Shown here: piece by piece, positions 1 through 64,000 of the stretch
Position numbering within the stretch: position 1 is the first letter of the stretch
Layout of the letters: the number at the start of each line of letters is the position of its first letter
IMG/VR virus record: IMGVR_UViG_2938983465_000007
Strand: one strand, 5' to 3'
Origin: an uncultured virus (IMG/VR IMGVR_UViG_2938983465_000007)
Lineage: Duplodnaviria > Heunggongvirae > Uroviricota > Caudoviricetes
Length of the DNA: 64,000 nucleotides
Notes under the pieces: model-generated
The model's database searches: none
Told to the model about the DNA's origin: nothing
The model's input: the letters and a program-made list of their open reading frames with translations, nothing else
Made by a program: the position numbers and the translations under genes

Positions 1-762
1 CTACCAGTTGAAATAGATCAGTTCCCCTACCTCCTTGCCTTGCGCCCCTCCAACCGTATGCCGGAAAGGGACAGCCTTCAGGCGCAGGCCAGCGAACGCC
101 TTGCGAATGTCTGGGTGATCGTTGATTGAGATCACCATACGCCCTTTCACCGTCCGGGCTAGGTCTGCCATAGCGTGGTACTGCTCCAGCGGGAACACCC
201 CTGGCGCATACCCACTAGTCTGCCAGTAGGGTGGGTCGAGATAGAAAAGCGTCTGCTCCCGGTCATAGCGCCGAATGCAAGCCTGCCAGTCCAGATGCTC
301 GATCGTCGTCCTTGCCAGCCGCAGATGAGCCTCGCTGAGCTTTTCCTCAATGCGTAACAGATTGAGCTTCGGTGGCGTGGTAGCCGCAGTGCCGAATGTC
401 CTTCCCGTCGGCTTTGCGCCAAAGCAGAGCTGCTGCAAGTAGAAGAACCTAGCTGCCCGCTGGATATCCGTCAGGGTCTGGGGAATCTGCATGTTCGCCC
501 ACTCGAACATCTTGCGGCTGACCAGTGACCACTTGAAGTGCCGGACAAGCTCCTCGAGATGATGTGCAACGACCCGGTAGAGGTTCACCACCTCACCGTC
601 GAAATCGTTGATCACCTCGACCTTGCTTGGCTCCTTCATGAAGAAGATGGCAGCCCCACCGCAGAAGGGCTCAACGTAGCACTCATGCTCAGGGAACTCC
701 GGCAGAATGTGCTTGGCCATGCGGCGCTTGCCGCCCATCCATGGAACGATAGGTGTAGACAT
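1..762 (-). CDS. D12-class N6-adenine DNA methyltransferase (Dam-like, orphan)
   Basis: PWMGGKRR, EPFCGG (SAM-binding) and YLDPPY motifs; ATG at 762 preferred over 849 because of the AAGGA RBS and homology with the 39034 paralogue. Confidence 0.93.
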   Translation of the reverse strand: MSTPIVPWMGGKRRMAKHILPEFPEHECYVEPFCGGAAIFFMKEPSKVEVINDFDGEVVNLYRVVAHHLEELVRHFKWSLVSRKMFEWANMQIPQTLTDIQRAARFFYLQQLCFGAKPTGRTFGTAATTPPKLNLLRIEEKLSEAHLRLARTTIEHLDWQACIRRYDREQTLFYLDPPYWQTSGYAPGVFPLEQYHAMADLARTVKGRMVISINDHPDIRKAFAGLRLKAVPFRHTVGGAQGKEVGELIYFNW

Positions 763-771
763 AAGTGATCC

Positions 772-800
772 TTGTGATTGCCTTGGGTTTTGCTTAGGCT
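772..800 (+). promoter_or_regulatory. Putative sigma70 promoter for an RNA antisense to the methyltransferase leader
   Basis: TTGTGA-N17-TAGGCT; the same TAGGCT box is at the equivalent position at 39069-39074. Confidence 0.5.
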
Positions 801-806
801 TCACAC

Positions 807-915
807 CCCCTGCGCAGAGGGGCGAGGCCTTGGTTGGATCACTCGGCATGCTCGAGTGCTTCGACGGCGCGCCCGTGTTGGCGCACAGGCGCGTCGCCTC
901 GTTTCTGCGCAGGGG
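807..915 (+). ncRNA. Putative structured antisense RNA / methyltransferase leader element (copy A)
   Basis: Closing stem 807-828/896-915 enclosing two hairpins; one contains GTGTTGGCGCAC; architecture shared with 39081-39189. Confidence 0.55.
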
Positions 916-917
916 AC

Positions 918-1973
918 TTACTTCACCCCCGGCGCGTCGAATGGCGCGAACCTCACGACCTCTTCCCCGATCAGCTCATTGACCTGCTGCAGGCGCGCCT
1001 GCATTGGCTCGAGTTCCAGGCTGGCCCAGACCGCTGCCGCGTCGCTGATGGATCCGAACCCACCAGCGTTCTGCGGCACCACCCCCATCAGCTGCGGATA
1101 GACCCGTAGGCCGGCGAGCTGGTCGTCGCGGCTGATGTTCTTGATCGAGCCGAACTCGTCCTTGGCCGCCACCTCGCTGACCGGGATCAGTTGGATCCCC
1201 TCCTTCTTCCCGTTCGGCGCGTAGACGAACAGGTTGCGGAAATTGCCAGGCCCCTTCGCAGTCTTCAGCGCCGTGCGCAGCGCGTCGATGTCTTCCTCGT
1301 TCTGTGCGGCGTCGGTCATGTAGAGGATGAAGCCGGCGTGGCTCCCGTTGTTGTAGTACTTACGCCGGAACAGCGTGGCCGACTCGTTCAGCAGGGCGCT
1401 CTGCAGGGCGCAGAACCACTCCGGCACTCCGTAGATTTCCTGATTGATGTCGGCCTCGCGCAGCTGGATCACGCTGCCCTTCTCGAATTCGTGCTCATCC
1501 GTCCAGCTGCGCACCTGGTAGAACGTCTCCAGATCGGTGCCGCGGCGCATGTACTTGGCCAGCGGCGCCTGCAGCGGCATCCGCGTACCCAGGCGAGAAC
1601 GAGGCTGCTCGAGGTATGCCGAGCCGAATGTCAGCCAGTCCAGGGAGAACTGCTCGAACGTCGCCCGGCTGAGCAGGCGGTGCGGGATGAAGGTCTTGGC
1701 CAGCATGTTGCGCTTGAACTTCAGGCCCGACTGCAGGTAAACGCTCGACCCCACCGACTTGGCCAGCCCCTCCATGGACAGCGGCGGCTCGTACCACCGC
1801 CCGTTCGACCAGCACTCGAGATAGTCGAGGATGCCCCGGCCGTCGAGCACCGGCATCGGGTCACCGAAGGTGAAGGCCTCGGCACGGCCACCCTGGCGCG
1901 GGATGAACTCGCCTTCCTGGGCGGACTGGACTGTAACTGGCTGCTGGCGGCGGTGGCTGCGACGTTTGCTCAT
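918..1973 (-). CDS. Q: Portal protein (P2 gpQ / PBSX family)
   Basis: AFTFGDP, WYEPP, YYNNGSHAGFILY and SEVAAKDEF motifs of P2 gpQ. Confidence 0.95.
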   Translation of the reverse strand: MSKRRSHRRQQPVTVQSAQEGEFIPRQGGRAEAFTFGDPMPVLDGRGILDYLECWSNGRWYEPPLSMEGLAKSVGSSVYLQSGLKFKRNMLAKTFIPHRLLSRATFEQFSLDWLTFGSAYLEQPRSRLGTRMPLQAPLAKYMRRGTDLETFYQVRSWTDEHEFEKGSVIQLREADINQEIYGVPEWFCALQSALLNESATLFRRKYYNNGSHAGFILYMTDAAQNEEDIDALRTALKTAKGPGNFRNLFVYAPNGKKEGIQLIPVSEVAAKDEFGSIKNISRDDQLAGLRVYPQLMGVVPQNAGGFGSISDAAAVWASLELEPMQARLQQVNELIGEEVVRFAPFDAPGVK

Positions 1974-3733
1974 CCGAAAATCTCCATGCGGCCGGTATTC
2001 GCGGGGGTCTGCCCCTCGAGCGGCTCGTTCTGCAATGCGTGGAATAGCGCCCAGGCCAGATCGGCGTGGCCGGTGTTGTCGTTGCGGCCGGCGGTATAGG
2101 TGAACTGGCGCCCACCGGCCGTGATGGTCTTGCGGATAGCCATCAGCGCCTGGGCCAGGTCGGTCCAGCCGGCGTCGAATTCGAGGCGGCCGTTCTTGAT
2201 CACTGACCAGGCCTTCATGACCAACTGCGTCTTCACCTCGGGCGAGTAGCTGAAGGTGCGCACCCCCGGGAAGAACTGGCGCACCAGCTGCGCGACGCCA
2301 GAGCCCATGCCGGTGGTGTCGACGCCGATGTAGGTGACCCAGTAGCGCTGGGTCACCTTGCGGATGAACTCGGCCTGTTCGGCGAAGTCCTTGCCGCGGA
2401 ATTGATGGCGCTCCAGCACGCGGAACTTGCCGCCCGGTACCGCCGGCGGCGCCACCACCACCAGACCCGCGGTGTCGCCCGTCTCGGCGGGGTCATAGCC
2501 CAGCCACACCTGGCGATCACCGAACGGCCGCGGCGCGAACGGCTTGTAGTCCTCCGACCACAGGTCCCAGCTATCGACCATGCACGGCTGCAGCATGGTC
2601 AGCGGGAAAATGCTCGCGCCGTCGTCGACGAACTGGCACATCAGCAGGTTCTGGAAAGCCTCGGCGTCGTACTCGAGACGCAGCTCGTCGATGTCGAACA
2701 GGTCGCAGCCACGGGCCTCGGCATCGAGGATGGTGACGATCTGGCGCCAGATGCGGTCCTCGCACAGCCGCCCTTGCTGCAGGGCGTCATGACTTACGTC
2801 GATCTTGATGCGATCGGCGGCCGGCTTGCCCTTGTTGAAGCGCTCGCCAGTCCAGAATGTGTAGGCCTCATGCGCCATCGAGCTGGGCGTCGAGAAATAG
2901 GTCCGGCGGTAGCGCTTCTGCATCGCCATACCGCTGGCGACCTTGTTCAGTTCCTTGAACTTGAACGTCCAGAAGAACTCGTCGAAGTAGAAGTTACCGT
3001 GGTAGCCCTGGGCAGTCCGCGCGTTGGTACCGAGGAAGTGCAGTTCCGCGCCGTTCGGCAGGATGATCGGGTCGCCCTTCAGTTCGACACCTACCGCATC
3101 GCGCGCGAAGGCCTGGATATACGCCTTGAAGATGTGCGCCTGGGCCTTGCTGGCCGACAGGAATATCTGGTTGCGCCCGGTTTCCAGCGCGTCGATCAGC
3201 GCCTCGCGGGCGAAGTAGAACGTGGCGCCGATCTGCCGCGACTTGAGAATCACGCGGGTTCGCTGATTGCCCGCGCGGTACCAGTCTTTCTGGTAGTCGA
3301 AGCAACCGTCGAGGAAGGCCTCGACCAGTTTCTCGGTCAGTTCCTCGCTGATGTCGTTGCGCTTCGGTTTGCGCTTGGGACCTTCGTTACGCTTGGCAAG
3401 CTCGGGGTTCAGGTCGGTTTCCGTACCACCGCCCTGGTAGCGCTGGATCCGCGCCTGGCGCTCAAGCTGCCGATGCAGCAGGTCGATTTCCTTGTAGTCA
3501 CCGCCGGTCTTGCCGTCCTTCAGGATCAACTGAACCAACCGGGCTTCCAGGGCGCCCCCGATCCGTTCTACGCTGTCGGCCCGATCCCATCCGTCGCGGT
3601 CCTTCCATGAGTGAAGGGTCTTGTCCTTCTCGCCCAGGTGATCGGCGATGTCGCAGACACGCCACCCCATCCAGTACAGGAATTTGGCCTGGCGGCGGTT
3701 GTCACGGATGGGAATTTCGACGGCAGCGTTCAT
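1970..3733 (-). CDS. P: Terminase ATPase subunit (P2 gpP)
   Basis: LKSRQIGAT Walker A-like motif, YFDEFFW Walker B, GYDPA nuclease motif, HADLAWA. Confidence 0.95.
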   Translation of the reverse strand: MNAAVEIPIRDNRRQAKFLYWMGWRVCDIADHLGEKDKTLHSWKDRDGWDRADSVERIGGALEARLVQLILKDGKTGGDYKEIDLLHRQLERQARIQRYQGGGTETDLNPELAKRNEGPKRKPKRNDISEELTEKLVEAFLDGCFDYQKDWYRAGNQRTRVILKSRQIGATFYFAREALIDALETGRNQIFLSASKAQAHIFKAYIQAFARDAVGVELKGDPIILPNGAELHFLGTNARTAQGYHGNFYFDEFFWTFKFKELNKVASGMAMQKRYRRTYFSTPSSMAHEAYTFWTGERFNKGKPAADRIKIDVSHDALQQGRLCEDRIWRQIVTILDAEARGCDLFDIDELRLEYDAEAFQNLLMCQFVDDGASIFPLTMLQPCMVDSWDLWSEDYKPFAPRPFGDRQVWLGYDPAETGDTAGLVVVAPPAVPGGKFRVLERHQFRGKDFAEQAEFIRKVTQRYWVTYIGVDTTGMGSGVAQLVRQFFPGVRTFSYSPEVKTQLVMKAWSVIKNGRLEFDAGWTDLAQALMAIRKTITAGGRQFTYTAGRNDNTGHADLAWALFHALQNEPLEGQTPANTGRMEIFG

Positions 3734-3779
3734 GGCGCAGATGCTGCCGCCCACCCTCGCCCCTCAGTAGCGCCGCCCC

Positions 3780-3830
3780 TTGTAGCTCCGCGCCCTACAA
3801 TCCCGCTTGATTGCTGGGCCGCGCGCGCGT
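3780..3830. promoter_or_regulatory. Ogr-dependent late promoter element between P and O
   Basis: TTGTAG-N9-CTACAA palindrome (3780-3800) plus a CCGCGCGCGCG box; the same pair recurs upstream of V and FI. Confidence 0.7.
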
Positions 3831-3888
3831 CCCGAACATGCCCCTCATTGCCATGCACCCCGCATCAGCCGCATTGAGGACTCCCGGC

Positions 3889-4710
3889 ATGAAGAAATTC
3901 CGCAGCAAATGGTTCCGCATCGCCGTCGAAGGGGCGACCACGGACGGCCGCAACATCGAGCGCGACTGGATCGAGCAGATGGCCGCGCAGTACGACCCGA
4001 ACACCTACGGCGCGCGGATCAACTGCGAGCACATCAAGTGGGCCTGGCCGGCTGGTGAGTTCGGCGCCTATGGCGACGTGCTGGCGTGCAAGGCGGAAGA
4101 GATCGACATCAACGGGCAGAAGAAGCTCGCCCTCTTCGCCCAACTGGAGCCCAACCAGGCGCTGCTGGAACTGAACAAGCAGCGGCAGAAGGTCTACACC
4201 TCGGTCGAGATCGATCCCAAGTTCGCCGACACCGGCAAGGCCTACTTGGTCGGCCTGGCCATCACCGACTCACCCGCCAGCCTGGGCACCGAGGCGCTGT
4301 CCTTCAGCGCCAAGAACGGGACCCTCGCCAGCCGCAAGACCAACCCCGACACCCTATTCAGCGCTGCCGAAGAGGGCACACTCGAATTCGAGGAATACGA
4401 GGACAAACCCTCGGTCGGCGCAGCGCTGTTCACCAAGGTCAAGGAACTGCTCAAGGGCAAGGAAGCCCGCACCCAAGCCGAGTTCGGCCAGGTCGGCGAG
4501 GCCGTCGAAGCGATCGCCGAGCACAGCCGCGACCTTGGCGAGCAACTCGGCGAGCAGAAGAAGCAGACCCAGCAACTGGCCAGCCAGTTGGACAAGGTCA
4601 CCAAGGAACTGGCAGACCTCAAGAGCACCCTCGATAGCACCCGGGACCACAGCCAACAGCAGCGGCCCCCGGTCACCGGTGGCGGCAGTGTCGCCCTGAC
4701 CGACTGCTAA
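3889..4710 (+). CDS. O: Capsid scaffolding protein/protease (gpO)
   Basis: RIAVEGATTDGR, YLVGLAITDSPASLGTE. Confidence 0.93.
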   Translation: MKKFRSKWFRIAVEGATTDGRNIERDWIEQMAAQYDPNTYGARINCEHIKWAWPAGEFGAYGDVLACKAEEIDINGQKKLALFAQLEPNQALLELNKQRQKVYTSVEIDPKFADTGKAYLVGLAITDSPASLGTEALSFSAKNGTLASRKTNPDTLFSAAEEGTLEFEEYEDKPSVGAALFTKVKELLKGKEARTQAEFGQVGEAVEAIAEHSRDLGEQLGEQKKQTQQLASQLDKVTKELADLKSTLDSTRDHSQQQRPPVTGGGSVALTDC

Positions 4711-4745
4711 CCGTCCCCCGCCCCGGTATCCAAAGGAAAAGCACC

Positions 4746-5762
4746 ATGCGCAACGAAACCCGCAAACAGTTTGACGCCTACCTGGCGCAGCTCGCCAAGC
4801 TCAACGGCGTGAACTCCGCCGTCCAGACCTTCGCCGTCGAGCCGAGTGTCCAGCAGAAGCTGGAGCAACGTATTCAGGAGTCCAGCGAGTTCCTGAAGCA
4901 GATCAACGTCTACGGCGTCGACGAACTGCAAGGCGAGAAGATCGGCATCGGCGTCAGCGGCACCATCGCCAGCCGTACCGATACTACTGGCGACGGTGTA
5001 CGCAAGCCACGCGACGTGTCCGCGCTCGACAACCAGCGCTACGAGTGCAAGCACACCGATTTCGACACCGCCATCACCTACGCCATGCTCGACGCCTGGG
5101 CCAAGTTCCCGGAGTTCCAGGCCCTGCTGCGCGACGCGATCCTCAAGCGCCAGGCCCTCGACCGCCTGATGATCGGCTTCAACGGCACCAGCGCCGCGGC
5201 TACCACCAACCGCGCCGCCAACCCGCTGTTGCAGGACGTGAACATTGGCTGGTTCCAGCAGTACCGCAACAACGCTCCGGCACGGGTACTGAAGGAAGGG
5301 AAGACCGCCGGCAAGGTGGTAGTCGGCAACGGCGCCGACGCCGACTACAAGAACCTCGACGCCCTGGTGTTCGACGTGGTCAGCAGCCTGATCGATCCCT
5401 GGCACCGCCGCGACCCGGGCCTGGTAGTGATCCTCGGCCGCGAGCTGGTCCACGACAAGTACTTCCCGATGGTGAACAAGGACCAGCCGGCAACCGAGAA
5501 GATCGCCACCGACCTCATCCTGTCGCAGAAGCGCATGGGCGGCCTGCCGCCGGTGGAAGTGCCCTACGTGCCCGAGAAGGGCCTCATGGTCACCACCCTG
5601 AAGAACCTGTCGCTCTACTGGCAGATCGGCGGTCGCCGCCGTTACCTGAAGGAGGTACCGGAGAAGAACCGCATCGAGAACTACGAGTCCAGCAACGACG
5701 CCTACGTCGTCGAGGACTACGGCCTCGGCTGCCTGGTCGAGAACATCGAAGTCGCGGAGTAG
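4746..5762 (+). CDS. N: Major capsid protein (gpN)
   Basis: MRNETR, FAVEPSVQQKLE, LDRLMIGFNG, NPLLQDVNIGW. Confidence 0.95.
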   Translation: MRNETRKQFDAYLAQLAKLNGVNSAVQTFAVEPSVQQKLEQRIQESSEFLKQINVYGVDELQGEKIGIGVSGTIASRTDTTGDGVRKPRDVSALDNQRYECKHTDFDTAITYAMLDAWAKFPEFQALLRDAILKRQALDRLMIGFNGTSAAATTNRAANPLLQDVNIGWFQQYRNNAPARVLKEGKTAGKVVVGNGADADYKNLDALVFDVVSSLIDPWHRRDPGLVVILGRELVHDKYFPMVNKDQPATEKIATDLILSQKRMGGLPPVEVPYVPEKGLMVTTLKNLSLYWQIGGRRRYLKEVPEKNRIENYESSNDAYVVEDYGLGCLVENIEVAE

Positions 5763-5767
5763 ATGAC

Positions 5768-6469
5768 ATGGCCTTCAGTCCCGCCAAGGCGCACTTCCTG
5801 CGCGTGACCGCCGCTCAAGAGGCGGCGGCCACTGCCCCGCACCAGGGCATGGAAGGCGCGAACGCCTATGAGCTGCAGCTCGCCCAGCTGTATCAGGATC
5901 GCAGCCGCCTGAAGAACATCCAATCCGGCGAAGGCAAGGCAGCGCTCAAGGTCGAGCTGCTGCCTGCCTACCAGCCGTACATTTCCGGCGTGCTGCAGGC
6001 CGGCAAGGGCGCCCAGGACGAGGTGATCACCACCGTCATGCTCTGGCGCATCGATGCCGGCGATTACGCCGGCGCCCTGGACATCGCCGACTACGTCCTC
6101 GCACACGACCTGGTCATGCCCGACCGCTTCGCGCGTACCGCCGGCTGCGTCATCGCCGAAGAGATCGCCGAGGCCGCGCTCAAGGCACAGAAGACCGGCG
6201 GTAGCTTCGACCTTGCGACCTTGCATCGCACCCTCCTGCTCACCGACCAGGCCGACATGCCCGACGAAGCCCGCGCGAAACTCTACCTCGCCGCCGGCCA
6301 TGCCACCCTGGAAGGCCTTTCTGTGGAGAGTCCCGGTCAACCCGGGCAGGTGCAAGCCGGCATCGATCTGCTCAAGCGCGCGATCCAGCTGCACGACAAG
6401 TGCGGCGGGAAGAAGGATTTGGAGGCCGCAGAACGGCTCCAGAAGAAACTGACCGCCTCTGGCGGTTGA
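5768..6469 (+). CDS. M: Terminase endonuclease subunit (gpM)
   Basis: SPAKAH, QDEVITTVMLWRIDAGDY, DMPDEARAKL; position after N. Confidence 0.9.
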   Translation: MAFSPAKAHFLRVTAAQEAAATAPHQGMEGANAYELQLAQLYQDRSRLKNIQSGEGKAALKVELLPAYQPYISGVLQAGKGAQDEVITTVMLWRIDAGDYAGALDIADYVLAHDLVMPDRFARTAGCVIAEEIAEAALKAQKTGGSFDLATLHRTLLLTDQADMPDEARAKLYLAAGHATLEGLSVESPGQPGQVQAGIDLLKRAIQLHDKCGGKKDLEAAERLQKKLTASGG

Positions 6470-6572
6470 CCGAGCGTACCCCGCGCACCGCCGGCTCGGG
6501 GCCGATCTGCCAGGTCCTCTCCTTCCTGAGCAGTGACGCCCCGACCACCGGCGACCTCAAGCGAGCAGCAGC

Positions 6573-7034
6573 ATGAGCGGATTCATCGCCAACGGCCCGG
6601 TCCCGAGCGGGCACATCAACAGCGATCCCTTCTGGCCCACCATCGAGCTCGAGCATGTGCGGGAGAACCTGCGCATCGACTCCAGCGTCGACCCGGCGCG
6701 CCTCGAAGTCGCGGTCATTGCCGCGGTGATCAGCGTCAACCGCGAGCTGCGGACCTGGCGCCTTGAGAAGACCGCGGCCGGCTATGCCGAACTCGCCGAA
6801 GTGCCGTCCGACAAGGTCCGGGACACCTCCGAACTGGTGCAGCTGTATCTGCGCGCAGTGCAGTCTGCCACCGCCGCCGAAGTGGCCGAGCGCTACCGCT
6901 GGTACGACACCACCACCAGCGGCAACGACAAGGCCCAGGACATCGCAACCACCATCGACGACTACCGCCGCGACCAGCGCTGGGCGATCCGCGACTTTCT
7001 CAAGCGTCCCCGCACGACGGTGGAGCTGATCTGA
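6573..7034 (+). CDS. L: Head completion protein (gpL)
   Basis: FWPTI, AVISVNREL, RWAIRD...TVELI C-terminus. Confidence 0.9.
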   Translation: MSGFIANGPVPSGHINSDPFWPTIELEHVRENLRIDSSVDPARLEVAVIAAVISVNRELRTWRLEKTAAGYAELAEVPSDKVRDTSELVQLYLRAVQSATAAEVAERYRWYDTTTSGNDKAQDIATTIDDYRRDQRWAIRDFLKRPRTTVELI

Positions 7035-7231
7035 TGAACGAGCCAAAGATCATCGACTGGAACGAAATTTCCCGTTTGGGGCTTCTGGAACGCATCAACC
7101 GGGAAATCATGCACCCGCTCGGCTATGCCGTGTGCCGCGAGGTAGAAACCGGCCGCTCCCCAGGCGCGCTCGTCTCGGACGACGGACCGTTCGTTTATCC
7201 CGATCAGCTCAAGCACCAGGAGTGCAACTAA
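7034..7231 (+). CDS. Small hypothetical protein inserted between L and X
   Basis: 65 aa ORF overlapping both neighbours by one base (TGATG, TAATG). Confidence 0.7.
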   Translation: MNEPKIIDWNEISRLGLLERINREIMHPLGYAVCREVETGRSPGALVSDDGPFVYPDQLKHQECN

Positions 7232-7440
7232 TGGCCACCGTGATCGCCAACCAGAGCGACACCGTCGAAGCCATCTGCTGGCGGTACTACGGCCGCACCG
7301 CCGGCGTGACCGAGGCGGTCCTTGAGGCGAACCGCGGCCTGGCCGACCACGGCCCCACCCTCCCCCCAGGCCTCAAGGTCACCATGCCGGACATTCCGAC
7401 AGCCGCCCCGGAACGGCAGATGGTGAACCTATGGGACTGA
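7231..7440 (+). CDS. X: Tail protein X
   Basis: DTVEAICWRYYG, VLEANRGLA, VNLWD. Confidence 0.9.
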   Translation: MATVIANQSDTVEAICWRYYGRTAGVTEAVLEANRGLADHGPTLPPGLKVTMPDIPTAAPERQMVNLWD

Positions 7441-7464
7441 CCACTTTGCAAGGAACCACCCCGC

Positions 7465-7818
7465 ATGGCTGACCTCACCACCACCGCCACGGCCGGCGCC
7501 ATCATGGGCCTCGGCCTGGGCGTAACCCTTCCGGTCGACGGCGGCATGCTGTTCGGCGCCCTGCTCGGCGCCTGGCTGGCCACCGGCACGAAGCAGGACC
7601 TGAAGGCCTGGTCGCGCCTGCTGTCGCTGATCCTGCCGACCTGCGTCGGCTACCTGTTCGCCGATGTCGCCCTCGCCCGTGTGCCCTGGCTGACCAACCT
7701 GGCCTTCTCTGCCTTCGTCTGCGCCCTGGTGGTCATTCCTCTCAGCCTCAAGGCGGTCGCCTGGGTCGACAAGGTCGACTTCGACGACCTCTGGCGCCGC
7801 ATCCGAGGAGGTCGCTGA
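7465..7818 (+). CDS. Putative holin
   Basis: Multiple hydrophobic segments, FGALLGA motif, upstream of the endolysin. Confidence 0.75.
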   Translation: MADLTTTATAGAIMGLGLGVTLPVDGGMLFGALLGAWLATGTKQDLKAWSRLLSLILPTCVGYLFADVALARVPWLTNLAFSAFVCALVVIPLSLKAVAWVDKVDFDDLWRRIRGGR

Positions 7819-7819
7819 C

Positions 7820-8092
7820 ATGCTCATGACTACCGTTCCATTGATCGCCGCCCTGGCCTACATCGCCGCCGCGCTGCGCCTGGTCTGCTACCAGCGCTGC
7901 GGCGCCCGCTTCCGCCGCAGCGTCTCGTTGCTCGCCAGCCTGCTCGGCGCATCCATGGCCATCTGCGGCCTGGAAATCCTGCTCTACCGCCCACCGGTCA
8001 GTATCTGGCACGCCATCGTCGCCGCCCTGCTGTGCCTGCTGATCTTCCGTTCCCGCGGCAACGTCGCCGCCCTGCTGAGGCCATCCGCATGA
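7820..8092 (+). CDS. Putative holin-family membrane protein
   Basis: Three hydrophobic segments, YQRxGAR and RGNVA motifs. Confidence 0.75.
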   Translation: MLMTTVPLIAALAYIAAALRLVCYQRCGARFRRSVSLLASLLGASMAICGLEILLYRPPVSIWHAIVAALLCLLIFRSRGNVAALLRPSA

Positions 8093-8895
8093 CCCTTCGA
8101 TATGGTGATCGTTCTCAAGAGGTCCGCCAGCTTCAGCGTCGACTGAACACCTGGGCCGGCGCCAACCTCTACGAGGACGGCCACTTCGGCGCCGCCACCG
8201 AGGATGTGGTGCGCGCCTTCCAGCGCTCGCATGGCCTGGTCGCCGATGGCATCGCCGGCCCGAAGACCCTGGCCGCCCTCGGCGGCGCTGACTGCTCGCA
8301 CCTGCTGCAGAACGCCGACCTCGTCGCCGCTGGAGCTCGCCTCGGCCTACCGCTGGCGACGATCTATGCGGTCAACCAGGTCGAGTCGAACGGCCAGGGG
8401 TTTCTGGGCAACGGCAAGCCGGCAATCCTGTTCGAACGCCACATCATGTACCGCCGTCTCGCCGCCCACGATCAGGTCACCGCCGACCAGTTAGCCGCAC
8501 AGTTCCCCGCGCTGGTGAATCCTCGCCCGGGCGGCTATGCCGGCGGAACCGCCGAGCACCAGCGCCTGGCGAACGCTCGCCAGATCGACGATACCGCCGC
8601 CCTGGAGTCGGCTAGTTGGGGCGCCTTCCAGATCATGGGTTTCCACTGGCAACGCCTGGGCTACGTCAGCGTGCAGGCCTTCGCCGAGGCCATGGGGCGC
8701 AGCGAGTCAGCCCAGTTCGAAGCGTTCGTCCGCTTCATCGACACCGACCCGGCGCTACACAAGGCGCTGAAGGCTCGCAAATGGGCCGACTTCGCCCGCC
8801 TCTACAACGGCCCCGACTACAAGCGGAACCTCTACGACACCAAGCTCGCGCGGGCCTACGAGCAACACGCCAACTGCGCCGAGGCCAGCACGTGA
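8089..8895 (+). CDS. Modular endolysin (peptidoglycan-binding domain + N-acetylmuramidase)
   Basis: DGHFGAAT/DGIAGPKT PG-binding repeats; VES, ILFERH, ASWGAFQIMGF, YNGP. Confidence 0.92.
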   Translation: MTLRYGDRSQEVRQLQRRLNTWAGANLYEDGHFGAATEDVVRAFQRSHGLVADGIAGPKTLAALGGADCSHLLQNADLVAAGARLGLPLATIYAVNQVESNGQGFLGNGKPAILFERHIMYRRLAAHDQVTADQLAAQFPALVNPRPGGYAGGTAEHQRLANARQIDDTAALESASWGAFQIMGFHWQRLGYVSVQAFAEAMGRSESAQFEAFVRFIDTDPALHKALKARKWADFARLYNGPDYKRNLYDTKLARAYEQHANCAEAST

Positions 8896-9353
8896 GCCTT
8901 CTGCGCCAGGTGTTGTACAGCGCCGCCCTGCTCGGTGCCCTCGGCTTGCTCCTGTGGGTACAGCAGCAGCGCATCGACCTGGCGCAGGCCCGCCTGGCCC
9001 AGGCCGAGTTGGCGAGGAAAGCCAGCGACGCCCAGCTTTCCCGCCAGGCCGGCACCATCACGGCCCTCGAGGCCGCCCTTTCCCGCGAGCGCCAGGCCCA
9101 GGCCGACCTAGACCAACAGCGGCAGCAGCTGCGCCAGGCGCTGGCCATCCGCGAACGCTTGATCGAGGACCTGAAACGTGACGATGAACCCTATCGCCAG
9201 TGGGCTGACCAGCCTCTGCCTGATGCTGCTCGCCGGCTGCAACAGCGCCCCGCTATCACCGGAGCGGCCGCTTATCATCAGTGGCTGTCCCGCCGTGACG
9301 CCCTGCAGCCTGGAGTCAGCGGCACCGAAGGACAACGGCGGCCTACAGACTGA
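8892..9353 (+). CDS. lysB: i-spanin (LysB/Rz-like)
   Basis: N-terminal TM segment, coiled coil, WADQPLP. Confidence 0.8.
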   Translation: MSLLRQVLYSAALLGALGLLLWVQQQRIDLAQARLAQAELARKASDAQLSRQAGTITALEAALSRERQAQADLDQQRQQLRQALAIRERLIEDLKRDDEPYRQWADQPLPDAARRLQQRPAITGAAAYHQWLSRRDALQPGVSGTEGQRRPTD

Positions 9354-9450
9354 AGTCGAGCGTATCGGCCTGGCCTGGGCCGAATGCGCCGCGAAGGTCG
9401 ACATGATCATCCGCACCCAAGGGGCTGCTACCCATGAACAAGCCCGATAG
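9184..9450 (+). CDS. lysC: o-spanin lipoprotein (LysC/Rz1-like)
   Basis: Lipobox LLAGC; CPAVTPC...WAECAAKVD; overlaps the i-spanin in another frame. Confidence 0.8.
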   Translation: MNPIASGLTSLCLMLLAGCNSAPLSPERPLIISGCPAVTPCSLESAAPKDNGGLQTEVERIGLAWAECAAKVDMIIRTQGAATHEQAR

Positions 9451-9970
9451 TCTGAAGGCACATCTGCTCGCCGCCGTGCCGGAACTCAGGAACAACGGCG
9501 ACCGCCTGGTGATATTCATCGACAACGGCAGGGTCCGCAGCACCTCGGCCGAGAGCCTGTCCTTCGAATACGCGTATGACCTGCAGGTGATCCTTACCGA
9601 CTTCGCCGGGCACCCCGACAGCGTGTTTCTGCCGCTGCTCGGCTGGCTGCTGGTGAACCAGTCGGAGCTGCTGGCCAACCTCACCAAGGTGCAGGACGGC
9701 ATCACCTTCGAGGCCGACATGCTCGACCGCAGCAAGGTCGACCTCGGTATCGTTCTGCCGCTGACCGAGCGTGTCGTCGTCAAGCGCCGCGAGGATGGCC
9801 GCTACGACGTGAGTCACCCGGAAGAGCCCCAGCTCACCGAGGCCATCGAGGTCGATGGGCCGATGCAGATGCTCGCCAACGGCGAGCTGCTGGCCGAGTG
9901 GACACCGCCGAAGCCCACCGAGGCCGTCATGCTCGAGACACCGCAGATCAGGCGACCGGCCAATGGCTGA
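9434..9970 (+). CDS. R: Tail completion protein (gpR)
   Basis: MNKPDSL, SLSFEYAY, LPLTERV. Confidence 0.9.
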   Translation: MNKPDSLKAHLLAAVPELRNNGDRLVIFIDNGRVRSTSAESLSFEYAYDLQVILTDFAGHPDSVFLPLLGWLLVNQSELLANLTKVQDGITFEADMLDRSKVDLGIVLPLTERVVVKRREDGRYDVSHPEEPQLTEAIEVDGPMQMLANGELLAEWTPPKPTEAVMLETPQIRRPANG

Positions 9971-10421
9971 CAGCCTCCAGGTTCTGGAAGACTGGGCGGG
10001 GCCGATTCTCCGAGCCCTCGAGCCAGGCCCTCGTGCTGCCCTCGCCCGTTCGCTGGCCCGCGATCTACGGCGCAGCCAACAGACGCGCGTGATGGCACAG
10101 CGCAACCCCGACGGCAGCGCCTACGAGCCTCGCAAGAAACGCGAACTGCGCGGCAAGCAGGGCCGTATTCGGCGCAAGATCAAGATGTTCCAGAAGCTGC
10201 GCACGGTGCGCTATCTGCGCGCCAAGGGCGACGCCCAGGCGATCACGGTTTCCTTCGCCGGCCGGGTCACGCGGATCGCGCGAGTCCACCAGTACGGGCT
10301 GAAGGATCGCGCCGAGCGTGGCGCCCCAGAGGTCCGTTATGCACAGCGGCGTCTACTCGGTTTCACCGAAGCCGACCTTGAGATGATCCGTGAGGGGCTG
10401 CTCGCTCACATTCCAGCCTGA
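9963..10421 (+). CDS. S: Virion morphogenesis / tail completion protein (gpS)
   Basis: QRNPDGSAYEPRK, IARVHQYG, RRLLGF. Confidence 0.9.
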   Translation: MADSLQVLEDWAGPILRALEPGPRAALARSLARDLRRSQQTRVMAQRNPDGSAYEPRKKRELRGKQGRIRRKIKMFQKLRTVRYLRAKGDAQAITVSFAGRVTRIARVHQYGLKDRAERGAPEVRYAQRRLLGFTEADLEMIREGLLAHIPA

Positions 10422-10423
10422 GC

Positions 10424-10473
10424 ATGTACGCGTGGCCGCTACAAACGCCGCTGGCTGCCTCCCGCGCGCGCGT
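10424..10473 (+). promoter_or_regulatory. Ogr-type late promoter element upstream of V
   Basis: ATGTAC-N9-CTACAA followed by CCGCGCGCGCG. Confidence 0.65.
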
Positions 10474-10490
10474 CGCCCACTATCGGCGGC

Positions 10491-11063
10491 ATGAACGACT
10501 TCGCCGCCCTCTCCCGCATGATCGAGAACCTGATCCGCCTCGGCACCATCGCCGCGGTGGACCATGCCGCGCAGCGCGTCCGTGTGTTGACCGGTGACCT
10601 GCTGACCGGCTGGCTGCCCTGGGCATCGCCGCGGGCCGGCGCCGACCGGGAATGGAACGCCCCCACCCTGAACGAGCAGGTACTGCTCTTCAGCCCATCC
10701 GGGCAGACCGCCAATGGCGTGGTCCTGACCGGCTTGTTCAGTGACCTGATCCCGCCCAACGGCGACCGCGACGCCCTGCATCGCACCACCTACCGCGACG
10801 GCGCGGTGATCGAGTACGACAGCGCCGCCCACCACCTGCTCGCAGTTCTTCCCGCCGGCGGTACCACCGAGCTCATCAGCGACGGCGGCATCCGCATCGT
10901 CGGCGACATCACCCACCAGGGCGACTACATCCAGACCGGCAACCAGACCGTCACCGGCAAAGTCACCGTGAGCGACGACGTGATCGCCAAGGGCATCAGC
11001 CTGGTCGGTCATACCCACGGCGGCGTCATGCCGGGCGGCGCTACGACGGGGAAACCGCAATGA
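10491..11063 (+). CDS. V: Baseplate spike (gpV)
   Basis: NLIRLGTI, TGWLPW, IEYD, C-terminal HTH iron-binding motif (GHTHGG). Confidence 0.93.
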   Translation: MNDFAALSRMIENLIRLGTIAAVDHAAQRVRVLTGDLLTGWLPWASPRAGADREWNAPTLNEQVLLFSPSGQTANGVVLTGLFSDLIPPNGDRDALHRTTYRDGAVIEYDSAAHHLLAVLPAGGTTELISDGGIRIVGDITHQGDYIQTGNQTVTGKVTVSDDVIAKGISLVGHTHGGVMPGGATTGKPQ

Positions 11064-11404
11064 ACGCCCATACCGGCGGCGCCATCGACCGCTTGGCACA
11101 CATCCGCCAGTCGATCGCCGACATCCTCACCACTCGCATCGGTACCCGCGTCATGCGACGCGAATACGGCAGCCAGTTGCCGGAGCTGATCGATGCTCCG
11201 TTCAACGACACCACCCGCCTGCAGGTCTATGCCGCCACCGCCATGGCCCTCATGCGCTGGGAACCGCGCATCCGCCTGAGCCGTGTCCAGATCACCGGTC
11301 AGAACCTGGCCGGCCAGGTGCTCATGGAGATTGACGCCACCCTGGTGGACAGCAACGAGCCGCACAACCTGAGCATCCCCCTGCAGATGGGCGCCAGCGC
11401 ATGA
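11060..11404 (+). CDS. W: Baseplate protein (gpW / gp25-like)
   Basis: HIRQSIADILTT, RVMRREYGS, RWEPRI. Confidence 0.92.
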   Translation: MNAHTGGAIDRLAHIRQSIADILTTRIGTRVMRREYGSQLPELIDAPFNDTTRLQVYAATAMALMRWEPRIRLSRVQITGQNLAGQVLMEIDATLVDSNEPHNLSIPLQMGASA

Positions 11405-12318
11405 CAACGAACTTCGTCGCCATCGACCTCAGCCAGTTGCCACCACCACACGCGGTGGAGCAACTGGACTACGAGCAGATACTCGCCGAGCGCAAGGCCT
11501 ACGCCATCAGCCTCTGGCCGGAGGATCAGCAGGCGGAAATCACCGCCCGCCTCGCCCTGGAGTCCGAACCGCTGACCAAGCTGCTCGAGGAAAACGCGTA
11601 CCGCGAAATGCTCTGGCGCCAGCGGGTCAACGAGGCGGCTCTCGCCAACATGCTGGCCAGCGCCCAGGGCGCCGATCTCGACCAGCTCGCCGCGAACTAC
11701 AACGTCAAGCGCCTGGTCATCCAGCCCGGAGATCCGTCGAAGGTGCCGCCCGTGCCGGAACTGCTGGAGTCCGACGACAGCCTGCGCGAGCGGGCGCAGA
11801 TGGCCTGGGAAGGCCTCAGCACCGCGGGACCGCGTAACAGCTACATCTTCCACGCCCGCGCCGCTGACGGCCGCGTCGGCGATGCCTCGGCCGTCAGCCC
11901 CTCGCCCGCAGTTGCAGTGATCACCGTGCAGTCGGCCATCGGTAACGGCACCGCGCCAGCAGAGCTGCTGGCCGTCGTAGAGCGCTATCTCTCAGACGAA
12001 GATCGCCGCCCAGTCGCCGACCGACTGATCGTCCAGAGCGCCGAAGTCATCGAGTACAGCATCAGCGCATCGCTGTTTCTTACGACCATCGGCCCCGAAG
12101 CCGAGCCGATCCAGGCCGCCGCCCGCGCGCAGCTCGAGGCCTATGTCTTTCAACGACGGCGGTTGGGGATGGAAGTATCAGAGTCGGCGATCCATGCCGC
12201 GCTGCACGTCGAAGGGGTTCGTAAAGTCGAACTCGCCGGCTGGGCAGACATCGCCGCCACTGCAAGCCAGGCGCCGTACTGCACGAACATCACGCTCACT
12301 ATCGGTACCGAGCCATGA
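11401..12318 (+). CDS. J: Baseplate protein J
   Basis: IDLSQLPPP, LESEPLTKLL, LSTAGP, RPVADR. Confidence 0.93.
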   Translation: MTTNFVAIDLSQLPPPHAVEQLDYEQILAERKAYAISLWPEDQQAEITARLALESEPLTKLLEENAYREMLWRQRVNEAALANMLASAQGADLDQLAANYNVKRLVIQPGDPSKVPPVPELLESDDSLRERAQMAWEGLSTAGPRNSYIFHARAADGRVGDASAVSPSPAVAVITVQSAIGNGTAPAELLAVVERYLSDEDRRPVADRLIVQSAEVIEYSISASLFLTTIGPEAEPIQAAARAQLEAYVFQRRRLGMEVSESAIHAALHVEGVRKVELAGWADIAATASQAPYCTNITLTIGTEP

Positions 12319-12932
12319 CCGCGGTGCCACTGCTACCTCGCAACGCCTCAGAGCTCGAACGCCTGGCAGCCCGGGCGCTGGCGGAGATACAGCGGGTACC
12401 GATCCCGCTGCGCACGCTCTGCAACCCTGATACCTGCCCTGCGAATCTGCTGCCGTACCTCGCGTGGGCGTTTTCCGTTGACCGCTGGAGCAGCGCGTGG
12501 CCTGAATCGGCACGCCGCGGCGCCATCCGCTCGGCATTCTTCATCCATTCGCGCAAGGGCACGATCGGCGCCTTGCGCCGCGTAGTTGAACCACTGGGGT
12601 ATCTGATCGAGGTCCGTGAGTGGTGGCAGCAGGCGCCGGCCGGCATCCCCGGAACCTTCGAACTGCTGGTCGGCGTACTCGAAACCGGTATTACCGAAGA
12701 GATGTACGAGGAACTGACCTGGCTGATCGACGACGCCAAGCCTTTGACCCGGCACCTCGTCGGCCTCGCCATCAGCCTTGAGAGCACCGGCAGCGTGCGC
12801 CTGGGTGCAGCCGTCTACGACGGCGACGAAATCGACGTTTATCCCCCGAGCCCCCGCGACATCGAAGTCACCGGCACCATCGGCCGGGGCGGTCGCGATC
12901 ACACCATCGATACCCTGGATGTGTACCCATGA
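12315..12932 (+). CDS. I: Tail protein I
   Basis: LLPYLAWAFSVDRW, HSRKGTIGA. Confidence 0.93.
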   Translation: MTAVPLLPRNASELERLAARALAEIQRVPIPLRTLCNPDTCPANLLPYLAWAFSVDRWSSAWPESARRGAIRSAFFIHSRKGTIGALRRVVEPLGYLIEVREWWQQAPAGIPGTFELLVGVLETGITEEMYEELTWLIDDAKPLTRHLVGLAISLESTGSVRLGAAVYDGDEIDVYPPSPRDIEVTGTIGRGGRDHTIDTLDVYP

Positions 12933-14746
12933 TCGATCAGAATTCACAGTTCTTCGCCATCCTGACCAACATCGGCGCGGCCAAGCAGGCCAACGCCGAT
13001 GCGCTGGGCATCCCATGGAAGATTACCCAGATGGGCGTGGGTGACGCGGGCGGCACCGACCCGATTCCGTCCCCCACCCAGACCGCGCTGGTCAACGAGC
13101 GACGCCGGGCGCCGCTCAACCAGTTGAAGGTGGATCCGCAGAATGCGGCGGTGATCATCGCCGAACAGATCATCCCGGAGAACGTCGGCGGCTGGTGGAT
13201 CCGTGAAATCGGGCTCTACGATGCCGACAACGACCTTGTCGCGGTCGCAAACTGCGCGCCCAGCTTCAAACCATTGCTGAATCAGGGGTCGGGACGCACA
13301 CAGGTTGTGCGCATGAACCTGATCGTCAGCAACTCCGCCAACGTCGAGTTGAAAATCGATCCTGCAGTGGTGCTTGCCACGCGCGCCTATGTACTCGACC
13401 AGTTGAAGAGCTACGCCCCGCTCTTCTCACCGGCATTCAGCGGAGCACCAACAGCCCCCACCCCACCACTGTTCGCACACGACCAGAAGCTTGCGACGAC
13501 CGAGTACGTCAGAATGGCCCTGGGTAGCGCCGCGCGCGCAATCTCATACACCGGCAATACGGTGCTGGATGAACCGGTAATCGGTTCGATCCTCGTCGCG
13601 GGCTCGCATGACCGCGATTTCACATGGACCACGCCGAACCTGTCTGTTCTTCCAACTGGCGCGTCGTTCCACATCGTCAACATCAGCGGTTCGACACTGA
13701 CGCTGGTCCAGCGTACCGCAGCGGATCACTACATCAGCGCGGACGACCCGTCCGGCGTCGCAATCTCGTACACGATACCGAACAATGTCACCGCAACTAT
13801 CTCGAAGTACCAGCCAGGCCTTTGGCTGATCAGCCACGTGTCACGCCCGACCGCTGCGCTGAAGAGCCTCGTGGATGGGCTGATCGACGGAACGAAGCCC
13901 GCAGGGAAAGCCGTGCAACTCGCGAACTCTCGCAAGCTCACGCTGAGTGGCCAGGCCAGCGGCAGCGTTCAGTTCGATGGCTCGAGCGACGTAACGATCG
14001 ACGTCCGGCTCGCCGATAACCTCGTCCTGACGGGCTCCCCCAGCGCACCGACGCCGGCGGCGTTCGATAGGGATTCGTCGATCGCCACGACCGAATATGT
14101 GCGTGCCGCTCTCGGTAGCATGGCCGGCGCAGCGGTGCTGACGGGCGATGCTATCCTCGACGCCCCCCTCGTCGGCCTGACTGTGGTGGCCGGCGCACAT
14201 AACCGAGAATCGACGTGGACGACGCCGCAGCTTTCGGCGCTCCCACAAGGCGCCTCGCTGCGCTTGGTCAACCTGAGCGGCTTCACCGTAACGCTGGTGC
14301 AACGCTCGACAACCGACCGCTTCATCAGCGCAACCGACCCATCCGGGACTGCTACCACCTACATCATCCCCAACGGCACGTCGATTTCCCTCACGAAATA
14401 CCAGGCGTCGATGTGGCTTATCGAAGCCACCCCGGCATTCCCCGCGCTGCGCTCGTCGCCGGGCTATCAGAAGCTGCCGAGCGGCCTGATTCTGCAGTTC
14501 GGCAGCGTCAGCATTCCGCCCGGCACCGGCGAAAGCACCGGATGGGCCACGCTACCCATCGCGTTCCCGAATGGTCCATTGACCGTCGTGCCGTCGCTGC
14601 AATACGGCGGGACCAGTTCGAGCTGGTACGGGTTCAGCGTCTGGTCAGGAAGCATTACGCCCACGGCGATCGCCTGCTCACTGAACAGCGGTTCGACGCC
14701 GCGCGAGGTGGCCGGCGCCGTGAACTACGTTGCAATCGGATACTGA
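12929..14746 (+). CDS. H: Tail fibre protein (gpH) with an internal tandem duplication
   Basis: Conserved N-terminus (GGWWIREIGL, KIDPAVVLATR), two PxAPTP...ATTEYV modules, GYQKLPSGLILQFG C-terminal domain. Confidence 0.92.
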   Translation: MIDQNSQFFAILTNIGAAKQANADALGIPWKITQMGVGDAGGTDPIPSPTQTALVNERRRAPLNQLKVDPQNAAVIIAEQIIPENVGGWWIREIGLYDADNDLVAVANCAPSFKPLLNQGSGRTQVVRMNLIVSNSANVELKIDPAVVLATRAYVLDQLKSYAPLFSPAFSGAPTAPTPPLFAHDQKLATTEYVRMALGSAARAISYTGNTVLDEPVIGSILVAGSHDRDFTWTTPNLSVLPTGASFHIVNISGSTLTLVQRTAADHYISADDPSGVAISYTIPNNVTATISKYQPGLWLISHVSRPTAALKSLVDGLIDGTKPAGKAVQLANSRKLTLSGQASGSVQFDGSSDVTIDVRLADNLVLTGSPSAPTPAAFDRDSSIATTEYVRAALGSMAGAAVLTGDAILDAPLVGLTVVAGAHNRESTWTTPQLSALPQGASLRLVNLSGFTVTLVQRSTTDRFISATDPSGTATTYIIPNGTSISLTKYQASMWLIEATPAFPALRSSPGYQKLPSGLILQFGSVSIPPGTGESTGWATLPIAFPNGPLTVVPSLQYGGTSSSWYGFSVWSGSITPTAIACSLNSGSTPREVAGAVNYVAIGY

Positions 14747-14755
14747 GGACAGAAC

Positions 14756-15190
14756 ATGGCGCACTTCTTCGGCGCAGATCCCGTCGCTTTCTACGACACA
14801 GCGATCAACACCGACATCCCCGACGATGCCGTAGAGATCACCGCAGACGAGCACGCCGCTCTGCTCGCGGCCCAGGCGCGCGGCAAGCGCATCGCCGCCG
14901 GCAAAGACGGTCGGCCGATCCTGCTGGACCCACCTGCACCCACGCGGGACGAACTGGAGAGCTTCGAGCGCATCTGGCGCGACGCACGGTTACGCGAAAC
15001 AGACCCACTGGTTTCCCGGCACCGCGACGAGATCGAGGCCGGGGACGTGCCCACGCTCGACGCCGAGAAATACAGCGCACTACAGACCTACCGGCGCGCA
15101 CTCCGGGACTGGCCGGAAGCTGGAGAGTTTCCGCTCGCAGAACACCGGCCGAGAGCGCCGGAATGGCTGGCAGACGAACTGGCGTTCTGA
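14756..15190 (+). CDS. Tail fibre assembly chaperone
   Basis: IPDDAVEIT, WRDARL, YRRALRDWP; follows the fibre gene. Confidence 0.85.
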   Translation: MAHFFGADPVAFYDTAINTDIPDDAVEITADEHAALLAAQARGKRIAAGKDGRPILLDPPAPTRDELESFERIWRDARLRETDPLVSRHRDEIEAGDVPTLDAEKYSALQTYRRALRDWPEAGEFPLAEHRPRAPEWLADELAF

Positions 15191-15194
15191 CATT

Positions 15195-15249
15195 TTGTAG
15201 AGCGCCGGACCACAAGGCGCCTCGCTCGCTGTTCCACCGCGCGCGCGGC
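15195..15249 (+). promoter_or_regulatory. Ogr-type late promoter element upstream of FI
   Basis: TTGTAG-N9-CCACAA followed by CCGCGCGCGCGGC. Confidence 0.65.
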
Positions 15250-15290
15250 AGCCTGTGCAGTGTCATCCAACCACTGCACAGGCACACCCA

Positions 15291-16466
15291 ATGGCCGCTG
15301 ACCAATATCATCACGGTGTCCGGGTCCAAGAGATCAACGACGGGACCCGCCCCATTCGCACCATCGCCACCGCGATCATCGGCCTGGTAGCCACCGCCGA
15401 CGACGCCGACGCCACCGCCTTCCCGCTCGATACGCCGGTACTCATCACCAACGTTCAGGCCGCCATCGGTAAGGCTGGCACTAGCGGTACGCTGGCCGCC
15501 AGCCTGCAGGCGATCGCCGACCAGGCCAACGCCGCGACCGTTGTGGTGCGAGTGAAGCCGGGCGAGGATGAAGCCGCGACCAACAGCGCGGTCATCGGCG
15601 GCGTCAGCGCCGATGGCAAGTACACCGGCATGAAGGCCTTGCTTGCCGCCAAGGCCCGCTTGGGCGTGGTACCGCGCATCCTCGGCGCGCCGGGCCTGGA
15701 TACCCAGCCGGTCGCTACCGCACTCATCGCCATCGCCCTGCAGTTGCGCGGCTTCGCCTACGTCTCCGCAAACGGCTGCAAGACCAAGGAAGAGGCCACC
15801 GCCTACCGCGAGAACTTCGCCGCGCGCGAAGCCATGGTGATCTGGCCGGACTTCCTGACTTGGAGCACCGTGGTCAACCAGACCGTGCCTGCGCCAGCTG
15901 TTGCCCAGGCCCTGGGCTTGCGCGCCCGGATCGATCAGGAGGTCGGTTGGCACAAGACCCTGTCGAACGTCGCCGTCAACGGCGTGACCGGCATCAGCGC
16001 CGACGTGTTCTGGGACCTGCAGAGCCCCAGCACCGACGCCAACTACCTCAACGAGAACGAGGTCACCACCCTGGTGCAGGAAGGCGGATTCCGTTTCTGG
16101 GGTTCGCGCACCTGCAGCGATGATCCGCTGTTCGCCTTCGAGAACTACACCCGCACCGCCCAAGTGCTGGCCGACACCATCGCCGAGGCGCACATGTGGG
16201 CAGTCGACAAGCCCATGCATCCGTCACTGGTGCGCGACATCCTTGAGGGCGTGAACGCCAAGTTCCGCGAGCTCAAGGGACTCGGCCTGATCATCGACGC
16301 CCAAGCCTGGTACGACCCCAACGTGAACGACAAGGACACGCTCAAGGCCGGCAAGCTGCGCATCACCTACGACTACACCCCGGTGCCGCCGCTCGAGGAC
16401 CTGACCTTCTTCCAGAAGATCACCGACAGCTACCTCGTCGACTTCGCCAGCCGCGTCAACGCCTGA
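15291..16466 (+). CDS. FI: Tail sheath protein (FI)
   Basis: YHHGVRV, PRILGAPG, GWHKTLSNV, GFRFWGSRTC. Confidence 0.95.
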   Translation: MAADQYHHGVRVQEINDGTRPIRTIATAIIGLVATADDADATAFPLDTPVLITNVQAAIGKAGTSGTLAASLQAIADQANAATVVVRVKPGEDEAATNSAVIGGVSADGKYTGMKALLAAKARLGVVPRILGAPGLDTQPVATALIAIALQLRGFAYVSANGCKTKEEATAYRENFAAREAMVIWPDFLTWSTVVNQTVPAPAVAQALGLRARIDQEVGWHKTLSNVAVNGVTGISADVFWDLQSPSTDANYLNENEVTTLVQEGGFRFWGSRTCSDDPLFAFENYTRTAQVLADTIAEAHMWAVDKPMHPSLVRDILEGVNAKFRELKGLGLIIDAQAWYDPNVNDKDTLKAGKLRITYDYTPVPPLEDLTFFQKITDSYLVDFASRVNA

Positions 16467-16522
16467 CACCCAGCGCTCCCCGGACGGGGAGCCGACCCAC
16501 CTGATTCCCGGAGAGCCCTACC

Positions 16523-17038
16523 ATGGCCATGCCGCGCAAGCTCAAGAACATGAACCTCTTCAACGACGGCGGTAGCTACCAGGGCGTCGTGAAGTCCTGC
16601 ACCCTGCCCCCGCTGGCCCGCAAGATGGAGGCCTTCCGCGGGGGCGGCATGAACGGCCCGGTCAAGGCCGACCTAGGCTTCGACGATGACGGCATCCAGT
16701 TCGAGTGGACCCTCGGCGGCCTGGATCTGACAGCCCTCAAGCAGTACGGCGCAGTCAGTGCCAGCGGCGTCATGCTGCGCTTCGCCGGCTCATTCCAGCA
16801 AGACGATACCGGCGAAGTCACGCCCGTCGAAATCGTCGTTCGCGGCCGGCACGAGACCATCGAAATGGGTGACGCCCAGCCCGGCGAAGACACCGAGCAC
16901 AAGATCACCACCACCTGCAGCTACTACAAGCTCGTCGTCAACGGCGAGGAAGTCATCGAGATCGACCTGCTGAACTTCGTCGAGAAGGTCAACGGCAAGG
17001 ACCTGCTCGAGGCACAGCGCAAGGCCATCGGCCTGTAA
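16523..17038 (+). CDS. FII: Tail tube protein (FII)
   Basis: PRKLKNMNLF, RGGGMNG, YYKL. Confidence 0.95.
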   Translation: MAMPRKLKNMNLFNDGGSYQGVVKSCTLPPLARKMEAFRGGGMNGPVKADLGFDDDGIQFEWTLGGLDLTALKQYGAVSASGVMLRFAGSFQQDDTGEVTPVEIVVRGRHETIEMGDAQPGEDTEHKITTTCSYYKLVVNGEEVIEIDLLNFVEKVNGKDLLEAQRKAIGL

Positions 17039-17092
17039 TCCCTTCCCGCCGGCCCGGCCGGCGGTTTCTCTCCCCCTTGGATACCGACGCCC

Positions 17093-17422
17093 ATGAAAAC
17101 CGAACAGACTCCCGCTGACCTGCAGAGCGCTCCCGACAACGTCGTCACCCTCGACCAGCCGATCAAGCGCGGCGCCCAGTCCATCGAATCGCTCACCCTG
17201 CGCAAGCCCTCCTCTGGCGAACTGCGCGGCCTGCACCTGCTCGACCTGCTGCAATTCGATGTGGCTGCGACCATGAAAATCCTGCCACGCATCAGCCAGC
17301 CGACCATCACCGAGCCCGAGGCCGCCGGCATGGACCCGGCCGACCTGCTCGCCTGCGGCCAGGTGATCGCCGGTTTTTTGCTGCAGAAGCGGGCGAAGGC
17401 GGCAGCCTCCCTGATCGCGTAG
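17093..17422 (+). CDS. E: Tail assembly chaperone (gpE)
   Basis: TLDQPIKRG, LRKPSSGELRG, LPRISQP; TTTTTTG near the 3' end. Confidence 0.9.
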   Translation: MKTEQTPADLQSAPDNVVTLDQPIKRGAQSIESLTLRKPSSGELRGLHLLDLLQFDVAATMKILPRISQPTITEPEAAGMDPADLLACGQVIAGFLLQKRAKAAASLIA

Positions 17423-17550
17423 AAAACGCCATGGCCGACCTGGCCGTGACGTTTCACTGGGCGCCGGACCATATGGACCGGCTCTCGCTCACCGAACTAA
17501 TGGAATGGCGCGAACGCGCCCGGGTACGGAGTTCCGCCGATGGCGAATGA
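17374..17550 (+). CDS. E' extension reached by a -1 frameshift (gpE+E')
   Basis: TTTTTTG at 17374-17380; the -1 frame is open through MADLAVTFHW...ELMEWRERA to TGA at 17550. Confidence 0.8.
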   Translation, partial: FFAAEAGEGGSLPDRVENAMADLAVTFHWAPDHMDRLSLTELMEWRERARVRSSADGE

Positions 17551-20254
17551 CCTGCAGCTACGCGTGCTGCTCAGCGCGATCGACAGAGCCACCGCGCCCC
17601 TGCGTCGCATCATGCAAGGCAGCGACGCGACGGCCCGGGCGCTCAAGGCAACTCGCGAGCGTCTGAAGCAGCTCAACGCTCAGCAGAGCGACGTGCGCGC
17701 CTTCCGCACCCAGCGCGGCGCCCTGGAGCAGGTCAGCACCGCGCTGGCCACGCAACAGGCACGGGTGAAAGCGCTGGCCCAGCAGATGGCCGCCGCCGGC
17801 AACCCCACCCGCGCGCTCACCCGCGACTACAACCGGGCCATCCGTGAAGCCGGCTTCCTCAAGCAGCAACACCTGCAGCAGAGCCAAGCCTTGCAGCAAC
17901 TGCGCACGCGCCTCAGCAACGCCGGCATCAGCACCCGCAACCTCGGCCAGCATGAGCGCGACCTGCGCGCGCAGATCCAGGCGGCCAACGGCGCTATCAA
18001 CAGCCAGGCGCAGCGCTTGCGCAACCTCAGCCAGCAGCAGGAGCGCCTGACCCACGCCCGAAACACCTACAGCCGCGGCATCCAGAGCGCTGCCGCGCTG
18101 GCCGGCACCGGCATGGCGGCGCGCGCGACGGGCATGTACACCGGCGACAAGCTGCGGCAGATGCTCGGCGTGGGTTACGAGTTCGACGCAACGATGTCGG
18201 CCACCCAGGCGGTGACCCGCATCGAGCACAAGGACGATTCGCAGATGCAGGCGCTGCGGCAACAAGCCCGCACCCTGCCGCTGTCCAGCAAGTTCACCGA
18301 CAAGGAAGTCGCACAGGGCCAGTACTTCCTGGGCCGCACCGGCTACAACGCGAAGCAGATCCTCGGCGCCATGCCCGGCATGCTCAACCTGGCCGCCGCA
18401 GGCGACATGGATCTCGGCGACACTGCTGATATCGCCTCGAACATCCAGACGGCGATGGGAATTCCGGCCGAGAAGATGGACCAGGTAGCCGACGTCCTGA
18501 CCGCGGCGTTCACCCGAAACAACGTCGACATCCGCATGCTCGGTGAGTCGCTGAAATACTCCGCCGGCGTCGGCCGCGAGTACGGCCAGAGCCTGGAGAC
18601 GGTCACCACCGCCACGGCCCTGCTCGGCAACGCCGGCGTCCAGGGCAGCATGGCCGGCACCTCGATGCGTTCGGTCCTGACCCGCCTGGGCACGTCCAAG
18701 GCGGTGGCCAAGCTGGGCGTCCAGACCAAGGACGCCAACGGCAACATGCGCGACATGCTGGACATCCTGAAGGACATCAACAAGAAGACTGCCGGCATGG
18801 GCAACGTGCAGCGCGGCGCGATCTTCAAGGACATCGCCGGGCAATACGCGGTGACCAGCTTCGGCACCCTGATGCGCGCCGTCGAAGGCGGCCAGTTCCA
18901 GACCATGCGCGAAAGCTTGAACAACTCCGAGGGCGAGGCCGCGAGGGTCGCCGCGACCCAGCTGGACAATCTCAAGGGCGACATGACCATATTGCATGCT
19001 GCCCTGGAAAACATTTCGGTCGAGCTGTTCGACAAGAACAGCCCTTGGCTGCGCGAGCTCGCCGCAGACCTCAGCCACCTGCTGCACAACGTCGGCGAGT
19101 TCCTGAAGGCCAACCCGCAGGTCAGCAAGGGCATCGTCATCACCGTCGCCGCGTTCTCGGCGCTGATGGCCACCGTCGGCAGCCTGGCCATCACCCTCGC
19201 CGGCATCCTCGGCCCGATGATCGCGGTCCGCTTCATGCTCAGCACCATCGGCATTCGCCTGCCCGGGCTGATCGGCCTGCTGAAATTGCTGTTCGCACCG
19301 ATCCGCATGCTGGCCGGCCTGTTGATCGGCCCCCTGGTGACCGCCCTGCGCGTCGTGAGCATCGCGCTGTGGGGCTTGGCCGCCAACCCGGTGGTCCTGG
19401 CAATTGCCGCCGTCGTGGCGGTGCTGGCCGGCGCCGCGTACCTGATCTATCGCAACTGGGACGCCGTCAAGGCGTACCTGCTCGGGATGTGGGAAGAGAT
19501 CCAGGCGGGCCTGAACGGCGGGATCGGCGGCATCATCCGCATCCTCCTCGACTTCAACCCACTCGGCCTGATGTACCGCGCCTTCGCCGGCGTCCTGGGC
19601 TACCTGGGCATCGACCTGCCGGCGCGCTTCAGCGACTTTGGCAACATGATCGTCCAGGGCCTGGTGAACGGCCTGCTCGCCGGTATAGGGCAGATCAAGC
19701 GCGCCGTCCAGCACATCGGCGGCGCCGCGATCGACTGGTTCAAGGACAAGCTCGGCATCCATTCGCCGTCGCGGGTGTTCGCCGACCTGGGCGGGTTCAC
19801 CATGGCCGGCCTGGCCCAGGGCCTCGGCGCCGGTCAGACCGGCCCGCTGGGCGTAATTGCGCGTCTCGGCCAAGGCCTGGTCAGCGCGGGCCGTCAGGCT
19901 GTCGCCGGCCTCGACGGGGAGTTTGCCCGAGGCCCCCGCCCTGCGATCACGCCGCCGACGTTCGACCAGCCGCTGCTGGCCATGCTGGGCGCCCTGGGCA
20001 AGAGCGCCGGCGCCATCGGCGCCCTGGTGCTCGGCGCCAGCGCCCCAGCGCAGGCCATCACCATCGACAACCGTCCCCCGGTCAGCTCGGCGCCAGCGGC
20101 GATCAGCGTCGGCGGCGACACCTACTACATCACCATCCAGGCCGGCGCGGGCAGCGACACCGCAGACCTGAAACGCACGCTCAGCCAACTGCTGGACGAG
20201 CGCGAACGCAACAAGGCGGCGCGCCTACGCGCCCGCCTGCAGGACCGGGAGTAA
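17540..20254 (+). CDS. T: Tape measure protein (gpT)
   Basis: 904 aa, Ala-rich helical sequence, TP901-type core, LIYRNWD, LGIHSPSRVF. Confidence 0.93.
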   Translation: MANDLQLRVLLSAIDRATAPLRRIMQGSDATARALKATRERLKQLNAQQSDVRAFRTQRGALEQVSTALATQQARVKALAQQMAAAGNPTRALTRDYNRAIREAGFLKQQHLQQSQALQQLRTRLSNAGISTRNLGQHERDLRAQIQAANGAINSQAQRLRNLSQQQERLTHARNTYSRGIQSAAALAGTGMAARATGMYTGDKLRQMLGVGYEFDATMSATQAVTRIEHKDDSQMQALRQQARTLPLSSKFTDKEVAQGQYFLGRTGYNAKQILGAMPGMLNLAAAGDMDLGDTADIASNIQTAMGIPAEKMDQVADVLTAAFTRNNVDIRMLGESLKYSAGVGREYGQSLETVTTATALLGNAGVQGSMAGTSMRSVLTRLGTSKAVAKLGVQTKDANGNMRDMLDILKDINKKTAGMGNVQRGAIFKDIAGQYAVTSFGTLMRAVEGGQFQTMRESLNNSEGEAARVAATQLDNLKGDMTILHAALENISVELFDKNSPWLRELAADLSHLLHNVGEFLKANPQVSKGIVITVAAFSALMATVGSLAITLAGILGPMIAVRFMLSTIGIRLPGLIGLLKLLFAPIRMLAGLLIGPLVTALRVVSIALWGLAANPVVLAIAAVVAVLAGAAYLIYRNWDAVKAYLLGMWEEIQAGLNGGIGGIIRILLDFNPLGLMYRAFAGVLGYLGIDLPARFSDFGNMIVQGLVNGLLAGIGQIKRAVQHIGGAAIDWFKDKLGIHSPSRVFADLGGFTMAGLAQGLGAGQTGPLGVIARLGQGLVSAGRQAVAGLDGEFARGPRPAITPPTFDQPLLAMLGALGKSAGAIGALVLGASAPAQAITIDNRPPVSSAPAAISVGGDTYYITIQAGAGSDTADLKRTLSQLLDERERNKAARLRARLQDRE

Positions 20255-20259
20255 CCACT

Positions 20260-20700
20260 ATGATGCTGTCCCTCGGGATGTTCGTCTTCAGCCTGCACAC
20301 GCTGGCCTACCAAGAGTTCCAGCGGCAGACCGAGTGGCGACACGCCAGCAGCAGCCGCATCGGTGCACAGCCGGCGCGCCAGTTCGTCGGTCGCGGCGAC
20401 GACGCCATCACCCTGCCCGGCGTGCTGCTGCCGGAGCTGGCCGGCAGCGCGTTGAGCCTGGACGTGCTGCGGCAGATGGCTGACACCGGGTCGGCCTGGC
20501 CCATGGTCGAGGGCACCGGACGCATCTACGGCCTGTGGGTGATCGAACGCGTCACCGAGACGCGGACACTCTTCTTCGCCGACGGCACCCCGCGGCGGAT
20601 CGAGTTCTCCCTCGAGCTCAAGCGCATCGACGACGGCCGCACCGATCTGCTCGGCTCGGTCCTCGGTACCGCCGGCAACCTGCTGAGACGCATCCTGTGA
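20260..20700 (+). CDS. U: Tail protein gpU
   Basis: MMLSLGMFVF, ITLPGVLLPE, RRIEFSLELKR. Confidence 0.92.
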   Translation: MMLSLGMFVFSLHTLAYQEFQRQTEWRHASSSRIGAQPARQFVGRGDDAITLPGVLLPELAGSALSLDVLRQMADTGSAWPMVEGTGRIYGLWVIERVTETRTLFFADGTPRRIEFSLELKRIDDGRTDLLGSVLGTAGNLLRRIL

Positions 20701-21971
20701 TCGATGCCGCCCTCGCCCGCGTGACGGGCTACCTGACCAGCGCCGTCGACCAGTTGCAGCGCGACGCCGGCTATCCGGTGCCGGTGTTCCGGCTCACGGT
20801 CGACGGCAACGACATCGCCCAGCTCATCAGCCCACGACTGATCGCCCTGGACCTGACCGACAATCGCGGCCTCGAGGCCGATCAGTTGAGCGTGACACTC
20901 AGCGATCATGACGGGCTGCTCGCGATCCCCCCGCGCGGCGCCGTGCTGCACCTCTGGCTGGGCTGGAGTGACAGCGGACTGGTCGACAAGGGCACCTACA
21001 CCGTCGACGAAACCGAGCACAGCGGCGCGCCGGACGTGCTCAGCATCCGCGCCCGCTCAGCGGACCTGCGCAAGGGCCTGAAGGTCAAGCGCGAACGCAG
21101 TTGGAGCAGCCCGAAGACGCTGGGCGACGTGCTCACCGACATCGCCCTCGGCAACAACCTGAAGCCGGTGCTCGCGCCGGCGCTGGCGGGCCTGCCGATC
21201 CTGCAGCTGGACCAGGCCAACGAGTCCGACGCCAACCTGCTGACACGCCTGGGCGAGGACTTCGATGCGGTGGCCACCGTGAAAGCCGGCTGCCTGCTCT
21301 GCCTGCCGGCCGGTGGCGGCAAGACTGCCAGCGGCCTGGCGCTGCCGCACATCAACCTCACCCGCCAGGATGGCGACCAGCACCGCTACCTGCAGGCCGA
21401 CCGCGACAGCTACGACGGCGTGCGCGCGTACTTCTACGACGTGAACAGCGCGAAGAAGCAGGAGGCAATCGCCGGCGCCAAGGGTGACAACCTGAAGGAC
21501 CTGCGCCACACCTACAGCGACCGCCAGAGCGCCCTGCGCGCCGCCCGCGCCGAGTGGAACCGCCTACAGCGTGGCAGCGCCACGCTCAGCTACGCGCTCG
21601 CCAGGGGCCGGCCGGACCTGATCCCGGAACTGACCTACACCCTGCAAGGCGTGAAGACGGAGATCGATGCGATCATCTGGTACGGCGGCAATGTGCAGCA
21701 CAGCCTCAGCGCCGACGGCGGCTACATCACCAGCCTGGAGCTGGAAAGCAAGCTGCCCGAGGACCTGGTCAGCGACCTGGCCGACGACACCGGCGGCGAC
21801 TACACCGGCATCATCGCCTACTACCGCGACGAGAAGAGCGGGACGGAGAAGACCATCACCGCGGGAGACCAGAGCAAGCCGCGCCGCCTGCGCTACTTGT
21901 ACAGCACCAAGGGCAGCGCGAAGCGGGCTGTGGATCGGGAGTGGATGCGATTAAAAAAGACACAAGCCTAA
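20697..21971 (+). CDS. D: Late control / baseplate hub protein gpD
   Basis: LTDNRGLEADQL, DQANESDANLLTRL; GTG start overlapping the U stop. Confidence 0.9.
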   Translation: MIDAALARVTGYLTSAVDQLQRDAGYPVPVFRLTVDGNDIAQLISPRLIALDLTDNRGLEADQLSVTLSDHDGLLAIPPRGAVLHLWLGWSDSGLVDKGTYTVDETEHSGAPDVLSIRARSADLRKGLKVKRERSWSSPKTLGDVLTDIALGNNLKPVLAPALAGLPILQLDQANESDANLLTRLGEDFDAVATVKAGCLLCLPAGGGKTASGLALPHINLTRQDGDQHRYLQADRDSYDGVRAYFYDVNSAKKQEAIAGAKGDNLKDLRHTYSDRQSALRAARAEWNRLQRGSATLSYALARGRPDLIPELTYTLQGVKTEIDAIIWYGGNVQHSLSADGGYITSLELESKLPEDLVSDLADDTGGDYTGIIAYYRDEKSGTEKTITAGDQSKPRRLRYLYSTKGSAKRAVDREWMRLKKTQA

Positions 21972-21992
21972 AAAGGCGCCGTCCAACAAGTA

Positions 21993-22880
21993 TCAGTCAT
22001 TTGTTCTGTTGCGGGGAGTCTTTACATCATTACCTTTTACCCAAGACAACTGGGTTTCGGCTGAGGAGTTTGTTTGCCTAGCTTCACTATAAGACTTCGA
22101 AATATACTTAAAGGTCAGCTCAGACCTCATAGAGTCAACGGTAAAAAGTAACGGCACGCTACTCAGCGATGTTGCCGCCCTAAATTTTTTATCAGATTCT
22201 TCGAGATAGAAGTCAAAACCACATATTGAAAAAAAAGGCTGCCCCTCGATCAAAGTTGGAAAAACAACCCCGTACTTTTCAAACCAGAACGAGGGCACCA
22301 CTCTAACAATGTAACCTTGAAGAAAGCTCCCTCCCAAAAGAAACTTTCGCATCTCATCTACGAGAGAGGGCTTTAGAGAAATCGCATGACAGAAGGTCCA
22401 CCCTTCGAACGTTGCCTTCCAGAACATGCCAATCGCAAAGTGGTACAACTCTTGTGACTTTATAGCCGGCAGAAAGTTCGCCCCTACACTAAAAATTAGA
22501 CCTCTTCCGTATGAAGTACTCGAAAACAAATTCCAGGAAGGGATCAAGCTCTTATAAAGAATATTGTAAACTGGCGAAGGAAGCATCTTCTCTTTATCAA
22601 TTTTTAGCGCTGACGATATAAAGTAATCCTCACCTTTGGTTGACATAAGCTGTTCACATGAACTACATAAAAGACGCTTGAAAATCTGCCTGTCCATCGA
22701 GAAAACACTCTCACCCTGCTGCGGCCGCACTAATATTTTCGTGCCATCGAGTTTAGAGCTATTGAAATACTTATAGATCGCCTTTGGCAGTAAATGACTT
22801 TTGCACAAATACCTTATCTCTCCGTTATCAGGACCACATAGCTTACATCCCCCCATCACATCATCACATTCATTTGCCAT
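21993..22880 (-). CDS. AT-rich accessory protein with an HNH-like Zn-binding N-terminus
   Basis: CKLC...SHLLP...LLCSSCE pattern; composition clearly more AT-rich than the flanks. Confidence 0.7.
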   Translation of the reverse strand: MANECDDVMGGCKLCGPDNGEIRYLCKSHLLPKAIYKYFNSSKLDGTKILVRPQQGESVFSMDRQIFKRLLCSSCEQLMSTKGEDYFISSALKIDKEKMLPSPVYNILYKSLIPSWNLFSSTSYGRGLIFSVGANFLPAIKSQELYHFAIGMFWKATFEGWTFCHAISLKPSLVDEMRKFLLGGSFLQGYIVRVVPSFWFEKYGVVFPTLIEGQPFFSICGFDFYLEESDKKFRAATSLSSVPLLFTVDSMRSELTFKYISKSYSEARQTNSSAETQLSWVKGNDVKTPRNRTND

Positions 22881-22994
22881 ATACACTCCCACCCCAAAGT
22901 AATCAACGAACTAGCACTTATGCTCCTGCTGGACACGCCACACTCTTCCGCTCGTAACCGTTAAGTTCAGATAATGAGTCTTCCGCACTCCCAA

Positions 22995-23507
22995 TCAAGC
23001 CCCATCTATATTTCGGCCAAACTTTGATGCTTGAGTTACTTTTTCAGATAGATAAATATAGGTAGAAAAAGCACCTACAAGCCCTGAGATTCTATGTGCC
23101 CAGTCTGGTTCTTTATCTACCTCCACAGCCCTTAAAGAAAGCCTCAGCTTCTCAAGCTCCTCTTCTAGCTTTTCAGCGTCGGGTTCTAGGTGATGGGCAT
23201 AGATATTTCTCACAACATTCAAGCGTTTGACAGCCCCCCATATCCAACTATCATCCACATCTGGATTTGGGCAAACAGCAAGCGCCCGAGTTATTGATAT
23301 AAGCTGACTAAAGCTTAACTTTGCCCTTGCAAAATGATCCGGATTTGGCAGCAATGACATACAGAAGTCGCGCATCAGCTTCTCAACTATCAAGTGCCCC
23401 TTTAAAATAACCGTCAGATCATCAGGATTACCAGTAAAGTGTTTTTCCGCACCATCCATCGCTGTCCGGCTAAACTCCGAGAAGATATAATCTAAATAAT
23501 AGTCCAT
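22995..23507 (-). CDS. AT-rich accessory protein, putative HEPN (MtlR-like) domain
   Basis: ILKGHLIVE and RNIYAH (RxxxxH) motifs; GGAGG RBS. Confidence 0.7.
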   Translation of the reverse strand: MDYYLDYIFSEFSRTAMDGAEKHFTGNPDDLTVILKGHLIVEKLMRDFCMSLLPNPDHFARAKLSFSQLISITRALAVCPNPDVDDSWIWGAVKRLNVVRNIYAHHLEPDAEKLEEELEKLRLSLRAVEVDKEPDWAHRISGLVGAFSTYIYLSEKVTQASKFGRNIDGA

Positions 23508-23547
23508 TCAGACTTCCACCTCCCCCCAGAATAATTACTCACTCAAG

Positions 23548-23898
23548 CTAGGCTCCAGCCTTGCAAGCTAAACGCTTCTGCTCATAGTCTTTTTGGTGCC
23601 CCTTCAGTTCAGGCAATGGATCTTCCATATCAGCCTGTACCACCAGATCGGACAACACCCATCCCAAAGCCTCATAGGCCTTGAAGCAGGTTTCGTTGGC
23701 GCTGCTGCGGATACCAGGGCGGTACCGGTCCAGATCGCCAAAAACCTCAGTCACCTGGTCAACACTCGAGGCCTGCAACGCGTCCAGCATTCTCTGGTGC
23801 AGGTTGTCCATCAGTTCGACCTGGGCGGCCGAGTCAGCCACCGCAACACACGAGACCATCAGTCCGACCGCAGCGGCCGTTCCCTTGAGCCAGTTCAT
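23548..23898 (-). CDS. Exported/periplasmic hypothetical protein
   Basis: Signal-peptide-like N-terminus ending AVA-D; two Cys in the predicted mature part. Confidence 0.7.
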   Translation of the reverse strand: MNWLKGTAAAVGLMVSCVAVADSAAQVELMDNLHQRMLDALQASSVDQVTEVFGDLDRYRPGIRSSANETCFKAYEALGWVLSDLVVQADMEDPLPELKGHQKDYEQKRLACKAGA

Positions 23899-23917
23899 AC
23901 GTCCCTCTCTTCACAGT

Positions 23918-23945
23918 GGGGCCTTCGGCTACGACCGAAGGCCCA
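23918..23945. terminator. Hairpin / possible weak terminator within the cI operon
   Basis: GGGCCTTCGG-N6-CCGAAGGCCC inverted repeat without a clear U tract. Confidence 0.45.
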
Positions 23946-23950
23946 TTCAA

Positions 23951-24067
23951 TCAATGCCCCCTGAGAGCGCACGCCAACCGCAGCAGGTCCAGTTGATCCT
24001 GCTCGCTCATCTGGCTAAGGCAGATCAGCAGGGCGGTGAGCACGATGGGGTCGATGGGCCTATACAT
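23951..24067 (-). CDS. Small protein downstream of the repressor
   Basis: 38 aa from an ATG with AGGAG RBS (MYRPIDP...EQDQLDLLRLA). Confidence 0.55.
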   Translation of the reverse strand: MYRPIDPIVLTALLICLSQMSEQDQLDLLRLACALRGH

Positions 24068-24216
24068 TGGTCTACTCCTTTGACAGGCCACCCGGCGACA
24101 CGATGTCACCGTGATAGCAGCCCGGGAGTACCCCATTCTTCACATAGGCCCGCGTGCCAGAAGCAGAAATCCACGGTAGGTCGCCCGGGATTTTTTTTCC
24201 CTGCTGGCGAGGTGTC

Positions 24217-24558
24217 CTATTTGCTTGTACGACGCGACTCAGTTGACTCTGAGATACCTCGCCCCACCCGTAGGTACGCTATTCGGTCTTCTTCCTCCAT
24301 GGACTTCATGTACCTCAGCACATCAAGTTCCTCCTGACTGAGTGACTCAAGCTCTGCAGGCTGGCGACGCCCAGTTATAACGTAAAGCACATCAGCGCCA
24401 AGCAACGAGGCCCTCAGTAGATAGGCCGCGTCAGGGCTGCGTTCGCCTTTCTCATATGCCAGTTGGGTGTTTTTCGACACACCACACTGCTCGGCAAGTT
24501 CGGTTTGGCTCATCCCCAACCGCTGCCGCTCTTCCTTCAGGCGTTCGCCTATGGTCAT
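24217..24558 (-). CDS. cI: Prophage repressor (XRE HTH)
   Basis: IGERLKEERQRLGMSQTELA...YEKGERSP; divergent from the early operon. Confidence 0.9.
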   Translation of the reverse strand: MTIGERLKEERQRLGMSQTELAEQCGVSKNTQLAYEKGERSPDAAYLLRASLLGADVLYVITGRRQPAELESLSQEELDVLRYMKSMEEEDRIAYLRVGRGISESTESRRTSK

Positions 24559-24577
24559 AAAAGTTGGACCTCAAGCG

Positions 24578-24636
24578 TTGACATTACCTGTTTTCAGGGA
24601 CATCATCGCCTTGCATTCACACGAAATCACACGAAA
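24578..24636 (+). promoter_or_regulatory. Early promoter/operator of the genetic switch
   Basis: TTGACA-N17-CATCAT, CCTG-TTTT-CAGG palindrome in the spacer, tandem TCACACGAAA repeat. Confidence 0.65.
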
Positions 24637-24643
24637 CGAGACT

Positions 24644-24856
24644 ATGCACAACGCCTACCCCACCGAGCAAGCGTGCGAGAAAGCGCGCCAGCATCTGGCG
24701 AGCCAAGGGCTGTCGGCCAGGCAATGGGCGGTGAAGAACAACCTCACCCCCTCGACCGTGTACGCCGTCCTCAACCGGCAGAAGAAGTGCCTGCGCGGCG
24801 AAGCCCATCGCGCGGCTGTCCTTCTCGGCATCAAAGACGGCGTGATCGCACAGTAA
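24644..24856 (+). CDS. Cro/Cox-like DNA-binding protein
   Basis: GLSARQWA...VYAVL...RGEAHRAAVLLGIK; divergent from cI. Confidence 0.82.
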   Translation: MHNAYPTEQACEKARQHLASQGLSARQWAVKNNLTPSTVYAVLNRQKKCLRGEAHRAAVLLGIKDGVIAQ

Positions 24857-24885
24857 TGGCCACCGCACTGGGGGGACACCAGAAG

Positions 24886-25356
24886 ATGAAACGCCCGCTC
24901 CTAGAAACGCGGCGCCAGGTGGTCAGCGCGATCATCGGCGCCTACCCCGGCGGTCGCGAATGCGCCGCTGCCCGCCTGGGCCTCGACCTGAAGAAGTTTG
25001 ACAACCACGCCTACGAAAACGCCGGCAGCAAGCCGCTCAGCGACGACCAGTTGCTCTTGCTCGAGCAGGAAACCGGCACCAGCCACTTCCCCGAGTACGT
25101 CGCACACCTGTATGGCGGCATGTTCGTGCAGATGCCCGATCCAGCCCAGCTGGACAACCTCGACCTGTACGCCAGGGGCGTCGCCACCGCCATCAGGCGC
25201 GGCGAGGTCGACCGCATCATCGCCGAGGCGCTACGCGACGGAGAGATCGACGAGGCCGAACTCGCCGAAATCATCGTCGCCCACCGCCAACACCTGGCCG
25301 CACGACATGCCGAAGTCGGCGCAGTGATCACCCTGCACCGGAGGGTCAAGGCGTGA
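24886..25356 (+). CDS. CII/YmfL-like regulatory protein
   Basis: YPGGRECAAARLG, KFDN, DGEIDEAE. Confidence 0.7.
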   Translation: MKRPLLETRRQVVSAIIGAYPGGRECAAARLGLDLKKFDNHAYENAGSKPLSDDQLLLLEQETGTSHFPEYVAHLYGGMFVQMPDPAQLDNLDLYARGVATAIRRGEVDRIIAEALRDGEIDEAELAEIIVAHRQHLAARHAEVGAVITLHRRVKA

Positions 25357-25646
25357 GCGTCTACAAGCTCGTCTGCCCCTGCTGCCACAGCCGGATGCGG
25401 ATCCGCTCCTCCGAGGGCCAAACCCCGTGCTTCCGCTCGATGTACGCGCAATGCACAAACGCGCTCTGCGGCGCCACCTTCACCGGCTCCCTGAGCTGGG
25501 ACTACCAGCTCAGCCCCTCGGGCCTCGAGCGGCCACTGCTGGTACTCCCCATGGCGCCTTCGAAAACCCGTCAACTGGCACGCCGCGACCTCGCGGCCGC
25601 AACCAACCAACTGGACCTGCTGGATCATGTGGAGTGCATGCAATGA
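25353..25646 (+). CDS. ogr: Ogr/Delta-like late transcriptional activator
   Basis: CPCC...YAQCTNALCGATF...SPSG C4 zinc finger. Confidence 0.88.
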   Translation: MSVYKLVCPCCHSRMRIRSSEGQTPCFRSMYAQCTNALCGATFTGSLSWDYQLSPSGLERPLLVLPMAPSKTRQLARRDLAAATNQLDLLDHVECMQ

Positions 25647-25993
25647 ACGGCACCAACGACTACCGCAGCACCATGCAGCAAGCCGCCGCAGCGTACCTGC
25701 TGGCCAACGCCAACCAGTATCTGTCCTCCGGCTCCGACCGGTTGTTCGATGCCTGTGTCAACCATCTGGCCAAAGGCCTCGAGGTTCCCCAGTTCATGGC
25801 CGAACAACTCGCCCAGCGCGCGTGGGATGAAGTCTTCGCGGGGCCAGACCCTATCTGGCTGGGTATCGACTGGGGCCAGGGAGACGACGAGGTGGTCTAC
25901 CTGATCGACACCCGCAGTCACTGTCGCTTCCCGATCCCGGCCCGCTATCTGCCCGCGCACCTGCTCAAACAGCGCCCCCAGCACACCCAGTAA
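25643..25993 (+). CDS. Hypothetical phage protein
   Basis: ATGA-coupled ORF in the early operon. Confidence 0.7.
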   Translation: MNGTNDYRSTMQQAAAAYLLANANQYLSSGSDRLFDACVNHLAKGLEVPQFMAEQLAQRAWDEVFAGPDPIWLGIDWGQGDDEVVYLIDTRSHCRFPIPARYLPAHLLKQRPQHTQ

Positions 25994-26069
25994 TCCCTGA
26001 AACACGCCCTACCCACTCCACTGCCGTGGGTTTGGGGAAGTTACGCCCAGAATTCGAGGTATCACCGCC

Positions 26070-26303
26070 ATGAGCGGCCACATTTCAATCACCGTCGAAG
26101 TCGACCAGAACCAGGCTGAGAAGTACCTGCTCTGGCTGGTCAGCCAGTACGAAGCCGCCATGGCCGAGTGCTGGTACGACGATCGCTACCGCTATACGCC
26201 GCAGGGCCTGCGCGGCAAGCGCATCCTCGAGGATCGCCCACACATTGCCGGCATCTGCCGGACCATCCGCGAACTGCGCAAGCAGATTCGGGGGCGCGCA
26301 TGA
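26070..26303 (+). CDS. Hypothetical phage protein
   Basis: GAGG RBS; coupled to the replication gene. Confidence 0.7.
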   Translation: MSGHISITVEVDQNQAEKYLLWLVSQYEAAMAECWYDDRYRYTPQGLRGKRILEDRPHIAGICRTIRELRKQIRGRA

Positions 26304-29020
26304 AGGAAATGGACCGCGAACTCAAGGCCGACGTGCTGCGCCGCCTGCAGGATCAGTACGGACTGACGCCGATCAAGGGCACAAAGTACATGCGCAAGGG
26401 CGAGTGCCCGACGTGCGGCAAAAAGGAGCTCTACACCCTGGTCGACAGCCCCTGGTTCATCCGCTGCGGGCGCGGCAAGTGCGGCGACACCTGGCACATC
26501 AAGGAAATCTACCCGGAGCTCTTCGACGACTGGAGCAAGCGAGCGCCGGCCACCGACAAGGAACCCGCCGCCTCGGCCCGGGCGTACCTGGCCCATGCCC
26601 GCGGCTTCGACCTGGCGCTGATCGATGGCTGGTACAGCCAGGAAAACTACTGGGACCGCGACCTTGAGATCGGTAGCGCGACAGTACGCTTCCCGCTGAA
26701 GAAAGGCGGCTACTGGGAACGCCTGATCGATCGCCCGAGCCGCTTCGGCAAGAAGAAAGCGCGCTTCAAGCCGGGCGACAGCCCGCGCGGCGTCTGGTGG
26801 TGCCCACCCAGCATCGACCTGCAGGAGGTGAAGGAGCTGTGGATCGTCGAAGGTATCTTCGACGCCATCGCGCTGCTGCACCACGGCATCGACGCCGTGT
26901 CGGCCATGAGTTCCAACGCCTTCCCCGAGCAGTCTTTGCGCGAACTCGCGACAGCCCGTGGCGGCAAGCTGCCGAAACTGATCTGGGCGCTGGACAACGA
27001 ACCCGGCGCCCACAGGTACACCCGGCGGTGGGTGACCGAGGCGCGTGCCCTGGGCTACGTCTGCGAAGCGGCCCAACTACCGCAGCGCAACAACCGCAAA
27101 TTCGACTGGAACGACCTGCACCAGCGCTGGATGTTCATCGATGACGCGGCCGAGCGCGTCGCGCAGATCGAGAAAGACCTCAAGACCGCGCGTCATGAGG
27201 GCGCGCTGCTGATCGCCGAGAGTGCCGCCGAGAAGGCCCTGCTGATGTACGACTGGGGCAAGCGCGGTGAATTCCACTTCCGCTTCGCCAACCGCCTCTA
27301 CTGGTTCAAGCTGGATATCGAGAAGTTCAACAAGGCCATGCAGAGCCTGGAGGACAGCGACAACCACGACGACCAATTGCTGAACCAGAAACAGATGCGC
27401 GACAAGGCCCTGCAACAAGCCGGCGGCGTCGTGGAAATCGCCAACTGCTTCCCCCAGGCCCTGTACTTCCAGCGCAACGAGGTCACAGACGAAAGCTGGT
27501 ACTACTTCCGCATCGATCGCCCCGACGACGAAAGCGTGAAGAACACCTTCACCAGCGCCCAGGTCGCGGCGGCCAGCGAGTTCAAGAAGCGCCTGCTCGG
27601 CGTGGCGGCCGGGGCGATATTCACCGGCAGCGGCGCGCAGCTCGACCAGATCATGAAGCTGCAACTCACCGGCCTGAAGACGGTGGCCACGATCGATTAC
27701 CTGGGCTACAGCCGGGAGCATGCCTGCTACGTCCTGGGCGACGTGGCGGTACGCGGTGGCGTGATCGAAAAGGCCAACGCCGAAGACTTCTTCGAATTCC
27801 AGAAACTGCGCCTGAAGACCCTGCAGCGCTCGATCAAGCTGCAGATCGCCACCGACGCCAAGGACTACCGCCCGGAGTGGCTGGACTGGCTGTGGACCTG
27901 CTTCGGCGCCAAGGGCCTGGTGGCGCTGGCGTTCTGGTTCGGCTCGCTATTCGCGGAGCAGATCCGCGCCGAGTTCCAGTCCTTTCCGTTCCTCGAGGCC
28001 ACCGGCGAGGCCGGTGCCGGCAAGTCCACGCTGATCACCTTCCTATGGAAGCTGCTCGGCCGGGCGGACGAGGAAGGCCAGGACCCGTCGAAAATGACCA
28101 AGGCGGGCCTGCGCCGCTGGCTGACCCAGCTGTCGAACATGCCCATGGTCATGCTCGAGGCCGACCGCAGCGACAACAGCCGCGCCGGCGGCGCCGCCAA
28201 GTCCTTCGACTGGGACGAGTTCAAGCCGCTGTTCAACGGTCGCGCGTTGGGCGTGACCGGCCAGAAGACCGCCGGCAACGAGACCTACGAGCCCCCCTTC
28301 CGCGGCACCCTGGTGATGAGCCAGAACGCCACAGTGCAGGCCTCCGAAGCGATCATGACCCGTATCGTGAAGCTGCACTTCATTCGCCCGGAAATCACCC
28401 GCGAGAGCCAGGCCGCGGCCGACAACCTCAACCACCTGGGCGTGCTCGAGGTCAGCCACTTCCTGCTGATGGCCATCCGTGCCGAGGCCCGCGTGCTGGA
28501 GTGCTTCCGCGAGCGGCTGAAGGTTCACAGCACGACGCTGCGCGGTCTGAAACAGATTCGTATCGAGCGGCTGATACTCAACCACGCGCAGATGATGGCC
28601 CTGGTCGACGCGCTGCGCCTGGTGGTGCCGCTGTCCGAGCACCAGCTCGCCTGCGCTCAGCAGACCCTGATGACGATGGCCCTGGAGCGCCAGGACGCCG
28701 TCAACGCCGACGCGCCCGAGGTGGCCGAGTTCTGGGAGGTCTACGACTACCTCGAAAACCTCAGCGAAGAGCCGGTGCTCAACCACAGCAAGAACCCCGG
28801 AACCATCGCCATCAACCTCAACGAGTTCGTGAAGCTGGCCGCCGACCACCGCCAGAAGGTGGCCGACGCGGCAACCCTGCGCGACCTGCTGAAAGAGTCC
28901 CGCCGGCACAAATTCATCGAATACAAGGCCGTCGACAGCGCAGTGCGGGCGGCACACGCCCGCCAAAACCCTTTCACCAACCGACCCAGCACCGTCAAGT
29001 GCTGGATTTTCCAAGCCTGA
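26300..29020 (+). CDS. Replication protein: Zn finger + toprim primase + P-loop helicase
   Basis: CPTC, IVEGIFDA, ALDNE, DWND, Walker A GEAGAGKST. Confidence 0.88.
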   Translation: MKEMDRELKADVLRRLQDQYGLTPIKGTKYMRKGECPTCGKKELYTLVDSPWFIRCGRGKCGDTWHIKEIYPELFDDWSKRAPATDKEPAASARAYLAHARGFDLALIDGWYSQENYWDRDLEIGSATVRFPLKKGGYWERLIDRPSRFGKKKARFKPGDSPRGVWWCPPSIDLQEVKELWIVEGIFDAIALLHHGIDAVSAMSSNAFPEQSLRELATARGGKLPKLIWALDNEPGAHRYTRRWVTEARALGYVCEAAQLPQRNNRKFDWNDLHQRWMFIDDAAERVAQIEKDLKTARHEGALLIAESAAEKALLMYDWGKRGEFHFRFANRLYWFKLDIEKFNKAMQSLEDSDNHDDQLLNQKQMRDKALQQAGGVVEIANCFPQALYFQRNEVTDESWYYFRIDRPDDESVKNTFTSAQVAAASEFKKRLLGVAAGAIFTGSGAQLDQIMKLQLTGLKTVATIDYLGYSREHACYVLGDVAVRGGVIEKANAEDFFEFQKLRLKTLQRSIKLQIATDAKDYRPEWLDWLWTCFGAKGLVALAFWFGSLFAEQIRAEFQSFPFLEATGEAGAGKSTLITFLWKLLGRADEEGQDPSKMTKAGLRRWLTQLSNMPMVMLEADRSDNSRAGGAAKSFDWDEFKPLFNGRALGVTGQKTAGNETYEPPFRGTLVMSQNATVQASEAIMTRIVKLHFIRPEITRESQAAADNLNHLGVLEVSHFLLMAIRAEARVLECFRERLKVHSTTLRGLKQIRIERLILNHAQMMALVDALRLVVPLSEHQLACAQQTLMTMALERQDAVNADAPEVAEFWEVYDYLENLSEEPVLNHSKNPGTIAINLNEFVKLAADHRQKVADAATLRDLLKESRRHKFIEYKAVDSAVRAAHARQNPFTNRPSTVKCWIFQA

Positions 29021-29070
29021 CCGGCGCGGCAACGCCGGAACTGCAACCCCAAAGGAGAGACACCATGCAA
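29021..29070 (+). repeat. Repeated leader unit 1 (hairpin + RBS + ATGCAA)
   Basis: CCGGCG-CGGCAA-CGCCGG ... AGGAGAGACACCATGCAA. Confidence 0.85.
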
Positions 29071-29337
29071 CTGAACGTAGAACGCGGCGCACGGATGACC
29101 GGCAAGACCATTCGCCTGCGCCAGGCCGCACGTAAGGCCGGTCAGGAAGAGCACCAGATCATCAGCGGCAGTCTCTACACACCGTTCGACCTAGAGCTGT
29201 TGGTGCGCCACCGCATCAGCCACGGCGCCAAGGTGATCTGCATCGACGAATGCAGTGAGCAACAGATCAAGCACCTGCGGCACCTCAAAGGCGATATCCC
29301 CAGCGACCTCACCATCCACGCCGTTGTAGCGAACTGA
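29065..29337 (+). CDS. Small protein with P-loop-like motifs
   Basis: GARMTGKT and ICIDE in 90 aa; strong RBS. Confidence 0.7.
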   Translation: MQLNVERGARMTGKTIRLRQAARKAGQEEHQIISGSLYTPFDLELLVRHRISHGAKVICIDECSEQQIKHLRHLKGDIPSDLTIHAVVAN

Positions 29338-29351
29338 CCGACGACCCGTGA

Positions 29352-29402
29352 CCCGGCGCGGCAACGCCGGGACCACAAACCGATAGGAGAGACACCATGC
29401 AA
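29352..29402 (+). repeat. Repeated leader unit 2
   Basis: CCCGGCG-CGGCAA-CGCCGGG ... AGGAGAGACACCATGCAA. Confidence 0.85.
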
Positions 29403-29750
29403 CCCCTCCCCCACGACTATCTGCGGTTGATCCACGACTTCCAGGCCAGGCAGCAGGAGAACGAGGTAGCCGGCATCACAGCGTTGAAACGCCTACTCCC
29501 GATCGCACAGCGCGACAGCGGCCAGAGCGGCGTGATCGGTCGGTTCCTGCTCGGCCTGTACAACGGCCAGGCTCACCGCTTCGACCTCACCGAGCTGCGC
29601 GGCCTCGACCCAGCGCTGTTCGATGCGTGCCTGTCCGTGCTGCGCATGGACTACGCCCCGAAACAGGAAGTGCATGAGTACTTCGAGGACGGCGACGCGA
29701 TCTGGCAGGACCTGCGCAAACGCTGGGCCGCAGCATCGCTGCCGGCATAG
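29397..29750 (+). CDS. Hypothetical protein of a mobile-element family
   Basis: DSGQSGVIGRFLLGLYNG...FDLTELRGLD motif; strong RBS. Confidence 0.75.
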   Translation: MQPLPHDYLRLIHDFQARQQENEVAGITALKRLLPIAQRDSGQSGVIGRFLLGLYNGQAHRFDLTELRGLDPALFDACLSVLRMDYAPKQEVHEYFEDGDAIWQDLRKRWAAASLPA

Positions 29751-29761
29751 GGAGACTAACT

Positions 29762-29968
29762 GTGGATGTGATCGACCAGGCCAACGAACGGGCCGAGAAC
29801 ATGATCCAGGCCGCCCTGGCCCAGCGGACGAACACCCGCCTGGCGCCCAGCGCCCTCTGGTGCGAGGACTGCGGCGAGCAGATACCCGAGGCCCGCCGCC
29901 AGGCCGCCCCGGGCTGCGAATGCTGCATCAGCTGTCAGGAACTGCGCGAGCACCCCGCGCGGCGCTGA
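29762..29968 (+). CDS. TraR/DksA C4 zinc-finger protein
   Basis: DVIDQA N-terminus, CEDCGEQIPEARR...CCISCQ. Confidence 0.88.
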   Translation: MDVIDQANERAENMIQAALAQRTNTRLAPSALWCEDCGEQIPEARRQAAPGCECCISCQELREHPARR

Positions 29969-29974
29969 AGAAGA

Positions 29975-30033
29975 GGCGCCAGGGAGCGGCAACTCCCTGG
30001 CGCCGACCACCCCAAAGGAGAGACACCATGCAA
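29975..30033 (+). repeat. Repeated leader unit 3
   Basis: GGCGCCAGGGAG-CGGCAA-CTCCCTGGCGCC ... AGGAGAGACACCATGCAA. Confidence 0.85.
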
Positions 30034-30279
30034 GCGAATCAGCCTCAAGGCGGCGGCGCCAAGGCTAGCACAACCACGTCGGCGGCCCGCACTCGTCCAA
30101 CGATGGCCAGCAAGCGGCTGGACCTTCCGAGCATCTGTGATATCTGCGGCAACGCGCGCTCCACCGGCAAGCATCAGCGCTGCAGCCGGACTCGCCAACA
30201 GGCGAAGGCGGTCGAGTGGGCCAGCTACATGGCCAACCTTGCGGCCAAGAAAGCGCAGGGAGGACGGCAGCATGCTTAA
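30028..30279 (+). CDS. Small Zn-binding hypothetical protein
   Basis: CDICG...H..CS motif; strong RBS. Confidence 0.7.
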   Translation: MQANQPQGGGAKASTTTSAARTRPTMASKRLDLPSICDICGNARSTGKHQRCSRTRQQAKAVEWASYMANLAAKKAQGGRQHA

Positions 30280-32182
30280 GCGCACCCTCTACCATTTCCA
30301 CTTCTGCTGCGGCCTGGGCGGCGGTGCCGCCGGTTTCAACCGGGCGCGTCCGCGGGTCGGCAACGTCGAGGCCGAATGGGTCTGCCTCGGCGGGATCGAC
30401 GTGGACCCAGCCGGCCTGCGCGACTTCGAGCGACTGGCTGGTGTCCCGGGCACCCTGCTGGACCTCTTCACCCGCGACCAGTACGTGCGGTTCCACGGCA
30501 AGGAGCCGCCGGCAGACTGGCGGGAGGCGACCCCGGAAGATATTCGGCGCGCCGCCGGCGGGCGCCGGCCGGATGCCGTGTTCATCAGTTCCCCCTGCAA
30601 GGGCGCCAGCGGCCTGCTGTCCGAGAAAATGAGCCTGACCCCGAAGTACCAGGCGCTGAACGAGTTGACGCTCCGCTGCATCTGGCTGATGGGCGAGGCA
30701 TGGGCTGATGACCCGGTGCCGCTGATCGTCTTCGAGAACGTCCCACGCCTTGCCAGCCGCGGCCGGCACCTGCTGGACCAGATCAACAGCCTGCTCGGTG
30801 GCTTCGGCTACGCCGTGGCGGAAACCACTCACGACTGCGGCGAACTGGGCGGCCTGGCGCAGTCCCGGAAGCGCTTCCTGCTGGTCGCGCGGCATGTCGA
30901 GAAAGTGCCGCCCTTCCTGTACGAGCCGGAAAAGAAGAGCCTGCGCGCCGTCGGCGACATCCTCGGCCGCATGCCGCTACCCGGCGATATCGAGGCTGCC
31001 GGTCCAATGCACCGCGTACCGTCCTTGCAGTGGAAGACCTGGGTGCGCCTCGCTCTGGTGCGAGCCGGCAGCGACTGGCGCAGCCTGAACGACCTGGCCG
31101 TCGAGGACGGCTACCTGCGCGATCTGATCATCGTGCCGGAGTACCACCGGGGCGTCCTGGGCGTGAATCACTGGGGCGATTCGTGTGGCGTTGTCGCCGG
31201 CGCGAGCCGCCCGATGAACGGGCGGTTCTCAGTCGCGGACCCTCGCGCGCCGGCAAACGCCCTGCAGTACCAGCAGTACGGCGTGCGCCGCTGGACCGAC
31301 ACCTCGGGCGCTATCATCGGCGTCAAGTCGCCCGGCCAGGGCACGTACTCCGTCGCCGATCCCCGCGGCCAGAGTTTCGGCAAGTACCCGGTCACCGACT
31401 GGGACGGTCCGTCCGGCACCGTGATCGCGGCCAGTACTACCGGCCAGGGCGCATTCGCCGTGGCAGACCCGCGCCCAGGCGGCGTCCGGCACAACAACGT
31501 GTTTCGCGTCGTCAGCATGGGGAGCCACGCCGGAACCGTCACCGGCGGGCACTCGCCCAGCTCCGGCGGCCAGGCTGTTGCCGATCCCAGGTACCACAAC
31601 TGGCACCCAGGGGCGAGCAGCCGCAAATTGCACGTCGGCGAGTGGGGAAGCGCTACCGGCACGGTCACCGGCTCCCAGCAGGTGGCCAGCGGCGCGCTGT
31701 CGATCGCTGATCCGCGCGTGCTCGATCGCACCAAGGGCGACGCCTACCTGACCGGCGGGCACTACGGCGTAGTGGGGTTCGACCAATCCGCCGGCGCGGT
31801 GTCGGCCAGTGCGCGGCACGACAACGGTCGATGGAGCGTTGCCGATCCGCGCATGCCGGCGGCGAACGACCGGCTGACCTGCATCATCCAGTCGCTGGAC
31901 GGCACCTGGCACCGGCCCTTCACGACCCTTGAGCTCGCCGCCCTGCAGAGCCTGGTTGACCCCGAAGAGCAGTTGGTGCTCGACGGCCTGAGCGACAGCG
32001 ACTGGCGCGAGCGGATCGGCAATGCCGTGCCGCCAGCCGCGGCCGAGGCCATCGCCGGCGTGATGGGCACCACCCTGCTGCTGGCCGAGCAGGGCGAGAC
32101 CTTCATGCTCAGCAATACGCCTATCTGGGTGCGCCCGGTTGCGGTGGCGCTGAGCGTTTCACAACCCGCTGAAAGTCGCTGA
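30272..32182 (+). CDS. C5-cytosine DNA methyltransferase with an expanded, repetitive variable region
   Basis: FCCGLGG (I), SSPCKG (IV), FENV (VI), QSRKR (VIII), IGNAVPP (X). Confidence 0.9.
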   Translation: MLKRTLYHFHFCCGLGGGAAGFNRARPRVGNVEAEWVCLGGIDVDPAGLRDFERLAGVPGTLLDLFTRDQYVRFHGKEPPADWREATPEDIRRAAGGRRPDAVFISSPCKGASGLLSEKMSLTPKYQALNELTLRCIWLMGEAWADDPVPLIVFENVPRLASRGRHLLDQINSLLGGFGYAVAETTHDCGELGGLAQSRKRFLLVARHVEKVPPFLYEPEKKSLRAVGDILGRMPLPGDIEAAGPMHRVPSLQWKTWVRLALVRAGSDWRSLNDLAVEDGYLRDLIIVPEYHRGVLGVNHWGDSCGVVAGASRPMNGRFSVADPRAPANALQYQQYGVRRWTDTSGAIIGVKSPGQGTYSVADPRGQSFGKYPVTDWDGPSGTVIAASTTGQGAFAVADPRPGGVRHNNVFRVVSMGSHAGTVTGGHSPSSGGQAVADPRYHNWHPGASSRKLHVGEWGSATGTVTGSQQVASGALSIADPRVLDRTKGDAYLTGGHYGVVGFDQSAGAVSASARHDNGRWSVADPRMPAANDRLTCIIQSLDGTWHRPFTTLELAALQSLVDPEEQLVLDGLSDSDWRERIGNAVPPAAAEAIAGVMGTTLLLAEQGETFMLSNTPIWVRPVAVALSVSQPAESR

Positions 32183-32183
32183 G

Positions 32184-32369
32184 GTGAACGGCATGCACGA
32201 ATTATTGAAAATGCTGGACAACCCGCGCAGCTTGCTGAACTTCTCGCTGGCAATTCTGGCGGTCCTGGCTGTGTTCTTCATGTTGAAGAGCGGCGCGCAA
32301 GCTGCTTCGCAACCGGCCTCCTCCTTCTCCGCTCCCAAGGAAGCAGACTCAAGGGGGAAACGTCCATGA
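32184..32369 (+). CDS. Small membrane protein
   Basis: Single hydrophobic segment; coupled to the next gene. Confidence 0.6.
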   Translation: MNGMHELLKMLDNPRSLLNFSLAILAVLAVFFMLKSGAQAASQPASSFSAPKEADSRGKRP

Positions 32370-32992
32370 GCGACCTTTTCTACCTGCAGGACAGTCGCAG
32401 CAACGTCGGGAGCCGAGCAACGTTCTGGCGTGCCGGCGGCGGCTACACCACGAACCTCGACGACGCCGAGACGTTCGCCCGCGAACGCGCCGTAAAGCAG
32501 TACGAAAACCGCGACAGCGATCTACCCTGGCCCGTGGACTATGTCCGCGCCCGGGCAGAGGTCGGGGTCGACTGCCAGTACCTCACCAGGTCAGAAGCCG
32601 AGGCCTACCGCAACGAGGACGGCCGCATGTATGTGGCGTACGCACGCGAGTGGGACGGAAACGACCTGGTATGGCGCGGCGCCCAAGGCCCAACCGCCAA
32701 CCTGGACGACGCCATCCACCCGGGGGCGGCTGATGCCGCTGGGTTCCTGGCCCAGGGCTTCGAGCTGTGGCCATGCGGCTACATCGCGGAGCACTCCCGC
32801 CTGGTAGTCCGCGCCATGCTGCTCGACCACAAGCAGGCGCTGCGCTCGGTCGGCCTCAAGCTGCCCAAGCTCCAGCGCCCGCGCTATCGCAGCTACAGCA
32901 ACCTGCTCAACTGCGAAGGCTGCGGCCGTTTCCTCAACGAGCGCCAGCGCTTCGACGACTGCCCCAACTGTGGGACAAGGAATGCGCCATGA
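32366..32992 (+). CDS. Hypothetical phage protein with a C-terminal zinc ribbon
   Basis: FYLQDSRSNVG, GYTTNLDDA, CEGC...CPNC. Confidence 0.75.
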   Translation: MSDLFYLQDSRSNVGSRATFWRAGGGYTTNLDDAETFARERAVKQYENRDSDLPWPVDYVRARAEVGVDCQYLTRSEAEAYRNEDGRMYVAYAREWDGNDLVWRGAQGPTANLDDAIHPGAADAAGFLAQGFELWPCGYIAEHSRLVVRAMLLDHKQALRSVGLKLPKLQRPRYRSYSNLLNCEGCGRFLNERQRFDDCPNCGTRNAP

Positions 32993-33846
32993 CCGCCTAT
33001 CGCCCACTACTTCGTTATCACGGCGGCAAGTGGAAACTAGCCCCGTGGATCATCAGCCACATGGCCGAGCACAAGACATACGTCGAGCCATTCGGTGGCG
33101 GTGGATCCGTCCTGATTCGCAAGCCCCGCGCCTACGCCGAGGTCTACAACGACTTGGACGGGGACGTGGTGAACCTGTTCCGTGTCGCGCGCGACCGCGG
33201 CGAGGAGCTGCGCCAGGCTCTGGCACTTACTCCGTTCGCTCGAGGCGAGTTCGACATCAGCTACGACGAAACAACAGACACGCTGGAGCGCGCACGCCGG
33301 ATGATCGTGCGCTCATTTCAAGGGTTCGGGAGCGCAGCGGCGAGCGGCGAACGCACGGGGTTTCGCTCATCGTCCTCCCGTTCGGGAACGTCCCCGGCGA
33401 TGGACTGGCGCAACTACCCGGACGCACTGTCCGCGATCATTGACCGCCTCCAGGGCGTAGTGATCGAGAATCGCGACGCTATGGAAGTGATGGCACACCA
33501 CGACCGGCCGACCACTCTGCACTATGTCGATCCGCCCTACGTGCATTCAACTCGCAGCCCCAAGGTCCGGCACAACGAAACCGGGAAGAGCTATCGCTAC
33601 GAGCTCAGCGACGAGCAGCACCGGGAACTTGCGGTCGCACTGCATCGGTTGGATGGCATGGTCATTGTCTCTGGCTATCCATGCCCCCTATATGACGATC
33701 TGTTCCAGAACTGGCACTGCATCGAGCGCGCAGCGCATGCCGACGGTGCACGCCAGCGCGTCGAGTGCTTATGGCTCAACCCTAGCGCTTACCAGGGACT
33801 GGCTCAGTTCGACATTTTCAAGGAGGGCAACGCATGCGCATGCTGA
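32989..33846 (+). CDS. D12-class N6-adenine DNA methyltransferase (second subfamily)
   Basis: RYHGGKW, EPFGGGGS, YVDPPY. Confidence 0.92.
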   Translation: MTAYRPLLRYHGGKWKLAPWIISHMAEHKTYVEPFGGGGSVLIRKPRAYAEVYNDLDGDVVNLFRVARDRGEELRQALALTPFARGEFDISYDETTDTLERARRMIVRSFQGFGSAAASGERTGFRSSSSRSGTSPAMDWRNYPDALSAIIDRLQGVVIENRDAMEVMAHHDRPTTLHYVDPPYVHSTRSPKVRHNETGKSYRYELSDEQHRELAVALHRLDGMVIVSGYPCPLYDDLFQNWHCIERAAHADGARQRVECLWLNPSAYQGLAQFDIFKEGNACAC

Positions 33847-34076
33847 TACTCCAAAGTGGCCGCCGCTGCGGCCGCTCGAAAAGCCTGCAGCCATTGCTTC
33901 AGTATGCCCTGGCCAACGGTTGGAGGGTTGGACTGACCAACGGCGGGCATCTGCGCTTCACCAAGGCAGAGCGGCCAGTTATCCACACCAGCAGCACGCC
34001 GAGCGATTGGCGCGCAGTCCGCAACGCGGTGGCGATGCTGGCCAGGGCCGATCGCAAGGAGGTGATCCTTGTCTGA
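33834..34076 (+). CDS. HicA-like protein
   Basis: GWRVGLTNGGHLRF...SSTPSD pattern. Confidence 0.65.
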   Translation: MRMLILQSGRRCGRSKSLQPLLQYALANGWRVGLTNGGHLRFTKAERPVIHTSSTPSDWRAVRNAVAMLARADRKEVILV

Positions 34077-34272
34077 TCAGGCCAACCGTCAGCACATGCT
34101 GGCATGTGAGGCCCGGTACTGGCTCCGGCGTGGCATCACCACGCCGGAGAAAGTCGCCGAGTTGAGAGAAACCCTCAAGCGGCGGGGAGAAAGCGCCGTC
34201 GAGCAGTTGATAGCGGAAATGCGCCGACAGTGGCAGGCGCGGACAGAGTGGATAGGTGGTGAAGATGGCTGA
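34069..34272 (+). CDS. Hypothetical phage protein
   Basis: CEARYWL...RG...L...MRRQW pattern; overlaps both neighbours. Confidence 0.65.
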   Translation: MSDQANRQHMLACEARYWLRRGITTPEKVAELRETLKRRGESAVEQLIAEMRRQWQARTEWIGGEDG

Positions 34273-34468
34273 ACTGGACAGATTCATGCGAGAAGCCGAG
34301 GTGCTGGAAGCCACCAGCCTGGCGCGCTCGACACTCTGGCGGGAGGTGAAAGCCAAGCGCTTCCCCAGTCCGGTACAGATCACGCCCGGGCGAGTAGGCT
34401 GGAGACAATCCGATATCAACCGCTGGCTGGAAAACCCGATGGGATGGACGCCAACAAGGGCCGCGTGA
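34265..34468 (+). CDS. AlpA-family excisionase / regulator
   Basis: EVLEATSLARSTLW...FPSPV...RVGWRQSDI..W; convergent with the integrase. Confidence 0.85.
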   Translation: MAELDRFMREAEVLEATSLARSTLWREVKAKRFPSPVQITPGRVGWRQSDINRWLENPMGWTPTRAA

Positions 34469-34474
34469 GCGGCC

Positions 34475-35677
34475 CTACTTCTTGGTGTCGATGACGTTCT
34501 TTTCGAGCCAGGCGGCCCAGCGATCGAGCCCGCGCTTCTTCTCCTGGAAGTAGTCGTAGCGGTCGTAGTGCTTGGATGACACATCGTTGAAGGCGTGGCC
34601 CTGGATCCTGTCCCGCAGCTCCTTGCTGAGCCCGGCTTTCGCCATCAGCGTCTTGCAGGTCCGACGGATGTCCCGAAGCGTGAACGGACCGTTGAACGAC
34701 TTGTGATGCCGGCCGTACAGCTTCGTCACCGCTCTGGACAGAGACTGGGGGTTCAGTGATTTCCCCTCATCCTTGCCCTGGAACGGATACGTGCTCTTCT
34801 CGCTGATGCAGTCCATTTCCTTCAGGCTCGCCCGCATCAGCTTGTTGTAAGGCACCACATGCATCGCCCGCTCACCTTCGCCGCCCTTCCCGTTGCGGAT
34901 CATCACATGGTCCCGCTGATACATCGACCGATCAGACCGGAGCAGTTGCTCCGGTCGTTGACCACCGCTGGCGATCAAGAACTTGAGCAGCTCGGACGTC
35001 GTGAGGGACAGCTTCTCCGGCAGCAGATGCCAGAGCGCTTGCAACTCCTTCTCCGTGAGTGCCCGATCCCCGGGCTGCTCCCAGTCTTCCTGTACAGGGA
35101 TGCTAGCCACCGGATTGCTGGTCAGGCCGAAGCGATTTTCCTGCTCCAGGTAGGTGCGGGGGTTGTAGTCCTGCTGCAGGGCACTCTGGAACGCCGAATG
35201 AAGGCGAGAGCGCACCCGGTTCGTCATCGTCGTGACGCCGCCGGCAATCATCTTGGCCAGGATGTCACGGATATCGGCCGGCCCGATCAACACCGCCGGG
35301 CGCTCCACCAGGGTTGGGAACGGCTCGGAAACGTAGTGTTTGAAGGACCACTCGACGTGCTCGGCACTCGCCGCCCCTTCCTGCTTCAGCTTGGCGACAT
35401 AGGCGGCCATCAACTCCTTGAAGGTGCCAGCCTCAACCTGGATCTCCTTCTCCTCGCGGCACCGGTCCCGCGCTTCCGTGAGCGCCATCGCCGGCCAGGT
35501 GCCCAGCTTGGTCTTCAGCTTCCGCCCGTTCTTCCGGCGCTGGAAGTAGAACTCCTTCGTACCATTGGGCCTCACCCGAAGCATCAAGACCCCCTCGCCC
35601 CGCGCGCTGCGCCCGTCGCTGACGGTGTATTCCTTCTCGGCTGGCTTGAGTGCGCGGATCTGTCTCTCGGTGAGCAC
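34475..35677 (-). CDS. int: Tyrosine integrase with an N-terminal arm-binding domain
   Basis: LTERQIRALKP...LGTWP N-terminus; catalytic R (GQRP), DIRRT, GH, HY; GTG start at 35677 with AAGGA RBS. Confidence 0.93.
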   Translation of the reverse strand: MLTERQIRALKPAEKEYTVSDGRSARGEGVLMLRVRPNGTKEFYFQRRKNGRKLKTKLGTWPAMALTEARDRCREEKEIQVEAGTFKELMAAYVAKLKQEGAASAEHVEWSFKHYVSEPFPTLVERPAVLIGPADIRDILAKMIAGGVTTMTNRVRSRLHSAFQSALQQDYNPRTYLEQENRFGLTSNPVASIPVQEDWEQPGDRALTEKELQALWHLLPEKLSLTTSELLKFLIASGGQRPEQLLRSDRSMYQRDHVMIRNGKGGEGERAMHVVPYNKLMRASLKEMDCISEKSTYPFQGKDEGKSLNPQSLSRAVTKLYGRHHKSFNGPFTLRDIRRTCKTLMAKAGLSKELRDRIQGHAFNDVSSKHYDRYDYFQEKKRGLDRWAAWLEKNVIDTKK

Positions 35678-35692
35678 GGGGCTGTCCTTAAT

Positions 35693-35713
35693 TGGGGGCC
35701 CTTTCTGGGGGCC
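35693..35713. repeat. Putative integrase arm-type sites of prophage 1
   Basis: TGGGGGCC direct repeat (35693, 35706) between the int start and the att core. Confidence 0.5.
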
Positions 35714-35843
35714 GTTTGCACGGAGCAAGGTGGTTCTTCCTGGGACAACCTAGGACGAACCACCTACCCAGAGGCCCCGGAATAGAAGGCCTCGACGCAC
35801 AATTGTGCATGAACTCAGACAGCCATGGACAGTGCGCCTCAAT

Positions 35844-35889
35844 GCTTCCCAAGCTCATGACGAGGGTTCGATTCCCTTCGCCCGCTCCA
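35844..35889 (+). repeat. att core: 3' part of tRNA-Gly(CCC), not an intact tRNA
   Basis: GCTTCCCAAGC anticodon arm, GAGGGTTCGATTCCCTT T arm, CGCCCGCTCCA acceptor end; the 5' half is absent. Confidence 0.9.
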
Positions 35890-35897
35890 GATAATAC

Positions 35898-35936
35898 AAG
35901 GCCCGCAGCCTTTTTCGGATGCGGGCCTTTTCTTTT
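35898..35936 (+). terminator. Rho-independent terminator after the tRNA 3' end
   Basis: AAGGCCCGCA...TGCGGGCCTT followed by a T tract. Confidence 0.75.
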
Positions 35937-35958
35937 GGTGACAGTTTTGGCGACAGTT
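35935..35958. repeat. Putative arm-type sites of prophage 2
   Basis: Tandem TTGGTGACAGTT / TTGGCGACAGTT next to the att core. Confidence 0.5.
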
Positions 35959-36175
35959 GCCGCAGATCGAATGCAACCTTCAGGTCGATTGATGAGATGT
36001 TCTCGCCCTGCGGAATTGTTGCGGGTGTAGTCCCACAGATCATCAATCAGGCTCTGTTGGACTGTCGTACTCACCGTGTGAATTTCCTCGTTTCCGTGTG
36101 GCCAGTAACTCTCTGTACCGAGGCATAGCCAGCATTTCATCGGCAACCTCTGGCATACTTCCTCCGCTCTGAATA

Positions 36176-36191
36176 CTGTATGTAAATACAG
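36176..36191. promoter_or_regulatory. LexA (SOS) box
   Basis: (TA)CTGTATGTAAATACAG(TA), about 20 bp upstream of ORF 36211. Confidence 0.9.
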
Positions 36192-36210
36192 TATTCGAGC
36201 CATCTAAATT

Positions 36211-36888
36211 ATGATCCACATCCCCCGCACTGTTGACCTCTGGCATGCCGCTCTAGGCGACAAGCAAGCCCTGATGACTGCACCCGAATGGCACTGCGAA
36301 ATGCTGCGCAGAGCTGCGGACAGTCTCTTATCTGCAGGTGATATCGACCGGCTGGATTATCTCGACATGCTTGACCTAGCGACCGGCGCGCTCTCGCATG
36401 CTCAGGAAGAACGTGTAGCGCAGTGGTTCCGACCGAATCGGACGTACCTGGTTCTGCTCGAAAGTCATGAGGTCGGGCAGATTGCGCGAGGGGCATTCAG
36501 ACCTTCGGTACCTGACCTGAGTGACGGCCTGGTGCGATACGACGAGCGCGGCAAGCTCGTCATGCTGTATCAGCGCACTATCTATGCTGGGGACATCTAC
36601 GGCCGCCGATGGGCATGCACGAATGGCCAGACCTACATCTTCACTGTGATCGGCTGCAGTTGGCAGGGCAGGGAATGGCGAGCGCTTACCGACCCAGAAG
36701 AATACCGCCTTGCGCAGGTCTTAGCCGAGCAAGCCGAGGAGAACGGGGAAACTGCAGTAGCCGCAACCTGGCGAGAGCGGCTTGAGGCATGCGAGCTACA
36801 GGCATGCAGAGAGTGCAAAGGACACTTCGCCTCTATGGACGAATGTCGTTTTTGCAAAGGCATGGGAGTAGTACGCATCCGACCATAG
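36211..36888 (+). CDS. Hypothetical protein, probably SOS-regulated, with a C-terminal zinc ribbon
   Basis: 225 aa ORF; CRECKG...CRFCKG. Confidence 0.75.
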   Translation: MIHIPRTVDLWHAALGDKQALMTAPEWHCEMLRRAADSLLSAGDIDRLDYLDMLDLATGALSHAQEERVAQWFRPNRTYLVLLESHEVGQIARGAFRPSVPDLSDGLVRYDERGKLVMLYQRTIYAGDIYGRRWACTNGQTYIFTVIGCSWQGREWRALTDPEEYRLAQVLAEQAEENGETAVAATWRERLEACELQACRECKGHFASMDECRFCKGMGVVRIRP

Positions 36889-36933
36889 GCGACGCCCTCT
36901 GCAGAAGCGATCACAGCCTAAGATTGCCAAAAA

Positions 36934-36955
36934 CTGTACATGCATACAGTATAAT
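36934..36955 (+). promoter_or_regulatory. LexA box abutting a TATAAT -10 element
   Basis: CTGTACATGCATACAG (36934-36949) then TATAAT (36950-36955). Confidence 0.85.
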
Positions 36956-37260
36956 ACCCCCTTAGAGAGTAGAAAAAACGTGGAGAACCATTGAAAAAAC
37001 AAAAAGTCAACCCAACATAGATAGGCAGTGGTCATTTAGACAAATGCGCTTGGATTCGGCAGAAAAGCTGATTTTCTTGTAAGCAATAGCTTACAAAAAC
37101 GGACTGACGAAAGGCTTGAGGCCCCGAAGAATCGGCCTTTCAGGTGAGAAATTGACTTTTTCCATTGGAGAAATAGGGCGAAAAAAACGATTTGCAAACT
37201 GAGCGAGATTGACGTAGCCCGGGCGGCTATACCATATTGGGGACGTGGAAGACGCGCTGA

Positions 37261-37288
37261 TTGACAAACGGAAAGAAATCTGTAAAAT
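37261..37288 (+). promoter_or_regulatory. Near-consensus sigma70 promoter
   Basis: TTGACA-N16-TAAAAT upstream of ORF 37322. Confidence 0.7.
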
Positions 37289-37321
37289 CCCGCGACTTTT
37301 TTCAAATTCAGGTCGTCAAGG

Positions 37322-37669
37322 ATGAACTCTCCGTCTGACTTCACCGTCGAACAAAAAAAGCAAGCTGTAGTAGCCCACCTGTACGATTCGCTGCTGCATG
37401 CTGCAAACCGTTTTCTGCACCAGGCGAAGAATTACTCGATCAGTGTGCTTCGCTTGGAGAACCCCACCTACGCTCAGATTGCAAAGCAGTTCAGAGAGGT
37501 GGCCGATCTGATCAATTTCCTGGCGCAGCAGGTCAATGACCCGCTCACCGGTGACAAGGCTCAAGAGTACATCCACTGCATGGAGGGCATAGCCAAAGCC
37601 ATCGAGGATGACGACAAAGACGCCTTGGACACTTTTGTAAAACAACTTGACACGAGGCCTTTCCTGTGA
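37322..37669 (+). CDS. Hypothetical helical protein (moron gene 1)
   Basis: 115 aa ORF with its own promoter, lower GC than the phage core. Confidence 0.75.
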   Translation: MNSPSDFTVEQKKQAVVAHLYDSLLHAANRFLHQAKNYSISVLRLENPTYAQIAKQFREVADLINFLAQQVNDPLTGDKAQEYIHCMEGIAKAIEDDDKDALDTFVKQLDTRPFL

Positions 37670-37800
37670 AAAAGCTGACTGACTTCGAATTCGCCGCAAC
37701 CGTTAAGCGTGCCCATTCGATCCTGAAGTCGATCGAAGCAAAACTGGACCGCACTGAGAAAGCGCTGGCTCAGCATGTTGCTTGCAAAAAAGCAGCTTGA
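37666..37800 (+). CDS. 44 aa small protein (moron gene 2; absent from the ORF track)
   Basis: GTGA overlap with the previous stop, GAGG RBS, MKKLTDFEFAATVKRAHSILKSIEAKLDRTEKALAQHVACKKAA, ends just before the terminator. Confidence 0.65.
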   Translation: MKKLTDFEFAATVKRAHSILKSIEAKLDRTEKALAQHVACKKAA

Positions 37801-37815
37801 TCAGCGCCTAACCTG

Positions 37816-37846
37816 AAAAGCCCCGCTCATGCGGGGCTTTTCTTTT
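37816..37846. terminator. Bidirectional Rho-independent terminator
   Basis: AAAAGCCCCGC-TCAT-GCGGGGCTTTTCTTTT. Confidence 0.85.
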
Positions 37847-37895
37847 GTAGTATCACCCCCCGCCTGAACAACCAGCGCACCCATCTGATGGTGCT

Positions 37896-38162
37896 TCAGC
37901 GCTCGGCCTCATATGCTGCGACACCTGAGCCAACGACGATCCAGCCGTCCTGAGCCTGCGCGGTGTCGCAGATCGACACCTCGACAGATTGACCATCTTT
38001 AGGCTCCGCCGGCAGGATGGCCGCAGTCCGCCGGAGGTCGTTCGAGGCGGGCGCAAACGTACTTTCTGAACAGTGGAACGCCCATATTCCGTGCTTTCCA
38101 GAACTGCCTATCTGGCGGTCCAACTTCAGGGTCCACTTGCTTTTCAGCCGAATCACCAGCAT
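37896..38162 (-). CDS. Hypothetical protein
   Basis: 88 aa ORF with GAGG RBS at the end of the late operon. Confidence 0.65.
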   Translation of the reverse strand: MLVIRLKSKWTLKLDRQIGSSGKHGIWAFHCSESTFAPASNDLRRTAAILPAEPKDGQSVEVSICDTAQAQDGWIVVGSGVAAYEAER

Positions 38163-38230
38163 TTCATGGCCTCAATGGAAAACGACTAGTGTACGCCCAA
38201 AAAAGCCGGCCAGTTGGCCGGCATGACAGG

Positions 38231-39034
38231 CTATATCCCGACGAACAAACCGCCGAGGGCGGCAGGCTCCCAGTTCATGATCACCAGCTCGCCAGTGACC
38301 TCGGCCGAGCCTTGTCGCTGGTTGGTGTTGCTGTAGCGGATATCCAGGCGCTCCATATGGAAGCCTTCGAACACCCGGCGGATATCTGGATGGTCATTGA
38401 TGCTGACCATTACCTTCCCCTTGCAGCGGCGCATGAAGTCGGCCATCCGCTCGTACTCTTCGAACAGGAAGTCCACGCCGTAGCCCTCGGTCTGCCAGTA
38501 CGGCGGGTCCATGTAATGAAAGGTGTGCGGGCGATCGTAGCGCTCAACGCACTCAAGCCACGGCAGATTCTCAACATAGGTTCCCGCCAGCCGCTGCCAT
38601 GCAGCTGACAGGTTTTCCTCGATGCGCAGGAGGTTGACGGCCGGGCCTGTTGTCGCGGTGCCGAACGTTTGCCCGCTGACCTTACCGCCGAAAGCATGGT
38701 GCTGCAGGTAGAAGAAACGAGCGGCCCTCTGAATGTCGGTCAACGTCTCTGGTCGTGTCATCTTCTGCCACTCGAATACCTGACGCGACGAGATCGCCCA
38801 CTTGAACTGGCGCACGAACTCCTCGAGGTGATGCTTCACCACCCGATAGAGGCACACGACATCGCCGTTCAAGTCGTTCAGCACCTCAGTCTGAGCAGGA
38901 ACTGGACGCAGAAAATACAACGCTGCACCACCGGCGAAGGCCTCGACATAGCATTCATGGGGCGGGAAGAGAGGGATGAGACGGTCGGCAAGGCGCCGCT
39001 TTCCGCCCATCCATGGGAAAACAGGACTGGTCAT
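38231..39034 (-). CDS. D12-class N6-adenine DNA methyltransferase (paralogue of 1..762)
   Basis: PWMGGKRR, EAFAGG, LTDIQRAARFFYLQ, YMDPPY. Confidence 0.93.
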   Translation of the reverse strand: MTSPVFPWMGGKRRLADRLIPLFPPHECYVEAFAGGAALYFLRPVPAQTEVLNDLNGDVVCLYRVVKHHLEEFVRQFKWAISSRQVFEWQKMTRPETLTDIQRAARFFYLQHHAFGGKVSGQTFGTATTGPAVNLLRIEENLSAAWQRLAGTYVENLPWLECVERYDRPHTFHYMDPPYWQTEGYGVDFLFEEYERMADFMRRCKGKVMVSINDHPDIRRVFEGFHMERLDIRYSNTNQRQGSAEVTGELVIMNWEPAALGGLFVGI

Positions 39035-39048
39035 ATTGCAAGCCTTTA

Positions 39049-39074
39049 CTGTATGGATAAACAGGTGTTAGGCT
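39049..39074 (+). promoter_or_regulatory. LexA box next to an extended -10 promoter pointing away from the methyltransferase
   Basis: CTGTATGGATAAACAG (39049-39064), TGT-TAGGCT (39066-39074). Confidence 0.8.
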
Positions 39075-39080
39075 CCGCTC

Positions 39081-39189
39081 GCTTCGTGCACGAGGCGGGA
39101 GCCTGGGCTGGGCTTGCAGGGTAGGTCTGCAGGTTCAGCGACCGCGACGATGTGACAGCACCGTTGCGGTCGCTCCTTCTATTTGCACG
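39081..39189 (+). ncRNA. Putative structured antisense RNA / methyltransferase leader element (copy B)
   Basis: Closing stem CGTGCA..GGGAGC / GCTCCT..TGCACG enclosing two hairpins equivalent to copy A. Confidence 0.55.
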
Positions 39190-39439
39190 CCGTCACGGCA
39201 GCCTTGAGTTCCTCCTCATATCCGATCCTCTGGCGGCGCTCCGCTAGCAACGCACGCACCTTCGTTTGCAGGTCGTCGCTTTTCATCAGCCCCGCCGTGG
39301 CCCACACCGGCTCTGCGATCTTCGGTGCACGACACGGCACCGCAACCGGAACCTCCACTCGCACCGTTCGCGGCTCAGGCTCGACCTGGCCGGCGCATCC
39401 CGCCAGCGCAACCATCACCAGCATCAGCACCACCCTCAT
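39179..39439 (-). CDS. o-spanin lipoprotein (Rz1-like)
   Basis: Lipobox LAGC, VEVPVAVPC, LLAERRQRIGYE. Confidence 0.85.
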   Translation of the reverse strand: MRVVLMLVMVALAGCAGQVEPEPRTVRVEVPVAVPCRAPKIAEPVWATAGLMKSDDLQTKVRALLAERRQRIGYEEELKAAVTACK

Positions 39440-39804
39440 AGACCCAACTCCTGATCAATGACCACTTCGGCTGCCAGGCACTGATCACCAGCGGAACGCT
39501 CACGCAGCAGGCGCTGTGCCGCGGCATAGTGCTCGGCGGCTTGCTGGCGAGCTTGTGTCACCGCTTGGGCGGCCTCTTGGGCACGCTGCTCGCCAGCCTG
39601 ACGCAACGCGGCGACCTGCCTGCCCTGCTCCGCTACTGCGGCCTCCAGGCCGCCCCTGGCGGCGCGGCAGGCGACCAGATCCGCCAGCGCAGCATCGAGC
39701 TGCGGCCGGTAGTGCCGCGCGCCGAGCCAGACACCGCCGGCGGCGCCGAGGCCGACCAGTAGCAGGCAGCCCAGCGCGACCGAGACAACACGGGACGAGA
39801 TCAC
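39436..39804 (-). CDS. i-spanin (Rz-like)
   Basis: N-terminal TM segment, coiled coil, between lysin and o-spanin. Confidence 0.8.
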   Translation of the reverse strand: MISSRVVSVALGCLLLVGLGAAGGVWLGARHYRPQLDAALADLVACRAARGGLEAAVAEQGRQVAALRQAGEQRAQEAAQAVTQARQQAAEHYAAAQRLLRERSAGDQCLAAEVVIDQELGL

Positions 39805-40430
39805 GACAGCACCCTCTTCGCCCGCTCCCACAGCGCCAGGCGTTCGGCGTGGCCGTTGAGCCCGCCGTTGATCCGGCGGGTGATGGCGGCGAACTCGCCG
39901 CGGTCGGCCAGGTCGTTCAGGCCGTGCGTCGACCACCACCAGGCTGCGGACAGCGCCGCCCAGGCCGGTTGCTCAAGCAGTTCCGGCTCCGCTTCCAGCG
40001 GCTGGCCCAGCCCGGCGCCGGCAGCGCGGTAGTTCGACCGGCCGGTGATCTGTAGCAGTCCGCGCCCGCGGTACCGCCAGCCGTCGCCGGACGCCTCGTC
40101 TCCGTTGCCATTGCGCGAGGCATAGGTGTTGTTCGCGATAGCCTGCGGATGCCGCGCCAGGTTCAGAGCCAGAGCGTTCGGCTTGCCGTCGGCGCCGCGA
40201 TAGCGGCTCGGCCAGGTCGCCGCCAAGCCTTGGGCGCTGTAGTTGAGGTTCTCCACCAGCCGGGTCAACTGGCTGCTTTCGTGGCCGACCTGAGCGAGGA
40301 ACGCCGCCGCACGCACCGGCGACGTGATACCGAAGCGAGTCATCCCGCGGTTCAGCGCACCAACAAAAACGCCGGCGCGATGGCCGGCGTTCGGAAATAT
40401 CTGCAGCAGCTGCTGCTCGGTAATCAGCAT
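39801..40430 (-). CDS. Endolysin, glycoside hydrolase family 19
   Basis: AAFLAQVGHES, ENLNYS, YRGRGLLQITG, ITRRINGG. Confidence 0.93.
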   Translation of the reverse strand: MLITEQQLLQIFPNAGHRAGVFVGALNRGMTRFGITSPVRAAAFLAQVGHESSQLTRLVENLNYSAQGLAATWPSRYRGADGKPNALALNLARHPQAIANNTYASRNGNGDEASGDGWRYRGRGLLQITGRSNYRAAGAGLGQPLEAEPELLEQPAWAALSAAWWWSTHGLNDLADRGEFAAITRRINGGLNGHAERLALWERAKRVLS

Positions 40431-40525
40431 CGGTACTCTCCAGTAACGTTAATGCTCTGCTATCGGTAGGCGTGAAGGGGTTCCGGTTTGCTATCGTTCG
40501 CCTGCCAGGTAGGAGGCGAACCACG

Positions 40526-40873
40526 ATGAATAAACGGATGTTCCCCGGGCTGCGCGCCCATGTTGATCAGCTCTTGCGCGATGGCTGGTGGATCTCCGCA
40601 CGCGATCCGCTCACCTTGAAACGCGGGTCCGACCGCCTGCAGTGCCTGGACGGCATGCTGGTCGGATCGGCTCAGTCAAACCTCGATATCGAACTGGGGG
40701 AGCTGCGGCGCCGGCCCGGTCACCAGGCCATCGCTGATGAACGCCATCTGCCCGGCCGGCACCGCCGTGCCCCGGGCCGCGATCACGACGTTGTTTCGCA
40801 GGCGGACGCGGCAGGTGCCGGCGCCCTCGTCGACGTCGATCACCTCCCCCACCGTGCGCGCGCCGCCCGGTAA
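40526..40873 (+). CDS. Counter-oriented hypothetical protein
   Basis: AGGAGG RBS at 40511, TGC-TATCGT extended -10; 3' part overlaps a convergent tail gene. Confidence 0.5.
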   Translation: MNKRMFPGLRAHVDQLLRDGWWISARDPLTLKRGSDRLQCLDGMLVGSAQSNLDIELGELRRRPGHQAIADERHLPGRHRRAPGRDHDVVSQADAAGAGALVDVDHLPHRARAAR

Positions 40874-40912
40874 GAGCCCGATGAACCGACGCCAGGGGTT
40901 GACCGTCGCCAT
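40676..40912 (-). CDS. Small tail-tip protein
   Basis: NPWRRFIGLLPG, beta-rich; coupled to the upstream tail gene. Confidence 0.7.
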   Translation of the reverse strand: MATVNPWRRFIGLLPGGARTVGEVIDVDEGAGTCRVRLRNNVVIAARGTAVPAGQMAFISDGLVTGPAPQLPQFDIEV

Positions 40913-42672
40913 CAGGAGCCTCCCGGGTAGTGGCGCTCGATGCGCAGGGTCTGCCACACGCGGCTAGCCCCTACCCCCTCGGCCGAGATATCGGTGGCCA
41001 GGCAGAGCCCGCGCCAGGTCGCCTGTTCGTCCCTCACCTCGACCAGCATTCCCGGCTGCACCAGGCCCGGTACCCCATCATCCTTCTGGAACAGCGGGAT
41101 ACGCCGCGTCTCGATCGCCTGGTTGCCGCCCTTGGACAACTCGCAGATCCCGCGCGAGCGTGCCACCTCGGTGCCGGTCATCCAGTCCTCCATAACATCA
41201 GGCGCCGACTCCTCGCCGGCGGTACCGGCGCGCCGCACCTGCACGCTGACGCCGTAGCTGGTACCGCTGACGTAGACGAAATTCCATGCCGGCTGGGGAC
41301 TCCACTCGCTGCCCCACTCGGCGACGATGGCGGCCGGGATGATCCGGTCGGGAATTGCGGTGTCCCAGTACCAGGTCGCCTCACGATACCGCGGCAGGAT
41401 CGTCACCGAGTCGTCCATCAGGCCCGGACGGACGATGCCGCCGGCGACCTCGGCCAGCTTGACGATGACCTGCATCGGCGTCTGATCCTGATAGCTGAAG
41501 GCGCCGGCCGGCAGCGTCCAGTCCGGCGGCCCCATGTTCTCGACGTCCCAGGACACTGAAAAGCCGGTGTACTGCAACTGCTCGTCGACAACCTGACGTG
41601 CGTTCAGCGGCGCCGTGTTCACCGCGCTGCGCTTCGGCGCATAGGGCGCGTCCAGCAGTTGGGTGCGGCTCGCGCCGCTGATGGTGTAGCGCTCGCTCGG
41701 ATGCTTGCCGCTGCCGCTGTAACGCTCGACCAGAAACCGCCAGGTCCAGCCGTTGATCTCCAGCTCTACCGTCTTCGGCCCATTGGCATCCGGCGCCGCC
41801 AGGTCCAGCGAGGTGCGACCGAAGAGGTCAGCCGAGAACGACCAGGCGAACGAGTCGATATCCAGGCCGATGCGAATGCTGGTCGCATCCAGCGGGGTGC
41901 GACTCGGCAGCACCACCAGTGTGACCGTGTTTCCTATCATGTAGGTCTCCAGTATCTCGGGCTCGGTGGGTGGATCTATCGGTACCACCGGCCCCGGATA
42001 GTCGGGGTAGACAATGCCCGTCGGCACCGGATCGGTCGGCCGCCCCCATGCCCAGGGAATCCGCCGCAACGCATCGAAGCGGGTCGGACTGCCGTAGCTG
42101 CTGCGCGCCCCGGCGTCCACCGGCCGGATACCACGGACCGGCGCCACGTAGCGGAAATCGAAGAACACGTCGGGCGTGTTCGCCGGGGTGTAGCGGGTTG
42201 GGCCGAAGTTGAAGTCGAGCAGGCTGGTCGGGATGTAGAGACTGGCACGCCTCTCCGAGAGTGCATCACGGAAGCGGTCGAACTCGGCCGAGCGCCGCCA
42301 CCCTGGCGGACGGCCGGCGTCCTTGGCCGCCGGGCGCGGGTTGTAGATCAGCGACAGGCGCCGATCACGCGGACGCAGCGTCCGATCCCAGCCTAGCTCT
42401 AGCTCGGCGTCCAGCACCCGTGTGCTGTCCCAAGCGCTGCCGGCTGCCGCGTTGCGCTGCTCGGCGTGCTCCCAGCCACTCCCCCAGCCCGCATCACGCA
42501 CCGGTACACCGGACCAGCCACTGGTGCAACGCCGTGCCAGTGGTCGGCCGGAGCCCCACAGCCCGCCGCTACGCGCATCGGCAAGCACCAGGCGCTGCCA
42601 GCGCAGCGGGACGGCGCGCACGGAAAGCGGCGCCGCCCTCTGCCAGGGGGCGCCGAAACTCGCATTGATCAT
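40912..42672 (-). CDS. Tail/baseplate hub-like protein
   Basis: 586 aa; position in the tail operon; PGLVQPGMLVEV...QTLRIER C-terminus. Confidence 0.7.
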   Translation of the reverse strand: MINASFGAPWQRAAPLSVRAVPLRWQRLVLADARSGGLWGSGRPLARRCTSGWSGVPVRDAGWGSGWEHAEQRNAAAGSAWDSTRVLDAELELGWDRTLRPRDRRLSLIYNPRPAAKDAGRPPGWRRSAEFDRFRDALSERRASLYIPTSLLDFNFGPTRYTPANTPDVFFDFRYVAPVRGIRPVDAGARSSYGSPTRFDALRRIPWAWGRPTDPVPTGIVYPDYPGPVVPIDPPTEPEILETYMIGNTVTLVVLPSRTPLDATSIRIGLDIDSFAWSFSADLFGRTSLDLAAPDANGPKTVELEINGWTWRFLVERYSGSGKHPSERYTISGASRTQLLDAPYAPKRSAVNTAPLNARQVVDEQLQYTGFSVSWDVENMGPPDWTLPAGAFSYQDQTPMQVIVKLAEVAGGIVRPGLMDDSVTILPRYREATWYWDTAIPDRIIPAAIVAEWGSEWSPQPAWNFVYVSGTSYGVSVQVRRAGTAGEESAPDVMEDWMTGTEVARSRGICELSKGGNQAIETRRIPLFQKDDGVPGLVQPGMLVEVRDEQATWRGLCLATDISAEGVGASRVWQTLRIERHYPGGS

Positions 42673-43529
42673 AGAGCCTCGACAGGAAAGGGCCCGTGGC
42701 TGAGCGGGCGGTAGTAACGCGTCGCCTGCAGACGGGCCGTGCCGACCTGGCGGCTGGGGTTGTCGCCCTCGATCGGCCACCACTCCGGCTCAGCCACCGG
42801 CAGTACCCCGGCCTCGGTCACCTCGTAGAGCCAGCCAGAGAAGATCGTCGGACGCACGCGCTGGCCCAGGCTGACGGCGAGACGCGGCTCGAACACCGCG
42901 CCCCAGTCATCCAGCCCCATCGCGTAAGTGGTCCCGCCGGCCGTCACCTCCAGGGCGATCTCGGCGCGCCCGGACTCGGCCGTCTGCCCCACGCCGGCCA
43001 CCCGCCACTCGCCATCGAGCTTGCGCTCGATGACCACCACCTGGCGCGAGGCCGCACCGCCGTCGACCGTGACGACCGCCCGCACCTTCGCCGGGTCGGT
43101 CGGATCTCGTCCGCCCGAGCCTTCGGTCAGGTCATAGGACAGTAGGCGCGTATCGGCATCGAGGACCGGCCAGCGAATGATCCCCAGGCGCGGGTCACCT
43201 TCGTCGGTGACCTGGATCACGAACTGTCCACGCAGGCCCGATGCCTCGAAGCGCTGCACCGTCTCGCCCTCGTAGATCTGGAAGGACGCCGTCATCGCAG
43301 TCGCGGTGACTACCGCCCCGCGATACAGCGTGGCGATCTTGCGCGCCGAGGTCTCCTCCCCTTCGCGGGTGACCTTCACGGCGAGGGTCTGGTAGATCGC
43401 CTGCCCGGCCCCCGACCAGGCGATCGCCACAGGCGGGCGAAGGGTCTTCGGACCAATGCCGAACCGCTGCAGCCAGGTATCCGGCCTGACCTGTACCGGC
43501 GGCACCACCTGCAGCATCAGCGCGCTCAT
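42669..43529 (-). CDS. Tail-associated protein
   Basis: Coupled ORF in the tail operon. Confidence 0.65.
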   Translation of the reverse strand: MSALMLQVVPPVQVRPDTWLQRFGIGPKTLRPPVAIAWSGAGQAIYQTLAVKVTREGEETSARKIATLYRGAVVTATAMTASFQIYEGETVQRFEASGLRGQFVIQVTDEGDPRLGIIRWPVLDADTRLLSYDLTEGSGGRDPTDPAKVRAVVTVDGGAASRQVVVIERKLDGEWRVAGVGQTAESGRAEIALEVTAGGTTYAMGLDDWGAVFEPRLAVSLGQRVRPTIFSGWLYEVTEAGVLPVAEPEWWPIEGDNPSRQVGTARLQATRYYRPLSHGPFPVEAL

Positions 43530-44533
43530 GCTGGCCACCACACCGGATCCACAGACAGGAACCAGAGCCCCCAACGGTCCATATCCACGTAATAGGTCTT
43601 GCCATCCATCTGCACCGCCTCCGCCACCGAGGTTGCGGCCAGGGGCAGGCCGAGCCGATCCAGCAGGTGCCCATGCCGGTAGTGGCCCAGGATCGGGTCG
43701 AAACACACACCCTTCAGGAGGCCGACGTAGTTCGCGCCGTTCGCCACATAGGGCTGCTGCATACGCCAATAGGGCGGATTCTCTCCCTCTGGCCTGTCGT
43801 AGTACATGCTCTGGTACTGCATCTGGTCCATCAGCGCCCCCAGGGCGGCGCCGCCACCCTGGATGATCTCCCCCGAGCGCTGGTCACGCAGTGAACTGAA
43901 CCCACTCCCAAAGGACCGGTTGGTACTTCGGCTGGCTGAACTCTGATACCCCTGGGCGCCACCGACGGCGATGAATCCCTGGACGCCAGAGGCGCCACTA
44001 AAGCTCTCGTACTGCCCGACATAGAGGCCGAGGCTGTAGTCCTCGCTCGTATTCTCATAGCCCCTATCCGCCAGCATGCAAAAGACAAACGTCTCGGCAT
44101 CCGCGCAGATCTGCCAATAGGTGGCGTAGTTCCAGTACATGTAGCCCAGATAGAGGATATGGGCATCATTGCTGGTGGGGTTGGTATCCGCCGACCACGT
44201 ACGGGATCTCGTGTTGACCCCCTTTGGAAGCGGAGTGCTGATATCCAGCATTCCCTCATGTACAAATATCCCGACGAAGTCCCGATAGCTGCTACCGCTA
44301 CTACTTGGCAAGTGCTGGCAGAACGTGATCTGTGCACAGTTGGACGCCGGAGCCAAGGTGATGGCAGTGTCGAACTCGCTCACCACGGTCCACCCTGCCG
44401 GTGGCTTGTTGCCGTAGCCATCGACCAGCGCCGCGCGCAGGTAGCTCTTGAGCTTCTGGAACGGCGTCACCGCCGACGGGAAGAGCGCCGGCGGTGCGCC
44501 GGCGTCCCGATAGCTGTACTGTCGAGCGGTCAT
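43526..44533 (-). CDS. Tail-associated structural protein
   Basis: YSYRDAGAP, ALVDGYGNKPPAGW N-terminus; coupled ORF. Confidence 0.7.
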   Translation of the reverse strand: MTARQYSYRDAGAPPALFPSAVTPFQKLKSYLRAALVDGYGNKPPAGWTVVSEFDTAITLAPASNCAQITFCQHLPSSSGSSYRDFVGIFVHEGMLDISTPLPKGVNTRSRTWSADTNPTSNDAHILYLGYMYWNYATYWQICADAETFVFCMLADRGYENTSEDYSLGLYVGQYESFSGASGVQGFIAVGGAQGYQSSASRSTNRSFGSGFSSLRDQRSGEIIQGGGAALGALMDQMQYQSMYYDRPEGENPPYWRMQQPYVANGANYVGLLKGVCFDPILGHYRHGHLLDRLGLPLAATSVAEAVQMDGKTYYVDMDRWGLWFLSVDPVWWPA

Positions 44534-47500
44534 CAGTCCGCGTCTCCTCTGATCTGCAGGTGGAATTCATCGTCCTCGACGGTGCCCTTGCCGCTGAGTA
44601 CCGTCCGCACGATCCACATCGGCCCCAGACACGAGTCGGTGTTGAAGCGCACCGCGTTGCCGGCCGCCCAGCCACTGCCCCAGCCTTCCTTGCGGATGGT
44701 GAAGTACGGCGTGTTCGTCTCCGGGTTGATCGGCGCCGTGTCGGTGGTGGTAGTGCCGTTGGCGATGACCCCCAGCTTCTCCTCCACCACGCTGAAACTG
44801 GTCGAGGAGTTGAACACCAGCGCCCACTTCGCATCGATCGCACCGCGGTTGGCGATCAGCGGCGGATAGGCGAGGCTGTTGTAGTTGGCGGTGGTCCCGT
44901 CGCCCTTCGGCTCGTCGGTCCAGTTCGGCGAGCCGATATCCCAGGTCCGCTGGGTGAACCAGTGGTGCAGCCGCGCCTGCAGGTCGCCCCAGCTCAGCGC
45001 ACTGGACGCCAGCGTTTCGCCCGCCGGCAGATCCCAGGGCAGCGGCGAGGAGATTCCCAGCTCGCCGTTCACTTGGACCTCGGTGCAGAGGGTCATGTGC
45101 TCAACCCGGTCACGCACCACCAGCGGCAGGGTCAGCGGGTTGCCCTCGGCATCCTGCAGGACCAGCGGGTTGGCCCATGTCACCCGGCCGCGCTCCAGAT
45201 CGACGCTGTAGCCTGCCGAAGCCAGTTCCACCGCGTTGGCGTCCACCACCTTGATCTCGGCCTGCTGGTCGCGGCCGAGCTGCAGCACGCCGCCAGCTTG
45301 AGGACTCGGCACCGTGGTCTCGGCGGTATGGGCAACCACCATCACGTCACCCTCGCGGAACACTGGCACCCGCCCGTCCGCCGGCAGTCGCACCGGGTCC
45401 AGGCCCAGCAGGGTGGCGTCCAGCGGCAGCGAGGTGAAGACGACCGCGTTGTAGCGCAGCAGCAGCGGAATCACCGGGATATCGCTGGCCCCAGTGGTGT
45501 CCTCCAGATTGCTGGTGAAGCGCAGCCGGACGATGCCGGTCACGATATCGACGCTACCCTTGATCACCGCGCCATTGAGCTTACCGTTCGCGTCCGCCGT
45601 GGTGGTCACGATCTGCGCGGTATCCAGGCGAACCGCCGTCACCTGCAGGCTCGCAGAACGCAGCGGCGCCCCCGGCGTGCGGAAGGTCATGCTGGTGACG
45701 CTGAAGCCGGCGTTGGTGGTCAGGCAGGCCAGCAGCGTGACCGTCGGCGCCGCCCCCGAGCCATAGGTATTCAGCGTCGCGGTACGGCCGGCGTAGTCCA
45801 CCGAGCCGACGGCGATGCCGGCGTTGGTGCTGCTGTTGATGTTCTTGTAGAGCACACCGGAGCGATCGACGTAGACCTCGCCGGCCCAGGTGAACACCAG
45901 CGAGCCCGGCAGGATCGGCTCGGCAACGCCGGGCAAAAGGTCCAGGGTCACCGGCGCGACGGTCTGCGAATCGGTCTGCTCGCCGTACTCGACGCCGCGG
46001 CTCTGCGCGCGCACGCTCAGCGTGCCGCCGAACCCCTCCAGCAAAGTGGTATCGGTGGCCACCAGACGCAGCTTCTTCATGCCGAAGTTGTCGACCGTGT
46101 CGGTGTAGTAGGTGTACTCCTTGAACACGTAGTTGCCGGCCACCTTCAGGCTGAATTCGCCGGTCTCGTAGTTGATCGTCCCGGCGCGCCCGGCCCAGCC
46201 GCCGGCGGCGTCGTCGGTCACCGAGTTGTCCACGGTGATCTCCGATTCGAAGATCGGCAGCGCCCCGGTGCCCATGTCAGCACCGAGGGTCGGTGCCGCC
46301 TGGCGACGCTTGGTGATCCACGATAGGCGCACGCTGCCCGCCTTGAGCGGCGCCCCGGGGAGAGTGCCGATGCACATGCCGGTGCTGTCGGAGGTCACCG
46401 CCAGCGGGCTGTCGGTCACGCTGCCCTGATGGTAGGTATGCACGATCCCACTCCCGGCATCCGGGGTGGCGCTCAATTCCATGCTGACCTTGCCGTCGGC
46501 ATAGTTGATCTGGCCGCTGCCACCGGTACCGCTGAGCGAGCCGTTGCCGCTATCGAGCACGGTGCGCTCTACCCCGCCGACCTTGAACGTCGCCTTGTAG
46601 GAGCCGGGCAACAGCCCCTGGTGCGGCAACGTCCGGTTGATCCGCGCGCGCGCCTGCACGCTGGTGCCGGTGCGCTGGGTCAGCGCCGCATCGTTCTGCC
46701 CGACGTAGGCGTAGATCAGCGAACTCCCCACGTCCGGCAGCGCGCTCAGGGTGATGGATACCGAGCCGGTCGCGAAGTCCACCGTGCCGGTGCCTTCCCC
46801 GGCCAATTCGCCGTTGCCCTGGTCGCGGATCTCCTGCCATTTGCCCAGGGCGAGGAACGAGACCACCAGGGTGCCCGGCTGGGGCGGCGCTTCGGACAGC
46901 GACAGGGTGTAAACGAAGCCGCGGTTGCCCAGTTCGATAGGGATCTCCCCGGTCACCGCTTCGCCCGTCGCCGCCGCGGCAGGCTGGTAGGTGGCGCTCG
47001 CTGTCCCGCTCCAGCCGCTGCCGGAGGCCGCCATCTCGATTGCGCCGCTCTCGTAGTCGACGGTACCGCTGGCAATCCAGTTCGAACCGCTGATGTAGCG
47101 CAGGCCTCCCTTGCGGTCGTCGGCGAACACACCGCCGCCGGCGCTCAGCGACAGCGAACCCGGCGCGCAGCCGGTGCCGAGGAACGTCCGCGACCTGCCG
47201 CTGCCTATGTTCGCGACATTCAGGTTGACCGTCCGCGCCGGCCCGGCCGCAGCGAACAGGCGCCGCTGGTAGCCGGCCAGTTGGTCGACCAGCGCGTTTT
47301 CCCGGGTGGTACTGGGCACCAGTTGGGAATAGACCGACTTGACCCGCAGGCTCAGCGCGCCGCGGCTGACAGCCTCGGCCAGGGGGCTGATGCCGTAGTA
47401 CCGCGCGGCATCGGCGACCTGGGTGCTGAGCACCTGGCTTTTCGGGCTGGTGGTGCCGCCTGGCGTCACCTGGCCGCCGGGGAAGGTCGCGCCCAGCGGC

Positions 47501-48084
47501 GCGCTGATCGACAGGTCCAGCCGGCGCCGGGTGAAGTTCACGAAGTTGCCGTTGCCGTAGTCGTGGGCGAACTGTTCCAGCCGCGCCTCGACGTCGGTGA
47601 TGCGGACATACTGCGAGCGCGACTCGAACACCAGCTGATAGACCTCGCCGATCTCGGGCAGCCGCTGTTCTTCGCGCTGCACGCAAGCGATGGCGCGCTG
47701 GCCCTGCAACTGGTTGCCCAGCAGTTCGAACGAGGCAGACACGGCCGGCACCACGAAGGACTCGATGGCGTTGCGCGCGTCGCGGCGCTCATCGGTCTGG
47801 CTGCCGGTGTTGAACAGCAGCACCGAGACACGCGGATCGGCCGGCGCCCGCGTGACGATGGCATGAGCGCCCAGGTACGGCTCGGCGCTGTTCGAGCTGA
47901 TGCCGGCGAAGGCCTTGCGCAGGTTGATCCGGCCGATGGTCCGGTCCAGGCGCGAGATATCGGGAAACAGGTTGTTGATCTCGCGATCCACCACGGCCTG
48001 CCCGGTGGCACGGCCGCCGCCGTCGTCCTCATCGGTGAGGCGCTGGGATTTCAGCAGCTTTACATCATCGACGGTGATCGTCAT
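44533..48084 (-). CDS. Large tail-tip protein
   Basis: 1183 aa, repeated GTVDY/GTINY beta motifs, after the tape measure gene. Confidence 0.8.
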   Translation of the reverse strand: MTITVDDVKLLKSQRLTDEDDGGGRATGQAVVDREINNLFPDISRLDRTIGRINLRKAFAGISSNSAEPYLGAHAIVTRAPADPRVSVLLFNTGSQTDERRDARNAIESFVVPAVSASFELLGNQLQGQRAIACVQREEQRLPEIGEVYQLVFESRSQYVRITDVEARLEQFAHDYGNGNFVNFTRRRLDLSISAPLGATFPGGQVTPGGTTSPKSQVLSTQVADAARYYGISPLAEAVSRGALSLRVKSVYSQLVPSTTRENALVDQLAGYQRRLFAAAGPARTVNLNVANIGSGRSRTFLGTGCAPGSLSLSAGGGVFADDRKGGLRYISGSNWIASGTVDYESGAIEMAASGSGWSGTASATYQPAAAATGEAVTGEIPIELGNRGFVYTLSLSEAPPQPGTLVVSFLALGKWQEIRDQGNGELAGEGTGTVDFATGSVSITLSALPDVGSSLIYAYVGQNDAALTQRTGTSVQARARINRTLPHQGLLPGSYKATFKVGGVERTVLDSGNGSLSGTGGSGQINYADGKVSMELSATPDAGSGIVHTYHQGSVTDSPLAVTSDSTGMCIGTLPGAPLKAGSVRLSWITKRRQAAPTLGADMGTGALPIFESEITVDNSVTDDAAGGWAGRAGTINYETGEFSLKVAGNYVFKEYTYYTDTVDNFGMKKLRLVATDTTLLEGFGGTLSVRAQSRGVEYGEQTDSQTVAPVTLDLLPGVAEPILPGSLVFTWAGEVYVDRSGVLYKNINSSTNAGIAVGSVDYAGRTATLNTYGSGAAPTVTLLACLTTNAGFSVTSMTFRTPGAPLRSASLQVTAVRLDTAQIVTTTADANGKLNGAVIKGSVDIVTGIVRLRFTSNLEDTTGASDIPVIPLLLRYNAVVFTSLPLDATLLGLDPVRLPADGRVPVFREGDVMVVAHTAETTVPSPQAGGVLQLGRDQQAEIKVVDANAVELASAGYSVDLERGRVTWANPLVLQDAEGNPLTLPLVVRDRVEHMTLCTEVQVNGELGISSPLPWDLPAGETLASSALSWGDLQARLHHWFTQRTWDIGSPNWTDEPKGDGTTANYNSLAYPPLIANRGAIDAKWALVFNSSTSFSVVEEKLGVIANGTTTTDTAPINPETNTPYFTIRKEGWGSGWAAGNAVRFNTDSCLGPMWIVRTVLSGKGTVEDDEFHLQIRGDAD

Positions 48085-48100
48085 GGAACACTCCAGCCAG

Positions 48101-48126
48101 AAAAGAAAACCCCGCCGAGGCGGGGT
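48101..48126 (-). terminator. Rho-independent terminator
   Basis: ACCCCGCC-TC-GGCGGGG followed by TTTTCTTTT on the minus strand. Confidence 0.7.
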
Positions 48127-48132
48127 GTGGGA

Positions 48133-48543
48133 TCAAGGGTCGGGGGTGGGCGGTGCCGAGGGCGGCGCTACGGTGAGCAGTCGCAACGTCACCAGGTAGT
48201 CGGCGTCCGGACCGGGGTTGACCTCGCGGAACAGCGGTTCGGCTTCCAGCGGCGCCCCGTCGGCGCGGTTGAAGATCACCGAGAATTCGCGGCCGTCTGG
48301 CAGCACTAGCGGCATGACCCGCAGGCGCTGGTCGCGCAGCACCTCCAACTGCCGCACGACCCACAGCGGCGTCCATACCCCTCCCCCGGAACGCAGTGTG
48401 ATCGGGCGTCCATGCAGCTTGGTGCCTTCCTGCACCAACAGCGCGCCGGTCAGGGAGCGTTCCTGCTCTTGTGCCACCGCATCCCAGGTGAACTCGTCCA
48501 CCCATTCGAACTGGTCGCCCAGTTCCACCGCATCGAGCCTCAT
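48133..48543 (-). CDS. Distal tail / minor tail protein
   Basis: WVDEFTW, SLTGALLVQ, GRPITL; follows the tape measure gene. Confidence 0.7.
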   Translation of the reverse strand: MRLDAVELGDQFEWVDEFTWDAVAQEQERSLTGALLVQEGTKLHGRPITLRSGGGVWTPLWVVRQLEVLRDQRLRVMPLVLPDGREFSVIFNRADGAPLEAEPLFREVNPGPDADYLVTLRLLTVAPPSAPPTPDP

Positions 48544-51500
48544 CGGCCGGTCCTCATGCTGGCCTGCTCGAGCACGCCGAGCAGGTTGGTTTCGTCCTGT
48601 TCGCTGGCCACCGCCACGTCAACGGCTCCCCGCGCCGTCTCGAAACGAACGACCCGGGGCGGAGGACTCGAAGCCGGCGGCGAGGCAGGCGGCGCCGCCG
48701 CGGCCTTGGCGGCGTTCTGCTCGTCCACCCGCTTCTGCTGCTCCTCCCGCTGCCGCTTGGCGTCCGTCTCGGCCTGGATCTGCTGCAGGGTGGCCAGCGC
48801 CGTCATCAGGTTCTGTACCGCGTTCATGTCGCCGCTGCCCTGGGCCTCGGCCAGTTGCTGCTGCAACTCAGCCTTACGGCTGTTGAACCGGCTGCGATCC
48901 ACGGCCTCCTGCTCGCCACGCAGCCCCGCCAGTTCCTCGCGCAGGCTGACCAGCGTCGACTTCGAGCCTTCCTTGAGCTGCTGGATCTTCTGATTGGCCG
49001 CCTCGATTGCGCTCTCCAGTTGCCGCATGTCCGAATCGTTCAGCAGGCTGAGGCCATTTCGAGCTCCCTTGGCCGCCGACACGAAGTCGCCCAGCTTCAT
49101 GGTCCCGCGCTCGTAGTCGTCCATCAGGCTCTGCAGGCTGCGCTTCTGCTCCAGGTACGCAGCCTGGATCTCCAGGCTGGCCCGCTGGGTATCCATCGCC
49201 CAGCGCCCGAAACCGCTCATGCCCACGCCCGACTCGGCCTTGATCCGGGCCAGTTGCTCGCTGACCTTGGCCAGCGAGCGCGACGTGGCGTCCAGGCTGC
49301 TGGTGTCGATGCTGAGATCGACGGTGGAGATCCCACGCATCGCGTCGAAGGCGTTCAGCGCTTCCTGGCTCAACTGCGCGACGCCCTGCCGCGCGGTGCT
49401 CAACACCCCACCGAAGAACCCTTCGAAGGCGCCCATGTCGTCCTTCGTCGACGCTACTCCCTTGCGGGTCGCCTCCATCGATTCGCCAATGGCCTTGCGC
49501 TGGTCCGAGAGCGATTTGGCCGCCTTGTCCGAGGACTCCGCGACCGCCTGCATACCCTTGGCGCCCTCCTCGCCGGCCGCCTTCAGTTCCTTGATCTTGG
49601 CGGACAGCTTGGTCTGTTCCTGGTTGAACTCCCGCGCGCTGATCGTGCCGTCGTTGTACAGCCGGCCCAGCGCCGTCCGGATGTTCTGGATATCGACCGT
49701 GGTCTTCGCGCTGCTGATCGCGTCCTGGACCTGCTTCAAGTTCTCCAGGCCGGTACTGAGGTCAGACACCCCCAGGGCGGCGCCGCTGGCGGTCGACTTC
49801 AGTTCGGTCAGCTTCGCGTTGAGGACACCGGCGCCGTTCGCATACTCCTGCTGGCTCAGCGTGCCAGCCTGGTAGGCCTTGAGCATTTCCCCCTGCAGGG
49901 CGGTTAGTTGCTCGGTGGTCTTGACCGCGCTGATCTGGTCCAGGGCATTCTGCAGGCTGGTCACCGCCTGCACCGACTCGGCGGCCGCGCTCTTCGCACC
50001 GGCCTTCAGGTCGGTGAAGGTGTCGGTGATCGCCTGGCTCTGCTGCTGTGCGGCGGAGGCGGTGGCCGTGGTGCTGGTGTCCCAGGCATCCGCGATATCC
50101 TGCGCGTCCTGCTGGATCTGCTGGCGAAAACCCTCGCTCATGCTGCTGAGCAGGTCGTGGATGCCGGCGACGGAACTGCGGATGCGCTCCCCACCCAGCG
50201 CCGCCGGGATCTTCTCCGCCACCTTCTCGATGCCGGCGACCATCAGCGACATGGTGCCGGTCCAGGCCAGGGCGATAGCGCTGATGCCCGAGGTGACGCC
50301 GTTGAACAACGTCCGGAACGGCGCGATGAACAGTTGCACCCGCGAGGCCATGTCGTCCAGCTGGGTGCTGAAGCTGCTAAGCCAGGCCGAGGTCTTGTCG
50401 ATCAGGGTGCCGAAATCGACGTCGGCCAGGCGCTTGATGAAGCGCTCGACCCATTCCGAGCCCTGGACGAAGGCATCCGACAGCCCCTTGGCCAGCGTGT
50501 CGAGGCGCCCGTCCTGGTCCATCTGCGCGATGGTATCGCCCAGTTCCTTCAGCTTGTTCTTGACGTGGTCCAGCGCGCCAGCGTTGGCAATACGGTTGAG
50601 AAAGTCGGCCGCAGTGTCGCCGAGGTTGCTGACCAGACCGGTCAGGGTGCTCATGGCCTTCGCAGCGGCCCCTTCGGAGCTGCGCCCCATTTCGTCGACC
50701 AGCGCCTTGATGACGTCCCGGCCAAGCTTGCCCTTGCTCGCCAGATCCTGCAGCTGCGCGGCATTCTTGCCGGTGACCTTGGCCAGCATGTCCCACACCG
50801 GCACTCCACGCTCGACCAGTTGCAGGATCTCCTCGGTCTGCAGCTTCTGCTTCGCCCAGGCCTGGCCGACTGCCGTCGTGATGCCCTCCAGGCGCTCCAT
50901 GCCGCCGCCCAGCTTCTCCGACTGGTCCTCGATCGCTTTCAGCGACCCATCCATCGGGTCCAGGCCGTAGGCCTTCAGCAGCGCGAAGGCGTCGGTGACG
51001 TCGCCCAACTGAAGCGGCGTGTCCTTGGCAAAGGTCTTGATCCAGGCGGTTGCCCGCTCCCCCTCGGCAACCGAGCCCATCAGCGACGTAAGCCGGTTCT
51101 GCAGGTTCTCGAACTGGTCGCCGGTGGTCAGCATCGAGACGATGCCATCACGCACCAGGCCGATTCCTCTGCGCACCAGGTTCAGCGCCGCCTGGATGCC
51201 GACGAAGGCTGCGGCGTAAGCGGCTGCCTGGCGAACGCCGGACGACATGGCCTCGCGCAGCGCCGTCACGCGCGAGGTGTGGCCAGCCGCCTCCCGCGCC
51301 GCTCGCATCTGCGCACGTTCCAGCTCGCGGATCTCGCGGCTGTTCTGCGCGATGCTCTCGCGGGTGTTGTCGACCACCGACGCCAGCCGCCGCTCCTCGT
51401 TGGCAAGCTGCCCGGTATCCACGCCCGCCGCCCGCGCCGCACGTTGCTGCTCAGCGTGCCGAGCGGTCAGTTGGTCAAGGGTCCGACGCAGACCCGCTGC

Positions 51501-51812
51501 GTCCCGCTCCGCGATCTGCAGGGACACGGCCAGACCCCGGCTCCCGGGGTTGCGGTCCAACGCCTCGCGCAGGTCCGCAATGGTACGGTCCACCCGCTGC
51601 ACCGACGTCTGCGTCTGTGCGATGGCGCGTTCGGTAGTTCCGAGCGCGGTCACCAGGCCGCGGGCCCCCTTCGCATCGTCCAACTGCCGGTTCAGGTTCG
51701 CCGCTGTGGTGCGCAGCCCTTCCAGCGCCTCGGTCGACTGCTGGGCGGCGGGCGACAGTTCGTCCCGGCCGCGAAGAACGAACTGGATCAGGCGCTGCAT
51801 TGGGTTCGCCAT
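48540..51812 (-). CDS. Tape measure protein
   Basis: 1090 aa helical sequence, FAKDTPL...[23 protein letters not shown] tape-measure domain. Confidence 0.92.
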
Positions 51813-51826
51813 GGCAATCCTCTGGC

Positions 51827-51853
51827 AAAAAAAAGCCCGCCAAAAGGCGGGCT
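51827..51853 (-). terminator. Rho-independent terminator
   Basis: AGCCCGCC-TTTT-GGCGGGC followed by T8. Confidence 0.8.
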
Positions 51854-51883
51854 GTGGTCATGGGGCCATCCCTGGCACGGCGG

Positions 51884-52636
51884 TCAGGCCGCCTGCGCGA
51901 GATCCATCTGGCAGAACTTGGAAATGTCGGTCGCAGTCACGCGCGAATCTGCGAGCAGTTCCGCCGGGCCGGTGAGCTTGGCGTATTCCTGGCCCAGCAC
52001 CGCCAGCTCCTGCAGGAGGCCGAACTTGACGCGGCGAGGGCGCAGCGCGAACGGCTCGCCCGACTGCGCGTCGTTCAGGCCAGCGATGAACAGCTCCAGC
52101 TCCTTCTGCGAGCCGTTGAGCATATGCACCGCCCGGCTCGGGCGCGGCGTGTAGCTGACCTTGATGCCGGTGGCATCGATCTTGCCGCCACTCAGCACCT
52201 GGATGCCGTGGGGTACCAGCAGGTAGTCGGTGCCCGGGGCCACCTCGACGTCCCCCGCAGTCTTCACCGTCACGGGCTTGGCCAGGTCCGGCAGGTACTT
52301 GAACGGGATCAACTCCAGCGCAACCCCCTGAGAGGTATGCGCCTCGTCGGTGATCGCGGCGGTGGGCGCCACCTGGATGGTGGAGCGCGTCACCAGGGCG
52401 ACATTCTCGGCGGTCAGGTCGAACATTCCGATGGAGGACGTCACGTCGGTGACGCGCTCGCGGACGTTGCTGTTGCCGCCGCCTCCCATGTAGTTGGGCA
52501 GCGTCTTGCGGTCGGTGGCGAAGCTGATGTTGAAGGTGTCGCAGTTGCCGAGCGGCAGGAACGGTTCCTGCGACCCGTACAGGCGGGCATGGATGATGCC
52601 CTCGCCGATGAACGAGCGGTCGATGGTCTGGAGCAT
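51884..52636 (-). CDS. Major tail (tube) protein
   Basis: 250 aa, FIGEG...LGNC N-terminus; position upstream of the tape measure gene. Confidence 0.75.
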
Positions 52637-52663
52637 GGGGCTCTCCTGATGGGTTCGGGTGGG

Positions 52664-52864
52664 TTACTTCTGGTCGCCGCCGGTCGGCTCGGCGGTGGCT
52701 GCCGGAATCGGCGTCTTGGCCTTGGCCTCGGTGGCGTAGCCCTTGCCCAGGGCATGGGCAGCTACGGCGGCGGTAACGCTGATGGCGCCCTTCGACGCCG
52801 GGTAGTGGGTCGCGTCGAGCCCCTCGCGGTAGTTGAACGGCCTGGTAACGATGATCTCGGGCAT
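52664..52864 (-). CDS. Small virion-associated hypothetical protein
   Basis: 66 aa ORF with GAGG RBS. Confidence 0.6.
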   Translation of the reverse strand: MPEIIVTRPFNYREGLDATHYPASKGAISVTAAVAAHALGKGYATEAKAKTPIPAATAEPTGGDQK

Positions 52865-52914
52865 GGAGCCCTCCGGAAATGTAGAGGCCGCCCGGAGGCG
52901 GCCTGGTGGATGGG

Positions 52915-53352
52915 TTACAACTGCTGCGAGTAGCTGACCTGCAGAGGGATGGCTCGATAGGCCCAGCGCCGGCCGGGCTCGGGCAGGCGCACAGCGGATG
53001 CCGGAAAATCGACACGCACCAGGCCGGGCACCGTCAGCCCGGCCTTGTGGCCCTTGAGCACCCGCTTGATCGCCAGGCGCGCCTCGCGCAACGCCTGGAC
53101 AGCGTCCCTGCCGCGCGCCATCGGGACGATGTTCACGGTCCACTCCTCCACGACACTGCCCGGCGACCGGTCTCGTTCCACGGTGTCCCCTTCCTGCAGG
53201 ATGATCAGCCGTTCGGGCTCGTCGCTGTCCTCGGCGTCGAGCACCCCGGCCACCCAGTCCTCACGGACGGCGTCGCCGAACGCCGGTACCGCGGCCAGCA
53301 GGTCCAGCAGTTGGCCGATGACCGCGGTCTGTACATCGATCACGTCGCTCAT
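52915..53352 (-). CDS. Tail terminator-like protein
   Basis: Size and position in the head-tail block. Confidence 0.6.
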   Translation of the reverse strand: MSDVIDVQTAVIGQLLDLLAAVPAFGDAVREDWVAGVLDAEDSDEPERLIILQEGDTVERDRSPGSVVEEWTVNIVPMARGRDAVQALREARLAIKRVLKGHKAGLTVPGLVRVDFPASAVRLPEPGRRWAYRAIPLQVSYSQQL

Positions 53353-53660
53353 TCGGGCACCACGTAGAAAGTGATCCAGTCGCCGTCGTCGGCATGGATG
53401 CCGTCGATGCGCCAGACCTGGCCATCGGAATCGAGGAACGCCCCCTTTCGATCAAGGGGCTGCAACACGGCCTTGCGGCACGCAATGGTCCGGTACCGAT
53501 CCAGGGCGCCGGCCTCCATGCGCTCAACACCTTCCTCAACGATCACCGCAGCATTGCCGACCTGCCGGCCAGAGCGGTCCAGGTAGCCAAACTCACCATC
53601 GCCGAGGACGTCGGCGATGATCTCGTCCATGTCGGCGACCAGTTCAGAGAAACCCGCCAC
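53349..53660 (-). CDS. Head-tail joining protein
   Basis: Follows the capsid gene; beta-rich with WRIDGIHADDG. Confidence 0.65.
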   Translation of the reverse strand: MAGFSELVADMDEIIADVLGDGEFGYLDRSGRQVGNAAVIVEEGVERMEAGALDRYRTIACRKAVLQPLDRKGAFLDSDGQVWRIDGIHADDGDWITFYVVPE

Positions 53661-53662
53661 GG

Positions 53663-54661
53663 TCAGAGGGTCAGTTCGCGCACCGCCAACGGGCGGGTGC
53701 ACAGGTGCAGCGGGTTCGATTGCGCTTCCCCAGCCACGCCTTTGTCGAAGGGCAGACGCTCAAGCTTGGCGTAGTACGGCAGGCCTTCGGTGTTGACGAC
53801 CTCCATGTAGTCCGCCGGCGCAAAGGCGCTGATGAACAGGTCCGGAACCCCCTCCGGGACCAGTTGGGCACTGCCATCGTCCACGAACGGCTCCCCGTCA
53901 TGCTTGCCGCGATAGCGCTCCCAGACCACGCCGCCGAACTCGAACGACTGGCGACGGTCACCCCGCAGTTGCGCCGCCTGCAGGGTGTTCAGGTAAGTGC
54001 CGCGCACTTTGGGGTGATCAATGAGCTTGGCCCAGAAGTTCTTGCCACAGAACGCTCGCGAACCGGTGCTGGTGACGTTACCCAGCGCGTCGTCCTGCTC
54101 GTCGAGCAGGTCGGCAAGAATGCCGCTCAGGTCACCCTCGGGGTTACCCAGTTCGAGCGATCGCGGCTTGGGCTTCCTCAGTCCGAAGGCCTGGTAGATA
54201 TCCAGCAGCACCGTCGAACCGTCGGCATCGAGAATCTTGCCCTTGATGGCGCCGATGCGCTGATACTCGTGGGTCAGGTCCAACTGGCGGCGCGCTTTTT
54301 CCAGGCGCTTGGCCACGACCGCCTCGGCGGACTGCAGCTCGGTCCGGCTACCCACCGCACGGATGCCCTGGATTTCATCGGCCAGGATCTGGAACGTCTG
54401 CGGCAGGTGAACGGTGTTGAAGGGGACCAGTTGACGCTTGTCACCGGTCACGACCTGGCCTACGCCGCCGCGGGCTTTCGCCTCCACCAGTTGCAGCGTG
54501 GTGCCGTCCTTTTCGATCTGCACCACCAGCGAGGACACACCCTGTTCCTCGAACAGGCCCAGCGCGGCGAGTTGCCCCGGCACCGGGTGATCGGTGTTGA
54601 TCACCGCCAGCAGCGCCTCCACCGAGAACGCCTCATCTTCGAAAATGCTGATTTCAGCCAT
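53663..54661 (-). CDS. Major capsid protein (lambda gpE-like)
   Basis: LGLFEEQG, TH EYQRIGAIKG region, FAPADY, EAQSNPLHLCTRP. Confidence 0.9.
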   Translation of the reverse strand: MAEISIFEDEAFSVEALLAVINTDHPVPGQLAALGLFEEQGVSSLVVQIEKDGTTLQLVEAKARGGVGQVVTGDKRQLVPFNTVHLPQTFQILADEIQGIRAVGSRTELQSAEAVVAKRLEKARRQLDLTHEYQRIGAIKGKILDADGSTVLLDIYQAFGLRKPKPRSLELGNPEGDLSGILADLLDEQDDALGNVTSTGSRAFCGKNFWAKLIDHPKVRGTYLNTLQAAQLRGDRRQSFEFGGVVWERYRGKHDGEPFVDDGSAQLVPEGVPDLFISAFAPADYMEVVNTEGLPYYAKLERLPFDKGVAGEAQSNPLHLCTRPLAVRELTL

Positions 54662-54679
54662 GTGAATACTCCAGAAATG

Positions 54680-54700
54680 AAAAACCCCGCGCAGGCGGGG
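54680..54700 (-). terminator. Terminator-like hairpin
   Basis: CCCCGC-CTGC-GCGGGG followed by T5. Confidence 0.55.
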
Positions 54701-54728
54701 CTTGAGGTGGTTGAGGGACGGAGGAGGA

Positions 54729-55364
54729 TCAGGTGCGAAGGATGAGGCCCAGCGCCTTGAGGTCGGCCTCACCGGCAGCATCCAGGCCGGTCAGCAGGCT
54801 GGCGATCACTTCGGCATCACGGACCACGGCCACCGCCTTGACGTCGGTATCCGTGGCATCCACTGGTCCGAACAGAATTCCGCCAGCCGCACGACGGCCG
54901 TCATCGGCACCGTCGTCGTCGTAGGGCGTCCACTCGCCGAGCCCTGCCAGCACCTGCAGGTTGAAGCGATCACCCACCACGAAGTCGGTGGCCCCGTCGG
55001 AAAGGGTGAAGCCGATTCCGCCGCCGGTGAACGCCTGGCCGACTTGACCAGTGCCCACCTGGCGTCCCTGCGGGTCGACCACCTCGAACTTGCCGCCATT
55101 GGCTCCGGCCTCGGTGATTTCCAGCACGTAGGTGCCACTGATGGCGGCGCTGGTCACCACGGTGGCACCGACAGTGCCGTCACCGGTGTTCCCTGCCGCC
55201 GCGGTCGCGCTCAGCGCATTGGCGGCGGTGATGGGGGCGATCAAGGTACCCGCCACCAGCCGGCCGGAGCCGGCGGTGATGACGATGTTTTCGCGGCTGC
55301 GCGAGCCGTTGGCCTCCGACAGGAGGAACTCTCCGGCGTGAACGCCTTCGGTCTTGATGGTCAT
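54729..55364 (-). CDS. Head decoration protein with an inserted domain
   Basis: EFLLSEANGSRSRE, AVVRDAEV, LKALGLILR. Confidence 0.8.
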   Translation of the reverse strand: MTIKTEGVHAGEFLLSEANGSRSRENIVITAGSGRLVAGTLIAPITAANALSATAAAGNTGDGTVGATVVTSAAISGTYVLEITEAGANGGKFEVVDPQGRQVGTGQVGQAFTGGGIGFTLSDGATDFVVGDRFNLQVLAGLGEWTPYDDDGADDGRRAAGGILFGPVDATDTDVKAVAVVRDAEVIASLLTGLDAAGEADLKALGLILRT

Positions 55365-56533
55365 GCTTGCTTTCCTCCTTTCGAGGCGTTGAGCCGGCGC
55401 TTCGCGTACACGTCGCTCGGCGCCGGGGGTTGGTAAGCCGTGTTCTGCGGCTGATCGTCCGTCGGCACGCGGTTGTCGATCTCCACCTGGGTGCTGCGCG
55501 CTACAATCTTGTCGTACAGCCGCAGACGGGCGCCGTCGGCATCCAGGCCCTCCTCGATGAGCGCCTTGGCCTCATCGGGCATTTTCGCGACGAGGCACAC
55601 CGACCGGACGGCCTTCGCCCTGTCCAAGGCCGCTCGCACCGTCTCGCGATCTTTCAGGCCCGAGGCCTTGATCAGGTACGCCGCGCAGTCGGCCAGACCG
55701 GCCTGGGCGCAGTCCGCCGTCAGCTCCGCAGCCAGTTCGGCCGCCGTCAGTGCGGGGTCGCCCACCGGCTCCCGGCTGGCCAGCAGCCGGCGCGCCGCGT
55801 CGGGCGTGTTGCGATAGCGATTCAGCACCTTGCCCAGGCGTGCGTTCACGCCGATCGGCTCGGCCGAGCCGAGCACCTCGTCCACGAACCCCTTGTCCTT
55901 CGCCTCGGGTGCGGTGAGCCAGGTTTCGTCGTCGATCATCCGGCGCAGCTCGGCGTCATCGACATTCAGCGGCCGATGCTGGTAGCTCGCCACGATGCCC
56001 TCGAACGCCTGGTCCATCATGTCAGCGACCTTGCGCAGGTCTTCGCTGTCGCCTGCCGCGAAGGTCCAGGGGTTGTGGATCATGAACAGCGCGTTGTCGG
56101 CCATTTCGACCCGGTGCGCGCCGCAGGCCGCGACACTGCCCGCGCTGAAGCAGGCCCCGTCGATCCGGGCGGTGCAGCGTTCGCCCAAGGCCCGGAGCGC
56201 GTTGTGGATGGCGATGCCGTCGAAGAGGTCGCCGCCGATGGTGTCGAAGTGAACCAGTACCGGAGAGGTGCCGTCGTCGACTGCTTTCAGGTCGCGGATG
56301 AAATCCGCGGAGGTGATGCCCCAAAAGCCGATTTCGCCGTAGATATAGATCTCGATGGAGGCGGCCGAGCCGGTACCCTCAGCGCTCAGCGCCTTGACGC
56401 TGTACCAGTGCTCGGCCTGCAGATCCGGCGCGACCTGCGCCTTGTTCTGGATGCGCGGATCGGCGAGCGTGCCAACGCCCAGCAGCGCCCACAGGGCGGC
56501 CAGCGCCAGGGGCTGTTCATTGCGTTTCTTCAT
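55361..56533 (-). CDS. Clp-type head maturation protease/scaffold
   Basis: IYIYGEIG, GGDLFDG, SAGS, FMIHNPW, ETWLTA. Confidence 0.9.
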   Translation of the reverse strand: MKKRNEQPLALAALWALLGVGTLADPRIQNKAQVAPDLQAEHWYSVKALSAEGTGSAASIEIYIYGEIGFWGITSADFIRDLKAVDDGTSPVLVHFDTIGGDLFDGIAIHNALRALGERCTARIDGACFSAGSVAACGAHRVEMADNALFMIHNPWTFAAGDSEDLRKVADMMDQAFEGIVASYQHRPLNVDDAELRRMIDDETWLTAPEAKDKGFVDEVLGSAEPIGVNARLGKVLNRYRNTPDAARRLLASREPVGDPALTAAELAAELTADCAQAGLADCAAYLIKASGLKDRETVRAALDRAKAVRSVCLVAKMPDEAKALIEEGLDADGARLRLYDKIVARSTQVEIDNRVPTDDQPQNTAYQPPAPSDVYAKRRLNASKGGKQA

Positions 56534-57983
56534 GGGTCTCCCCTTGGTCTCTCACCGGTTGCCCGGTGTCGGTGGTGTAGTGCAGGTTCAGGCTGTCGGC
56601 CCGGGCGTTGTCCTGGGCGTTCTCCCGGTCGATCACCTCGGCGTCGTATCCGGTGCGTAGCGCATGCTCGCTCCGGCTGGCGAGGCCTCCGCCGATCTCC
56701 AGCAGCTTGCCCTGGACGTCCTGCACCGGATGGATGTAGGCCCAGCCCTGCGGGATCCAACGCGTGCGCAGGAACTCACGTCGCCGCGCCGGATAGTCCG
56801 GCAGGTTGACTGCTCCGCTGAGGTACGCGGTATCCAGCCACCACGCGCGCACCGGGCGGCAGAGCTGGTAGACGTACACGCTGAACTGAACCTGTTCGAT
56901 CCGGCGCCGAAACTCGTTGAGCAGCACCCGCAAGGTGCGGTCGCTGATATCACCCATGTCGCCGGTGAGCAGCTCATACGGCAGGTCGACACCGACCGCC
57001 GCTGCCATCAGTTGCTGTCGCATGAAGTCGACGTAGGTGTTACCGGCGTCCGGCGGGTCGGAGAAAACTACCTCCTCCCCTTCCAACAGTTCCTGCATGG
57101 TCCCCGGCTCCAGGCCGACCATCGGTGTCCCATCGCGATCCTGCGCAGGTGCCAGCCCGGTCGACGGATCGAAGATCGGCGCCCCGTCCTGTCGAGGCCT
57201 GGTGATGAAGCCGGCGAACAGGTTGGAAACCTCCTGCCTGAACAGCACCGCGTCGTCGTAGTTGTCCAGCGACTTCAGCCGCAGGAGAACCGGCGACAAG
57301 CGCGGCACACCGCGCAGCTGGCCACCCTCCAGCGGTTCGAAGATGTGCAGCACCTGGTCCGCCGGGATGCGGTTGAGCTGGTTGTAGCCGCGCCGGGGCG
57401 CCGCCGGATCGCCGGGATGGCTCTGCCACATCCAGTAGGCAACCCGGCGGCCGATGGCGTCGAACTCGATTCCCGCGCGCACCACGTTGCCACTGCGGGT
57501 CTTGAAATTGCGATCCACCGGGACGAAGTCAGGCGGGAGCACCTGCAGTTGCAGAGGTACCGCCAAGCCGTCCTCCGGCCGTCGGTTGCGGCGCCTCACG
57601 AAGCACTCGCCCGCTTCCTCGACCATCCGCGCGATGATCATCTGCAGGCCGTAGAAATCGGTACGGTCATCCGCGTCCGACTCGTCTACCCAGTCCTCCC
57701 ACAGCAGGTTCAACGCCTCGCGCAACGCGGCGTCGTCCAGACGTGCGCGCGGCGTAATGCCGGTGCCGATCAGGTTGCTGACGCGCTTGCTGATCGCGCT
57801 CGCGGCGTAGGGGTCATTCCTCACCGCCGCTCGCGAGCGCTTGCGCAGGGTCGGCAATGCCGGAATGGCTACCGCATTCAGCGCCGCCTCGGGCGCGTCC
57901 CAGCCAGCGGCGCGGCGTCCGGTGCCAGCGCCCTCGTAGCTGTTGCGAATGCGCTTCGACGTGATTCGGTATCGGGTAGCCAT
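56517..57983 (-). CDS. Portal protein (lambda family)
   Basis: RSRAAVRNDPYA, GIEFD, QLRGVP, PYELLTGD. Confidence 0.92.
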   Translation of the reverse strand: MATRYRITSKRIRNSYEGAGTGRRAAGWDAPEAALNAVAIPALPTLRKRSRAAVRNDPYAASAISKRVSNLIGTGITPRARLDDAALREALNLLWEDWVDESDADDRTDFYGLQMIIARMVEEAGECFVRRRNRRPEDGLAVPLQLQVLPPDFVPVDRNFKTRSGNVVRAGIEFDAIGRRVAYWMWQSHPGDPAAPRRGYNQLNRIPADQVLHIFEPLEGGQLRGVPRLSPVLLRLKSLDNYDDAVLFRQEVSNLFAGFITRPRQDGAPIFDPSTGLAPAQDRDGTPMVGLEPGTMQELLEGEEVVFSDPPDAGNTYVDFMRQQLMAAAVGVDLPYELLTGDMGDISDRTLRVLLNEFRRRIEQVQFSVYVYQLCRPVRAWWLDTAYLSGAVNLPDYPARRREFLRTRWIPQGWAYIHPVQDVQGKLLEIGGGLASRSEHALRTGYDAEVIDRENAQDNARADSLNLHYTTDTGQPVRDQGETHEETQ

Positions 57984-58207
57984 CAGATCCCCTTGCCTCC
58001 GCTGTAGAGGCGAACCTGGCGCGAGCGCCGGTTGTTCGTAGCCGCCTCCAGGGCTGCGGCTTCGGCGTACTGCTGCTCCAGAACGCGCAGACTCGCCAGT
58101 TGCGCGCGGTCGACCTGGCGGTCTCCCTTGCGCACCGACTGCCCTTTTTTCAGGATGTCCTGAATCGCCACCCGGACCTCGTCCAGGCGCTGCTGCGCTG
58201 TGCTCAT
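57983..58207 (-). CDS. Head-tail adaptor (gpW-like)
   Basis: 74 aa between terminase and portal, GQSV. Confidence 0.75.
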   Translation of the reverse strand: MSTAQQRLDEVRVAIQDILKKGQSVRKGDRQVDRAQLASLRVLEQQYAEAAALEAATNNRRSRQVRLYSGGKGI

Positions 58208-58218
58208 GCTGACCTCGT

Positions 58219-60234
58219 CTATCGGCGGCTCAGATACCCGCTGCGCGAGGTACGCCGGCCAGTTGGTTGGGATGGTGGGTTCGCGCTCCGCATGGGAGGT
58301 GCCGGCCGCACTGGGGCGCTTGGCGCCTCGTTCTGCGGCTCATGCTCGTCCGCCTCGTCGGCTGCGCTGGGCACCGTGGCGACTGGGTCGGCGAACAGGC
58401 TGCCTTGACCTACCGCTGCGCGCAGGCTGCTCCACTGCGGAGCGTGATAGCGATGCAGGCCGAGGAAGTGGGCCGCGGCCAGGTTGTACACGATGAGGTC
58501 GAGGGCCTCGTTTCGCTCCGACTTGGCCTTGACCCAGTCGGTGCGCTTGAACCCCTTCACGTAGCGGACCACCTTGCGCTCGGCCACGCACTGGTCGAAG
58601 AAGTCAGGCGGCAGGTCTGCGGAGAAGTGCAACGCCCCGGGGCCATCCTTGAGGTGGTAGCGGTTGTAGACCCAGTCCTTCGCCGTGTCGGTACCGACCA
58701 TCCATAGTTCGGCGCCACTCTTCTCGGTGTTGCCCTGCCAGGTGACGTCGACCTTGGACGGCCGCTGGGCTAGCACTGGGCGGCCGCGCTTGCTCGCCCC
58801 CTTCACCGCCAGCACGTTTCGCCAGCGGCGCAGGCGGGTGAACTGGTAGACCTCATGGGTATGGTGACCGCCCGAGTCGATGCAGACCGCGCAGATGGCC
58901 AGGTCCACACCGCTGACGTGCCGATATCGAGCCTTCAGGCGCTCGTCGAGCAGCGCCCAGGTACGCTCGTCGGTCGGGTCGCCGGGGATCACCTGGAAAT
59001 CGACCGTCCAGCGCTCCAGGCCCTCGCCCCAGCCCATCACCAGCATTTCCAAGCGGTTGTGCTGGGTATCGACCGCCGCGGTCAGCAGCAGCGCTCCGGC
59101 GGGTACCAGACCCAGCCGATGCCCCTCGGCCTCGGCTCGCTTGCGCAGCTCGTCCGCCTTGGTCATTTCCTCGGCGCTGTCCCACAGCCGGGCCAAGCGG
59201 GTGTTATAGAACACCTGCATGGACCCGGGATCGCCCTTCTCCTGTAGACGCTTGGCCTCGTCGTACTCCTTCGCCAGGTCCGTCCAGGTCAACCAGCCGG
59301 GAGGCGCATACAGCGCGCTCAGGGTGAAACTGACGGTCTCGCCGTCACCGACGGCATGGGCTCGCCACTCGCCAGCGGACAGCATGGCCGCCTTGTGGTG
59401 CTCCTCGATCAGGGCGCCGCACTCCTCGTTGCAGCACATGTACTGCACAAGGCGGTACTCGGGGTCGTACTTCAGGCCCTCCCATTCCAGCACCTGCATC
59501 GTTCCGCAATGCGGACACGGGACGTAGTAGTGCCGCTGGTCGCCCTGGGTGAAGAGGTCGGCGATCCGCGAAACGCCTTTCAGCGTGGGCGAGCTGGAGT
59601 AGTAGAACTTCGCGCGGCGGCCGAACGTCGAGCCGCGCGCCTCGGCCTGCTTGACCGGGTCACCGTCGTCGTCGACGTCCATTTCCCAGCGATCGATTTC
59701 GTCGCCGTACACGTACCGAGCGGACAACTCGGCCAGGTTGGAGGCCGAGCCGGCTGACGCGCAGTACAGTGCGCCACCCTCGAACTCCTTGGTGTCGAGC
59801 GTGTTTCGCGAGTCGCGCGAGCGGGCCTTGGCAACGCGCGCGGTCAGCACCGGCACGGCCTTGATCGTCTTGTCGATCCGTCCTGATACCCGCTTGCTCA
59901 GCTTCTCGGTGGGCAGCAGCACCAGGATGTTGGCCGGTGCCATGTGGATACAGCCGCCGATCCAGTTCAAGGCGACCTGGGTCTTCATCAGCTGCGAGGC
60001 GATCATGGTCACCACGCGCTTGGCTGGGAACAGCGGCGACAGGCAACGCATCGGCTCGCGCGCATAGGGGGTCCGGTCGGTGTGGTACTTGCCCGGCTCG
60101 GCCGCCCCCGTATCTGCCGGGATCATCTGGAACTCGTCCGCCCACTCATCGATCCATAGTTCGGGGTCAGGCTTCAGTCCTCGACGGTATGCCGCCAGGT
60201 ACACGGCGGCACCGTCGGCATACGGTTGTTCCAT
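58219..60234 (-). CDS. Terminase large subunit (gpA family)
   Basis: ASQLMKT, YGDEID, SSPT, CPHC, RNEALD. Confidence 0.95.
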   Translation of the reverse strand: MEQPYADGAAVYLAAYRRGLKPDPELWIDEWADEFQMIPADTGAAEPGKYHTDRTPYAREPMRCLSPLFPAKRVVTMIASQLMKTQVALNWIGGCIHMAPANILVLLPTEKLSKRVSGRIDKTIKAVPVLTARVAKARSRDSRNTLDTKEFEGGALYCASAGSASNLAELSARYVYGDEIDRWEMDVDDDGDPVKQAEARGSTFGRRAKFYYSSSPTLKGVSRIADLFTQGDQRHYYVPCPHCGTMQVLEWEGLKYDPEYRLVQYMCCNEECGALIEEHHKAAMLSAGEWRAHAVGDGETVSFTLSALYAPPGWLTWTDLAKEYDEAKRLQEKGDPGSMQVFYNTRLARLWDSAEEMTKADELRKRAEAEGHRLGLVPAGALLLTAAVDTQHNRLEMLVMGWGEGLERWTVDFQVIPGDPTDERTWALLDERLKARYRHVSGVDLAICAVCIDSGGHHTHEVYQFTRLRRWRNVLAVKGASKRGRPVLAQRPSKVDVTWQGNTEKSGAELWMVGTDTAKDWVYNRYHLKDGPGALHFSADLPPDFFDQCVAERKVVRYVKGFKRTDWVKAKSERNEALDLIVYNLAAAHFLGLHRYHAPQWSSLRAAVGQGSLFADPVATVPSAADEADEHEPQNEAPSAPVRPAPPMRSANPPSQPTGRRTSRSGYLSRR

Positions 60235-60237
60235 GGT

Positions 60238-60828
60238 TCAGTTCGGCTCCTTGCCCCCTTGTTCGATCTCGGCATCGAGCTGCAGGAGGCGGTCGGCATC
60301 TTCCAAGGCACGGCGCAGCGCCTGGGTCAGGCGGCGTTCGATCTCCCAGGGGTCGGTCAGTGTCACCAGGTCGCCGGCGATCTTCGGCGGCACGCCCATC
60401 AACAGATCGCGCAGAGCGCGCGCAGCGGTGAAGGCCGCGGAGTCGACACGCGCGCGCTCGACCGTCTCGCCACGGCTCTTGCGGTGTTCGTCTTCTGCCA
60501 GCAGAGCCAGGGCGTACTCCCGCCGCGCGCGGGCCTTCTGGTAGTCGGGCAGCGGTGCGGTCTGCCCTGGTGCCGGTAAGGCCGGGCTCGGGGCTGCACC
60601 TGCGCCTATGTGGGCGTACACGCCCTTCTCCACCCGCTCCTGCCGATGCCGCTCGGCCACGGCAGCCTTGCTCGGGTCTGCGCTGGCGGCCAGCAGTTCG
60701 TCGCTCGCCTGGACGTCGACCTTTCCGTCGGCGGTGAGGACGAGACGTCCTTGCCGGACCAGCTTCGACACGTAGGCGCGCGACCAGCCTTGGCGGTCCG
60801 CGAACGCTGCCTTGGTCATGAACTCCAT
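60238..60828 (-). CDS. Terminase small subunit (Nu1-like)
   Basis: N-terminal HTH (TKAAFADRQGWSRAYVSKL), YQKARARRE, upstream of terL. Confidence 0.85.
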   Translation of the reverse strand: MEFMTKAAFADRQGWSRAYVSKLVRQGRLVLTADGKVDVQASDELLAASADPSKAAVAERHRQERVEKGVYAHIGAGAAPSPALPAPGQTAPLPDYQKARARREYALALLAEDEHRKSRGETVERARVDSAAFTAARALRDLLMGVPPKIAGDLVTLTDPWEIERRLTQALRRALEDADRLLQLDAEIEQGGKEPN

Positions 60829-60839
60829 GTGCGGTACCT

Positions 60840-60965
60840 GTTAACCACGATGAACCGAGGGGGTTAACCCGGTTAACCCTGTTAACTAACTTCCCGGCCC
60901 AGCCACTAGCGCGAGAACGGGGTTCGAATCACCCTTGTCGGGGGCGGCGCTTCAGGGGCCCCCGG
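60840..60965. other. Probable cos / packaging region
   Basis: Intergenic region upstream of terS with four GTTAAC copies (60840, 60863, 60872, 60881) and a GGGCGGCG tract. Confidence 0.55.
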
Positions 60966-61082
60966 TACTTTTTGAGTAGCACGTCACTACCCCGTTTTTC
61001 GCGACACCCTGCCCGCAGGTGGCCACTGCCGGCTCGGGTTGAACTAACCCCGCTCCGCCCGGCCAGGCCACCCGCCAACGGT

Positions 61083-61820
61083 TCAGCGCAACGCTTTCGC
61101 CAGGGCCCGCTCGATGTTCGCCTCGATGCGCGCGTCGTCCTCGGCAACACGCCGAACGACTTCGTGAAACTGGAAGCGCACGCGGTACTGAGGCTGGCGG
61201 ACGAAGGCGAGGACCATGGTCAACGTCCGTCCACGGCGCTCGGCGATGCCAATCGGCCGGCGGCCACGGCGCATCACGAAGTACGCCAGTTGGTGTCCCT
61301 TCGCCAGGGAGCGCGCCGACTGAGTGGCGTTTCCTTTGAACCCCGCTCGGTATTCCAGGGCGCCCAGGCCGGAGAGGATCTGGATCATCTGGCCGCGGCT
61401 CATGTTGCCGTACTGGTCCAGCCGGGCGCCCTCCGCTGGAACGACGAACATGCCCGCAGGCAGAATGCCCCGGGCTCGGAGGTTCCGCTCCGACGCCTTG
61501 TCCACCCTCGGCCCCCCGAAGACTTGGGGAGCCACCCAGTCCTCCGGCGCCTGCCCCTTCGAGGCATGGTCCTTTTCGTCCTTCACCCACAAGGCCGCTT
61601 CAAGGCGGCGCGAGGTGGCATGCAGGATGCGGATGGCGTTGCGGGTGAACGGTGTCGGCCGGTCGAAGACCTGGTCGATCTCCCCGACCAGCGCCTGATT
61701 CGCCTGGTTCGCCGTGTGGTTCAAGGCGTCGGCCAACACAGCAGCAGGCAAGTCGCCACCGAGCTGCTGCAAGGACCGAACGGCGTCGTCCAAGTCCCTG
61801 GCCGAGATACTGCCGCGCAT
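61083..61820 (-). CDS. Conserved phage protein (neck/tail-completion-like)
   Basis: ALNHTA...FDRPTPFT motif; basic 245 aa protein. Confidence 0.65.
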   Translation of the reverse strand: MRGSISARDLDDAVRSLQQLGGDLPAAVLADALNHTANQANQALVGEIDQVFDRPTPFTRNAIRILHATSRRLEAALWVKDEKDHASKGQAPEDWVAPQVFGGPRVDKASERNLRARGILPAGMFVVPAEGARLDQYGNMSRGQMIQILSGLGALEYRAGFKGNATQSARSLAKGHQLAYFVMRRGRRPIGIAERRGRTLTMVLAFVRQPQYRVRFQFHEVVRRVAEDDARIEANIERALAKALR

Positions 61821-61822
61821 CG

Positions 61823-62113
61823 CTACTGAATCCGCCAGACCCGGGCAAGGTTGCCCCGAGTCCGGAACAACGCCCACGCGAACACGCCGAGCAAGACGAC
61901 CAGGGGCCAGGCATGCGGCGGTACAACCAGCCAGCCTTTCAGGATGTAGAGCGCTGCAGAACCAGCGCTCCCCATAACCAGCCAGGCGAGGCACGAGATA
62001 CCGAACCGATAGCGTGCTTCCCCCCGCTGGTAGGTGAAGAGCCGGAGGAACATACCGACGCACAGCCAGAACGTCGCTTGCGTCAGCAGCAATTGCACCA
62101 GATGGTTACCCAT
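61823..62113 (-). CDS. Holin-family membrane protein
   Basis: YQRGEARYR, RGNLA; homologous pattern to 7820..8092. Confidence 0.75.
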   Translation of the reverse strand: MGNHLVQLLLTQATFWLCVGMFLRLFTYQRGEARYRFGISCLAWLVMGSAGSAALYILKGWLVVPPHAWPLVVLLGVFAWALFRTRGNLARVWRIQ

Positions 62114-62471
62114 CTTGGCCTCCTATTGCGCCAGGTCCTGCCTTACCTCGCCGGAGCAACCACAGAGAAACAGTCACCACCAGCAGCGCCGCGACAAAGG
62201 CAGCCAGACCCGAATAGTGGAACGGCCGGTATCCGTATACATCAACGTCCCTGATTGCCGGCGCGGTCATATAGCCCATGACGAACGAGATCAGCAGAAA
62301 CAGCACCCGCTGCCAGGTCGGATACTCCTTGTTCGTCGTCGAATACAGCAGAGCGCCGAACAGCGCGCCCACAGCAGCGGCCCCATCGATGCCGGCCAGA
62401 TACCCGGCCAGACCGATACCAGCGGCACCGGCCACAACAGCGGAAGCAGTCGTGCTCGCTGGTTCTCCCAT
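62106..62471 (-). CDS. Putative holin
   Basis: IDGAAAVGALFGA, multiple TM segments; homologous pattern to 7465..7818. Confidence 0.75.
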   Translation of the reverse strand: MGEPASTTASAVVAGAAGIGLAGYLAGIDGAAAVGALFGALLYSTTNKEYPTWQRVLFLLISFVMGYMTAPAIRDVDVYGYRPFHYSGLAAFVAALLVVTVSLWLLRRGKAGPGAIGGQDG

Positions 62472-62497
62472 CGCTAGAACTCCTCAGCCGGCGGCAG

Positions 62498-62528
62498 AAA
62501 AGAGAAAGCCCCTCGAGCGAGGGGCTTT
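62498..62528 (-). terminator. Late-leader terminator (tR'-like)
   Basis: AAAGCCCCTCG / CGAGGGGCTTT hairpin with a T tract, between the Q-like gene and the holin. Confidence 0.75.
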
Positions 62529-62669
62529 CAGGGTGACCCGGGCGGGGAAGCTCCGGGGCGGTTTGCACAGCACGTGCATCAATCGATGCCGGACCGCCTT
62601 GGCGGATCTCGAACACCATGGCGGCTTTGTACCCCCCGAACGGAAAAACCGAAAGGGGGGAATTATCGG

Positions 62670-63227
62670 TTATCCCGACACGGGCTGACGGGGGCTCGCG
62701 GGGGCTGACGGGGGAGCAATTGCCGACGAACGGTATTCACCATTTACCCCGCGTACGGCTTTGCCACGCCGTGCAGCAGTGCGCCGCCGCTCGGCCTTCC
62801 GGAGCGCCTTGATCGCCTCCAGCGTGCCGGCATGCCGTCGGGTCAGTTCGCATAGCACCAGCTCATGGAGGCGCTGTACCCAATTGCGATAAGTACGGTC
62901 GGTGATTTCCCCGACCTCAAGTGCCGCGATCTGCTGTTTGACGGTGCGCGGAGGACAACTCAGATAGCGCAAGCGCGCCAAGCGCGCGAGACATGCGCCT
63001 TCCTCCCCGCGCCGTTCGATCGCATCTATGCATGCCTGAACCTCGCGCGCACGATGATCGACGGAGGCTCCACCGAGCAACACACGCGAACCAGGCTCGC
63101 CGCGCGGCGGCGCGCCCTGCCACTCAATCAAACCCGCCAGGCTGCTGGATATGGAACTGCATCCCACCCCATTACGGCCGATCTGCGCACTCCAATGCCG
63201 CATCAACACTTCGATCTCTTCAATCAT
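62670..63227 (-). CDS. Q-like late regulator / antiterminator
   Basis: IEVLMRHW...YRNWVQRLH; position upstream of the terminator and late operon. Confidence 0.6.
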   Translation of the reverse strand: MIEEIEVLMRHWSAQIGRNGVGCSSISSSLAGLIEWQGAPPRGEPGSRVLLGGASVDHRAREVQACIDAIERRGEEGACLARLARLRYLSCPPRTVKQQIAALEVGEITDRTYRNWVQRLHELVLCELTRRHAGTLEAIKALRKAERRRTAARRGKAVRGVNGEYRSSAIAPPSAPASPRQPVSG

Positions 63228-63254
63228 CGCCCCTCTCCCCGCCCGAAACCTCAA

Positions 63255-63552
63255 CCCAACACAAAAACGCCATACCCAACACACACCCAACACACTTAAA
63301 ACTCAACAAAATCAATGAGTTAGATAAACGTGTGTTGGGTGTGTTGGGTGTGTTGGGTTTTTCCAGCCCTCGCGTAGGAAAAAAAGCAGCGCGCCGCACC
63401 ATGATCTTGGTGCATTTTTTTGTTCGCACGCACGCGCCCGCGCGCGTAAACCCAACACACCCAACACACACACCCAGAGGCCCCGAGTTTCGCGGCCTCA
63501 CACTGTGTTGGGTTCGCAAAACAACCCAACACATACCCAACACACCCAACAC
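63255..63552. repeat. Iteron cluster, putative replication origin
   Basis: 12 copies of CCCAACAC in alternating orientation flanking AT-rich spacers. Confidence 0.8.
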
Positions 63553-63566
63553 ACTTCCGGGCAGAT

Positions 63567-64000
63567 TCACGTCGTGTGCCCCTTCACATGGTCCCAACTG
63601 TCCACGTTCCAGCCCGCGAGCTTGGCCCGCGCCCGCCACTCGACCACGTGCGCACCCAGCGCGGCCGAGGAAGGGGATGGGGGCAGGAAGGACTCCGGGT
63701 CCTCAGGGAAGAAGAACGCCGCGAACCGACGGTTGCTGCCGTCCGTCCAGGGAATTGGCCTGGTCTTCTCGATACTTGCCGTGCTGATGAACAGACTGAA
63801 CTTCGTGTGGCTTATCGAATGCTCCTTGTTCTGCTGGCACCACTCCAAGAACAGCGCGTAGAGATCCTTGCTCATGCATGCCCCCCACAGCCCGTGTCCG
63901 AGTTCACCGCTACGCCAGAGGTGAACGAACGTCTGCCAGGTGGACCTACTCAAGGCCACCAGGCGTTCGCGTGCCGGCGTGCTCGGTGGCTTGGTCTGGG
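63567..64000 (-). CDS. C-terminus of a probable primase/helicase (partial)
   Basis: Frame open to the window edge; TKPPSTPARERL, LYALFLEWC winged-helix-like segment; adjacent to the iterons. Confidence 0.65.
   Translation of the reverse strand, partial: QTKPPSTPARERLVALSRSTWQTFVHLWRSGELGHGLWGACMSKDLYALFLEWCQQNKEHSISHTKFSLFISTASIEKTRPIPWTDGSNRRFAAFFFPEDPESFLPPSPSSAALGAHVVEWRARAKLAGWNVDSWDHVKGHTT

Follow-up and report, generated by a model that had tools for sequence, protein, structure and literature searches.

A putative portable RNA control cassette with a predicted antisense key upstream of phage DNA-modification genes

The window analysed here, a stretch of 64,000 nucleotides from an uncultured virus of the Caudoviricetes (IMG/VR record IMGVR_UViG_2938983465_000007), encodes two paralogous adenine methylases of the D12 class, each preceded by a structured intergenic region. 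The first gene and its upstream region, copy A, contain the following:

1..762, minus strand: ORF of the D12-class (Dam-family) adenine methylase A, with its stop codon at 1-3 and its ATG at 762-760
764..773, minus strand: ribosome-binding region, with the SD AAGGA at 773-769 and the RBS-side lock arm GGAUCACU at 771-764
772..800, plus strand: predicted antisense promoter (TTGTGA at 772-777, a 17-nt spacer, TAGGCT at 795-800)
806..905, plus strand: predicted antisense RNA of approximately 100 nt, ends inferred
807-822 and 826-833, plus strand: 5' hairpin and GGCCTTGG box of that RNA, from its fold
840-858 and 863-898, plus strand: hairpin P2 and terminator hairpin P1 with tail CUCGUUUCU, from the same fold
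836..845, minus strand: anti-SD, CGAGUGAUCC in the mRNA, which overlaps sense P2 in its 3' arm
809..915, no strand assigned: outer inverted repeat found in clade A only, CCCTGCGCAGA (809-819) with TCTGCGCAGGG (905-915)

The second gene and its upstream region, copy B, are arranged likewise:

38231..39034, minus strand: D12-class adenine methylase B, with its start codon at 39034
39037..39046, minus strand: ribosome-binding region, AAAGGCUUGCA followed by AUAUG, the RBS-side lock arm
39045..39074, plus strand: predicted antisense promoter (TTTACT at 39045-39050, an 18-nt spacer ending in TGT, TAGGCT at 39069-39074)
39081..39184, plus strand: predicted antisense RNA of approximately 104 nt, ends as for copy A
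39111-39136 and 39137-39174, plus strand: P2 and terminator P1 with tail CCUUCUAUUU, which together with a P3 hairpin make up the fold of that RNA
39110..39121, minus strand: anti-SD, CCCUGCAAGCCC in the mRNA

Methylase A matches PF02086 (E 1.4e-23) and scores 105.9 bits against TIGR00571, under the cut-off of 114.85 for that model, while methylase B is 56% identical to it. The copy A element is preceded by the portal gene, and the window has no Com-like ORF (CxxC...C[PSA]RC). The first-pass annotation of this DNA had remarked on a TAGGCT located 33-35 bp from the ATG on the opposite strand, and the distances are indeed 33 nt from the methylase ATG in copy A and 35 nt from the start codon in copy B; the TTGTGA-N17-TAGGCT it read in copy A is present as well. 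It is also evident that the 8 nt over the SD and spacer of copy A, AGTGATCC (764-771), form the exact inverted repeat claimed with one arm of the middle hairpin, GGATCACT (836-843). In copy B, TGCAAGCC (39037-39044) pairs with GGCTTGCA (39111-39118). The anti-SD:RBS duplexes of copies A and B amount to -14.6 and -14.7 kcal/mol, respectively. The free-leader ensemble of copy A is predicted to contain 8.5 expected base pairs of this lock; for copy B, the minimum-energy fold of the mRNA sense pairs the ribosome-binding region with the anti-SD, and the lock and sense P2 have similar occupancies (2.7 vs 3.2 expected pairs). Copy A further contains a hairpin, CACTCG/CGAGTG at 840-845/853-858, and a GC hairpin (863-898) whose tip is GTGTTGGCGCAC. 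Of the long closing stem originally proposed to enclose these hairpins, the repeat 809-819/905-915 does exist in copy A, where it consists of two copies of a 14-nt palindrome, but by eye it is confined to leaders of the copy A clade and belongs neither to the family consensus nor to the covariance model described below. On either strand, both intergenic regions fold far more stably than their dinucleotide shuffles (z -4.6 to -5.9, with 0 of 200 shuffles as good). A GATC is present at the overlap of the -35 and the RBS in copy A.

Sequence comparison places copies A and B in one widespread RNA family. The family is described by R1, a covariance model built in this analysis with its structure set by hand from per-sequence folds; RNAalifold, applied to a MAFFT alignment in which the helix arms were misaligned, recovered almost no structure. 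R1 scores 78.2 bits over 760-908 in copy A and 128 bits over 39032-39184 in copy B. Among the loci of related D12 methylases examined, namely the closest 80 of 353 genomic and the closest 80 of 590 viral relatives, full-length R1 matches (~150 nt) were found at 65/80 and 70/80, respectively, and all 135 lie on the gene's strand, in the same orientation to the downstream gene, and end at its start codon. Three of the 15 genomic loci that yielded no match have hardly any upstream DNA. When R1 alone was searched against 34 genomes of the genus, it gave seven matches, each followed by either a D12 methylase or a Com-like ORF, and in a phylum-wide sample 3/151 genomes had matches, one of them strong (61 bits). 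The element is sporadic, as expected of prophage cargo. It occurs in Pseudomonas, Burkholderia, Pandoraea, Ralstonia phages, nitrifiers and others, and it is carried by the isolated phages AP3, Mana, KS5, Meadow and Lodos, in which its site is either unannotated or, in Mana, has a hypothetical ORF called across it. No Rfam 15 family accounts for it: there was no gathering-level match anywhere in the window, including any full-length match to either copy that would have made the element a known one, no family for the two copies (E ≤10) beyond a sub-threshold SymR hairpin, and no family at the gathering level for 18 homologous loci (E ≤1). A literature search on antisense RNA, DNA methyltransferases and translational control in prophages returned only reviews and unrelated work, and searches on SymR gave general toxin-antitoxin papers.

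The comparisons also demonstrate that the element is portable, as the first-pass annotation had suggested. The genes preceding the cassette are portal, lysis or tail-fibre genes, and in phage AP3 it is situated between the tail-fibre and tail-sheath genes. The cargo downstream comprises D12 methylases or Com plus a D12 methylase, in AP3 Com plus an N6_N4 methylase, and elsewhere also Com with non-methylase cargo. In many relatives, a Com-family gene (PF10122) lies between the element and the methylase; scores in relatives are 46-66 bits, and Com was found at 10 loci as well. The gated gene is the first of a modification cassette, often com and not the methylase. Pairs of Com and an adenine methylase have been published for Mu-like prophages (PMC3299994). 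Many temperate phages of the beta- and gammaproteobacteria appear to use the cassette to gate DNA-modification genes.

The strand opposite the leader bears the signatures of a small RNA gene. For the following comparisons, 58 leaders served as representatives, corresponding to 19 clusters at an average-linkage distance of 0.30 (~70% identity); since the sequences are related, the counts overstate their independence. The predicted -10 hexamer follows the pattern TAnnnT (T1 in 57/58, A2 and T6 in 58/58), most commonly as TAGGCT (38), TAGCCT (6), TAGACT (3), TAGAAT (3) or TAAACT (2), with TAAAAT, TAAGAT, TAAGCT, TACGCT, TAGTCT and CATACT occurring once each. TGn stands before it (TG at -15/-14) in 44/58. 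A -35-like hexamer, with agreement at 4/6 positions or more, is found in 35/58 vs 13% in the background. A sigma-70 consensus scan reported no promoter in copy A or copy B, because TAGGCT matches TATAAT at only 3/6 positions. A sigma-54 promoter in the conserved box was rejected by eye, the GG-to-GC spacing being two bases short. The predicted -10 faces away from the start codon and is situated 12-39 nt upstream of it, such that the ribosome-binding site falls under the -35 region and outside the predicted transcript. The claim that a cis-antisense RNA would cover the anti-SD and not the SD extends to the whole family, as the predicted RNA covers the anti-SD and stops short of the ribosome-binding site in 58/58 representatives. 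Its predicted length is constant (102-111 nt). A peptide encoded within it was considered and rejected, ATG being absent from 23/58.

Downstream of P1, the 12 nt on the antisense strand average 6.28 T, with five or more in 54/58, as opposed to an average of 1.09 in the sense direction, where 0/58 reach five. A terminator scan called a site on the plus strand of copy A (879-896, tail CCTCGTTTCT) and none in copy B. The P1 loop varies in orientation, with TTGACG/TTGGCG on the antisense strand in 30/58 and the reverse complement in others. The proposal that G·U pairs favour a plus-strand RNA also proved well founded. Among 123 distinct model-aligned copies, pairs that are A·C in the sense RNA, and hence G·U in the antisense RNA, outnumber those that are G·U in the sense RNA by 201:20 in P1 and by 287:5 in P2; antisense G·U pairs are in excess in 18/19 clusters and in deficit in 0/19. 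This bias assigns both hairpins, P1 and P2, to the antisense RNA, where P2 has 7-9 pairs; A·C mismatches weaken the sense P2. Of the two strands, the antisense one gives the better fold in 55/58 representatives (z -4.17 vs -2.70 for the sense strand, from 25 shuffles) and is more stable in 19/19 clusters. The sense strand is C/A-rich, and the asymmetry could be partly compositional, but the shuffle-based z-scores favour the antisense strand nonetheless. Thirteen runs on record as RNA, in the form of unstranded contigs, contain half or more of the words sampled from positions 1-1000 of the window. Among four of these that were aligned to the window, X1 has one contig spanning 1-904 at a depth of 20 vs 4-10 for the portal gene, and single contigs from the others span 1-819 (X2), 1-987 (X7) or extend across 1-2500 (X13); with strandless contigs that end at differing places, the antisense RNA is neither shown nor excluded, and the stretches left uncovered do not count as evidence.

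The second device is the lock, a 9-bp helix in the mRNA between the upstream anti-SD and the ribosome-binding site. The first-pass annotation had read the joint change of the two partners between copies A and B as covariation, and this holds family-wide. In an alignment of 64 distinct homologous leaders that was not fitted to this helix, 82.8% of its cells are paired vs 71.6% in shuffles, and 6/9 pairs have changes on both sides, amounting to 67 cells vs 25.4 in shuffles (0/500 as many). Slid controls reach only 14-40% pairing. Cognate anti-SD:RBS duplexes average -10.8 kcal/mol vs -7.0 for non-cognate ones and are better in 49/58. The thermodynamic models predict at least 4 expected lock pairs in 38/58 free leaders. 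Sequestration of the RBS by the anti-SD, as originally claimed, is supported by this covarying helix. Thermodynamic modelling also predicts that the RBS would open only modestly upon antisense binding, its mean unpaired probability being 0.43 in the free leader vs 0.50 with the antisense-covered part blocked (up in 30/58, down in 5/58).

Judging from these patterns of conservation, both RNA devices, the lock and the antisense gene, are very probably real and conserved. We further consider the odds to be slightly in favour of each copy being a portable ~150-nt RNA control cassette in which an antisense key acts upon a locked leader. The cassette would lie directly upstream of whichever gene opens a phage DNA-modification module, encoding either a methylase of the Dam family or a translational regulator resembling Com, and the sense mRNA would arrive through read-through from upstream late genes. 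When a sense promoter was sought upstream of P1, nothing apart from a purine tract was found conserved across clades. Within the mRNA, the anti-SD (CCUGYRAGYC) would pair with the 3' half of the SD together with the spacer that leads to the start codon, and this lock would stack on hairpin P3. The opposite strand would constitute a non-coding RNA gene with an extended -10 (TGnTAnnnT) and an intrinsic terminator, P1 with its U/C-rich tail. Its product, fully complementary to the P3, anti-SD/P2 and P1 regions of the leader, would dock on single-stranded leader parts, namely the apical loops and, within the weak sense P2, its loop and 5' arm, which the A·C mismatches should turn into a toehold beside the lock. 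By removing the anti-SD from the RBS it would open translation, thus serving as an anti-antisense key. Sequence comparison alone shows the conservation, the covarying lock, the strand to which P1 and P2 belong, the promoter and terminator signatures and the portability; synthesis of the RNA, its pairing with the leader and the direction in which it acts are what we infer, and we would put activation of translation at slightly less than an even chance. Still more tentative is the complete proposal of a self-contained lock-and-key, in which a cis-encoded antisense RNA activates by toehold-mediated displacement of the anti-SD and the whole moves between unrelated temperate phages and cargo. Given that their anti-SD, RBS and loop sequences differ, the two copies in the window would be able to act side by side without cross-talk. 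It could also be that a Dam-family enzyme methylates the antisense -10 at its adenine, or else the GATC of copy A, in which case the methylase would tune its own key.

The alternative that survives best retains the same two-part cassette, with the antisense RNA as a repressor of leaky read-through mRNA. Excess RNA would cause RNase III cleavage and decay, or would block an upstream ribosome loading site, and methylase or Com would be made only once late transcription exceeds the antisense RNA. Such logic is that of type I toxin-antitoxin systems and lambda OOP, and known cis-antisense RNAs of toxic genes mostly repress. A methylase produced instead of mom would be expected to do harm when mistimed (PMC3299994), which likewise favours repression. 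Furthermore, approximately 8/58 representatives (the Burkholderia/Pandoraea clade, L020 and L059) keep the antisense gene with a lock seen by neither measure, which a pure key role leaves unexplained, and the predicted gain in RBS accessibility is small. The antisense RNA would also mask GCCAAGGCY, an SD-like sequence and the best-conserved unpaired box of the leader (C96 56/58, G99 56/58, C101 58/58). However, in the mRNA the same box and the complement of the -10 pair to form the P3 base, where some changes are compensatory, and the box need not be a free loading site. The RBS, which would be the simplest target for repression, is left uncovered in all 58 representatives (19 clusters), and full pairing would necessarily strip the anti-SD off the RBS. 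We regard repression as a serious candidate, albeit a distinctly less probable one than an even chance, at roughly a third of the weight.

Far less probable is a sense-only cis-regulatory leader, read by a protein (e.g. a Com-like one), temperature or a ligand, with no functional antisense RNA and with an mRNA role for the TAnnnT box and for the purine tract that precedes P1. Covariation of the lock helix and the P3 base in the sense RNA would be expected of such a leader, many loci pair the element with Com-family genes, and the antisense RNA is itself a prediction to which the consensus scan assigns no promoter. Yet A·C exceeds G·U in the sense RNA by 10:1 in P1 and 57:1 in P2 (18/19 clusters), so that these helices are mismatched in the mRNA and intact in the antisense RNA; the T tail after P1 exists on the antisense strand alone; the hexamer varies just like a -10, mostly without compensation in its sense partner; and the window itself is devoid of a Com-like ORF. 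A DNA-level or structural element, such as a P2-like prophage cos, a REP-like palindrome, a recombination site or a terminator of the upstream late operon, is highly improbable: P2-type phages do have cos downstream of the portal gene, which copy A follows, and a double-stranded DNA site could tolerate a P1 loop in either orientation, but phiCTX has cosL 1.4 kb from its portal gene with ctx between, cos was rejected given that the element also follows lysis genes and lies between tail genes in AP3, all 135 full-length matches keep one orientation to the downstream gene, 0/58 have a T tail past P1 in the sense direction, and the compensatory helix changes indicate an RNA rather than a DNA element.

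Returning to the cassette with an antisense key, its features are reminiscent of several known systems. Like SymR/SymE (RF01809), it would combine a small cis-antisense RNA with a potentially harmful gene, SymR being located beside restriction-modification genes (hsdS, mcrB). The terminator hairpin tips are nearly identical, with GUGUUGGCGCAC at the tip in both the antisense strand of copy A and the symR consensus, and in one relative (L002) the symR model aligned at full length, including its two hairpins, on the antisense strand at 28.7 bits. The first-pass identification of the copy A hairpin with the terminal hairpin of SymR was accurate in that the consensus carries GUGuUGgcgCAC, but the likeness is limited to the hairpin: the window scores 25.4 bits (865-896, plus strand, model positions 42-73) against a gathering score of 61, and R1 at the E. 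coli locus matches hairpin P1 only (11 bits, E 0.017). Moreover, annotated SymR overlaps the start of symE, whereas the predicted antisense RNA here stops short of the RBS, and the target genes are unrelated. A terminal hairpin alone is insufficient for membership, and the element is not a member of the SymR family.

Mu com-mom shares with the cassette a post-transcriptional gate on a DNA-modification gene and a stem that hides the RBS. In Mu, however, the key is the protein Com, whereas an antisense RNA is the predicted key here, and at loci with a com gene it is com that the element gates. R1 has no match in the Mu com-mom region (E ≤0.1, filters off), and the two RBS-sequestering stems are for this reason analogous, not homologous. 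The cassette would stand one level above the classic Com switch. In the rpoS leader, an upstream complement locks the RBS and pairing of DsrA or RprA at that site frees it, much as predicted here, although these RNAs are trans-encoded, imperfectly paired and Hfq-dependent, whereas the present activator would be cis-encoded, perfectly complementary and would travel with its target. The leaders of hok/sok, tisB/IstR-1 and zorO/orzO similarly combine structure, a sequestered RBS and antisense RNA pairing upstream of it, and repress small membrane toxins; the cargo here encodes a methylase or else a regulator resembling Com, and the anti-SD is the target to which the geometry points. Lastly, the D12-methyl RNA motif, reportedly described by Weinberg et al. 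in 2017, is said to sit upstream of D12-class methylase genes. D12-methyl and C4 were absent among the matches of the window and the 18 loci to the 4227 Rfam models, a literature search for the motif found no paper, and D12 is not mentioned in the main text of PMC5737381. Identity with that motif is neither shown nor fully excluded. Taken as a whole, we rate the system as a new variant of cis-antisense control.

Phage-borne orphan methylases guard the DNA of the phage against restriction and are able to rewrite methylation in the host, so the timing of their expression matters. To our knowledge, the control model for these enzymes has until now been the Com protein of phage Mu. The element would be a second, RNA-based gate, apparently more widespread than Com. 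It would provide a compact test case for distinguishing cis-antisense activation from repression, and it offers naturally orthogonal RNA lock-and-key pairs. Phage annotations should be corrected where ORFs are called across it. Finally, the E. coli SymR terminator hairpin may share ancestry with such mobile control elements of restriction-modification.

The 5' regions of the two methylase genes represent a structured RNA element that is shared by many of their relatives, with an anti-Shine-Dalgarno (anti-SD) lock on its sense strand and a predicted small RNA gene on the other. The first-pass annotation had proposed an RNA switch with an anti-SD leader and a predicted antisense RNA upstream of both genes; each of its motifs was found where it had been placed in both copies of the element (A and B), the architecture is supported, and both gaps outfold shuffled sequences on both strands (z -4.6 to -5.9). 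The genes concerned are:

3754..1970, minus strand: terminase gene P, copy A neighbourhood
1973..918, minus strand: portal gene Q, copy A neighbourhood, followed by a 155-nt gap
762..4 (stop codon 1-3), minus strand: methylase A, 253 aa, after the gap
39034..38231, minus strand: methylase B, 267 aa, after endolysin, Rz and an Rz1-like gene

Both methylases are of the D12/Dam family (both match PF02086, with TIGR00571 slightly under cut-off), and they share 56% identity. Their prophages differ, that of copy B having 99.9% identity to phage Meadow, while the Q and P genes beside copy A have 96-98% identity to those of phiCTX-type P2-like Pseudomonas phages. The phiCTX-type homology stops at window position 928; beyond Q, phiCTX carries ctx and cosL in place of the gap and methylase. 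In a related locus (L083, 2260-3136), the methylase A stop is followed by ~800 nt without a convincing ORF and then by tRNA-Gly(ccc) on the opposite strand, and methylase A is thus the final gene at that prophage end.

Methylase relatives numbered 353 in genomes and 590 in viruses; the loci of the best 80 in each set were sampled, yielding 158 leaders, 78 of them non-redundant, and a common architecture was recognized by eye in 58 of the 78, copies A and B included. Read as mRNA, it begins with a purine tract and a long GC hairpin with a conserved tip (P1), continues with P2, a small hairpin with a 3' arm that extends into the anti-SD, a GCCAAGGCY box and a hairpin ending in AGCCUA (P3), and closes with the ribosome-binding site (RBS) and start codon, which a linker of 12-39 nt separates from P3. 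Both window copies are seed members of the covariance model R1, which was built from these 58 leaders (148 positions, 29 pairs) and gives copy A 78 bits and copy B 128 bits. R1 matched at full length in 65 of those best 80 genomic and 70 of those best 80 viral loci, every time on the strand of the downstream gene and abutting its start codon, which rules out a REP element, and it recovered three leaders set aside earlier by eye (L037, L042, L108). The element is not obligatory, being absent from close methylase relatives at the same post-portal position (L004-L007, L096-L099). Of 34 genomes from the genus around one relative (G001), searched with the RNA model only, 7 carry it, and R1 matched in 3 of 151 genomes of a phylum-wide sample. 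A weak partial match at window 30429-30493 on the plus strand (15.7 bits, E 0.0075, model positions 11-74) is probably a chance P1-like GC hairpin in apparent coding sequence.

That the opposite strand carries a small RNA gene is indicated by four independent signatures, namely promoter, terminator, helix strand and product. Firstly, the reverse complement of AGCCUA occurs as TAGGCT, TAGCCT, TAGACT, TAGAAT, TAAACT, TAAAAT, TAAGAT and other variants, with T1 kept in 57/58, A2 and T6 in 58/58 and TG one base ahead in 44/58; this is the variation pattern of -10 elements, as judged from the alignment, and compensation in the hexamer's sense-strand pairing partner is mostly absent. A -35-like hexamer (4/6 positions of TTGACA) lies 16-18 nt upstream in 35/58, against a 13% background. 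Secondly, the 12 nt following P1 hold a mean of 6.28 T on the antisense strand and 1.09 on the sense strand, and 5 or more T occur in 54/58 and 0/58, respectively, which rules out a sense-strand terminator. Thirdly, the antisense strand is the better folded one for P1 (51/58), P2 (54/58) and overall (55/58; composition-corrected z -4.17 versus -2.70). Among 123 distinct aligned copies (144 rows minus duplicates and partial hits), A·C mismatches in the mRNA that are G·U pairs in the antisense RNA exceed the opposite case by 201:20 in P1 and 287:5 in P2; by cluster (~70% identity), the antisense G·U bias holds in 18 of 19 and the opposite in none, and the antisense fold is the stabler in 19/19. 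Compensatory changes in P1-P3 are two-sided in 22 pairs versus 13.3 in shuffles (0/500). Lastly, the predicted product measures 102-111 nt in 58/58 and lacks any ATG in 23. The existence, ends and strand of this RNA are predictions.

The P1 loop has a YUNR-type start on one or other strand in 47/58, which would suit loop-loop recognition between antisense RNA and leader, a familiar mode of contact between RNAs, although this is not proof. In most relatives the antisense strand reads GUGUUGRCGCAC at the conserved 12-nt tip of P1 (e.g. window 875-886; L032, L045, L075, L103), and in about a dozen it reads the reverse complement, the outcome expected of loop inversion within the hairpin. RNA libraries hold the copy A stretch as unstranded contigs; one, from a single study (run X1), spans window 1-904 and covers methylase, leader and P1. 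That its end coincides with the end of the antisense terminator tail, at a depth of 20 versus 4-10 for portal contigs, is only a curiosity.

On the sense strand, the proposal that anti-SD and RBS change together was borne out between clades, the partners being CGAGUGAUCC with GGAUCACU, CUGCAAGCC with GGCUUGCAG, CUGCAAGUC with GACUUGCA, and CUGUGAGCC with GGCUCAC or GGCUUACAG. Cognate duplexes average -10.8 kcal/mol versus -7.0 for non-cognate ones and are the better in 49/58. On A4, a model alignment whose model lacks the lock helix, 82.8% of lock cells are paired versus 71.6% when shuffled (14-40% in slid controls), with two-sided changes in 67 cells versus 25.4 (0/500). At least 4 lock pairs are expected in 38/58 free-leader ensembles; copy A has 8.5, and copy B has 2.7 versus 3.2 for the competing sense P2. 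Since the RBS lies outside the predicted antisense RNA, the lock could act in the mRNA only. GATC, the usual Dam site, occurs in both copy A lock arms (window 764-771 and 836-843), one instance overlapping the RBS and lying next to the predicted antisense promoter's -35. The long closing stem described in the first-pass annotation is made by a 14-nt palindrome, CCCCTGCGCAGGGG, which in the copy-A clade stands, complete or for the most part, on either side of the predicted antisense gene (window 807-822 and 905-917) and is absent from other clades. Five Burkholderia/Pandoraea leaders (L011, L032, L045, L062, L148) have neither a lock helix nor a Shine-Dalgarno sequence in the last 25 nt before the ATG. 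Their methylase ATG comes immediately after a stop codon (UAGAUG or UAAAUG), at which a 6-codon mini-ORF ends in L045, and this hints at translational coupling in place of the lock.

How the two devices would interact is a matter of sign. An antisense RNA fully paired with the leader would draw the anti-SD off the RBS without itself reaching over it, and A·C mismatches would cripple the sense P2 such that the lock wins in the mRNA, leaving the P2 5' arm and loop free as a landing site. For these reasons we favor activation of translation, but hold it loosely and at somewhat below even chances, as the modelled RBS accessibility gains little (0.43 to 0.50), the antisense gene is kept without a detectable lock in ~8/58 representatives, and repression is the usual effect of antisense RNAs on harmful genes. 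Furthermore, the SD-like GCCAAGGCY box could be a ribosome loading site masked by the antisense RNA, although in the mRNA P3 also has this box at its base.

The cassette is not confined to methylases. Of the seven elements found with the RNA model only, four precede a D12 methylase and three a Com-family ORF (PF10122), beyond which lies cargo other than a methylase. L166 (1501-3096) and L168 (1501-2177) carry the element and a Com-family ORF (PF10122) without a methylase; downstream, L166 encodes a 429-aa protein whose N-terminus resembles a signal peptide, and L168 has small ORFs. The cassette would therefore gate other cargo as well. Where a Com-like ORF overlaps the start of the methylase, as in ten relatives, com is the gene that the element precedes. 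In AP3, an isolated Burkholderia phage, tail-fibre genes lie on one side of the element (84.7 bits) and tail-sheath genes on the other, and the genes downstream of it encode a Com-like 'translational regulator' and a methylase of the N6_N4 family. Phage Mana (L171) has no Com-like gene annotated between element and methylase, and its 'hypothetical protein' gp23 (2517-2729), annotated across the R1 match (2501-2638, 86.8 bits), is probably a mis-called ORF. One study (PMC3299994) describes pairs of Com and adenine methylase in Mu-like prophages, together with possible Com sites at hin1523.

A cos site is ruled out by comparison with phiCTX cosL and by the positions of the element after lysis genes (copy B) and between the AP3 tail genes. 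Rfam 15 gives the window no match at threshold, and the likeness to SymR suggested in the first pass persists as sub-threshold hairpin matches on the antisense strand, which, with one ctRNA match, are all that relaxed thresholds return there for the window copies and 18 homologous loci. R1 detects the terminator hairpin alone in the E. coli symE/symR locus and has no match in the com-mom region of Mu. Neither the antisense RNA nor such a leader was found described in the literature searched, and there is a small chance that part of the element is already catalogued, for example as the 'D12-methyl' motif. Judged on its sequence, the element is a new and widespread form of predicted cis-antisense control, tied to phage DNA-modification cassettes.
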